From contig OZ193909.1 in the NCBI GenBank assembly GCA_964276515.1, positions 11,718,001 to 11,782,000 of the forward strand: a DNA stretch of 64,000 nt, written 5' to 3'. Both the position numbers and the translations under genes were made by a program. Positions 1-64,000 of this stretch are shown one piece after another; position 1 is the stretch's first letter, and each line of letters starts with the position of its first letter. Origin of the DNA: Gordius albopunctatus (taxonomy: Eukaryota). The notes below the pieces were generated by a model. It saw only the letters and a list, made by a program, of their open reading frames with translations, did no database searches and was not told where the DNA came from.

Positions 1-269
1 ATATTTATCATATTTATTAAATATTTCAAATTTTAGGCTTAGAATGAGTTCTAGTAAATTTTACTAAAGCATATTGCAAGATGCGGTAATTATAAATTGG
101 TAGTCAATCAATTTGAATAATTAACAAGTTAAGCTAATGTGGCCCAAGATTTTTGAGTGTTAAAAACCTTATGTTCTTAATCCTATAATAATGCTGCTTT
201 TATAGTTGTATTATGATATTATCATTAAAAGTCACTCGCATATTGTGGTTTAGAAGGCCATAGTAAACA

Positions 270-3248
270 GCGGTCCCAAGTCCGTGTGCAAAAAGTGGAG
301 GGTTGGCGTCAGGTCGAAAACCGGCCATAAAAACCAACTCTAAAATTATGATATTTTCAAACAAGATTTTACAAGAAAAGGCTAGGGCGTCCTCCACAAA
401 CGAAGCACACTGCATACCCCGCCCGTGCAATGTGAAAAATACATTAGGGTTACTGCCTAACTCATAACTAAGGCGGTTAAGGAAACTACTTGTGAAAAGA
501 ATGCAAATAGCTTGCTGGAATGTAGGAACGTTGACGGGGAAGAGCATCGAGGTCGCACAACTGCTAAAAATAAAAGGAAGGTGCACATCTCCTCCCTACA
601 AGAGACGAGGTGGAAGGGAACCAAAGCCCAGGAGTTAGGAGAAGGGTACAAACTATTCTACAGTGAGTCATCAAAGCGTAGAAGCGGGGTTGGTATCGTT
701 CTAAGCAAATCGTTCAAGGATAAGGTGGTCGAAGTCAAGCGTTGTTCCGACAGGCTAATGTGGGTGAAGATTGCCTACTAACCGTTATGTGCGCCTATGC
801 TCCCCAAATTGGGTGTTTGAAATCAGAGAAAGACATATTCTTTGATTCATCGGAAAAGGAAATACAAGGAATAAGAATAAGACTGGAAGAAAGGCTAATT
901 ATTGGGTCAGATTCCAACGCTAACGTAGGGAAAGATCGCCTCGGGTATGAACGCAATCATGGAGGCTATCGGCATGGTCTGAAGAATAAAGAAGGGGAAA
1001 ATTTCTCCAAGTATCCCAAGCATATGACATGGCGATCATTAACACATATTTTCAAAAACGCAAAGATCATATTGCGACCTATAGAAGTGGGAAGCATTTA
1101 GACAAATTGACTAATTGCTTATACGACGAAAGGACTTATTGAGTATCAAGGATTGCAAAGTAATACCGGGAGAAGAAATCGCCAGGCAACACCGTCCCCT
1201 TGTTATGGATCTTGACAGAAAAGTATTTCCCGAAAGAAGAAAGGTCTATGAACCTCGTTTTCGATACGAAAGACTAAAGGATACGTCGGCAAACGAAGAA
1301 TACCATCAAAAAGCCTCTCTCACTCTTGGGTGCAAGGAAGTTGTAAAGGGGCGTAGACGACGATTGGGAGACGCTATCTAATGACATTAATGAAACAGCG
1401 ATCCGTGTTCTAGGAAAGACCAAAAGAGGCAAAGCTATGAATAGGGAACTATGGTGGTGGGATCAATCGGTTAAAGATTTCATCGAAAGAAAGAAAAATC
1501 TATATAGACGGTGGCATAAATTAAAAAAGTCCCAAAATTATCAAGGGTACAGAGGCGCAAAGAGGGGCGCAAAAAAGGCCGTTGCAAAAGCAAAGAATGT
1601 CGCGTACACCGAGATGGCAAACAAACTGGATGATAAAGGGGGCGATAGGCTTATGTACGAATTAGCCAAGATAAGGGAGGAAAAAAGTCGCGATGTCGGA
1701 GTTCTTAAAATAGTCAAAAACACGAAGGGTGAAACCTTATTCAGCCGAAAGAAGTGATGGAAAGATGGAAAGGATATTTTAAGAAACTTATGAATATTGC
1801 AAATGACAAGGATTCCCTTCCCGAAATTGAGCCAAATATAAGTATGGTCGAACTCTTTCAGAATGATGAAGTTAGGACACAAATTAAGAAGATGCAAAAA
1901 GGAAAAGCAAATGACCCAGATGGAATACCTATGGAAGCATTGCTCGGATGTCGTGAAGAAGGAGTCAGCGCCATGACGAACCTCCTTAACAAGATATTGG
2001 TAGAAGAGCGAATCCCTAATCAATGGAGAGCAAGCACGATTATACCCTTATTTAAAAGCAAAGGAGACCCTTAGGATTGTGGCAATTATAGAGGTATCAA
2101 GCTTACGTGCCACTCCTTAAAGCTTATGGAATGGATCTTAGTAACAAGGCTGAAAAACGAGCTGGATTTATCGGCTAATCCATTCGGATTTGTGATCGGC
2201 AAATCCACAATCGACCCAATCTTCGCACTAAGACAAATTATGGATAAGTATGGTGGAAATAGGAAATACCTACATATGATTTTTATCGACTTGGAGAAAG
2301 CTTATGACACGGTCACCCGCGATTTAATATGGTGGTGCCTGAGGAAACAAAATATCCCTGACGCATAGGCTTATGAAAAATATGTATTAAGCCTCAAACT
2401 CTTGCGTTAGGACGACAGTTGGAGACTCTAAACCTTTTCGGGTCAATATTGGATTACATCAAGCTCTGATTTAAAAACTTTTTATTTAATATAATTATAG
2501 ACACGATAATGAGGGACATTCAAAAGCCATCGCCCTGGTGGAGGCTATATGCCGATTATATAGTACTATGTGAGCAAACAAGGGAGAAAGTATTCGAAGA
2601 AGCCGAAAAGTGGTCAAAGCGCTTGCCTGGATATGGTTTAAAGGTCAACGATTGAAAAACTGTATACATGGAAATTAACGGTAGAGGAACCCCATCGCTG
2701 GATGACCATCCAAAGTACCCAAAAGTAGACAGGTTTACATACCTCGGTTCGATGCTACATTAAGAGGGAGACTGCGCAACGGAAGTCAATGTCCGGATCC
2801 AAAAAGGATGGCTTAAATGGCGAAGTATATCCGGTGTAATGTGCGAAAAGAAAATGCCAATATGGTTAAAGAGCAAAGCTTACAAATCCATCGTAAGAGC
2901 GGTGTTACTCTATGGAAGTGAAACATGGGTATTAATGACGAATGACTTTCTCATGACAAAAATGGGTATTCACCCTATGGTGGACATGATTAACGAAAAT
3001 CGGCTTAAGTGGTATGGGCATATACTAAGAAAGGACATGGATGACGTAAATCGAAAAGCACTGGACATGGAGGTACCGGGGAAGAGAGGAAGAGGACGAC
3101 ACCGTGTTAAATGCAAAGGGCAAGTCGATAAAGTTTTGGAAACTAAAGAGATCAGTCAAGAAATGGCACTCATCATCCGGTCAAGATGGAAAAAACCTAT
3201 CAAAACAAACCCCACGAATGTGGCACCAAATAATTGATAAAGAAGAAG
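270..3248 (+). mobile_element. RTE-clade LINE, near full length, degenerate (APE endonuclease + RT)
   Basis: Fragmented ORFs with LQETRW, CAYAP, FIDLEKAYD and LLYGSETW motifs; (GAA)n tail; degenerate TSD agtaaaca/ggtaagca; same family as 38753-41843. Confidence 0.93.
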
Positions 3249-3939
3249 GGTAAGCATGCAATAAACATTGAGGGCTATAATGGATGAAGGTATTTATGGA
3301 CTTAAACGTTTGCCTTAATATGTTAAGGTCTACTTTTAAGCTTTAGCCAGTGTTAATAAAGGGTCTCAATTTGCTCAATTATGCAACAAAGTCAACTATA
3401 GGCGAACTCATAATTTTCTAAGTCTAATTATAGTTGAAAAACACAGTGAATTTGATACAAATGTTATAATTTGCTAGAACAATAAAATATACTTCAAATT
3501 TATTTAAAGTTCTTTTAGTCTGCATTTTTTATAGAAAATGTTATCTTTCTGAAATAATTCATATCTTCATATTGTCAATGAGATGTGGGGTGCCGCTAAA
3601 TCATCAAAAATTTTGTGTATGAAAGTTAAAAAAATATAAAAGTTTGCCATTTTGATTTTTTAACACTTATTTAATATCTATCTATATACTAGATGAACCC
3701 GGCAAACGTTGTTTTGACATTTACCTGGGTGTATTAAATTATGTTGGAATTTTAGGGCATATATGATGATAAAGCGGTTAGAGAAGTAAAAATAAAGTTT
3801 GATAATTTATAAACAAAGAGTTAAAGAGGGTCCAAGGCCCAGGCCCACCTAAGAGAGAAAACCACGCCCCATGGCCCCCTGGTCCTTCAAGCAATTTTTA
3901 TTTTTTTGTAATTAAGAAACAATATCATAATTATAATGT

Positions 3940-4960
3940 TCTTCATAGATATATTTTCGGGAATTGTCGAGGGTGTTAGAAAATTATTGTAATAAATATA
4001 ATATTTCGTCCTCATAGAGGACATCGTCAGATAAGTAAAATAGATTTAAATAAAATAAAATAAAATATAAACTAAATAGAATGTTCTTTTGGTAGTGATA
4101 AATTAGTGTGTATCCAAGGGTAGAGGGGTGGTACCCTTCCCATATCTTCATTTAAAGTGGGGTTAAGTCTTCTAATAAAGAAGGACTCTAAGGTCTTCTT
4201 CCTTTCAAAATATGATTTTGTAAAAAGTAGAATTGATTGTTTGAGTTTTGACGTATGATTTTCCTTTAAAATGTGGTTAGATACTCCTGTAGGTACCCCG
4301 TTGGGGCGAAATAAAGCTGCCAAGTGTTCTTTAAGCCTAACTCTTAAGTCTCTTTTTGTTTCCCCAATGTAAAACTGGTTGCAATCACTACAAGTAATTT
4401 TATAGATAACGTTATTTGTCTGTAAATCGGATTCATAGTTATTTTGTAATATTGTTGAGAGTGATTCATTAGGTTTTTGTGTGATGATGATGTCATTAAT
4501 ATTATTCCTTTTTAAAATTTTTTAAATGATTTTTAAAAATGTAAATGGTAACGATGGGTGATGCGGAAAATGTATAAATGTTTTATCATTAATATTTTTT
4601 TGCTTATTTTCAGTTAAAAAACATTTTTTAGAATATTATTGAAAAGTTGATTTGGATATCCAAGAGAACAGAATGTTTCATATAAATAAACCATTTCTTT
4701 AATATATGCGGATTGTGAAGACGATAAATGAATTGCTCGATTAATAAGCCAGCCTAAAGTATTGACTTTAAAAGTGAAAGGAGTAAAACTATTAAAAGGA
4801 ATATAGTTCAAACGTGATTCCGTAGGTTTGTGATAAACCTGAGTATGAAAAATATTTTGATTTCTGGTAATTAAAACGTCCAGAAAAGGCAAACATTGAT
4901 TCGTTTCAATTTCATATGTAAATTTTATGTTAATATGAAATGAATTTAATAGATTTACAC
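3940..4960 (-). mobile_element. Penelope-like retroelement 3' fragment (RT C-terminus + GIY-YIG endonuclease)
   Basis: IKFTYEIE..LPFLDV..VYHKPT (4614-4964); NVIYKITCSDCNQFYIGETKRDLRVRLKEH (about 4325-4415); boundaries approximate. Confidence 0.88.
3995..4036 (-). ncRNA. Hammerhead-ribozyme-like core downstream of the Penelope ORF
   Basis: Minus strand reads CTGACGA-T-GTCCTC-TAT-GAGGAC-GAAA; helix I and III pairing imperfect. Confidence 0.55.
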
Positions 4961-5536
4961 ACACACATACATAGTTTCATTTTTATATATAAGATATATA
5001 TAAAGTAAAGTGTATGTATGTGTATGTAAGGGCTGAATTCTGAAACTACCTGCCCGATTCGTGCGAAACTTTACCCGTAGGTTCCCGGGGCGGCTAGTAG
5101 TAAAATAGCTTTTTCAGATTCCTAAAATACCTTTTCGTTTTAAAAATATCGGACATTTCCGGGCCAGTTTCATTTATAGCATTATATACAATAATGACGT
5201 CATACATAATTGAAAAATTCAAATAAAATTGATGTTCTTTTTTTAATTTTCTGTTTATAAAACCTTATATAATTTTAGAATAATGTATACATATTGCCTA
5301 TTTTGCATATCTCTTATATCATTGCCTATATATTTACTTATGATAATTTGTCAGCATCAAAAATTAGTTGCCAGCTTCAAATTATGGTAAGATTGATGTT
5401 TCATACTTATTTATTTCTTATTTATATTGTGAAATTTTATGTGATAATTTAAAGGGTAAGAATTAAAGAAATTATGTTGTGTTGTTACTTTTTAAACTTA
5501 TTATACCAATTTTTTTACTTTATACTTTTTAAGTAA

Positions 5537-6290
5537 TTTTTTTTTTTTTTAATATTAAAAAGTTTATTGGTTAAAAATCCGTCGACAGTAATCTAATATA
5601 AATACATAAAATATAAAAGACAAAATGCGTCAAATAAAATAATACACTATTCTAATATATCATCATCGAGGGGATCTTCCAAAATTGGCCAAGAATCCGC
5701 GAACGATTTAAAATTGTACTTGGCTATAAGAATACCAAGTCGTTGTTTAAGTAAAAAGGATACCGAATGTTTAGACGGGGGAGAACGTCTTCCTACCTCT
5801 TTAAAAAAGGCCAAGGCCTGTTTGCCAAAGGTGCCTGAACACGAAGCAACCAATGGAATAAAAATGTTTGAGGATAATAGGGCTTTGTATTTATTAGCTT
5901 TCCGCCCCTCTGCGACAGCTAAAGAATCATTGTTGTAGTTAGAGGGAGCAAATAGGTCAATACACGTGAAGTCCCATTTAAGGTGAAGACCATTGCTCCA
6001 TGGGACTAAAGAAGATCCATCAGGACGCATACGTCCCTCCAAGGAGGGGTCCGATGGCTCCAAGATGGATGGGATATTTGCTCTCTTCAATGCACTTTGA
6101 ATTAAGGTATTGGCCTTATTGTGCCTAACATATTTAAATTTGTTTGCCAGGCAGTGTAAGGGATGCCTGGCTTGTTCGTCTACGAGTATGCTGCAATTTC
6201 GGCAAATAAATGGCTTTGAAAATTTCACCCCTAGCCTGAGAGCTATGGAGTACGAAAGTTCCGAGTCCTCCAGCATCATCCCGATACTGG
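5537..6290 (-). mobile_element. 5'-truncated CRE-like non-LTR retrotransposon (CCHC finger + restriction-like endonuclease)
   Basis: CxxC..HPLHC, RHN and RMRPDG..WDFTC motifs (ORF 5647-6306); AATAAA and poly(A) tail (T run 5537-5550). Confidence 0.85.
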
Positions 6291-7439
6291 TTTCTATTGT
6301 AATCATACTTCACCTATAACTTCTTTACCTGATCAATGTTTTACTAGGTATAACGATATAACTATATTTCTAACTTTTTTCTCATACATAAATATTTTGC
6401 TTCTATTATACTCGCGGAGATTTGTATAATTTCTAATTATTTCTCAGTTCAACCAAATATTATAAATGCTTTCATTTAACCAAATTTGAAGGAGATCTTT
6501 TAATATATCTTTACATTACACTACTATAAACGCTGTACTAAAATATTTTCTATTATAACTTAGTTTAATACACCAGTGCAGTGGTTTATAAATTTTTGTT
6601 ACCCAACTATGCATATTATCGTTAACATCGCACTTTTCAACATATAAAATTAATAAATACTGTAGAGAGGTAATAGGAGTGCGAAGCGCCTCCGGGGATA
6701 CGTTACTTACCAAGGTGTTGTCGTTATTTACCCGGGTGTTAATCAAATTATCGTTACCTGTGTGTTGCCGCTATTTACTCGTGTAGTCAATCAAATTAGC
6801 GTTAATTAGTTGTAAATTATATATGCGTGGGATGTACACGTCTAACCAGACTTATGATTTTCTTACTATTGTGATATCCTTGCGTAACGTGTTTTGGAGA
6901 TTATTCCCTTTTAAACTATTACAGATCTATTTAACTATGAATAAGTATGCCTTTTCCTATATTTTTTACATCATAAACGATTGACCCAATTTTTTTTATA
7001 AATGTTTTATTAATGAATACTAATTATTTAACTAATTAAGGACTAAGCCAAAGCAACGCTTGGCCGGGCACAGCTAGTTTTTAATAAAATAGGATAAATT
7101 TTATTCGTATATATTTTAAAAATCGAGACGAGACCGAGATTTCTCTAGGCTAAGAAGAGATCGAGATTTTTATAATCGCTCCAAAGACGAGATTTTGTTT
7201 TCGAGATGGAGACGAGATAAAACACTATTCATTATCACACATTTATTCAAGCTTTCTGCCATTTACTTCAATGATGTGATTTATAAACAAAATTTTCCCT
7301 AACAATGCATGTCTTATAAATTTTAAATAAAAAATAGTAAACTGGTAGGTTTGATAACTCTGATTATGAATTTCTCATAACTTTTAAACTTAAAAAATAA
7401 CTACATATACAGACATTTACGAACCAATTTTTAAAGTTC

Positions 7440-8836
7440 ATGCGTTTTAATAAAGCATTTTAACTAATTTATTTGAACCTTAAAAAGTGAAATATATTCG
7501 AACTTGGAAAATATCACCCAAAATTCTTTGACTTTGCCCAAATTAAAAAAGACAATATGTATGTTTTAGGCGCACCTATCGGGGGACCTGAGTCCCTAAA
7601 AAACATTTTAGCCCAAAACCTTTCATTTTTAAATACCAAAGTAGACATTTTTAAATCCATGCCCTCACATCATTCCTTTTATATTATAAAAAACTATTAC
7701 AACATTAGCAAAATTTTATTCTGTTTCCGATTCACGCAAGCTTTTTTGTTTAAAGATATTTTACACAACTATGAAAACTTTTTTAAATCCACACTTGAAT
7801 CAATTTTAAATAATTCTTTTAACACGAATACTTGGCTTCAAGCCACTTTTTCCTCAAAATCCGGTGGTCTAGGGATTCGCTGACAATCCGCGATTTCCCT
7901 AGACGCCTTTATTTCTTCCTCCCTATCTTTTAAACAACATATTAATGACCTTATCCCATTCTCACTTAATCCCTCCATCAATCAAGCTTTATCCCTATGT
8001 AATTAGAATGTCACTATAGGAGCTAATATACCACAATCATACGCTCAAAAATATTTGGATGCAAGCCGCTGCTTACCTTCTCTGGACATGCGACGCCAAA
8101 CAGCATTGCAATCTTAGGTCTCTAGTAAGTTTTCGGGGATGTTTTTAGAGAACCCTACCCTGTCCTTCAATATAGCCCTCGGCTTGGGCTGTAAATACAC
8201 GACACTATATCCCTGCCGGCTTTGTAATTTACTTGTAGATGAAGAAGCGCGTCATCCTCTCCATTGTAAATTTAACAAAAGACGTTATAGTAGGCATCAA
8301 ATAATAAATACATTGTTACAAGCTGCCCTCAAACGCGCAAAAGTTTACTCCATCCTTGAACCGTTAGATCCCTCTCTTGAAGGGCGGATGCGTCCTGACG
8401 GTACGTGACTAATCCCATGAAAGGCCTTTTTTTAAATGGGACTGCACTTGTATTGAAATGTTTGCACCCTCCAACGATACTCAAGACTCCCTAGGATGGG
8501 CAGAGCTATATCCGTAAAATATTCAGCTTTATCAGAAACCTCTTTTCTATTCCTATCGTTTTGTTGTGCTCAGAGACATTTGGGAAGAACGCTTTACATT
8601 TTTTAAATAACTTAATAAATGTTCCCTTCCTTCAAAAATATCGAATAGTTTTATACTAAGACAATTAATCGCCATTGCGATCGCTTAATCCAATCTCTAT
8701 TCCCTAATGGATTCAATGGCCATTCATAAAGAAGAAGAGACGGATAACGTCTTTTCATCATTTTTTTTATATCTTTTTATTAATTCCATTATATATCTAA
8801 TACTTTTCTATAATAAAGCATGTTAAATAAAAAAAA
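7440..8836 (+). mobile_element. 5'-truncated, degenerate CRE-like non-LTR retrotransposon
   Basis: VLGAPIG, SKSGGLGIR, CRLC..HPLHC and RMRPDG; AATAAA and A tail near 8830; start approximate. Confidence 0.85.
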
Positions 8837-9198
8837 CTACTATGGTTTTAGCCCATTATACAAAACACCCAATAGTGGCACTATCATATTGTCCTAAACA
8901 TTATATGTCCCTACATTTTGATTTTAATGTATCATTCTTTTATGGGTCATTTACTAATACTATTTTAATTAAGTTATGATATAATTAGATTTTGTTCTTG
9001 TTCAATTAACTATAAAAACTCTCTTACAGGTAGCAATACATTCCTTCTCATAACTAAATTTTTTGCTACCCTACACAAATCTGTCAAAATTTTGAAATAC
9101 TGGATTACAAGTTTGCAAAATATTCCGGTGAATTGTGAATATTTTTCGATACTTAAATATTCGACAATTTCTTAACACATATGATATAAAATTTTAAC

Positions 9199-12100
9199 AT
9201 GAACCAAGGTATTGCACCTTTATTGCCTAGAATGAAGAAAATAGTAGCTTCAGCATCTGTTAAGCAAACGAGACCAAGAGTTTTAATGCTATATAAAAAA
9301 TTCCTCCGCCATATTCCTGACATAAGTAAATTAAAAACAGTGAGCATTGGTCTTTATTTAAATAAAGTTTTTATATGTCAACAAACTTATCAAAGATAAA
9401 ACATATATAAAATAAATATTAAGCATATTTAATATGGTTAAAATATTTAATATGTTGATTAACAGATTTTAAGTATTGGCATTTTTTATATTGTTTATTT
9501 TACAAAATATGATGCAACGCTTATATGTTAATAAGCATATTCAAAGGTATATGAACTCAAATAAATTTTAACTTTTTTTCTGCTACATTTATTATTTCAA
9601 GATGGTCTATTTAAGGTTTTTATGAATAAACTCAGTTCTCTCCAACATTAAATGCTTATAATTATATTTATTACTAAGACTGGTCTATATTTTTTTATCA
9701 AAGTTAAAATTACAAAATAAGTGTGGTGGAGGGTGTTATTTATTATAAACAAATTTTTATCTTATTTCTTAATTAAATATTTATATTAGACTAAATATAA
9801 AGCTGTTGCAACCTTCCATTTCAATTTTATCAATGTTCATTAAAACAAGCTTTTAGAAAATTATGTAGTTGGTAAACTTGATCCATACAGACTAATTTCT
9901 GACCAAAATTTAAAATTATTATAGTTAGCCAAATATTTGTTTATATTTACATAATGTACTAATTTTAAAAAAATCAGTATATTAAAGCAACTCAAAGACA
10001 GAATTATTAAATAACATTTTAGGGTATAGTTTATACTTAAACTAAAATTGATATTTTTATATTACACATAATTGGTTCAATACATAAATTTAAAACGCCA
10101 ATTTTTGTCTCACCAAAAATTTTGTGTAAATAATCAATTCATTATATATATTTTTATATGTAATTTATATAAAGGTAGGACATACAACTCGAATTAAAAA
10201 GCATTTAAAAAAGGCAAATAAATTTTACCAAGGCGCATTTGCGTTGTTTTCAAAGCTTAATATATACAAAATTCCTTTAATTTGAATATAAAAGCATTTT
10301 TAAATTATATTTTTTAAAGTTATACGGTTTCCCACGCTCCCGCTGACGTACAATGGATTGCGGGACAAGATAAGGGAAGAATTCCTCAAGAATAAAGATG
10401 TTAAAGATGTCAGGGCCATTGATATTTTAATTCACAAGGTAGGTCTAACCTATATCGTGGAGCAATATTTTAGACAAGTATTTTTTCTTATTAATTGCAC
10501 TAAATAGTAACCTTTAAACTGGTATATCAAACATTAAAAATATGTTTTAAATACTAAATTTAAAGCAATTTTATCGTTTGTTTTAATCTCTATGTATTAA
10601 TTTTGCAAAATAATTTAATTTATTTGCAGTTTGTGTTGTAATTTGCATAGCCTATTAGAACAGATGGCTAAAAATAAGGAAAATTCTAGAGGCAGCAGTG
10701 GGGCAGACTAAGATTTGGATTTTAAGGGGTCGTTAGAAATACAAGAGCTTTGAAAAGAAAAAATAATCTTATATATACTTTTATGGCTTAGTGGATGGTT
10801 ACACAGACATTATTTGGCTTATAAAAATTATGCTTAAACTTTCAGTAGCAACCCTTATCAATAAAAGGTTGCAAATTATGGTTATCACCAGTATTGTTAA
10901 CGCTCCTTTTTAAAAGTAGCGATTCCCGCTCCCGCTCCTACCTTCTCAAAAGGAGCGCTCCCGCTCCAACTAATGGAGCGGCGCTCCATCACCGCTCCTT
11001 TGATTTTTATTTTTTTTAGTAGGTACACGAAACAAAATTTTTTTTTTATCAAAACGTTTTATTTATATTATATGATATATCAAAATATTTTATTAGCTTT
11101 TAAAAGTAATAAATGTTCTAAATGAGAATCTAACAAACACCCACGCCTCTCTCCTAAGACCTGTTTTGCGATACTAAATAGGCGCTCCACAGGAGCACTA
11201 GAGGGAAGCGCGGTATTGTATTTAATATAAATATTTTTTAATTCATGGAATTGTTCAAAAATAGTAATTTTGCTATCATTATCTAAAAAATATCTATCCA
11301 ATATATTATTTTCATGGTAATCGATTTCATGGAATCCAAAGAAATCTTCCAAATCATTACAAGGCTCCCGTGAACTAGTTGTAGCTATTTTTTCCGCCGG
11401 GTATTTGTTTCCTTAAGAAATTAATTAATCTGGCTTTTTGTTCCATATTTTTTGGATCTTTTATCCATTCCCAATTCAATTTAAATGCAGGATGGACAAT
11501 CGCTGCAATTATATTATCATCATTATAAATATTTGGAAATCTGTAATAAAGTTATTTAAATAGATATAATTTACGTTATTATAATATAAACCTTTTATTA
11601 ATACCGCTGATGAGAGACTTTACAAGAGGTTGGCAAAACTCTAAATCTGATAATTCATTTAATTTTGAAATGAGTTTAAAAATGGTCGGACTTAGGAAAC
11701 CCATGTCCATATGAAGCTCCCCTTCAAAAATTTTCAGAGATTTTTTAATAGGTTCCATAACCTAAAATTTATTTATATCACTAAGATAACGATTATATTT
11801 GAATATTTACTTGACTATACTCTTTAATAAATTTACGTTCTTGGGAGTTAAAACGCATAAGCCCAAGGTTATCACATCACTCATCAAGGTCCTTTTGTTT
11901 TTCATCTAACATTTTATCTAGCAAAACCATGGACTCATAATACGAATTCCACCTAGTGGAATTTGGGCATATTAGATACCTACCCAACTTTCTGATAATT
12001 TCGTCTGCCATATTTGTAGACATATTTTGTTTATTCCACAAAGATTGACACTTTTGAATTAAACTTTGAGATACTATTTTAAAGCTTCTATCCCCTAAAG

Positions 12101-13932
12101 CTTTCTCTGCATCAACTGTTGCCATCAAATTAAGACTGTGACAAGCACATCTTGAATGTTGAGGGAGATAATCACAGCTTTCTGCCCTATTATTTAGGAT
12201 ATCATCAATATCCACAAATTGCAAATCATCATCAATCTCATAACTTTTATCTTCAAACATTCTAAAAAATAAAAGGAAAGTTATAATTTTAAAATATATA
12301 TTTGAGATTACCTGAATGCCTTCACAAAGTTCCTACCATTATCAGTAATGGTTTTTATTACTTTATTCTGAATTTTAAAACTTTTGTGTATATCAATTAT
12401 CATCTTGGCCAAAACATCAAAAGTATGCTTGCCTTGAACACGTCTTAGGGCTAAAGCTGCTGATTTTCTTTGCAATGATCTTGTGCCACTCCAATGAGCA
12501 GTTACACCCAAAAAAGACCTTTATAAGTTAAATTAATCAAGCACATTTAAAAAAATTTAGACACTACCTTCTAAATCCACTCCAGCAATCAGCTGTGGTA
12601 CACACATAAGATACTCCAGAAAGCATTTCTATAATATCATTCATCATTTTATCATAACGCAAACCTATCTTTGCTATTAGTGTTTGGCGGCACATTACCT
12701 TTGCTGAAGGGGAAAACGTTTGTATCATTTTGACAAAGCTAGGATTATCTACAGTTGATAAAGGAACTAGTGTCTCAATGACATAATCAATGATTGCATT
12801 ATCTCCTTCAGTTTTTGTAGTTTATATGTTTTTTGACCAAAATTTAATATTGACTGTTTTTTCTCAGAAGAGGGAGATTTATTATATTTATAGGTATTGA
12901 TATGATTTTCAATTTTTGAATATTGATTATCATGTACTTTCTAAATGTAAATTAAATTTATAAGCTCAACTAATGTATGTAATGAATTGCCCAAATATAA
13001 TTAAAACCATTTTAAAAAAATTATTATTAAATAAAGAAATATTGATTTTACCTTCAAGTGTTTTTTTAAATCAGAGCTGCTAATTTTAGAGAAAGAAATA
13101 ATTTTGTTATTAATGCACAATAGGCATTTCGACTTTAATCTGACTTTATCATCTGTAGTATCAATCAGCTTGAAATATTTTTTAAATGGTGGAAATGGAA
13201 ATTCCACTTCGGTTTCTTCTTCATCTTCTATAATCTCTATCTCTGGATACATGGAAAAACTATTTTTTATTATATAAAAAATTAATATGACTTACAGTTT
13301 TTTCAAAATTCTTTAATATAAAACAGATGTTTAATGTTTTAAATGATTAGATGAAAAATCAAAATAAAATTCGGCTCAACATTTAATAATGAATAAATTA
13401 AATTTACATTAAATTTTAATTAACAAACATTATTAATATTTAAAAAATAATATAATTTATATATTAAATTTAAAGGAGCGGAGAAGCGGCGCTCCTCCGC
13501 TCCAGCCCTCAAAGGAGCGATTCCCGCTCCCGCTCCTCATTTTTAAATAGGAGTGGCGCTCCAGCTTTTTTTTTAAAAAATGTAGCGGCGCTCCTGAGCG
13601 CCGCTCCTTAACAAGACTGGTTATCACCAATCAAACGTTATTGCCTAGGAGGGCCTCATTCAAACTATATTTTACTTGCAAAATGTATTTAATATCCTTC
13701 CACAGTCATATAAGTTTATAACTAACTACATTTTATTGAGGGTGTAAGGGAAAGTGCGTTTCAAACGAAATTAACCATTTTTCTTCATTTCTAGGGCGAA
13801 ATGGAATACAACGATATCATATTCGTTCACGCCCAAGGTTGTCATATCATGAATTACTTTCAGCACACTCAAGTTTCGAGACCTAAAGATTTCATCGGCA
13901 AATTTTTGTCCGGGCCCACCTCCATGATATAA
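9199..13932 (+). CDS. NDUFA6: NADH dehydrogenase (ubiquinone) 1 alpha subcomplex subunit 6 (LYRM family), 127 aa
   Basis: Exons 9199-9325, 10320-10438, 13795-13932, GT-AG and in frame: RVLMLYKKFLRHIP..LRDKIREEFLKNKDVKDVRAIDILIHKGEMEY..HIMNYF..RPKDFIGKFL. Confidence 0.9.
10889..13619 (-). mobile_element. hAT transposon with an intron-containing, inactivated BED-finger transposase, in NDUFA6 intron 2
   Basis: 8-bp TSD gttatcac; TIR cagtattgttaa/cagtcttgttaa; gctcc subterminal repeats; TTADCW, TDNG, CACHSLNL, TRWNS and PSSAPVERLFS; frameshift near 12830 and stop at 11877. Confidence 0.95.
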
Positions 13933-14212
13933 TTTTATTGAAACACATTATTCCCGATGAAAATATTTATAATAACGACCGTAATCCATAACAAAATTTT
14001 ACCTGGTTGTTTATAAGGTATTAGTTAAATGGGATAGTTTCGTCGCAATAAAAAATTACAAAGTTTTTACCATAATGCATATTATATGAAAAACCATAAA
14101 GGGCGTCGATAAAAGTGGGAAAAGCATTAACCAACGATAATAACACACGCAAAAAACAAGCACGACGGGATAATTGGTTCGAACGCGGCATCATAACAAA
14201 ACAACGCAGGGC

Positions 14213-24406
<10,194 letters not shown>

Positions 24407-25693
24407 GTTTCGATACTATATTGTGCTCATATTAATTAAATTTAATAAAGCAAGGTGTCAAAATCGAAAATGAATCCGGCACATTTGCCAACTGCTCAAA
24501 GGTTATATAAAGCGCATTTTAGTACATATCAAAATATAAAATATATGAAATAAGGTTATATAAACAACATGTTTTCAATTATTTAAAATAATGTTTTCCT
24601 TATTTAAAAGTTATAATATAAGTAAGTAAAGATGTAAGAGTATAATATTATAGCATAATAAGAAACGGTTTCAGATTCACTCACCTAGGTTTTGATTGTA
24701 ATATTTGTAGAATGATTAAATATATATTTGAATAATGAATCATCTTTCATACATTTTTTATCCTAGAAAAAGTGAAATGAGAGTAAAATTTTAATGCAAA
24801 TTTTACAATAAAATAGTGAGTCATCAATCATAGTTTTTATATATTATAAAAAATTAATTTAGATTTACTTATCTAGCGTAAATTCTATTAAGAAGTTCAA
24901 TTTTAATATGGGGAATAAAATTTACTTAATCTATTTATATGTACAATAAGTTTATATTCTTATGGGATAGAATTAAACTTTAACAATTAACGAATGGTAA
25001 TACTCTAGATTTGTTTTGTGATTTAATTTTGATATACAAATGACATATTTTTACTTATGGAAAGCAATATAAAGTTTATCATGTCTGTAAACAAATACTA
25101 TCAATTGCTTCTGACAAATAGATATGCGATGAAAGTGATACTAAATTTCCTACTTGTAGTTCTTACTCAATTACATCTTATAAACATGATTACTGGCAAT
25201 ATTTATGAATCCGTAATTAGTAAGCTGTATGATATAATAAAAAATGTATTAAGATGTAGATATTATAGATCTCCATGGGCAGGGCCTACGAACGGGCTTT
25301 GTATCATAAAAATTTAAACGAGTCGGGTCCGGACGGGCTTATAGCTTCGTATATTATTTTATAATTTAGTTCAATTACTTAGTTTTTTTCCAAATTAACA
25401 TCATAAATGATTTTATGCAGCTTCACTAATAAAAATTTAACTTGTTGGAAGAAACAAAAGCCTGTTTGCGACTGATGTATTTAACAATTGAAAATTTTCA
25501 ACATATTAATAATTGTTTTGGTATTGACAAAAAATGCACGACTCTATTTTTTTTGGTTTTTAAGTTTTTTTCCAATATTTTATTTATGTGTCAAAAATTA
25601 ATTCATGCGATTGTAAATACATATATACATAAATATTATCAATAAATTCATATACATCAATTTCATTAAGGCTATATTGATTTACCATTGTAT

Positions 25694-27460
25694 TTATATT
25701 GGTGTTAATATTGCGATATTTCTTGCTGGTAGCAAACACCTGCTTACCTTGAGAAATATGCAATAAATTAATTTCCATAATGGTTTGTTGTTTACATAGG
25801 CATTCAATGAAATCATATATAACGGGGTGGGCCCGGCCAACAAGGCATTATCCCAGTTCCAGAGCAAGAATCTCTCACCGTTTTCGGTGAAGCGATGCTC
25901 CGGATCTAAGATAATCTCCCTATTGTTGTCCGGGTCCTTCACTCTCTTAGGATATACTCTTGGAGAGTTTGCCTTATTGATTTGAATGTAGGGGTTGCCT
26001 TTGGATACAATACCAGGTCAGGTACTTCGCGTAACCGTCTGGCAGTGATCTTATGGTATAGCGTCCTCAATTTCTCCCGAGGTTCTGCCAAAACTGCCTC
26101 CTTCATATCCCTGATAGTAATTAAAAACTCATATTCCTCCCTAGATTGCTCATGGTTATGCCCGTGAGTAACTTCGGGGGAGGTTGTAATTTTTGCCTTG
26201 CCAGGGCAACTCCTCGTCCTACACCGATAGTAGGTAGTAGACGGGGCTCTTCTTGTTTTGTAATACAGATAACCACAAAAGTAAAGAAGGTAACTTTTGC
26301 CAGATGGAATAAAGCGCATGATATCTAAAAAAGGTAATAAAATTTATTATGTAAAATATAACTATTACTTTGCTGACTGCTTTGTATTCGTTCCACTACA
26401 TCAACCAAAATTTCTGCATCCTGATTGAGCCTAAAATATATTATAAATTTTTATTTAACTAATACAATAAGCTTGTTTTTTTATAAATTGTAACTTTAAT
26501 TACAACTAGCAAATCTTATAATAAATAAATAACTTACAATTATCGTATGTAGAAATGGTAGAAGGTAAAGCATGAGCTGGGAGAGATTGACTAGGACTTG
26601 ATGTAAAATCTATACAAATTATAATACACTTGAAATGTGTAGTTTGTAAACTTACATCTAATGGATGTATTCACAAATGTAGAGGAAGTTATTATAGGTG
26701 GAGGTCCTCGGGCTTGGACTTGTGAGACATTACCTACATAGATGAATTAGAAAGAATTACACTTGAAATGTGTTGTTTGTAAACTTACATCTAATGCTTG
26801 TATTCACAAATGTAGAGGAAGTTATTATAGGTGGAGGTCCTCGGGCTTGGACTTGTGAGACATTACCTACATGGATGAATTAGAAAGAATTACACCTGAA
26901 ATGTGTTGTTTGTAAACTTACATCTAATGCTTGTATTCACAAATGTAGAGGAAGTTATTATAGGTGGAGGTCCTCGGGCTTGGACTTGTGAGACATTACC
27001 AACATAGATGAATTAGAAAGAATTACACTTGAAATGTGTTGTTTGTAAACTTACATCTAATGCTTGTATTCACAAATGAAGATGAAGTTATTATAGGTAG
27101 AAACATATGCAAATTTACATTAAAGCTTAAGTTTACATTATAAGATTTGAATAAAGGATTAGATTTTAAGTGGTATAAAAATATATTTTGATAATATATT
27201 CTTTTCAAACATATCTTACATATTGATGTATTGCTGATGGAAGGGTTATGACCTCTATTATTAGCCCGTACATTTCGGATAATATCTTAAAAAGTTTGTA
27301 ATATAACAATCAATCTAATAGTTAACTCTAAACTTACTTGTTATATTTCCAAATCTATAATATTCCTGCATTTTTTCCCCACTTTTATATCGACGTATTG
27401 AAAATCACCAAATACCATAATTGGTTTTTGATTTGGGGATAATATAAATTCAATAGACAT
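25694..27460 (-). pseudogene. Truncated, frameshifted FLYWCH-MULE transposase gene with tandem exon repeats
   Basis: YLYYK..YYRCRTRSCPG..HGHNH FLYWCH and GERFLLWN, homologous to 28597-29186; no DDE core; frameshifts near 25940 and 27395. Confidence 0.75.
26620..27100 (-). repeat. 133-bp tandem repeat (about 3.5 copies): 78-nt exon + 55-nt intron
   Basis: Period from 26698/26831/26964; ag|GTAATGTC...ATTAGAT|gtaag. Confidence 0.85.
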
Positions 27461-27631
27461 GGAATAATGATAAAGCGTAAAAGGAAATGTTCAAAATGTG
27501 TGGGAATTAACGAATGTTCAAAATTCGTGGGAATTAACGATCGTTAATAACTTATTAACCATCGTTAATAATCTATTAACGATATAACTGATGAGCAGTT
27601 GGCACTTGAGCATGTAGGATCGAAAATAACC

Positions 27632-28040
27632 ACTCCTGCACAGCCTACAGATTTTCCAGCGTCACGACGACCAATCATATATGCCCAATTTTTTGCAAAA
27701 GACATGTCATAACACTAACGTCATGGGTCATAACACTATCAGCGTGTGTCATAAGATAAATTTAAACAACCAATCAGATTATCGCAAAATAGTTGCAATC
27801 TTTAATTTTTTTTATTAATTTTTACACAATTTAGACGGTAAATCCGCTCCTGCACAGCCTTCAGATTTTCCATCGTCACGACGGCCAATCATATATGCCC
27901 AAATTTTTGCAAAATACATGTCATAACACTAACGACATGGGTCACAACACTAACAGCGTGTGCCATAACACTAAGGGCGTGTGTCATAAGATAAAATTTA
28001 AACAACTAATCAGATTATCGCAAAATAGTTCCAATCTTAA
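27632..28040 (+). repeat. Duplicated about 200-bp block upstream of the MULE gene (subterminal or promoter region)
   Basis: ctcctgcacagcct...gattatcgcaaaatagtt occurs at about 27633 and 27847; contains CCAAT motifs and cataacacta repeats. Confidence 0.75.
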
Positions 28041-28060
28041 ATTTATATTATTTTAGCAAC

Positions 28061-30182
28061 ATGAGCCACATTTCTGCAATTACCGAAACATCAAAACGTG
28101 AGAGTATTTGTAGTAATACATTGTGTATGAATTTTTAAAATATAAAACTTTAGGTCAACCTCTAAATTTTGTGAGAATGTGTCTCATTACAACTGCTCCT
28201 AGGATAACTTTGCCTGGAACTGCTTCTCCAAGTATATTACCCTAGGATTTTTTGTACTTTTTAGGTCCACAAGCTGGAAGAATAAGTGCAATAGCTCCTC
28301 GTCCACCTAATTTTCCAATTCAAGCACAATTATTTGCCTCTCCAAGTATATTACCCTTGGATTTTTTGTACTTTTTAGATCCACAAGCTGGAAGAACAAG
28401 TGCAATAGCTCCTCGTCCACCTAATTTTCCAATTCAAGCACAATTAGATGCCTCTCCAAGTATATTACCCTTGGATTTTTTGTACTTTTTAGGTCCACAA
28501 TCACTTCAAGATGCTATGCTTCTCATGGATGTTACAAATCAGATGGAATCAAGCGAAGGTATGTATATTTTATTTAAGCTTTTTATATTATTTTAGCATC
28601 ATCTCCAGAGTATATCAGATCAAATGGAGGAGTAATACTATATTGCTCCTCTTATCTCTATGCTAAAAGCAGGAAGGCCTCAGAGAAAACCTACTACAAA
28701 TGCCGCGACTTCTCTTGCCCCGCAAAAGCCTTGGAGGTTGATGGTAGAATTCTTATCAATCGTCACCATAACCATGAACCTCCAAGGGAAGAATACGAGG
28801 CTTTGGTGACGAAGAGGGAGTTGAAAAACGCTGTTGCGTCTAATCCCGGTGTCAAAATTAGCAAAATTTATCATCAAACCATAAGCGCCCGAATGCTTGA
28901 GGTGCCTGACCTTACGGAATTTTCTATGGCTATGCCATCTTTTAAAGCCGTAAGGTCGACGATGAAAAGGGGCGTTATTAATAGGCTTCCTATACCTGCC
29001 AACAGAAGTCAAATTATTTTGACTGAAGCCCAAACACTAACTCCGAGGAATGAGCGGTTCCTTTTATGGAACGAAAATAACAACTTGTTAATTTTCGGGA
29101 CCCCTTCTATGTTGATAATCTTGTGTGAGGTAACCTCAATCTACATGGATGGTACCTTTAAAGTATGCCCTACTTTATTCTACCAAGTAATTAATTTTAT
29201 GCGTTAATAGATTTGAGATTTTAGCTTTACACCATACACGGGTACTATAAGGATCATATGATCCCAATAGTTTATGCCTTCATGCCCGACAGGAAGCGAT
29301 TAACGTATTGTGCTATATTTGATAAGTTGAAAGAGCTTTGCCTAGAGTTTAATTTGGAATTAAACCCGACCTATATACAAATAGACTTTGAGCGCTCTGC
29401 GAAGAGCGCTCTTCAAAGGTGTTTTCCGAATGGTGTGATCAAAGGTAATAATTTATCTGTCGTACTAATTTTTTATTTAAGGTTGTTTATTTCATTTTTC
29501 GAAAGCCTTGGTGAGGCGAGTAGAAAAGTTGGAATTCAAAAAACAATACCTAAGTGATCAGAACATTCGAAAAATGGTCCGAAGGGTGTCCGCTTTCTCT
29601 TTCTTACGATATGAGGACGTTTTAACCGTTTTTCAAGCCTTCTGGGATGACCCTATTGTCTCCCAGCATGCAAAATTACGTTCTTTTTTTTCGTATGTAT
29701 TTAACACTTGGGTGAGCCACTCAGCCACATTTTCCTATGAAATGTGGCAGAGATACGAGGCTGTTGGTCCTAGGACCAACAATCACCTCGAGGGTTATCA
29801 CAATTCCCTCAAATCTCTTATTGGAGTATCCCATCCCGACATTTACACTTGCGTTTCATTTTTAATTCAAATTAACACCAAGGCTGAGATTAATATTTTT
29901 CAAATTGATCAAGGTCAAGTATTATTTTCTATAAAAAAACATGTACGCGATAAAAATACGCGTATTAATATTTTACGCGATTTATACATGGATACATCGC
30001 GTAATTACAATATTTTAAACTATGTAGACAATATAGCTAAATATATATCATATAGTGGTACTTCGCGCGTTTATAATCTTGTTAATTTTTCTTCGAACTC
30101 GCATTTTGATAATAATTCGCTTGATGTTAATACTATTTCGCGTGAAAGAGACACTAGTGATTATACTAGTGACTCCGAATAA
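28061..30182 (+). CDS. Apparently intact Mutator-like (MULE) transposase with FLYWCH domain, 617 aa, 8 exons
   Basis: Exons 28061-28097, 28154-28231, 28265-28345, 28379-28459, 28493-28558, 28597-29186, 29225-29444, 29482-30182; FLYWCH, YMDGTF, IDFE, GCLFH and TNNHLEGYH. Confidence 0.88.
28222..28500 (+). repeat. 114-bp tandem repeat: 33-nt intron + 81-nt exon
   Basis: gtatattacc at 28232, 28346 and 28460. Confidence 0.9.
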
Positions 30183-30275
30183 AATCTTTGTTGTAAAGTA
30201 ACATGCTATAGTAATCACACGTGGTGTAAATAATTGCTAAAGGGGTTAAACAAATTTTAGGGTTAACTGACATGC

Positions 30276-30645
30276 TTTATTATAGAAAAGTAAAAAATAT
30301 ATAGTGTACTTTAAAAAAAATACAAGAACGAAAATATTTATAAAAAATGATTGAAAGACATTATCCGTTTCTTCGTCTTCTTTATGTATTAAGTACTTTA
30401 AAAAAATAAAGCGCTTTTCCCTAACATCTATGAGCACGGCGAGACGATAGGATTAAAAATGGAGGTTTCTAATAAATCTGAATATTTTGCGGATTTACGA
30501 TGCTCTGATGATCCTAGGGGGTCGGGAGTATCGCTGAAGGGTGCAAACAGGTCAATACAGGAGTAGGCATTTTCTAGAAAAAGGTCTTTATCTCATGGGA
30601 CAAGTGACGAATCGTCAGGACGCATCCGCCCTTCGAAAAAGTGAA
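30276..30645 (-). mobile_element. CRE-like 3' fragment
   Basis: Reverse strand encodes GRMRPDDSSLVP and IDLFAP; 3' UTR resembles 8730-8820. Confidence 0.7.
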
Positions 30646-32157
30646 CTCAACGACGCTGCTCTGTATGCAACTAAGCAACAATAATTTTATGCCCATACTG
30701 CAATATCAGACCTCACATTTATTGTTGATCATCGTTTTAATATAATTAACTTTTTTTCACTTATCTTAGTCATTTAATAAAATTTTAAAATGAGCTTATT
30801 TTTATGCCTCCTAGTGTAACCTTTAGGTGGCACCCCTTTATTTCCGGAACTAAGTAATTTTTTCAGAATTTTTGAATTATTTATCTAGAGCATATTGAGA
30901 TGCCTCAAAAAATATTTTATAGAAATTGGTTCGGGCGAACTAGAAGTGTTACCTGCAAGGTTAAATTGAGTTGATTTATAATTATTATTTAACTCTTCAT
31001 TAATTTAAAGTATATGATAATTTTATTTTATACCATAACTTATGATAATTTTTGGGTATTATATATGAGAAGAATAAACATTTACGTTTTGGATATCATG
31101 TATTTCAAATATCATGTAATATATAAATATAAGAGTCAAAAAGTTGTAAATGCTAAAAACTTTGAGAACAATATCAATGTATGCTATATACAAATAGAAT
31201 GTAAACAAATAGTTTATTTACAATGTTAAAGTAACATTATTTCTTAACAAACAACATTTTTTTATCATTCACTCTTTAAATTAGTGCCTTTCCATTATTT
31301 AAAATATTTGATATCTGACAAAAGAGTTTTCAAAGACAAAATGTCACGTTCCTCCTCGTTTAAGCACTCACATTTCTCAATATTTATGAATCATCTAATG
31401 TCTTATTGTGGGTGTTTCCTTACAAACCCTTTTCATAAAGATTATATTTTTATAAAACTGCCATTTTTTTCCTTCTCCAGATCTTGTGCTAATATAGAAC
31501 ATAAAATATTATATAAAAAAAACTACACATATAATATAAGATTAAGATATTAATAGGTTTGTGTGAATTTAGATAAGGCATTGCTATACTTATACAAATA
31601 ATATAAGGTTATACACGATATTAAGCATTTTTTCAACATGTTATAGTTAAAATTACATTAGTCGAAATGATCATTTTAATTTGTTGATATAAAACTATAT
31701 ATTATTTAATTTACAATATTTTATCCTTAATAAAACTACTAAAGTACAATTAAATTTACAATGACTCTTCATATGTTAGCTATCGGATAAATATCAGTTC
31801 ATTTGATATAGAACATTATACATGATCCTATATTATAAAAAATAGAATCATATATTATTATATAGCAAACTAATATATTTTCATTTATTTATGATAAACT
31901 GCTCATATCTATAGTCCTGACAGGCAACTATTTAATATCAATACATTGTTATTATAAAACCTTTACTATATAGTTAATTAATATATATTAATTATACAAT
32001 AGTATTTAATATTTTAATATTAAATGAAATTTGTACAAAATACATATATTTTTCAATATTAATTTGATGCTTCAGATATATTGTATAATTTGTCAACCTA
32101 GTCTCGATGTTAAAATTTCTCGATGTTGTGCATGATTCAAAATAACACCTTGAAAAC

Positions 32158-32427
32158 AGTGCCCTATCAACTCGCCGAAAACAATCTTGCCGAATTCATC
32201 CTGAGACATTAACGAACACCTCTCTATTATCATAAAGAAGGCCCTAAATTGAGTACTTTTATAATAATTATCAATTTTATTATAAATAATGTCTAAATAT
32301 TAACTTTAATCCGAAATTGAATGGTTAATAGGCTTATTTGTTGGGGAAAATTTTTAATTGAGGGACATTTTTTAACATTGGGACATTCAATTCGGCAAGA
32401 TGGTTTTTGGCAAGTTGACGGGCCACC
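32158..32427. mobile_element. MULE-type MITE
   Basis: 9-bp TSD cttgaaaac; long TIR shared with 44275-44449. Confidence 0.85.
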
Positions 32428-32499
32428 CTTGAAAACACATACGAGACACGTCACAGTGACGTAGCCAGCTCTACGCAGTTGGCGCAAAAATATCGATGC

Positions 32500-32895
32500 A
32501 GCTAAAGTCTCATGCTAGGAACTTACCATCCTCCCAGGGGATCATAGAAGCTCCGTCGGGACGCATTCTATCTTGTAAAGAAGGATCGGATGGTTCAAGG
32601 ATCTTTTTTAAAGCCGATTGGATTAAAAGGTTTATCTTTGATGTCGGATAAAGCGATATTTGTTTAACTTGCAATAAAGTGGGTGATGAGCCCAGATATC
32701 TAGTTCCTTATTGCAATTTTTGCAGGGATATTCTATGGTAACTTTAATACCTAGGCGGAGAGCTATTTCATACGAAACTTCTGGATTTGAAAGCAAAAGT
32801 CCTGAGTGTTTACTTGGGATACATTCAAGCCATTCGTGACCAGAGTCGGCCGTAAGTGACCTGAGATTAAAATGCTGCACAGTATCACAACTCGA
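32500..32895 (-). mobile_element. CRE-like fragment
   Basis: WLECIP..IALRLG..CKNC..HPLYC..RH, then RMRPDG. Confidence 0.75.
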
Positions 32896-32902
32896 ATTCT
32901 TA

Positions 32903-33149
32903 CGAGATGGGAGGGGAAGGGGGAAGGGGCGTTTTGCCCCCCCCCCCCCTATTTTTTATCCTCTTTCTCACCAGAGGGGAGATGGGGGCCCCGGTGAGAA
33001 AGAGGATAAAAAATAAGGGGGGGGGGGAACCACTCTCCGCTCCTCCTCCCCCTTGGTAAGAAAGAGGGTAAAAAATAGGCGGGGGGGGGGGGCAAAACAC
33101 CCCCTCCCCCCTGGTGAGAAAGATTGTAAAAAATAAGGGGGGGGGGGGA
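32903..33149. repeat. G/C-run-rich internally repeated foldback insertion
   Basis: Repeated ggtgagaaaga.gataaaaaataag(G)n units, one inverted; flanked by aattctta twice. Confidence 0.5.
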
Positions 33150-33458
33150 AATTCTTAATTTATTTATGATATATAATATGAGCAAACATTGTAAGTAACT
33201 AAAAAATTTTAACAAAAGCAATTCAATCTACTATCTGCTCTAATTTCCTGCTCGAGCTCCTGCTAAATTTTTTAACAGATTTGGCTGCTTCGACTAACCT
33301 CTCGAGCATTTTTACGTGCTACTGTTAAAACTATTGCACCGAACAGTTAGCACTCATTGTGCTAAACTAGCATATTACCCAGCTACTGTTCGTGCTCACG
33401 TTTTTAGTTGAAGCTAATTAGCAATTTAACAACTATACTAGCACCCATCTTAGCATCC

Positions 33459-34352
33459 TCATCTCCATGGTGGCAAGGCGCTGCTCTTCTCTTTTACGTA
33501 TAACCCATGATTCCGAGCTATACAGGACTGTTGGCTGTATGATAGACCTATACAATGTACCTTATAGTCTTGTAATGTTTTGTCGCACAGAATGCTTGTG
33601 AAGTCTCTCCATTTGAGCCTTCCAAAATTTATCCATGCTTGAATTTCTTTATCCATTCAACCATCTGATTGAAGTGTTGATCCTAAATATTTAAAGGAAT
33701 TCACGCTTGTAAGTTGCCAATCGCCTAAAGTAAGAGATGCACATAGCTGATTTCCATCTAATTTAAACTTTTTCTTCGTATATTCTATTTTCTTTCGATT
33801 TACCCTGAGATTACTTTCTTTTATTGCATTTATCCATCTATTTACAGTATTAGCCAATTCTTGTTCACTTTTGGCACAGAGGATTATATCATCTGCGAAG
33901 ATCATTGCCCAAGGAGCTTCCTACCCTTGGTAATAATATTCATTATCATTATGAATATGAAGGAACAAAGAGCTTAAATTGATAGACTCGATTGTTAATC
34001 ACAAAGCCCTTTGTAGTCCCCACCGTCGTTCTAACGTATGTTCTATTTCCCCTCTACATATCTTTTATGGCTCGTATAATTCTGTCACATCGTTTTCTTT
34101 AAGACATTTCCACACTAAAGTACGAAGGACTTTTTCAAACGCTTTTTACATATCGATGAAACACATGTGCAAATCGTCCTCATTTTCTCTGAATTGTTCC
34201 ATTAATATTCTAACACTGTTCAGGGCATTTGCTGTAGACCTCTCCGGCGTAAATTCGAATTGGTTTTCTCGAATTTGTACTAAACTCCGAAAACGTTTTT
34301 CGATCACTTTTTCCCACGCCTTTAGAGTGTGACTCATAAGCTTTATCCCAAT
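33459..34352 (-). mobile_element. RTE LINE fragment (second family)
   Basis: MSHTLKAWEKV, MCFIDM, MIFADDIIL and FKYLGS; matches 63300-64000. Confidence 0.85.
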
Positions 34353-35159
34353 TAGCTTAGATTCTTAACAAATCTTAGCAGCATAAATTTTGACTTTAGT
34401 GAATGCTGCAACAATAATTTGGATAGAAAAGCTATTTTATGATTATTTACAAATTATTCAACGTTTAGAATGTTTACAAAAAATTTTAAACAGAAATGAG
34501 TTGGTTCATTCACTATAATAAATGGTTAGCGTTCAAATATGCAACCGATAAAAATGTAAGTTGATACAAATAGTTGTTACCTCATACCTCTCTAATTTTA
34601 TACATAATTATCAATTAAATGCTAATGGTTGACTTTTAGAGCTGGTATTTCAAGAACATTAATAGAATTTTTTTCAATACTAAAGCCCCTGAAGTGTGAA
34701 CCTATTTACTATGATTTATAAAAAAGTGTGAGTATAGAAATAAAACTATTTAACTACAAGTGAGATTAAATATAGGAATGAATGATATTAATATATTATT
34801 TGAGCTTGATTATTAAATATTTATAATTAAAATTAGTCGATAAAAATTAGCGGTTCATAGCAACTGTTATTCAATTTTGTAAATGAATTTAAAATATCGT
34901 CTAAGGTGAATTTTACAGCATGATTCATGTGATGAAGTTCAAACGTGTTTAGTTTATTTTTCAACGTTTATACTTTTGTTTACATTTTTTTTGCATATTC
35001 CTAAATCCCATATGGAGAACTTTCGAGATAGTATAAAATTTTAGGCCTTGTACTAAAATACTATTTGCAAAAATAAATGGACCGTTGCCATTAAGATGAA
35101 ATTAGCATTACTGCAGACTCAACTTTAGAAGTACTTTTATAAAAAATTATAATGAAGAT

Positions 35160-35800
35160 TAGTGATCAAAAAACCGAGATCATAAGAGATAAGAATTATA
35201 ATAATAGAGTCGAGACGAGAAATTCGACCTCGAGACGAGACGAGTTTTTATATTCAAGATCTCGGCTTAAAATTTTCTGTGTTGCGTATAAATTAAACTT
35301 AGTTTATATTTCTATTTTGTATGATTCACATTTAGGATGTTAAATATATATTGATGTGATTGGGATTCCTTTAATATTGAATATTTAACACACCCGTTTA
35401 ATTAGTATTAAAAAAATATCCACGTAAAATTTTAATTTTAGCAATATTAATGACCTTTACGGCTTGTTAATAATTCAATATATTTATTACATATTTTTAT
35501 CCTGAGCATTATTATAAAAATACAAACATGAGTTTTGATAAAGTGGTAAATATTTTTAAACATCTCCAAATATTGCAACAATTATATCATCCTTTCTAAT
35601 GTGATGATGTTTTAAATGGTTAATTAAACAAAGTACCTTATAAAGTTGACTAAAATTGCTAAGATTTTGTGAGCACACCAGCTATTTCTGTCCCTGCAGA
35701 ACTATTGATTTCTAGAGCATTTTTCACTATTTAAAAAGACCATAATAGATTTAATCATAAGTCTGCCTAATTTTATGATTGAACTCATCATGGCACTCTG
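35160..35800 (+). mobile_element. hAT remnant (GAGACGAGA family)
   Basis: tagtgat terminus with gagacgaga repeats; dimerisation-domain-like TPAISVPAELLISRA near 35675. Confidence 0.6.
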
Positions 35801-36945
35801 AAAATATCAAGGTACAACTTACATTATGCATTTGTTTTGTCCTTTAAATTAAAACCAGGATTTAATCAAATGTAATCGTAAGAGATTTTGGCAAAAGATA
35901 TTAAGAATGAGGTTTAAGAAAATTATGGATACAAAACACGACAACTATTATTAATAAAAATCAGCCTTGCCAAAGATATTGATTCAATGTTAAAACGTTC
36001 GCCCCAATTTCCTTATTTCTTGCCTCGTAGTAATTTTAAAACTCAACGCTCTGGATTAAGCATAAATGCTTAATGAAATAAGAATTCCTAACAATAAGGA
36101 TATCCCAGGTTAAATAACGTACGAGGGATGATGAATAAATAGTACTATATAAAATTAATTTAAATAAAATGAATTTATCAATTCTATACATTAATCTTTT
36201 CCCTTAAAAAAATCTAAATTTCAAAATTGTGGTATGGCCGATCCTAGATTTAGCATTTTTATGAAGCTTCACATAATAACAAAAATACTAGGAATATTTC
36301 ACAACTTGAGAAAATTTTTTAACATTGTCTAAAGTTCCTACATTTTCTTTAACATTGTTAAATTTATCCAAGAAAATGATATGACTGTTAAGTGCCATAG
36401 GGTTGTTTCCAGGGGCTTACGCGAGATATATTATAAGGGGGAGGTATTTTGATATGAAATGTCAATAATAGTGCAGACTTTATACTCTAACTCTAGATTG
36501 AAGAATTTTTATTAATTTTCATAAATATATTAAATTGAGTTCAATACATTACCTTTATGCGTGATATTATGTTTGTATCTATTAAGCGCAGCAACAATTC
36601 GCCATAAAATATATAAAAATTCTCCCCTTAAGCCCAGACTATTGAACCATTGTTTAATGGATAGTTTAAAAATATGACTTTACTTTGGACACCTAGGACC
36701 AAATAGTTTAACCAACAATTGCACCAATGAAATCAGGATAGAGAGACCAAAGGCATCACAGGTTTATTCCTCGATAGGTGGCCAGCTATGAGCCAGAAAT
36801 TTAGAAATACATTTAGCAATTAATATGCTAATTTTCTATCGCTCTTGGTTCAAATGTCCCTAAGCAGAGGCTGGGGGTAAAAATGTTGGCTGGGAGAGGG
36901 CTTGATATTTGGCCGTCTTACGGTATTTTAAAAATATATTTTCTA

Positions 36946-37330
36946 ATAGTACAACTTGTTTTAGTCATATAATAAGCCAATTTTCAAAAAAATATTTTTT
37001 TAATGGATTATGTTGATTATGACAATTGTCACCACTGTGACGGCAAGTCTTCACAAAAATATGTATCCTATAGCACAAATTGTTTTAGTCATATAATAAG
37101 CCAACTTTCAAACAAAAATATTTATTTCTGTAGAAAATGTTTATTATGACATTTGTCACCATAGTGACCGCAAGTCTTCACAGCAATATTTTTTATAATA
37201 GTACAACTTATTCTTGTCATATAATAAACCAACTTTCAGAAAAATATTTTTTAATAAAAAATGTTAATTATGACAATTGTCAGCAGTGTGACCGCAAATC
37301 TTTAAAAAATATTTTTTTTAATAAAGCATA
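36946..37330. repeat. About 125-bp degenerate tandem repeat, 3 copies
   Basis: atag.acaa.tt...gtcatataataa.ccaa...tgtgac.gcaa.tct repeated. Confidence 0.75.
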
Positions 37331-38752
37331 TTGATTCACTGCCTGCATAGATGATGCATAATAATTGATTATAATTGACTAGTATGGGCGTAGCCGGGGG
37401 GGGGGGATTCAGTGAGGAAGCGGCCGCCCTAATGGGCTCGGGCTAAGCCTAGATATAAGTAAGGCCTGCTAAAAGCCCGCTACAAAATTAATTAGGTATT
37501 TATTTGTGAATAAATATAAACAAAGGTTTGTTTTTATATTGTCCCAATTTACAATTAGATTTGATGTTTATTAGATAAACAAGGATTTAATGGCTTTCTC
37601 TCCCCTTTATTTACATATCAAATTTATTAAATTAAGATTTACCGATATATTTACAAGTTGTTGACGTTTGAAAAACGCCAAAATCGCTCTTTTGACAAGA
37701 CGTATAGGGAAAATATTAAAAATAAATTCGTGTTCACCGCGAAAAACTCTACCAAACTCTGCAAACAGTTTACCAGTGGATTTTTCTTGTTGAACCATGT
37801 AATTTACTTCAAAATGTCACCTTTGAATATTTTGTTTGCTTTATCATCCAATCCCAGTCAATTTTCTAGGCTATATGTAAGAATGGCTGTTGTGAAATTT
37901 TGGTCGTCATAAAGAGGAAAAAATTAATTTGTTTAAAAGGTTGCATTAAAGTTTTTAAAAAGAGATTAGACACTATGGCCTTCTGCCTCATATAATATAT
38001 CTACTTCTAATTAGTGTTGTAAAAACGTCTGTGTTTTGTTTGGGTTTAACTAAAATTAACGGTAGACTCTGGCCTGTTCCTCAAATTTCGACTAAGAAAA
38101 ATAGCAAAGGTGAACCAGACAAAACCCAGACGTTTTACAAAACTAGTTCTAATCATCACTTCTGTATAATTTTTTTCTTTGGCAACTAATTACATTCATG
38201 CAAGGATTCTTCCATTGTGTAGGGGGGAAGACTGGAGAACCTCCTTTCCTAAAATGTCTCTTAAAATTTATCTTTTTTAAAATAAATTAGTTGATATAGG
38301 CGTAAAGTTTCTAATATTAATAATTAAATTTTATGAATTCTTAAGTTTATAACTATTATATTTGCCCCTGTCTCAGGGAATCTTTTTTATTCTTTTATTC
38401 TTGAGTCAGTTTATTAAATAATTACGGCCATATGCTTATCCCAATCATCATAAAATAACAAAGCTTTGTTTCTAAACCATTGACACCGTTTATTTCTAAT
38501 ACATCTATAAATACATGGAGCAATAAACATGATAAAGTTATGAAAATTTAACATTTCACTTAACTTTTTATCTTAATAGATATGTATCAATAACATTTTA
38601 AGCTTTTTTCCGAATAGCGTATAAAAATAAGTTAAAAAGGACACATTTGCAATATGCTTTAAACGAGGTCGAGTAGGTTGCTAACCTTTAAACTTATTTT
38701 CTCCAATAAGTAATTTCCCTCGTAGCTAATCACATATGATATATCATATATT

Positions 38753-41700
38753 CTTCTTCTTCTTCTTCTTTATCAGTTATTTGGTCCCACATTGGTGGGG
38801 TTTGTTTTGATGAGTCTCTTCCATCTTGACCGGGTTAGTGCCATGTCTTGACGAATCTCTTTAGTTTCCATAACTTTATCGACTTGCCTTTTCCACGTGA
38901 CACGGGGTCGTCCTCTTCCTCTCTTCCCCGGTATTTTCATGTCTAGCACTTTTCGATTTACGTCATCCGGGTCCCTTCTTAGTATATGCCCATACCACCT
39001 TAGCCGATTTTCGTTAATCATGTCCGCCATAGGTTGAATACCCATTTTTGTCATGAGAAAGTCATTCGTCATATGGTCGAGCTTAGTATACCCCAAGCTC
39101 CACCGTATCATTCTCATCTCCGTGGCTTGTAATAGCTTTCCTTCCGTGGTGTTTAATGCCCATGTTTCACTTCCATAGAGTAACACCGGTCTTACGATGG
39201 ATTTGTAAGCTTTGCTCTTTAACCATATTGGCATTTTCTTGTCGCACATTACACCGGATATACTTCGCCATTTAAGCCATCCTTTTTGAATCCGGGCATT
39301 GATTTCAGTTGCGCAACCTCCCTCTTGATGTAGCATAGAGCCGAGGTAAGTAAACCTGTCTACTTTTGGGTACTTTAGGTGGTCATCCAGCGATGGGGTG
39401 CTTGTACCGTTCATTTCCATGTATACCGTTTTTCGATCGTTGACCTTTAAACCATATCCAGCTAAGCGCTTTGACCACTTTTCTGCTTCTTCGAATACCT
39501 TCTCCCTTGTTTCCTCGCATAGTACTATATCATCGGCATATAGGATACACCATGGCGATGGCTTTTGAAAGTCGCTCGTTATCGTGTCTATAATTATATT
39601 AAATAAAAAGGGACTTGAAGCAGAGCCTTGATGTATTCCAATATTAACCCGAAAAGGTTTAGAGTCTCCAACTGTCGTCCTAACGCAAGAGTTTGAAGCT
39701 TCATAAATATTTTTCATAAGCCGTATATATGCGTCAGGGATATTTTGTTTCCTCAGGCACCACCATATTAAGTCGCGGGGGACCGTATCATAAGCCTTCT
39801 CCAAGTCGATAAAAACCATATGTAGTTCTTTCCTCTTTTCGCCATACTTATCCATCATTTGTCTCAGGGCGAAGATTGGGTCGATTGATTTGCCGGTCAC
39901 GAATCCGAATTGATTAGCCGATATTTCCACCTCGCTTTTCAGCCTTGTTACTAAGATCCTTTCCAAAAGCTTGAAGGAGTGGCAAGTTAGCTTGATACCT
40001 CTGTAATTGCCGCAGTCCTGAGGGTCTCCTTTGCCTTTAAATAAGGGTATAATCGTGCTTGCTCTCCATTGATTAGGGATTCGCTCTTCTACCAATATCT
40101 TGTTAAGGAGGTTCGTCAAGGTGGTGACTCCTTCTTCACGACATCAGAGCCATGCTTCCATATGTATTCCATCTGGGCCATTTGCTTTTACTTTTTGCAT
40201 CTTGTTCATTTGTGTCCTAACTTCATTCTCTTGAAAGAGTTTGACCATACTTATATTTGGCTCAATTTCGGGAAGGGAATCCTTGTCATTTGCAATATTC
40301 ATAAGTTTCTTAAAATATCCTTTCCACCTTTCCATCACTTCTTTTGGCTTGAATAAGGTTTGACCCTTCTCGCTTTTTACTATTTCAATAACTCCGACAT
40401 CGCGACTTTTCTTCTCCCGTATCTTAGCCAATTTGTACATAAGCCTATCGCCCCCTTTATGATCCAGTTTGTTTGCCATCTCGGTGTACGCGGCATTCTT
40501 CGCTTTTGCAACGGCCTTTTTTGCTACCCTCTTTGCGTCCCTGTACTCTTGATAATCCTCTGACTTTTTTGATTTATGCCACAGTCTCTATAGATTTTTC
40601 TTTCTTTCGATTAAATCTTTAACCGATTGATCCCACCACCATAGTTCCCTATTCATAGCTTTGCCTCCTTTGGTCTGTCCTAGAACACGAATCGCTGTTT
40701 CCTTAATGTCCTTAGATAGCGTTTCCCAATCTTCGTCTACGTCCCTTTGCAACTTCCTTGCACTCAAGAGTGAGGAGGCTTTTTGATGGTATTCTTAGTT
40801 CGTCGACGTATCCTTTAGCCTTTCGTATCGAATTCGAGGTTCATATACCTTTCTTCTTTCGAGAAATACTCTTCTGTCAAGATCCATAACAATGGGACGA
40901 TGTTGCCTGGCGATTTCTTCTCCCGGTATTACTTTGCAATCTTTGATACTCCATAAGTCCTTTCGCCGTATAAGCAAATAGTCGATTTGACTAAAATGCT
41001 TCCCACTTCTATAGGTCACAATATGATCTTCGCGCTTTTGAAAATAGGTGTTAACGATCGCCATGTCATATGCTTGGGATACTTGGAGAAGTTTTTCCCC
41101 TTCTTTGTTCTTCAGACCATGCCCATAGCCTCCATGATTGCGTTCATACCCGAGGCGATCTTTCCCTACGTGAGCGTTGAAATCGGCCCCAATAATTAGC
41201 CTTTCTTCCTGTCGGATTTCTTGTATTTCCTTTTCCAATGATTCGAAGAATATGTCTTTCTCTGATTCCGAACACCCAATTTGGGGAGCATACGCGCACA
41301 TAACGGTTAGGAGACCCCCTTGATCTGCAATCTTCACCCACATTAGCCTGTCGGAACAACGTTTGACTTCCACCACCTTGTCCTTGAACGATTCACTTAG
41401 AACGATACCGACCCCGTTTCTACGATTTGGTGACCCACTGTAGAAAAGCTTGTATCCTTCTCCTAATTCCCGAGCTTTCGTTCCGTTCCACCTCGTCTCT
41501 TGTAGGCAGGCGATGTGTACCTTTCTTCTTTTTAACATCTGTGCGACCTCGATGCTCTTCCCCGTCAACGTTCCCACATTCCAGCACGTAATTCGCATTC
41601 TTTCCACAACTAGTTTCCTTAACCGCCTTCGTTGTGAGTTGGGCAGTAACCCTAGTGTATTTTTCACATTGCACGGTCGGGGTATGCAGTGCGCGTCGTT

Positions 41701-41843
41701 TGTGGAGGACGCCCTAGCCTTTTCTTGTAAAATCTCGTTTGAAACTATCATAAATTTTGGAGTTGATTTTTATAGCCGGTTTCCGACCTGACGCCAACCC
41801 TCCACTTTTTGCACACGGACTTGGGGTCGTCGTAGGTAGTGTT
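38753..41843 (-). mobile_element. Full-length RTE LINE; single APE-RT frame with three nonsense codons
   Basis: ORF pieces 41751-40795, 40479-40144 and 40119-38773 share one frame; YADD; (GAA)n tail; 19-bp TSD atatgatatatcatatatt. Confidence 0.96.
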
Positions 41844-42109
41844 ATATGATATATCATATATTATGTTTTTAAATTGTTAATCGACTATGCCTCGAGACTA
41901 TTTATTTTGTAATTAAAATTGGCGCTTAAAGCATCTTACTTCTTTTTAATAAAAATATTCAATTAAGTAATTAAATTTCCATATCATTCTTTATATCTAT
42001 TCATTTTTTTATTGGAGAAAAAGATTGTTAGCTACTAAGGCCTTTAAAAAATTCAATGAAGAATTATGTTTCGTACTACTTTATTAAATTACAATTATAA
42101 AAATGTTAA

Positions 42110-43310
42110 GGATCTTGTTACTATGAAGTTTAATCAATCCGCAAATATGACATTAATAAGTGATGGCTAGAATAATTTGCATGGAGAAAAGATAATCAAG
42201 TTCATAATTATGACTCCGACCCCTATATTTAGAGGATGAGTAAATAGGTTTTAATTATCACATAAGAGAATATATTAGTAAAGAAATAAGTAAAATAATA
42301 CAATAAATTGGCAAAGAAAAATTTATGTATGTTGTTACAAATAATGCAGCCAACATTAAAAATTAAGACCTTTTAAAAGCTAATTACACCGCACTTAAAT
42401 GTTTTGAGTACGTAGCCAATGGCATCTACTCGTCAAGGATATTTGTTTGAAAAGTGAAGTCATACATTGTTTGATTAATAAAGCCAAGAATACTATCAAA
42501 TATGTAAAGTGCAATACAATTCTTACATCGAATATAAAATAAAAATATTGCCCAAAAAAAGTTAGTTTCATTGAAAGTTCCAGGGCCTACTAGATGGGGT
42601 GCGGTTATTATGTAGGGTTGCATACATTGCCTTAATGGATTTGAAACTTAATTGACTCATTTACATGACCTTAGCTTCGCGACGTTAATTGACTCATTTA
42701 CATTACCTTACTACTTTGCGACGCTAATTGACCAATCAAATATACCTCGCGGATTCAACACTAAATGTTAATTGTTTTAATGTATTCAATTAATTCGCGA
42801 TTATATAAAGGAGTTTAAAACACTTCTTACTCACTTACTTTTCTCGCAAACGATTTACTTTAATTGGATATGCATAAAGTAATTATTACATTATCCTTCT
42901 GGTATTTACTTCCCGAAAGTTATAATGCTTGAGAGTTCAAGAAGTGGCAATCAGTAAAAGTTTTGATACAAACAAAAAGAAAATTTTGTGGACAGCGAAA
43001 ACTTTTGGAACTCTATTCAAACTATTTTGCCCCTCCTAGGCCTTATATATTCTAAAATATTGCAGGTAGGGGGGACAGAGCATTTTTGTCCGATGTAGTC
43101 GAAGTATTTTATATAATATACACATCTTTGAAATAAGGGCCATAGTATTACAAGAGCCATAACATTAATCATCTAAATGACGAAATACGCAAAAATTGTG
43201 GCCATAAGATACAATTTGCACCTTATCCACCAAGTAAACCCAATCGATTATTATGCAGTGTCATCCTCAGATTCTACACGTGGATATTCAAATACCGATT
43301 AATGTAAATC
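42110..43310 (+). mobile_element. Degenerate hAT transposase remnant
   Basis: ISDG*NN, VVTNNAANI and LKVPGPTRWG pieces; boundaries approximate. Confidence 0.6.
42611..42918 (+). mobile_element. Solo LTR related to the 61128-62294 LTRs
   Basis: tgtagggttgc...ttcccgaaa; shares aattgaccaatca, caacactaaat, aaggagtttaaaac and cacttacttttct; imperfect 4-bp TSD atta/gtta. Confidence 0.7.
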
Positions 43311-43368
43311 TGTTTCAATCATAGACTAATAATACCATAGAGATAGACTAGTGATGGTGAAATAGCGT

Positions 43369-43690
43369 TTGAGAGGCGCTAAAGCTATAGCACATAGTCA
43401 CGCGGAGGCGCTACAGTTATAGCACATAGTCGCGTGGAGGCGCTACAGTTATATCACATAGTCACACGAGGGCGCTAGAGCTGTAGGAGATAGGAACACG
43501 AGGGCGCTAGAGCTGTAGGAGATAGGAACACGAGGGCGCTAGAGCTGTAGGAGATAGGAACACGAGGGCGCTAGAGCTGCAGGAGATAGGAACACGTGGG
43601 TGCTAGAGCTGTAGGAGATAGTCACATAGCTATGTGCTATAGGTGTAGCGCCTCCAAGTGACTATGCCATGTAGATGGGAGGCGCTACAA
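43369..43690. repeat. 32-bp subterminal tandem array with an inverted copy
   Basis: gagggcgctagagctgtaggagataggaacac at 43468, 43500, 43532 and 43564, plus variants. Confidence 0.85.
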
Positions 43691-43914
43691 GTGCTGGTGC
43701 TAAGCGTTTTACCGATTCGGACCCATAATCACTAATGGACATAATAAATAACACATTTCCAAACTAGATACAAAATCGTAAATAAATAAAATAATGGAAA
43801 ATATAAATTATAATAATTATATATATTAAATATATGTTTAAATTGATAAATGCACAATAGTATATTACATAATATATATAAGATAGCATATATTGTAATA
43901 CAATATAGTTTTTT

Positions 43915-44580
43915 AATAAATGCGCTAACATAAAAACGTCTATAGACATACTAAAACCTATATTATAACTGGATAAACGTAACTTTGTGATTAGTTAATG
44001 AATATATGCAAGCATATAATAATTGGTAATAATATATAGTTTTCTATTCAATGCGTTAACATGAAAATGTCTATAGTGATACTAATACCTATATTATAAG
44101 TGAATAAAGGTAACTTTGTGATTAGTTAATGAATATATGCAAGCACATAATACATTTTAAAATATATAGTTTTATATTCAATGCATTAACATGGAAATGT
44201 CTGTAGCCATACTAATACCTATATTATAAGTGAATAAAGGTAATTTTGTGATTAGTTAATGAGTATATGCAATTGGTGCCCTATCAACTCGCCGAAAATC
44301 ATCTCGCCGAATTTAATGTCCCCCGTTTAAAAAAGGTCCCCTAATTTAAAATCGTCGCCCATTCAACCAATCACAAAATGGGGGACCTTTTTTTAAACCG
44401 GGGGACATTAAATTCGGCGAGATGGTTTTCGGCAAGTTGACGGGCCACCTATGCAATTATATAATAAATTTTAACAATATATATATATTTCCAATTCAAC
44501 ACGTCTATAGCCATACTAATAACTATATTATAAATGGATAAACGTAAGTTTGTGCAGCACATAATAAAATGTAATGCTAT
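43915..44580. repeat. About 131-bp AT-rich tandem repeat
   Basis: taa.tttgtgattagttaatga at 43980, 44111 and 44241; interrupted by a MITE. Confidence 0.75.
44275..44449. mobile_element. MULE-type foldback MITE, 175 bp
   Basis: 9-bp TSD tatgcaatt; nearly the whole element is an inverted repeat. Confidence 0.9.
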
Positions 44581-46293
44581 ATAGTTTTTTTTAACATTTT
44601 ATTGGGCAATAAAAATAAATAGTGAATTATACAAAACAAAATATGGGTCCACAAAATTTATTCTGAATAAAAGATAAGTTGCATGATATAAAAATCAAAA
44701 TTTTTAAAGAAGAATTTTTAATTGTATTTATTAACCCTGTGCCACCCACTTACGTGTGTTAAGCGATAACTTATATATACGTCCCCCCACACACATACGC
44801 GTAATTTTTACTCCTTACTCCTATTTATGATGAGGTACGATTTTTAGTCTTTTAAGATATAAATAGTTAAAACAATTTTTATTGCTTATTGCCGGAGAAG
44901 TAAAATACTCAAGCTAAATAAAGAAATTAAAAAATAATGATCATCCCTCTATACGAAGATATAAAAAATGTTTTATTCCCGATAATTTAGATTTTGTTTA
45001 ATTCGCGGGATAATTCTCCGACGTTCGCAATAGTTTAATAAATAAAATTTTCTGAGTATTTTAGAAACCCTTAAGAGTACTTATGGGTTGTGAGAAACCC
45101 CATATTATTATAATTTAAAATCATATAAGCAGTTTTAGATTTAGCTTGGTTTTATATCGTCCTTTTAAAGTTATATTTTTCCGTTAAAATCAAGCGGGAA
45201 CTGATGATGAACTAAGACATAAATAATTACATAATTTGGATTCACTATTTTACAAAATATATAAGAAATAGATTTTAAAATTTATTCACGATTTTGTATA
45301 TGATTTATTTCTCAGATTCACTAGCTTCTGTGAAGTCGCTAGTGTCTCTTTCATCGGATAGATTATTAGAAATATTATTGGATATAAAGATTGAAGGCAA
45401 ATCTGAAAAATTATAATACCGCGAGTCATAACAATAGGAAACAAGACTAGAGATATTGTCGATATAATAAAAAATATCAATATCGCGCGAAGCATCATTG
45501 TATGAGGCGAGTAGGGTGCTAATTTGTGAATTCTTTTCATGGACGCGTTTATTTATATAATATAAAATGCGACCTTGATCAATCTGCAAAAGATTAATCT
45601 CGGTTTTCCCGTTATCCTACTAATTTTCTCTAAAGGGTTTGCAACAACAGCGTCTTTACTTATCGTAACAAGACATTCATACTCTTCCTTCGGAGTTTCA
45701 TGGTTGTGCTGAAGATTAACAGCAATAATACCATTCACTTCCGAGGTTGTTACTGGACAAGCTGAATTTCGGCACTTGTAATAAACTTTGTTGGGCATCT
45801 TCCTGTTCTTAACATACAGGTAGGAAGAGTAATAAAGGATTGATCCTCCTTTTTGGGATTTAATATAAATGGGAGTTTGTTCTAAAAATAAAATAAAAAT
45901 TATTTATGTGATATATATCTCGATGAATAGCTTTCATCTGGTTGGTAGCATCAACAAAAATTAGTGCATCTTCAATTGAAGGACCTTTTAAAATATTAAT
46001 GTGAAACATTTAAAATAATCATTTTACCACTTGAAGTCATAGAACTTATGGTAGATGAAGAAGAGCCTAAAGATGATGCTATGACAATATAAACTATGAA
46101 TCAAGTATATTCATACTTGGGCAAGCAGATTGCCTAATTTTGAGAGGTTCCAGACAATCTTGGAAATTGTACATTTGTTATGGGTGTACCAACAACATAT
46201 AAAGATGATGCTATAACAATATAAACTATGAATCAAGTAAATTCATACTTGGGCGAGCAGATTGCCTAATTTGAGAGGTTCCAGACAATCTTG

Positions 46294-46545
46294 TGTAACG
46301 AAGTGGCCGATCCCATCCTCGTCGCCAAATGTAACGAAGTGGCCGATCCCATTCTCGTCGCAAAATGTAACGAAGTGGCCGATCCCATTCTCGTCGCAAA
46401 ATGTAACGAAGTGGCCGATCCCATCCTCGTCGCAAAATGTAACGAAGTGGCCGATCCCATCCTCGTCGCCAAATGTAACGAAGTGGCCGATCCCATTCTC
46501 GTCGCCAAATGTAACGAAGTCGCCGATCCCATCCTCGTCGCCAAA
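46294..46545 (-). repeat. 7 x 36-bp array: TT + 18-nt PBS (tRNA-Ser GCU-like) + last 16 nt of the LTR
   Basis: Unit on + strand tgtaacgaagtggccg-atcccatcctcgtcgcca-aa. Confidence 0.92.
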
Positions 46546-46849
46546 TGTAACGAAGTGGCCGGCTGGTAGAACCCTAAGCTCCCGTATACTAGGCTCCCGT
46601 ATAACACTAACTCCGATTCTAAACCAAGAGACTAAGTCAAAAGACAGAGACTGTTTTATTAGGTGGATAAGGTTTTATATATACATAGCGAAGGACATAT
46701 ATAAAAGTAGTAATCAAATAAGAGATAAAGTACGGTGTAAACTAAGGTATATTCAAATGGCTAAGCGTATTTCAATCATCTGTGACCGCGCTCATGTATA
46801 GGAAAAACGCGTGTATTCAAATTGCAACCTTGAATGCCGCTACACTACA
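46294..46849 (-). mobile_element. Solo LTR with a tandem PBS/U5 extension
   Basis: TGTAG...TTACA ends; 5-bp TSD tcttg; TATA and AATAAA on the minus strand; core LTR 46546-46849. Confidence 0.88.
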
Positions 46850-49220
46850 TCTTGGAAATTGCAGATTTGGTATGGGTGTACCGACAACATATAAAGATGA
46901 TGCTATAACAATATAAACTATGAATCAAGTAAATTCATAGTGGGCAAGCAGATTGCCTAATTTCAGAGGTTCCAGACAATCTTGGAAATTGCACATTTGG
47001 TACGGGTGTACGAACAACATATAGAGATGATGCTATAATAATATAAACACTGAATCAAGTAAATTCATACTTGGGCGAGCAGATTGCCTAATTTTAAGAG
47101 GTTCCAGACAATCTTGGAAATTGCACATTTGGTATGGGTGTACCAACAACATATAAAGATGATGCTATAACAATATAAACTATGAATCGAGTAAATTCAT
47201 ACTTGGGCAAGCAGATTGCCTAACTTGGGGATTTCCAGGCATAATAAGAATAGATGTTCCAACAATAGGAAATTGCACAATTGACAAATTAAAAAGTGTA
47301 TTGGCAAAATTTGAAATTATCTTTAATAAAATATTTAATTCGAGCAATCAAATGATTGGTTTTCAAAGTTTATATGTTATGTCGTACGAGCGCAAATTCA
47401 TTAAGAGTTTTGATTGGTTTTAAGGATTTTGTCCATTATTTCTTTTGACCAGGAGTGGTTTCACCATCACTACCATAGACTGCCGAACAGCTGTTTTTTA
47501 CATTAATACCACGAAGTCATCCAGGAAGTCGCCATGTCATAAGTGGAAATTCTTGAAATTAAGGTAAAATTGATATATCCTAAAATATATGCTAAATTTC
47601 ATCCAAAATGAGATTTTTAATCTATTTTTTAAATAAATGAATAACATAAATTAATTTAAAAAAAAAATTTTGTAAAGTGTTATTTGGAAAATGAGGTCTT
47701 GCTCAGTAAAGAACTGCATATCTTACCTTAACAAATAAAATAGCAAAAAGCTTTTATTTCAGAATTTATGTATATTTTTAGATTTCCATAAGATCCAGAG
47801 TTATTGTTTAAATAGATTAAATTGATGGGCCCTAAATTTAAATTGAAACAACATTCAAGTATATGCAGTAAACACCTTCGACCCCAGGATTTTAATAAAA
47901 ATAGAAGTTCAAATTATATTAAAGAAGATACTATGCCATCTCTGTATTTATTTCAGGTAATTTCTAAATTTGAATTAAATTCAACAGGATCAGTCATCAG
48001 GATTAATAGATCTAACAAAATTTCCCTCACATCAAGATTAGAAAGGCAACAGTTATAGGAGATGCTGAACTTAGTTCCTATTTTTATATTGGCCTCTGTG
48101 ACTAGTGCTTAAAAGATTAATTGCAGTAGACAAATAGCTCCTTGAAATGAATGTTGAAAAGGAGATGTTGCAAACAACCACAAGATTATTTGTACTCATA
48201 TTTTACAATGTTTTAATGTATTAAATCATGTAATAAATTTTACAAACTATGCATATATTTTATAAAATAAAACTAATGCCTCATTTTATTTTAATCTAAG
48301 TGATTTTGTATTTGATTTTTTACATTTTGAAGTTTGCTTCTTGTTTGTTTATGGATTTTCTTTTCAATTAGTCCAATCTTAAACATATTTAATCCACTAC
48401 AATGGAATAATACTTATAAAATTTGGTAAGACTAGAAATAAAAATTTGTCTACTTTTAATATTAATATTTGTTGAATAAGTCATGGTCGTGATATAAAAA
48501 CCAGATAAAAATAAGTAAGAATTTTAAAAATCAAATATAAAAAGTTCAAGGGGGGGTGCTTGTTCTCCCTGTCTACCCTATTTACCCCCTTGTGCTTTTA
48601 AAAACTAATGCAATTTATTAAAAAATTTAGGCCAAAAAATATTTCTAATTGCTGGCTCCAAAGCAAATTTAGGGGAGAAAGCATTTGAAACTTTTCATTA
48701 TTTAATTGTCAACCCTTTTTATCTTTAGGCTATTTATTAATTTATTTAAAAAACAAATGTGGGCTAGTGTTCAGTCCACTAATGCTATAAAGATTTTCAA
48801 AAATAATGAAACAATTATAATATTTTAAAAAATAAAAATAAACTTTTTTCTAAAAGCCTTTTATTTATAATAGAAATTAAGGTTTTTCATTCATTAATTG
48901 GATCTAACATTTTTTCATCTTTAATTATGTTGATCCGGAAGTAGGCTCTCTAAATCATTTACAATTATTAGTTAAATTAATAGTTAATACATATAGCAAA
49001 ATTTTTCTTCATAATTTTTGCAATATTTCAAACCAAGATTTTAAAACTAACATTAGGCAAAAATTTAATAAAACTATTATTTTTACGGGAGAGTAAATTT
49101 TTTATTGACAATTAGTTAATTTATTAATATATTTTTACTTCATAAATCTTGCATGATGCCCGGTATCGTTTTATGTAAAATTGTATCTTTGATATGCGAT
49201 AATACTTTAAATATAATATA

Positions 49221-50069
49221 CTAGCTGTGCCCGGCCAAGCGTTGCTTTGGCTCAGTCCTTAAGTGGTTAAATAAGTATAACCTATTAATAAGACTTATCT
49301 AAAATGGGGTCATATATGAAATAATAATTCAAATAAATAAAATATCCATAATATTTATTTAGAGCACGAATTTTATCACGTCATGGATTTTATGAACCCA
49401 CTATTTTTAGTATAAGACAAACCAAATGCGAATTCTGTTTTAGTCATCAAATCCGACTAAAATTAAATGTTTTTGAAAAAATTGCTGATTAATGCTGTTA
49501 CTTATTATACAATAATACCATTATTTTTTTTTCTAGTTAGCTGATTTATTTGAAATACAATTTTCTTTAATATAATAAAATAAGTAATTAAAGGATGGAT
49601 AATTATTAAAAATATGCTTCCATGATCGACCACGTGATAATAATTTATATATTATTTATTTAATTTAAATAGTTGATTAAACCCCAATAATTTTGACCGT
49701 ATACTGTAACATTTTTATTATACTTTTAAATATCTAATTCGAGAAAACTTCAGCCTTGTATGTATGACGTCATTATTGTATATGCTGCTATAAATTAAAC
49801 TGGCTGGGAAATGTCCGATATTTTTAAAACGAAAAGGTATTTTAGGAATCAAACGACAAAACGTATAAGACTAAATAACCTGACCGTCTTGTGACTTAGA
49901 AATTTGGAATATAGTTTAAAACCTATTCTCAGACCTACCAAATATTCGCCGAAATTTTCATAAAAATCGGTCCAGCCGTTTAGTAGGAGTTTAGCAACAA
50001 ACACCGTGACACGGGAATTTTATATATTAGATATATATATACATAGACTTTACTTTATATAGATAGATT
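49221..50069 (-). mobile_element. Non-autonomous Helitron (family A) containing a family-C 5' segment
   Basis: Ends match 3677 and 7077; A|T target; second TC start at 50031. Confidence 0.8.
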
Positions 50070-50328
50070 ATAGATGGCGCTATATTTATATTTCTCTTTA
50101 TCATTTTAAATCGTAAAATATTCATTTTTTCTTAAAAGATTTTTCAAATTCAAAAACAATGGTGTTTTCTCTTTCCTTAATTATTTTCTTTACGAAATGT
50201 TTTTTAATGATTTAGTAACTTAATTTATAAATTTAAAAAATATGTATTAAAATAGAACGAAATAGATTACGTTGAGTTCTATACGCAGATAAAATTTCCA
50301 CATACATGGCGGTTTATATAGTTACTTC

Positions 50329-50725
50329 CGGAGCTGTTAATCGCACCTAAAAAACCGCTGCGGCACTCGCACTTTGAGAAAATTCGGTGCGCGCACTCGC
50401 ACAAACCCGGTGCGCGCACTGGCACCCATAATATTTTACACTTTATCTAAATTCTAAATATATTACAATGTTTAATTTAAAACTTTTATTATGCCGATTT
50501 ATCTATATATATACAAATCTAAGTCCCTTTTTTTGAACGCTAATAACTTTTAGAGTTCTGAACCGATTGTCACCAAATTTGGCCAGATTATTGCCTTAGC
50601 ATTGTAGAAGGTTTATAGATACATTTTATCAACCTACGACAGCGGGAACCATGTTTTTTGGTAGGGTATACCGCCATCTAGCGGATTATTTATACTGCGT
50701 GCGTGCGCGCACCTTAAAAGCTCTG
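50329..50725. mobile_element. hAT-type MITE
   Basis: 8-bp TSD gttacttc; TIR cggagctgttaa/cagagcttttaa; gtgcgcgcac subterminal motifs; Helitron-like 5' fragment at 50502. Confidence 0.8.
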
Positions 50726-51153
50726 GTTACTTCTGAATTATCAGCTGTTTGGCAGTCTATGGTATATTAGTCTATGGTTTCGATAAATAAATAACAAACT
50801 TTCTAGATGTATTTATTGAATTATTTAACAGTTTGTTATAAATTTCTCAAAAAATCTTTATAAAATCGTTGTTAAATGTGTTTTTAGGGTTTGATTAATT
50901 TTTCAAGTTGTTGATTCACCCTAAATGGGGCTATTTTAAAATTTTTCTTATTTTTCCAAAAATTCCCGTATCTTCCCAATTTCCCATTAGAAATTTCCCC
51001 GGTGCTTGCATTTGGGAAAATAGGACCGACTTAAAGACCGTAAAAGAGTCTAAGAAATTTACTATAATTCAACACGAGTAAATTAACTTTTATTCTTGTC
51101 TTTAGCGTTGTCTTACGTGTCGTAACTCCCAACTTACCCATAATTTTTATCCC

Positions 51154-52000
51154 ATGACCTATCACCTACGGTCTATCACGTCCACCTCTGTCACTTCGGC
51201 ACCCCCTACCGTCACAACCTCCACTCCCCCCATAGAAAACCCCTTCGAGGAACCAAAGGAAGGTGATGACCAATCCTACCTCGACTCCACTGGGGCCTCC
51301 AACTTGGAGCAGCTGACCAATAACGACCCGGGCACGCCACTATCGTCCAATACAGTGGAATGGATCGCTAAGGAGCTAATTTCCATCAGAAGTGATGTGA
51401 TCGCGCTCCGACACGCAAAAGAACAAGAATCAAGAGCAAAAACGAAAGGAACTGGGCCCTCGTGGGCACCACCGTATATTCCACCGTTACTCAGACAACC
51501 CATCTTTAAACCCCCCCCCCCCCCCGCGGCAGAATTCCATCATGTCTACAAGCTTCAATCCCCACACAATGACCATAACGCCTGAAGAACTAAACATAAT
51601 CATAGCCCGGGAGGTCGAGAAACGTGTATCGGGCATAGAGAAAATCGGCCCGGATTAACTAAAACAGCGCCTTAAAGGGCTCAGAGAGGCAGACGAAAAG
51701 AATAAAGCGGTACCCATGTACCAAAAACATGAGATAGACTTCCTCTTCGAACTCGGAGACGTATGGAATGACATAGCCAAGGTTACAGAAGTATTCGCCG
51801 AACGAGTAAAAATCATCGCTATGACAACCTACTACGGTTGGCAGGTAGTCACGGGACGAACAAAGGATTGGGTGGTGAAGAATGGATTCGGACAAATGAG
51901 TGAACAGTTCAGTTCTTTTCGTCCAAACTATGAAAAACCTATGCCAAGGGAGGCGCCTTTCAACAGAAAGAAAGGGGTGCCTGAGGCTAGGAAGGACTGA
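51154..52000 (+). pseudogene. Intronless GC-richer orphan reading frame, possibly gag/ORF1 of a retroelement, disrupted
   Basis: ORFs 51154-51585 and 51716-52000, broken at a poly-C run and a stop; coiled-coil-like and Pro-rich segments. Confidence 0.35.
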
Positions 52001-53140
52001 GAGACAGTACTTCAGGGTGGCAGCGGAGACCCTCGGCAGCGGTGATAACCCGCCGAGTATCGACGGGGGACGGACAGCTCCAGTATGGCTAGATAATTAT
52101 ATTCGGATAGCCCGGAGCATCGCTATCAATTCCGTTTCCCTCGTTGATGGTCCGAACGAAGGGACCCCCCCCACTAGAACACCCTTCTACGTCGCTGCCG
52201 ACCCATTCAGATATGCCGGAATATCTAAATACCCCCCTACACGATATCGGACTCGATAGTGAGCCCATCCCCACCATCCTCGAACCTTCCAAGGTCCCCA
52301 ATTTCCCAGCATTCTGGGACATCAGCAATGGTAACAGGACCCCTTTCTGATCACCATTGGAACTTAATATCACATTGCTTAGATCTGACCATACACAGTC
52401 CCTATTCACATATAATGTCGCTAGACGAGGCTTCAAACCACGATTCAATAGGTGAACCCTAGCAAACAACAACTGACAATACCTTGTACCCAGGTACGTC
52501 AGGCCAATCCCCAGAACCCATCGAGACTTAGTCCTTCAAATCGTTAATGGATACCAAAATTTGCAATATTCTTTCAACAGGTCGAGTAGGTTGCTAATCT
52601 ATAAATATATTATCTCCAATTAGTTATATATAACATTAAACTCATATTCAAATAAAATTTGCAATCAGTAAATATATTTCATTGAACAAATTATAATGCA
52701 TTTTAAGGGTAGATTCGGTGTGATTTTATTTAAATTGTGCAAGAAATAAAAATGAAAATTTGAACTTTAGATAAAAATTATTGTTATCAAGGATATTTTA
52801 AAGTTCAAAATAATATTTTTCAATTTGGCAAACAAACTGTTGTTTTACCTTTAAACCTAACAATAATTTTAATATTTTTGATTTCCGAAAGATATTATAT
52901 TTATTTTAATTAATTTAAAAAAAACAACTCACATTCGCCAAAAGTCAAAGGAAATGTACTTTAAGAAAGGTGATGAACTTTCAAATATTTAGGAAATCTT
53001 ATAAACATATTATTCGTGATCTGGTCACACTATAAAAAGACAAGCTAATTAATCTAATCCATTCCATTCTAACATTTAATTCATTTAATTCATTTATAGT
53101 TATAGTATATTGCTTAAATACTAAAAAAATTATATTAAAA

Positions 53141-54408
53141 ATGAACCTTTTCATCGTCATTTTAAGCACCTTGTTCCTCTCACTTGTCTTATCAGGTATA
53201 GTTTAAATTTATATGTACGCAAATAAATTTAAAAACCTTTTAGCTCCCTCGACTGGTAACATTTCATACAAACACATCCGCGTAGCCAGGGGGGGGGGGG
53301 GGTGGGTGCAGGGCGCCCTCTAAATCCAATTTTTTTTTGAAATTTATTAAAATTATGGCTAAAATTTTTGCCTCTAAATCATTATTGCCCCTATCTAACT
53401 CCAATGCTGGCTACGCCCATAAACAAACATATCCCATAGTGTTTGTAAATGTATTTTTTTTAATTTTTATAGATCGTAAAGCTGCATCAGTTACCCAAGC
53501 TTGTAAGCTTATTTTCTAGACAATTAAATATAATTAAACTTTGTGACTTAGAAAATGCATCTAATTTTGTGACTAGTAAAAAATAATTATTTAGTTTTAA
53601 TAATACTAGTATGAGCAAATATATAATTTATCTTTTTGACCTCTAAAGGTATATTAATTATTAATTGCTATGAAATTTATGGTTTTAAAATAACTTTTGA
53701 TCAAATATGATATTTTTGAACTTTAATAAACAGTTGCATATGAAGGTAGTGATTTTAAATAATAATGAAAACATTTAATTTTAATTTTTGAACATCTATA
53801 CTATCTCGCTTAGTGTGTGACTAGAAAAATGGCATACTGATGAGCTCTAATAAGAGCGAAAACGTTATATGTCTGTTATCATTTTCGAGCCACATACTAA
53901 AAAAAGATAGGGATATACATAGTTCAAATTAGTCTCTAATTAAAATTGCCTATAGATGGCGCTAATTAGAGTATTCTTTTAATTTAATTGCGGGCACTCC
54001 TGAAAGGGGTTGTTATTATCTTCTAAATTATATCTATAGCAGACCTTAAACACGATGGATCAGCCAAGGAAGCACACCCTTTTGGTATTTTATTGCAAAG
54101 ATTATTAAATTTGATTAAAGTATTAAATTTTTTAGTCAATTCAACAATGCATAATTTATATATATTATTTTGGAAAAATCCCCCCTAAACAAATAGCTTG
54201 TTATGTATATTTCTATATATATTTAAGCATCTGCTCCAACCAATTTAGAAGCTAAATCACCTTATTGAATTACCATAAGAAATTCATAATGCAAAAATTA
54301 AATTTTATTATAGAAGTTCAACATTTTCCACCAAATGACGAACACAGAGAACCTTGGATGTATCTTGGCTATGCTATGCCAATTATACAAATTGTAAGAT
54401 GGTGGTAG
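53141..54408 (+). CDS. Candidate micro-exon gene for a small secreted peptide
   Basis: TATA at 53031; signal-peptide exon 53141-53195 (MNLFIVILSTLFLSLVLS); phase-1 exons 53244-53255, 53473-53502, 53552-53575 and 54040-54084; possible last exons at 54228 or 54314. Confidence 0.55.
53831..53873 (+). ncRNA. Minimal type I hammerhead ribozyme
   Basis: ggcata-CTGATGA-gctct(aata)agagc-GAAA-acgt-TA|tatgtc: helix I ggcata/tatgtc, perfect helix II, palindromic helix III aacgtt. Confidence 0.85.
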
Positions 54409-55698
54409 TGGGATACTAATCCAACATTTGAGACAAAGTCCTCATAATATTAAAATTACCTTTTCCCTCAACTTTCAATATTGTCGACACTTTACATTAT
54501 ATAAACTAAATCTTTTATAGCTAATTCATTCATTAATAATCTCTTACAATTTCCTACACACTTATACACACGCCTTGATTATATAAACCAATATCTTTCA
54601 TAATATGCTGATATACATTGGTCTCGCTTATAACTGATCAATAAATCAATTAAAAACGTTCAGTTTTATTATTCTCTGAATCGTACAAAGATTTAGAAAC
54701 ATAGAAATTTTTTGATAATTAAAATTAATATATGTATGCACATGCATTATAATAATTATTTTTAAAGTCAACAAAAAGCTAGGAAAAAATTGCGATTGAA
54801 AGCATAAACAAAGTTAATCATATGTGTGTAATAAAATTATGTCATATTTAACTCTAGGTATTTTTACTTATTATACAAATTTTATTAATTCAACATATAG
54901 GATGGTCTTCAAATATAAGCTACCGTGCGTTTTAAACAGACCCGCTGGTCCGCACCCGTTCTTAAATTACTATGCCAGCTCGAGTCCTTTCTTATTTATA
55001 CTATTGGCTCACACGATCGTTCTCATTTTAAAAACTCCTTAGTCCTTCCGAGCTCCTTCGTATTTTTATGACTGTTGTGATTTAAAGTATTTCGTAGGAC
55101 GTTTTAACTGCTTATATTGTGGGGCGTTTAGTAGGGGACGATTTTAGATTTATTAATCGTATTACAGCTGTATCCAACCGTTATTTTTAAATTTTTAATA
55201 ATTGTTGCACTTAAGACAATAGCCACCTTTCCGTGATATATTTGCTAATATGAATGAATATATTTTTAATGGGAACAAATTTTATATAATTCCTCAATAC
55301 TCAGGCCATGCTCAAATTGTAATGTCTGGAGGCAGTATTCTTAGTCATTCTCCAATTCTAAAATTCATGGGCGTAGTCAGCATTGGAATTAGAGGGGGGA
55401 CAATAATGATTTAAGGAGAGGCAAAATGATCATTTTTTGAAATTTTAGCCACAATTTTAATACGTTGTAACAAATTTTGGGATTCGAGCCCGTTGGAACG
55501 GCCGCTTCCTCCCCTGACCCCCCCCCCCATCCCCCTCCTTGGCTATACCCACGCAAGAATTTATAAAATTGATTCAAAAGTATCATACCGCAGATGAAAA
55601 ATAAATTAAGAAAGGCGTCCTGATGAATTGGTAATAGAATTTTTACCAAATATGACATGTCTTGCCATCGCAAAGGTTAAGAAATTTAATAGTGCAAC

Positions 55699-57799
55699 TA
55701 GAGCTGTTAAAAGTTCCTTTTAAAAAGGAACTAGTTCCAGTTCAGTTACTTTTTTAATTTTTTTTTAATGCACAAGCATATTTTATTAATTCATAGAACC
55801 AATATATTATATATTACAATTTATAAAAATCATCAGATAATAAATTTTTTTTTGATTTTAACAAAATATTATTTTCAAAGTTGTCATCTAAAAGACATGT
55901 TCGCTTGTCTCCAAATAAAATTTTGCCCAAGCTAAATAATCTTTCCACAGGGGCACTTGATGGTAATGGCGTATTATATTTAATAAATAGTTTTTTTAAA
56001 TGGGGAAAACTGTCTAAAAGACTTAAATTCCGGTTATTAGAAAGCAAAAAACGTTCAATTGATTCATTTTTTCCATCATTTTTTTTAATTCAAAAAATCC
56101 ATTTCTGATAAACTAGGTCCAGCCTGTTGAGATTTAGGAACAGACAAATTGATATCCTCTAAAATATTTGCATTCATGTTCACAGCGCATTCTTTGAGAA
56201 TCCAATTCCAATCTGTTTTAAAAGGAGGATGGAGAATAGCCGCCGACAGATTTTCTTTGCTAAAAAGATCCAAAAATCTATTAATTAGCTAGACTAAACA
56301 TTATAAATAATATTAAACATGTTATTAATGCCTTGAGTAATGGCATCTTTTAATGGCTTACACCATTTCAAGGAGCCCATAGATTCAATTTTCATCAATA
56401 TTTGAGTGATTGTCGGGTATAATATGCAAGATACATATAGTTTTACGCTTCCAAAAACTCAATTGCCTTTGCAATTGGTTCCATGACCTATAAAAACCAT
56501 TTTAAAATAAAGCTAATGTTTAAATTAAAATAAAATTTTACATCGCAATATTCTGCAATGAAAGCACATTCATCTGATGTGAACTTTTGAAGATTCAGCT
56601 TGTCACATACACTTTGTAACCCATCAAATTGTTCCTTTATAATAGAAGTTATGTGCCTCATAGAATTATATAAGGAATTCCATCTTGTAATTACAGGACA
56701 TATAAAATAACAACCAAGTTGTGTTTTAATCAACTCGGCAGCATGAGTTGATCTACCTTGCAAGTTCCACAACTGCTGGCATTTGTGCACTACCAATGAG
56801 CATATTTTTTTTATAATTTTCATTGGTATTTATGTATTTCGTCACATCAGTTGTAGAAATCAGATTCAACGTGTGACAAGCACACCTTCTATGTTTAGGA
56901 AGAAAGTCATAATCCGAGGGAGTATGATCAACCAGACCTTCATCATTTAAAATGTCATCTATTGATATATGCGCCACATCACTATTTTCTGATGAATTCT
57001 TATTAAAGGCAAATAACCTAAAGATGTTTGAGTTAGAATTGTAACTTATAATACCTAAATGCTTTAACAAAGTTGGTTGCATTATCGGTTATCGTGCATA
57101 TATTTTTATTCTGTATTTCATATTCTTTGAATATTGAAATCAGAGTCTTGTATAAAACATCAAAAGTATGTCCCCCCTCTAATCTTCTACAGGCCAAAAC
57201 GGCAGTAACTCTACTAAGAGTTTTGTCATCTATCCAATGAACTGTGACTCCTCTAAATGAGCTAATAATTATAGAGACTCTTTAAATCTAATTACAGGTT
57301 ATATGCAGTCCAACAATCAGCAGTTGTACAAACATGTGAAACTACAAGGAGTTTTTCTTTGATTAACTCTTTCATTTTCATTACATATATTTTCATTTTG
57401 ATTCTGGATGTTAATGTTTGTCTGCATAGGATTTTAATATTGGGTTTAAAAGTTGCTAGAAGTTTTAGAAAGTCCTCATTATCTACCAATGAAAATGGAT
57501 GATTTCCATTTATTACAAATTTAACGATAGCATCATTAATCATCTCTTTAGTAAGTGATGCTGATGAAGATTTAATAACTATTACCGTGAATAAAATACT
57601 AAATATTATTTAAATTATAAATTAATTTAAAAAAATTTAATGGAAATTGAAATTGGCAAAAGAACTTAAAAGGAACTTGTAATTAGTTCCTTTTGCGATA
57701 AATTGAGAAAAAAGGAACTAGTACCAGTTCCTCATTTTAAAAAGGAACTTATTAGTTCTTATATTTAAAAAAAGGGAACTAGTTCCTTTAACAGCTCTA
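55699..57799 (-). mobile_element. hAT transposon with a degenerate intron-containing transposase
   Basis: 8-bp TSD agtgcaac; TIR tagagctgttaaa; TTADCWT, CACHTLNL, TRWNS and PSSAPVERLFS. Confidence 0.95.
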
Positions 57800-57808
57800 A
57801 GTGCAACT

Positions 57809-59918
57809 TGTAGGGAAACAAATTACACTTACCTTGGAAAGATTTGGTTGTAATACGTACAAGGTGAAAATAGAAAGAATACACACACAGAATCAACTTT
57901 CATTTGAATGTTATCGTTATCTATCGCTATATAAACTCACTCTTTTATAAGTTTCATATCATTGTTCTTTTATCGTGTAATAAATTATATTCCTCCTCTC
58001 TCACTAAAAATGGTGACCCAGACCTTTTTTTCCCTCAACAATCTCAGAGATTAATTAGTTATAGCTCGCAAACAATTTTTTTTTCTAAATATTATTCATT
58101 AAAATGGAAAATAAACAAGAGATTGAAGCAACTATACAGCTGAAGATACCCACATTTTATCGCAGAAATGTCAAAATATGGTTGGCCCAGGCAGAGGCCG
58201 TATTCCAGGCAAGAAGAATTACCTCCGAAAAATCAAAATTTGGTTACATTCTTGAAACGTTACCACCCGAAATCGCTGAAGAGGTGGAGGATTTAATCAT
58301 TAATATTCCAACTGATCTACCATTTCAGAAACTTAAACAAGCACTTATCAAGAGGGTCGGCGAATCAGATGAATCAAGATTGATGGAATTTCTAAAGGCA
58401 GTGGATTTAGGGGATAGATCCCCATCGCAGCTTTTACGATACATGAAGAGTTTAGTGGGAACATACGTTCTTGACCAAAAGAGTCTAAAGGAACTCTGAC
58501 TCAACAAATTGCCTTGTGAACTCATTACCATATTAGTCTCGTTTACTGAAGATACTGCACTGGAGAAATTGGCTGAAACAGCCGATCGCATCGTGCTGTC
58601 AAAAAAACAACTAATTATGTTAATAACATTCATAACCCAAAAAAACACTCCACTGATGCATACCCTAAAGAACTAACAGAAGTTTTATCTGCTCTAAATA
58701 GGACATTAGAAAAGATAGGTCAACACCAGACCCCTTTTCACTCATCTGGGATTTCAAACAACAGACCATGGTGCTGGTATCATGACACCTGGGGATCAAA
58801 CGCTAGGAAGTGTGTCCAACCATGTTATTTTGGAAAGGGGTTAAAAAGGCAGGCCTACCAGTAAAGGCGATAGCTGGATCCGGCCATATCAACCATAATC
58901 GCCTTTTCTATTTTTTTGACAAAATATCAGGTTTACGTTATCTGATTGACACGGGAGTCCAAATTAGCGTAATTCCACCGACAACAAAAACGAAAGTAAC
59001 ATTAAATAAATTATGTTTAAAAGCAGCTAATTCGAGCAATATAAATACTTACGGGCAAACATCGTTAACATTAGATATAGGTTTAAAAAGAGAATTTAAC
59101 TGGATTTTTTTGATCGCAGACGTTTATTCAGCGATATTAGGTTCAGATTTTATATCACACTTTGGTTTAATAATTGATGTTAAAAATAAACGCATAATTA
59201 ATCCACAAAATTATTCTCTAAAATTATCGAATATAACCAATTCCTCAATGTCATCTATAAACAATCCAATTCCACAGGATAATGATTTTTACTCTATATT
59301 AAAACAATTTCCGGATATTACAAAGCCACCAGATTTTAATGACAAAGTGAAACATAATACCCAACACCATATAATTACGAAAGGACCAGCGATACATTGT
59401 TCTCCACGACGTTTAAACCCCGAAAAATTTAAAATAGCAAAAAATGAATTTGAAGAGATGAGTAGATTAGGCATAATAAAACCCTCACATAGTAAATGGT
59501 AATCCCCCTTACATATGGTACCAAAAAAAACCCCAGGGACATGGCGTCCATGTGGAGATTTTAGAATGCTTAATTACGCAGCAAAACCTGATAGATACCC
59601 CATTCCACATACATCTACATGATTTCGCTTTAAATCTAACAGGCAAATGCATTTTTTCAAAGTTGGATTTAGTAAAAGCTTACCATCCAATTCCGATGGC
59701 ACCAGAGGACATCCCTAAGACCTGAATTTGTAAGAATCCCGTTCGGAGTGCGGAACGCAGCGCAAAAATTTCAGCGCCTCATAGATGACATTTTTAATGG
59801 TTTGGATTTTGTGTATGCTTACATCGATGATATACTTATCGCCAGTTCCACAGAAAATGAACACAAATTACACCTCTCAACAGTCTTTAAACGATTACAA
59901 ACATACGGTATTCGCATA
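57809..59918 (+). mobile_element. 3'-truncated Gypsy LTR retrotransposon (5' LTR, PBS, gag, protease, partial RT)
   Basis: LTR about 57809-58008; PBS tggtgacccagac (tRNA-Trp-like); gag [40 protein letters not shown]. Confidence 0.92.
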
Positions 59919-60875
59919 AGTCGAGATCGAGACGAGAATTTTGATGTCGAGACGAGACGATACGAGATTTTCTCGGCGAGATCTCGACTTTTTTTTCGTT
60001 AGATTTTAGTAAATTATTGTGTATTTTGATTTGCATGATTTACATTTAAGATATTATTTTGACATTAAAAAAATTCCTGTAAATGCTATATTTTTTGCAA
60101 CATTTATCTAAGTATGGTTGACCCTTAGGGTACGTGAATAATTTTATAATATCTTTATCCCCGTTTTTATATGTGCATCTAGTTATCAATTCTGTAAATA
60201 ATAATATTATCAATTAACAGTCACTCGCACATTGTGGTTTATAACGCTATAGTAAACATGCGATAAACACTATGGGCTATAATTAATAATGGTACTAATG
60301 GACTTAAATGTTTGCCTCAAATATGTTAAAGTCTACTTTGAAGCTTTAGCCAGGGTTAATAAAGGGTCTCAATTTGCTAAATTGTGCCACAAAGTCAACT
60401 ATAACTTATTTATTATTATATAAGTCTATATAGTTGACAAGCACAGTGATTTGATACAAATGTTATAATTTGCTAGAACAATAAAATTGATTTTTATATA
60501 CTTCAAATTTATTTACAGTTTTTTAGTCTGCACTTTCCGTAGAAAATGTTATTTTTTTGGAATGAATTCATATCTTTATATTGACAATGATATGTCGTGT
60601 CGCGTTAAATCTTTAAAAAGTTTGTGTTTTAAAGTTTATAAAAAAATATAAATATTTGCCATTTTATTTTTAACACTTATTTAATATTTTTAATAAAACA
60701 GGAGAAATTTTTATTCCGTATATATTTTTTTTAAAAGTCGAGACGAGACGAGACGAGAATTCTCGTCAAGACGAGATCGCGATTTTTCTAGACCGAGAAG
60801 AGACGAGATTTTCATAATCGCTCCCGAGACGAGATGAGATTTTGTTTTCGAGACCGAGACGAGATCGAAACACTA
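59919..60875 (+). mobile_element. Non-autonomous hAT-like element (GAGACGAGA family)
   Basis: gagacgaga arrays at both ends; ...gaaacacta terminus; collinear with 1-7227 without the insertions. Confidence 0.75.
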
Positions 60876-60946
60876 ATCAAAACTACACAAGTGCCAGTAG
60901 CCTCTACATCTTTAATTTGATAATGAGTATTAATCCCAATGGATTT

Positions 60947-61102
60947 TGTTGAATCTGAATTATACTTTATTTAAACTAATCGAAAATACATGTTATAAGA
61001 ATACCAAGCGATAATTATAAAATACCAAACGATAATTATGTTTAGTGGTAGTGTTTGTAATGGATTTAATTTTATAAAATAACAATTCTTATATATACAA
61101 CA
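60947..61102. mobile_element. Short solo LTR, 156 bp
   Basis: TGTTG...CAACA; 5-bp TSD gattt; absent from the intact ADK exon. Confidence 0.85.
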
Positions 61103-61127
61103 GATTTCATTTTGGAGCCCATGATAT

Positions 61128-62294
61128 TTTCGAGAATGAGGTGATGTAGGATAATATAATAATTACTTTATTGTATAATATAAATTAAATCGTTGGAAGA
61201 AAAGTAAGTGCTATAAAAAGAGTTTTAAACTCCTTTTATATACTCGTGAATTAATTGAATAAATCAATAAGTTTAGTGGTGTCTCCGCGACGTATAAATA
61301 AATCAATTACGCGAGGTATAAACAATTAAATTTAGTGTTGAGCTGTTTGTGATTGGTCAATTAACGTGGCGAGGTAATGGACGCAACGCTACAAATAGTC
61401 CCCTTCTTAGAAGTGGAGCGTTACTTAAAATTGAAAATTTTTTTTTTGTTGATGTAAAGTATGTGTAAAGGCTGTTCGTACTACCAGCCAGTTTTGTTTC
61501 CGCCTACCGTGGTTGTTAGTGAGGTGACCGAGGTGTGAGTTGCGTGTATGTTGCTGTGGTGCTATTCAATATATTAATAAGATACATGCCGCGGGCAGAG
61601 GTATCTATATTGGAATTGCAATCGGTCATCAACTAAACCGGTAAGCGGAGATGAGAACGTTGGTAGTAGGTGTCATTGTTTTGCCAAACGTAGTCTTTGC
61701 TCGTTGCAAGAGGCCATGTGGTGTTGATGTTGAGATGGGTTTTGTGATTAGGGCCATGCGCAGCAGTGGACGGGCGTTCGGCAGACGTTGTTGTTGTCTA
61801 TGTAGAGGTGTAGTAGAACATCATGTTTTTCTTCGTAGAAACACACAGGTAGGTAGGCAACTTGTCACAGCAGTCAGTCACGTATTGCTAGAGGTCTTAA
61901 GAGGTTGAAGTTTTGTTGCAGCTCGATCGTGGATGCCGGATTGCCAAAGATAGTGCCTAATATTTAAGGGCGTATTCAGGGGGAGTTTTTAAAAAGAAAT
62001 ATATGGCTCCCCCAAACGGGGTCACCACTTTCGAAAATGAGGTGATGTAGAATAATGTAATAATTTCTTTATTGTATAATATAAATTAAATCGTTGGAAG
62101 AAAAGTAAGTGCTATAAAAAGAGTTTTAAACTCCTTTTATATACTCGTGAATTAATTGAATAAATCAATAAGTTTAGTGGTGTCTCCACGAGGTATAAAT
62201 AAATCAATTACGCGAGGTATAAACAATTAAATTTAGTGTTGAGGTGTTTGTGATTGGTCAATTAACGTGGCGAGGTAATGGACGCAACGCTACA
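61128..62294 (-). mobile_element. Non-autonomous (TRIM-like) LTR element
   Basis: Two near-identical 266-bp LTRs (61128-61393, 62029-62294); TSD atat; PBS tggtgaccccg; PPT aagaagggggac. Confidence 0.92.
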
Positions 62295-63099
62295 ATATCA
62301 CCAAACTTATCTCTTCCAATTAAAACCATAAAAGTAGTAACCATTGGACTTTCTAGGATCCATTAACCATATAGTAGATTTTGAAATATAATACCTGCAT
62401 AATCTTAAGTGAATTTTGTACTGAACCACCTGGTGCATATTCTGTATCGAGCTCACATATTTTCTTATTTTTCTTCTGCCAAAATTGCATTATCTTTTTC
62501 TAGGTGGTATCTAAAATTAAGATGGAAAATAGGATATAATATAAGACATAAAAATAATAATAAAAAAATATCAATTTGTGCAAATACAATAAAAATAAAT
62601 CTTTACTTCTTTAAAGGGTCATTATTAGTGTGCGATAAAATATCTAAAAGCGGATTACCCATTCCCAATATTATTCCTTTCCTTTACAGATATATGTACA
62701 CACTGCAAAAAATTACTTCAAAGTCATTTGATTTTCCTTTTGCTGCACCATGTTTCAATATTATATTGTGCTCATATCAATTAAATTTAAGGTGTCAAAA
62801 TCGAAAAAAACCTTGAAAACACATACGGTACACGTCAGAGTGACGTAGACAGCTCTACGCCCTTCATTGTCTGAACTGTAATTTCATTCGAATGAGGGTA
62901 TTAAAAGGCGTGTGATCTTTTCATATATCTGTTTGGCTTATTTTAATTCCAAGTGCTCTTTTATATAGTTTGGCTTCTTAAATACATATATTGGGTTTTA
63001 ACTCGTACCTATTCAATTCCAAATCTTCTTCTTGCTATGACTGTTTGTCACCTAGGCTGGTGGTCAGTCCTTTCAGCATTAGTTTCCATTTATCTCTGT

Positions 63100-64000
63100 A
63101 TTTACATAGATCTTTCTTTAACGTATAAATTTTCATATTTTGCGTAATTTTATGGATCCACATAAGCTTGGGTCTTCCTCTCTTTCATTATCCTGTGAAA
63201 TTTATACTCTAATTTTCTTTCCGATGTAGCTATCGTCCCTTCTCTCTACATGGCCATGCCACTTAAGTCTGTTTGTTAGGAGCTTTGTCTTAATGGATGT
63301 GGTACCCACTTTTATTTACTCCTAGCACACATCTTAGCATTCTCATCTACATAATCGCAAGGCGCTGCTCTTCCTTTTACATATAATGATTCGGAGCTAT
63401 ACAGGACTGTTGGCTTTATGATGGACCTATAAAGTGCACCTTTTAGTCTTCTTGGGATGCTTTTGTCACGCAGAACGCCTGTTAAGTCTCTCCATTTCAT
63501 CCGATTGAAGTGTTGATTTTAAATATTTGAAGGAATCCACTCTTGTAAGTTGTCAATCGCCTAAAGTAAGGCATGCACATTGCTGATTTCTATCTGATTT
63601 AAGCTGTGTCTTCATGCAATCTATTTTCTTTCGACATAGACCACATTTCTTCTATTGAATTTAACCATCTATTTACACTATTAGCCAATTCTTGTTCACT
63701 TTTGCCACAGAGGATCATATCGTCTGCGAAGATTATTGCCCAAGGAGCTTCCTCGCCCAAATCATTAGTAATAATATTCACTATCATTATGAATAGGAAG
63801 AAACAAAGAGCTGATCCTTAAAGGAATACAGTGTTAATGGCAAAACCTTTTGTAGTCCACACTGTTGTTCTAACGTATGTTCTATTTCCCTTGTACATAT
63901 CTTTTATTGCTCTGACGTATAATTCTGGCACATTGTTTTCTTTAAGACATTTCCACACTAAAGTACGAGGGACTTTATCAAACGTTTTCTCTACATCGAT
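63100..64000 (-). mobile_element. RTE LINE fragment running off the window end
   Basis: APWAIIFADDM and MKWRDLTGVL..LYRSIIKPTVLYS; homologous to 33459-34160; left boundary approximate. Confidence 0.85.

Follow-up and report, generated by a model that had tools for sequence, protein, structure and literature searches.

Additional primer binding sites (PBSs) are known from HIV-1, for which variants with multiple PBSs are described in culture (PMC1084362), and for which the MAL-type partial duplication of the PBS is described as a 23-nt insertion present in 14% of isolates (PMC1084362; PMC3185550). Bipartite or extended binding of the primer is described for Ty1, Ty3, HIV-1, FIV, RSV and the Drosophila gypsy element (PMC5371799; PMC1635307). 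Plus-strand synthesis is reported to stop once 18 nt of the primer have been copied, at m1A58 (PMC13191261), and the tRNA-copied plus strand of Ty3 in yeast is presented as a dead end, the PBS not being inherited from the primer (PMC5371799), from which it follows that inheritance of tRNA-copied sequence is not universal. Members of the Mag lineage of Ty3/gypsy elements are characterised by LTRs of 139-304 bp, mostly 5-bp target-site duplications (TSDs), a PBS for tRNA-Ser or tRNA-Leu and, in some cases, tandem repeats in the 5' UTR, and for cqgypsy_1 of the Osvaldo lineage copies of tRNA sequence flanked by a 26-nt LTR duplication are reported (PMC3286476). A search of the literature that covered few subscription journals and no supplements found no description of an array of LTR tip plus PBS inside an LTR, and the accessible text of PMC3185511 and PMC11251516 held nothing on point concerning a jump into U5.

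Such an array is present in the 64-kb stretch of DNA analysed here (hereafter the window), where an LTR core on the minus strand, reading from 46849 to 46546 and extending from TGTA to TACA, is directly followed by seven 36-bp units (46545 to 46294), each composed of TT, an 18-nt PBS and a further copy of the 16 nt that end the element, the LTR tip (Table 1). TACA is found both at the end of the core (46549-46546) and at the end of the array (46297-46294), and the CAAGA TSD, which falls within the 4-6 bp class, flanks element and array as a whole and encloses a single LTR. The insertion interrupts a 132-bp host repeat within one of its copies, and the adjacent copy, uninterrupted and lacking the CAAGA duplication, represents the empty form. 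The element is a solo LTR and the array sits inside its target-site duplication. This layout, an LTR followed by seven units that abut a 5-bp TSD, had been proposed in a first-pass annotation of the same DNA and was confirmed by the sequence and by TRF, which returned a period of 36, 7.4 copies and 96% matches; the unit sequence given at that time is exact for units 3 and 7 and departs from the other five at one or two columns, and the interval assigned to the array, 46294-46561, includes it but also takes in the LTR's own tip. The 16-nt tip occurs eight times in the window, in all cases within the solo LTR, against 0.20 occurrences expected by chance. A stop-free frame of 186 aa across the array on the plus strand (46241-46801) was discarded as a by-product of the 36-bp period, ARAGORN called no tRNA gene within the 64 kb, and the Rfam search of the window gave a single weak match to a bacterial sRNA (E 0.56).

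Table 1. Coordinates of the solo LTR, its terminal array and the insertion site within the window.
Feature	Position	Strand	Basis
Solo LTR core, 304 bp, TG...CA, member of a multi-copy family	46546..46849	-	sequence and public-run contigs
TATA-like box TATATAAA	46674..46681	-	consensus match only
AATAAA poly(A)-signal-like site, orientation consistent	46655..46660	-	consensus match only
U5 segment absent or replaced in other LTR variants	46563..46608	-	contig joint 46562->46609
15-bp tandem duplication within the U5 segment	46574-46603	-	tandem-repeat finding
U5 stretch complementary to tRNA-Ser(GCT) nt 1-19	46549..46567	-	comparison with tRNA gene L007:151-232
16-nt LTR tip, present again in each unit; its terminal CA is the one integrase would act on	46546..46561	-	
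Unit 1, TT + PBS + tip; private change in tip	46510..46545	-	
Unit 2, change at PBS position 11 (common to units 5 and 6)	46474..46509	-	
Unit 3, exact	46438..46473	-	
Unit 4, PBS position 2 changed, within the CCA complement (common to units 5 and 6)	46402..46437	-	
Unit 5, both PBS changes	46366..46401	-	
Unit 6, same sequence as unit 5	46330..46365	-	
Unit 7, exact; its CA abuts the TSD	46294..46329	-	
TSD CAAGA, upstream copy	46850..46854	-	
TSD CAAGA, downstream copy	46289..46293	-	
Host 132-bp tandem repeat, insertion target	46068..47241	.	parts 46849-47223 and 46068-46287

Other features of the window comprise two inverted LINE-like copies that are about 90% identical and contain endonuclease and RT frames (38762-41825 and 275-3248), and a FLYWCH-domain frame with a neighbouring frame (28578-30182), which are presumably the relic of a DNA transposon. 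A further frame (58807-59502) matches a retroviral-like aspartic protease with an E value of 0.001 and gave no Pfam match; it is probably a fragment of a Ty3/gypsy pol gene, with no link to the solo LTR shown. Unrelated tandem repeats, their periods covering the range 114-133 bp, are located at 26625-27098, 28221-28500, 36930-37323, 43888-44272 and 46849-47223.

The PBS begins with TGG, the complement of CCA, and is separated from the LTR end by the 2-nt TT spacer. A scan of genome_contigs with a 20-nt pattern, composed of 15 encoded PBS letters and five T-loop letters taken from a published tRNA fragment (as given in PMC11855652), returned 14 matches in 10 loci, and 12 of these, in eight of the loci, represent the 3' end of tRNA-Ser(gct) genes called by ARAGORN. 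The genes are of eukaryote type and lie on short contigs of bacterial bins, being probably contaminants; they belong to other eukaryotes and not to the host. Judged on these genes, the 18-mer is a PBS complementary to the 3' end of tRNA-Ser(GCT) plus CCA, and to that extent the identity of the primer given in the first-pass annotation is borne out. A minor PBS variant, sought as a tRNA isodecoder, was present in none of the 14 matches from these other eukaryotes. Six eukaryote-type tRNA-Ser(GCT) genes are arranged in tandem with a 151-bp period on one such short contig of a bacterial bin (L005:1-983), and contigs L006-L012 likewise carry eukaryote-type tRNA genes, probably through contamination.

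Comparison of the LTR with the same tRNA revealed a feature absent from the first-pass annotation, namely that the tip region is complementary to the tRNA's 5' end. Positions 46567-46549 are identical to the antisense of tRNA nt 19 to 1 at 15 of 19 positions, with two of the four differences being G-U wobbles, a score reached at none of 127,454 background places in the window and in 4 of 200,000 shuffles. The predicted duplex of U5 with the tRNA 5' end has an energy of -31.3 kcal/mol, and none of 5000 shuffles was as good. As the match to nt 1-7 could be explained by the symmetry of the acceptor stem, nt 8-19 were tested alone and matched at 10 of 12 positions (184 of 200,000 shuffles and one of 127,468 window places did as well). 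The LTR thus has a second tRNA-complementary segment outside the PBS, for which pairing is predicted from the sequence. Perfect match blocks start at -24, -18 and -10, and the units restart at one of these three starts, -18. A fold-back hairpin of tip and PBS was tried as a cause of the jump and is not used as an explanation here because the predicted fold is no better than that of shuffled sequences, 1250 of 5000 being as good for the RNA and 2208 of 5000 for the DNA of the window element, and 3348 and 2463 of 5000 for the second element described below.

In order to place the locus among other members of its family, contigs (Logan) were compared from four of nine listed public runs, X1 and X2 being from one study, X3 from another, and X4 from organism B. 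Over 46510-46960 the four runs contributed 1311, 287, 36 and 108 contigs, respectively, and the many different flanks found at 46849 establish that the LTR is multi-copy; it belongs to a dispersed family in which, in other members, the LTR is followed by the PBS and internal sequence. The PBS is succeeded by one shared leader in contigs of X1, X2 and X4, which diverge from the window into this leader after PBS nucleotide 18 (X2 and X4) or 14 (X1 and X2). Since both PBS classes enter the same leader and differ from one another only at PBS positions 15-17, nucleotide 18 is the border between PBS and leader, and it is exactly on this border that the array junction falls. The two classes (46310-46327) look as if a tRNA copy had replaced the PBS end, and the 14-nt class could also be derived from the 18-nt class by mutation. 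In X1, at least two contigs continue past the full 18-nt PBS (46310) into sequence unlike the usual leader or tip, and these are possibly ends with an unremoved primer copy, or another family.

When a single unit with its flank was compared with X1-X3 (104, 32 and 5 contigs, respectively), unit-to-unit joints were observed in at least two contigs of X1 and at least one of X2. A full unit followed by sequence unlike unit, leader or window flank was present in at least two contigs of X1 (departing at 46290) and at least one of X2 at each of 46293 and 46295; three further contigs (X2 records 14 and 16, X3 record 19) continue past a unit for 34, 419 and 85 unaligned letters. These counts of joints and foreign flanks are minimum counts. 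Extra units thus terminate other insertions of the family too. Summed contig depth at unit end and PBS, which is not copy number, was 25,337 and about 230,000 in X1, 7,189 and about 31,000 in X2, and 9.55 and 22.9 in X3. Contigs did not cover the window's right flank (46270-46287) in X1-X3 or 46510-46525 in X4, and such contig gaps prove nothing; the contigs are not long enough to connect unit, PBS and leader, and loose ends extend to at most 30 letters, with no coding sequence linked to the LTR. Behind a unit at 46294, loose ends of X1 and X3 revealed a second unit variant whose PBS differs at tRNA positions 67 and 69, owing to either an isodecoder or mutation. The family also varies within the LTR, as at least one contig in each of X1 and X4 passes directly from 46562 to 46609, missing U5 segment 46563-46608 and rejoining one base before the tip. 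At 46673, 46682, 46777 and 46795 the LTR of the window differs from nearly all contigs compared, implying that it belongs to another strain or has acquired changes of its own.

A second instance of the junction was obtained from a metagenome scan for two PBS copies with 5-30 letters between them, which yielded a single match, contig L001, with 18 letters between the copies, corresponding to a period of 36, one of the 26 spacings allowed. The order across L001:65-131 is tip, GA, the full 18-mer, a copy of the contig's own upstream 18 nt that is identical at 16 of 18 positions, and a PBS that matches for 13 nt. The extra module lies ahead of what reads as leader and not at a right end; beyond the duplication there is a long GT-rich stretch with no ORF of more than 124 aa, and the contig begins 82 nt upstream. 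By blastn, L001 gave no significant match to the window LTR beyond the PBS region, and its status as an LTR element is deduced from the PBS-like layout only. In both elements the junction restarts at -18 with 0-1 nt of microhomology. Perfect match blocks to the tRNA 5' end start at -18 and -11 in L001, so that the restart again coincides with a block start (one of two), but its overall match of U5 is weak, at 12 of 18 positions (equalled by 2661 of 200,000 shuffles) and with a duplex energy reached by 967 of 5000 shuffles. Scans of genome_contigs for the tandem pattern, and of viral_contigs for the tandem and tRNA patterns, gave no matches, and contigs L002, L013 and L014 were rejected as chance matches in phage-like DNA.

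We consider it probable that a single slip of RT at the m1A58 stop duplicated a module of tip and PBS, that priming at the last PBS then moved this module into the LTR, and that copying amplified it. In the first step, plus-strand synthesis would copy the tip, TT and 18 nt of the primer and then stop, the junction at exactly PBS nucleotide 18 being in agreement with the m1A58 stop length that the first-pass annotation had invoked (described in PMC13191261). The stalled end would next move 18 nt upstream, to the first base of a match block in U5, from where tip, TT and PBS would be copied a second time. Given that U5 is complementary to the 5' strand and D arm of the primer, the minus-strand tip and the tRNA's freed 5' part would be able to stand in for one another as partners, and the freed 5' strand may help the restart in U5. 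Selection for a module complete for priming and integration, and not the jump itself, could account for where the left breakpoint lies. Secondly, by standard LTR replication, the duplicated module would become fixed in the leader as two or more modules, and priming at the last PBS would place all upstream modules in minus-strand strong-stop DNA and hence in both LTRs. Thirdly, the number of units would change by slippage or template switching among units, copying of this kind being consistent with the variant pattern considered below, and finally LTR-LTR recombination would leave a solo LTR between two TSD copies. The sequences examined include no full-length element, and a leader with several modules ahead of a coding region is a supposition of this scheme. 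Integrase acts on the physical end of the cDNA, which is set by the primer, and under priming at the last PBS the last CA is an ordinary cDNA end; use of the outermost end for integration, correctly recognised in the first-pass annotation, is thus expected and needs no special choice.

The closest alternative to the idea of the first-pass annotation is reiterative synthesis, in which tip, TT, 18 nt of tRNA and jump follow one another repeatedly at the cDNA's right end during a single replication cycle, so that most units are fresh copies of the primer. It accounts for a junction that falls on nucleotide 18 and coincides with the start of a block matching the tRNA 5' end, each round restores the same geometry, and many ends carry a unit. 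The units themselves speak against it. Five of the seven are altered, at one or two of only three variable columns, and in four of these five the PBS is affected; the concentration of seven variant cells in three columns has a probability of 7.7e-5 under independent change. Independent priming is expected to leave no shared changes of non-tRNA origin, yet units 4-6 have in common a change in the CCA complement, a column that is not encoded by the tRNA genes examined. In a search over duplications and point changes, a single starting unit sufficed to rebuild the whole array by tandem duplications among which three mutations, one for each column, were interspersed, and the seven units consequently need not be seven priming events, which weakens the notion that they are a record of such events. 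The shared variants could in part be recurrent sequencing errors at homopolymer borders. The array is compatible with a single founding junction copied in stages and, as the extra module of L001 is moreover not positioned at a right end, reiterative synthesis appears unlikely. Of the origin first put forward, in which plus-strand DNA copied the primer and then jumped onto U5, the jump is supported and the repetition of separate priming events for every unit is not.

The involvement of RT in the junction could be dispensed with altogether if an ordinary tandem duplication of host DNA had arisen in a single ancestor across the PBS and the end of the LTR and been spread by normal replication. Unrelated tandem repeats abound in the window, U5 has a separate 15-bp duplication, and every model requires that the array later grew by copying. 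Nevertheless, such a duplication would have to place its right breakpoint exactly at PBS nucleotide 18 in two unrelated elements, with an equal period and without guiding homology, and we regard it as improbable. The same exact restart at -18, with so little microhomology, would suit end-to-end template jumping onto other tRNA primers that had been extended by 18 nt, as products of abortive initiation whose length is set by the enzyme footprint. The active sites of Ty3 RT are, however, described as being about 13 bp apart and not 18 (PMC5371799), and the variants common to several units speak against independent templates; we regard this proposal, too, as improbable. Selection may alternatively have kept the array as a decoy that captures either the primer tRNA or 3' fragments of tRNA, in that 3'-tRFs are described as repressing LTR elements via the PBS and PBS-derived sites as acting in 5' UTRs (bioRxiv 10.64898/2026.01.22.698655); with five of seven units altered, four of them in the PBS, and with extra sites in the element's own leader expected to add targets for silencing, this is highly improbable, and we found no evidence for the tRNA-fragment sponge suggested in the first-pass annotation. 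A single duplication private to the locus and expanded by local slippage, for which the unit variants do indicate local copying, is scarcely tenable, being contradicted by the units with other flanks and the unit-to-unit joints found in runs of two studies when, as the first-pass annotation had advised, extra units were sought in other family members.

The array shows that the right end of an LTR is not fixed, as a duplication of about 36 bp that contains an integrase end and both predicted primer contacts creates a new working end which is passed on in the family. The array is likely a by-product of replication and probably does not represent a host function. Its junctions are in effect fossils of the m1A58 stop, an intermediate of reverse transcription, and come from an animal element not open to direct study; they point to a candidate contact between U5 and the tRNA 5' end. 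Arrays of tip plus PBS will also mislead annotation with respect to LTR boundary, PBS and age calls. More tentatively, and with considerable doubt, we raise the possibility of a general side reaction in which the primer tRNA bridges the jump of an m1A58-stalled plus strand into U5 wherever U5 complements the primer's 5' end, the module, self-contained for priming and integration, ratcheting the LTR end outward and its number of units going up and down as a heritable trait in tRNA-primed families that are unrelated to one another. Bridged jumps of this kind could also be the source of those U5 tips that complement tRNA 5' ends, such tips then having become fixed.

With respect to lineage, the solo LTR, known here without a coding region, resembles Mag elements in its short LTR, 5-bp TSD and Ser PBS, features that are typical and not exclusive. 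BEL/Pao elements also have 5-bp TSDs, and lineage is for this reason not settled by LTR size, TSD and PBS. The description of the Mag lineage, in the accessible text of PMC3286476, mentions no tip-plus-PBS array inside the LTR. As in the multi-PBS and MAL-type variants of HIV-1, replication appears to have produced a heritable extra PBS beside the normal one, but in HIV-1 the extra copies are situated in the leader, either at the PBS or downstream of it, whereas the Gordius array is in the LTR and inside the TSD, and the HIV-1 cases, as described, involve no re-copied U5 tip, no array of seven units and no entry into the LTR. The presence of primer-derived PBS sequence beyond the right LTR end is shared with abnormal 3' provirus junctions of HIV-1 and MLV, which are described as having an unprocessed end, a retained dinucleotide, 2-15 nt of PBS and joins at microhomology (PMC2797772); in the solo LTR, by contrast, a new tip comes after each PBS, and the final CA makes a clean join with a 5-bp duplication. 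Pairing with parts of the tRNA outside its 3' 18 nt, which in Ty3 is described as including the D arm, is a property of the elements with extended primer binding, and the tRNA's 5' end reportedly pairs with U5 in FIV. The solo LTR differs from these elements in that its predicted second site lies within the final 22 nt of U5, at a distance of 5 nt from the PBS, and matches tRNA nt 1-19, and in that this site and the PBS were duplicated together as one module. As far as they are described, the cases known from HIV-1, MLV and Ty1/Ty3/FIV/gypsy thus each cover one ingredient of the array, and what is new at this locus is a heritable extension of the LTR end at the level of a family.
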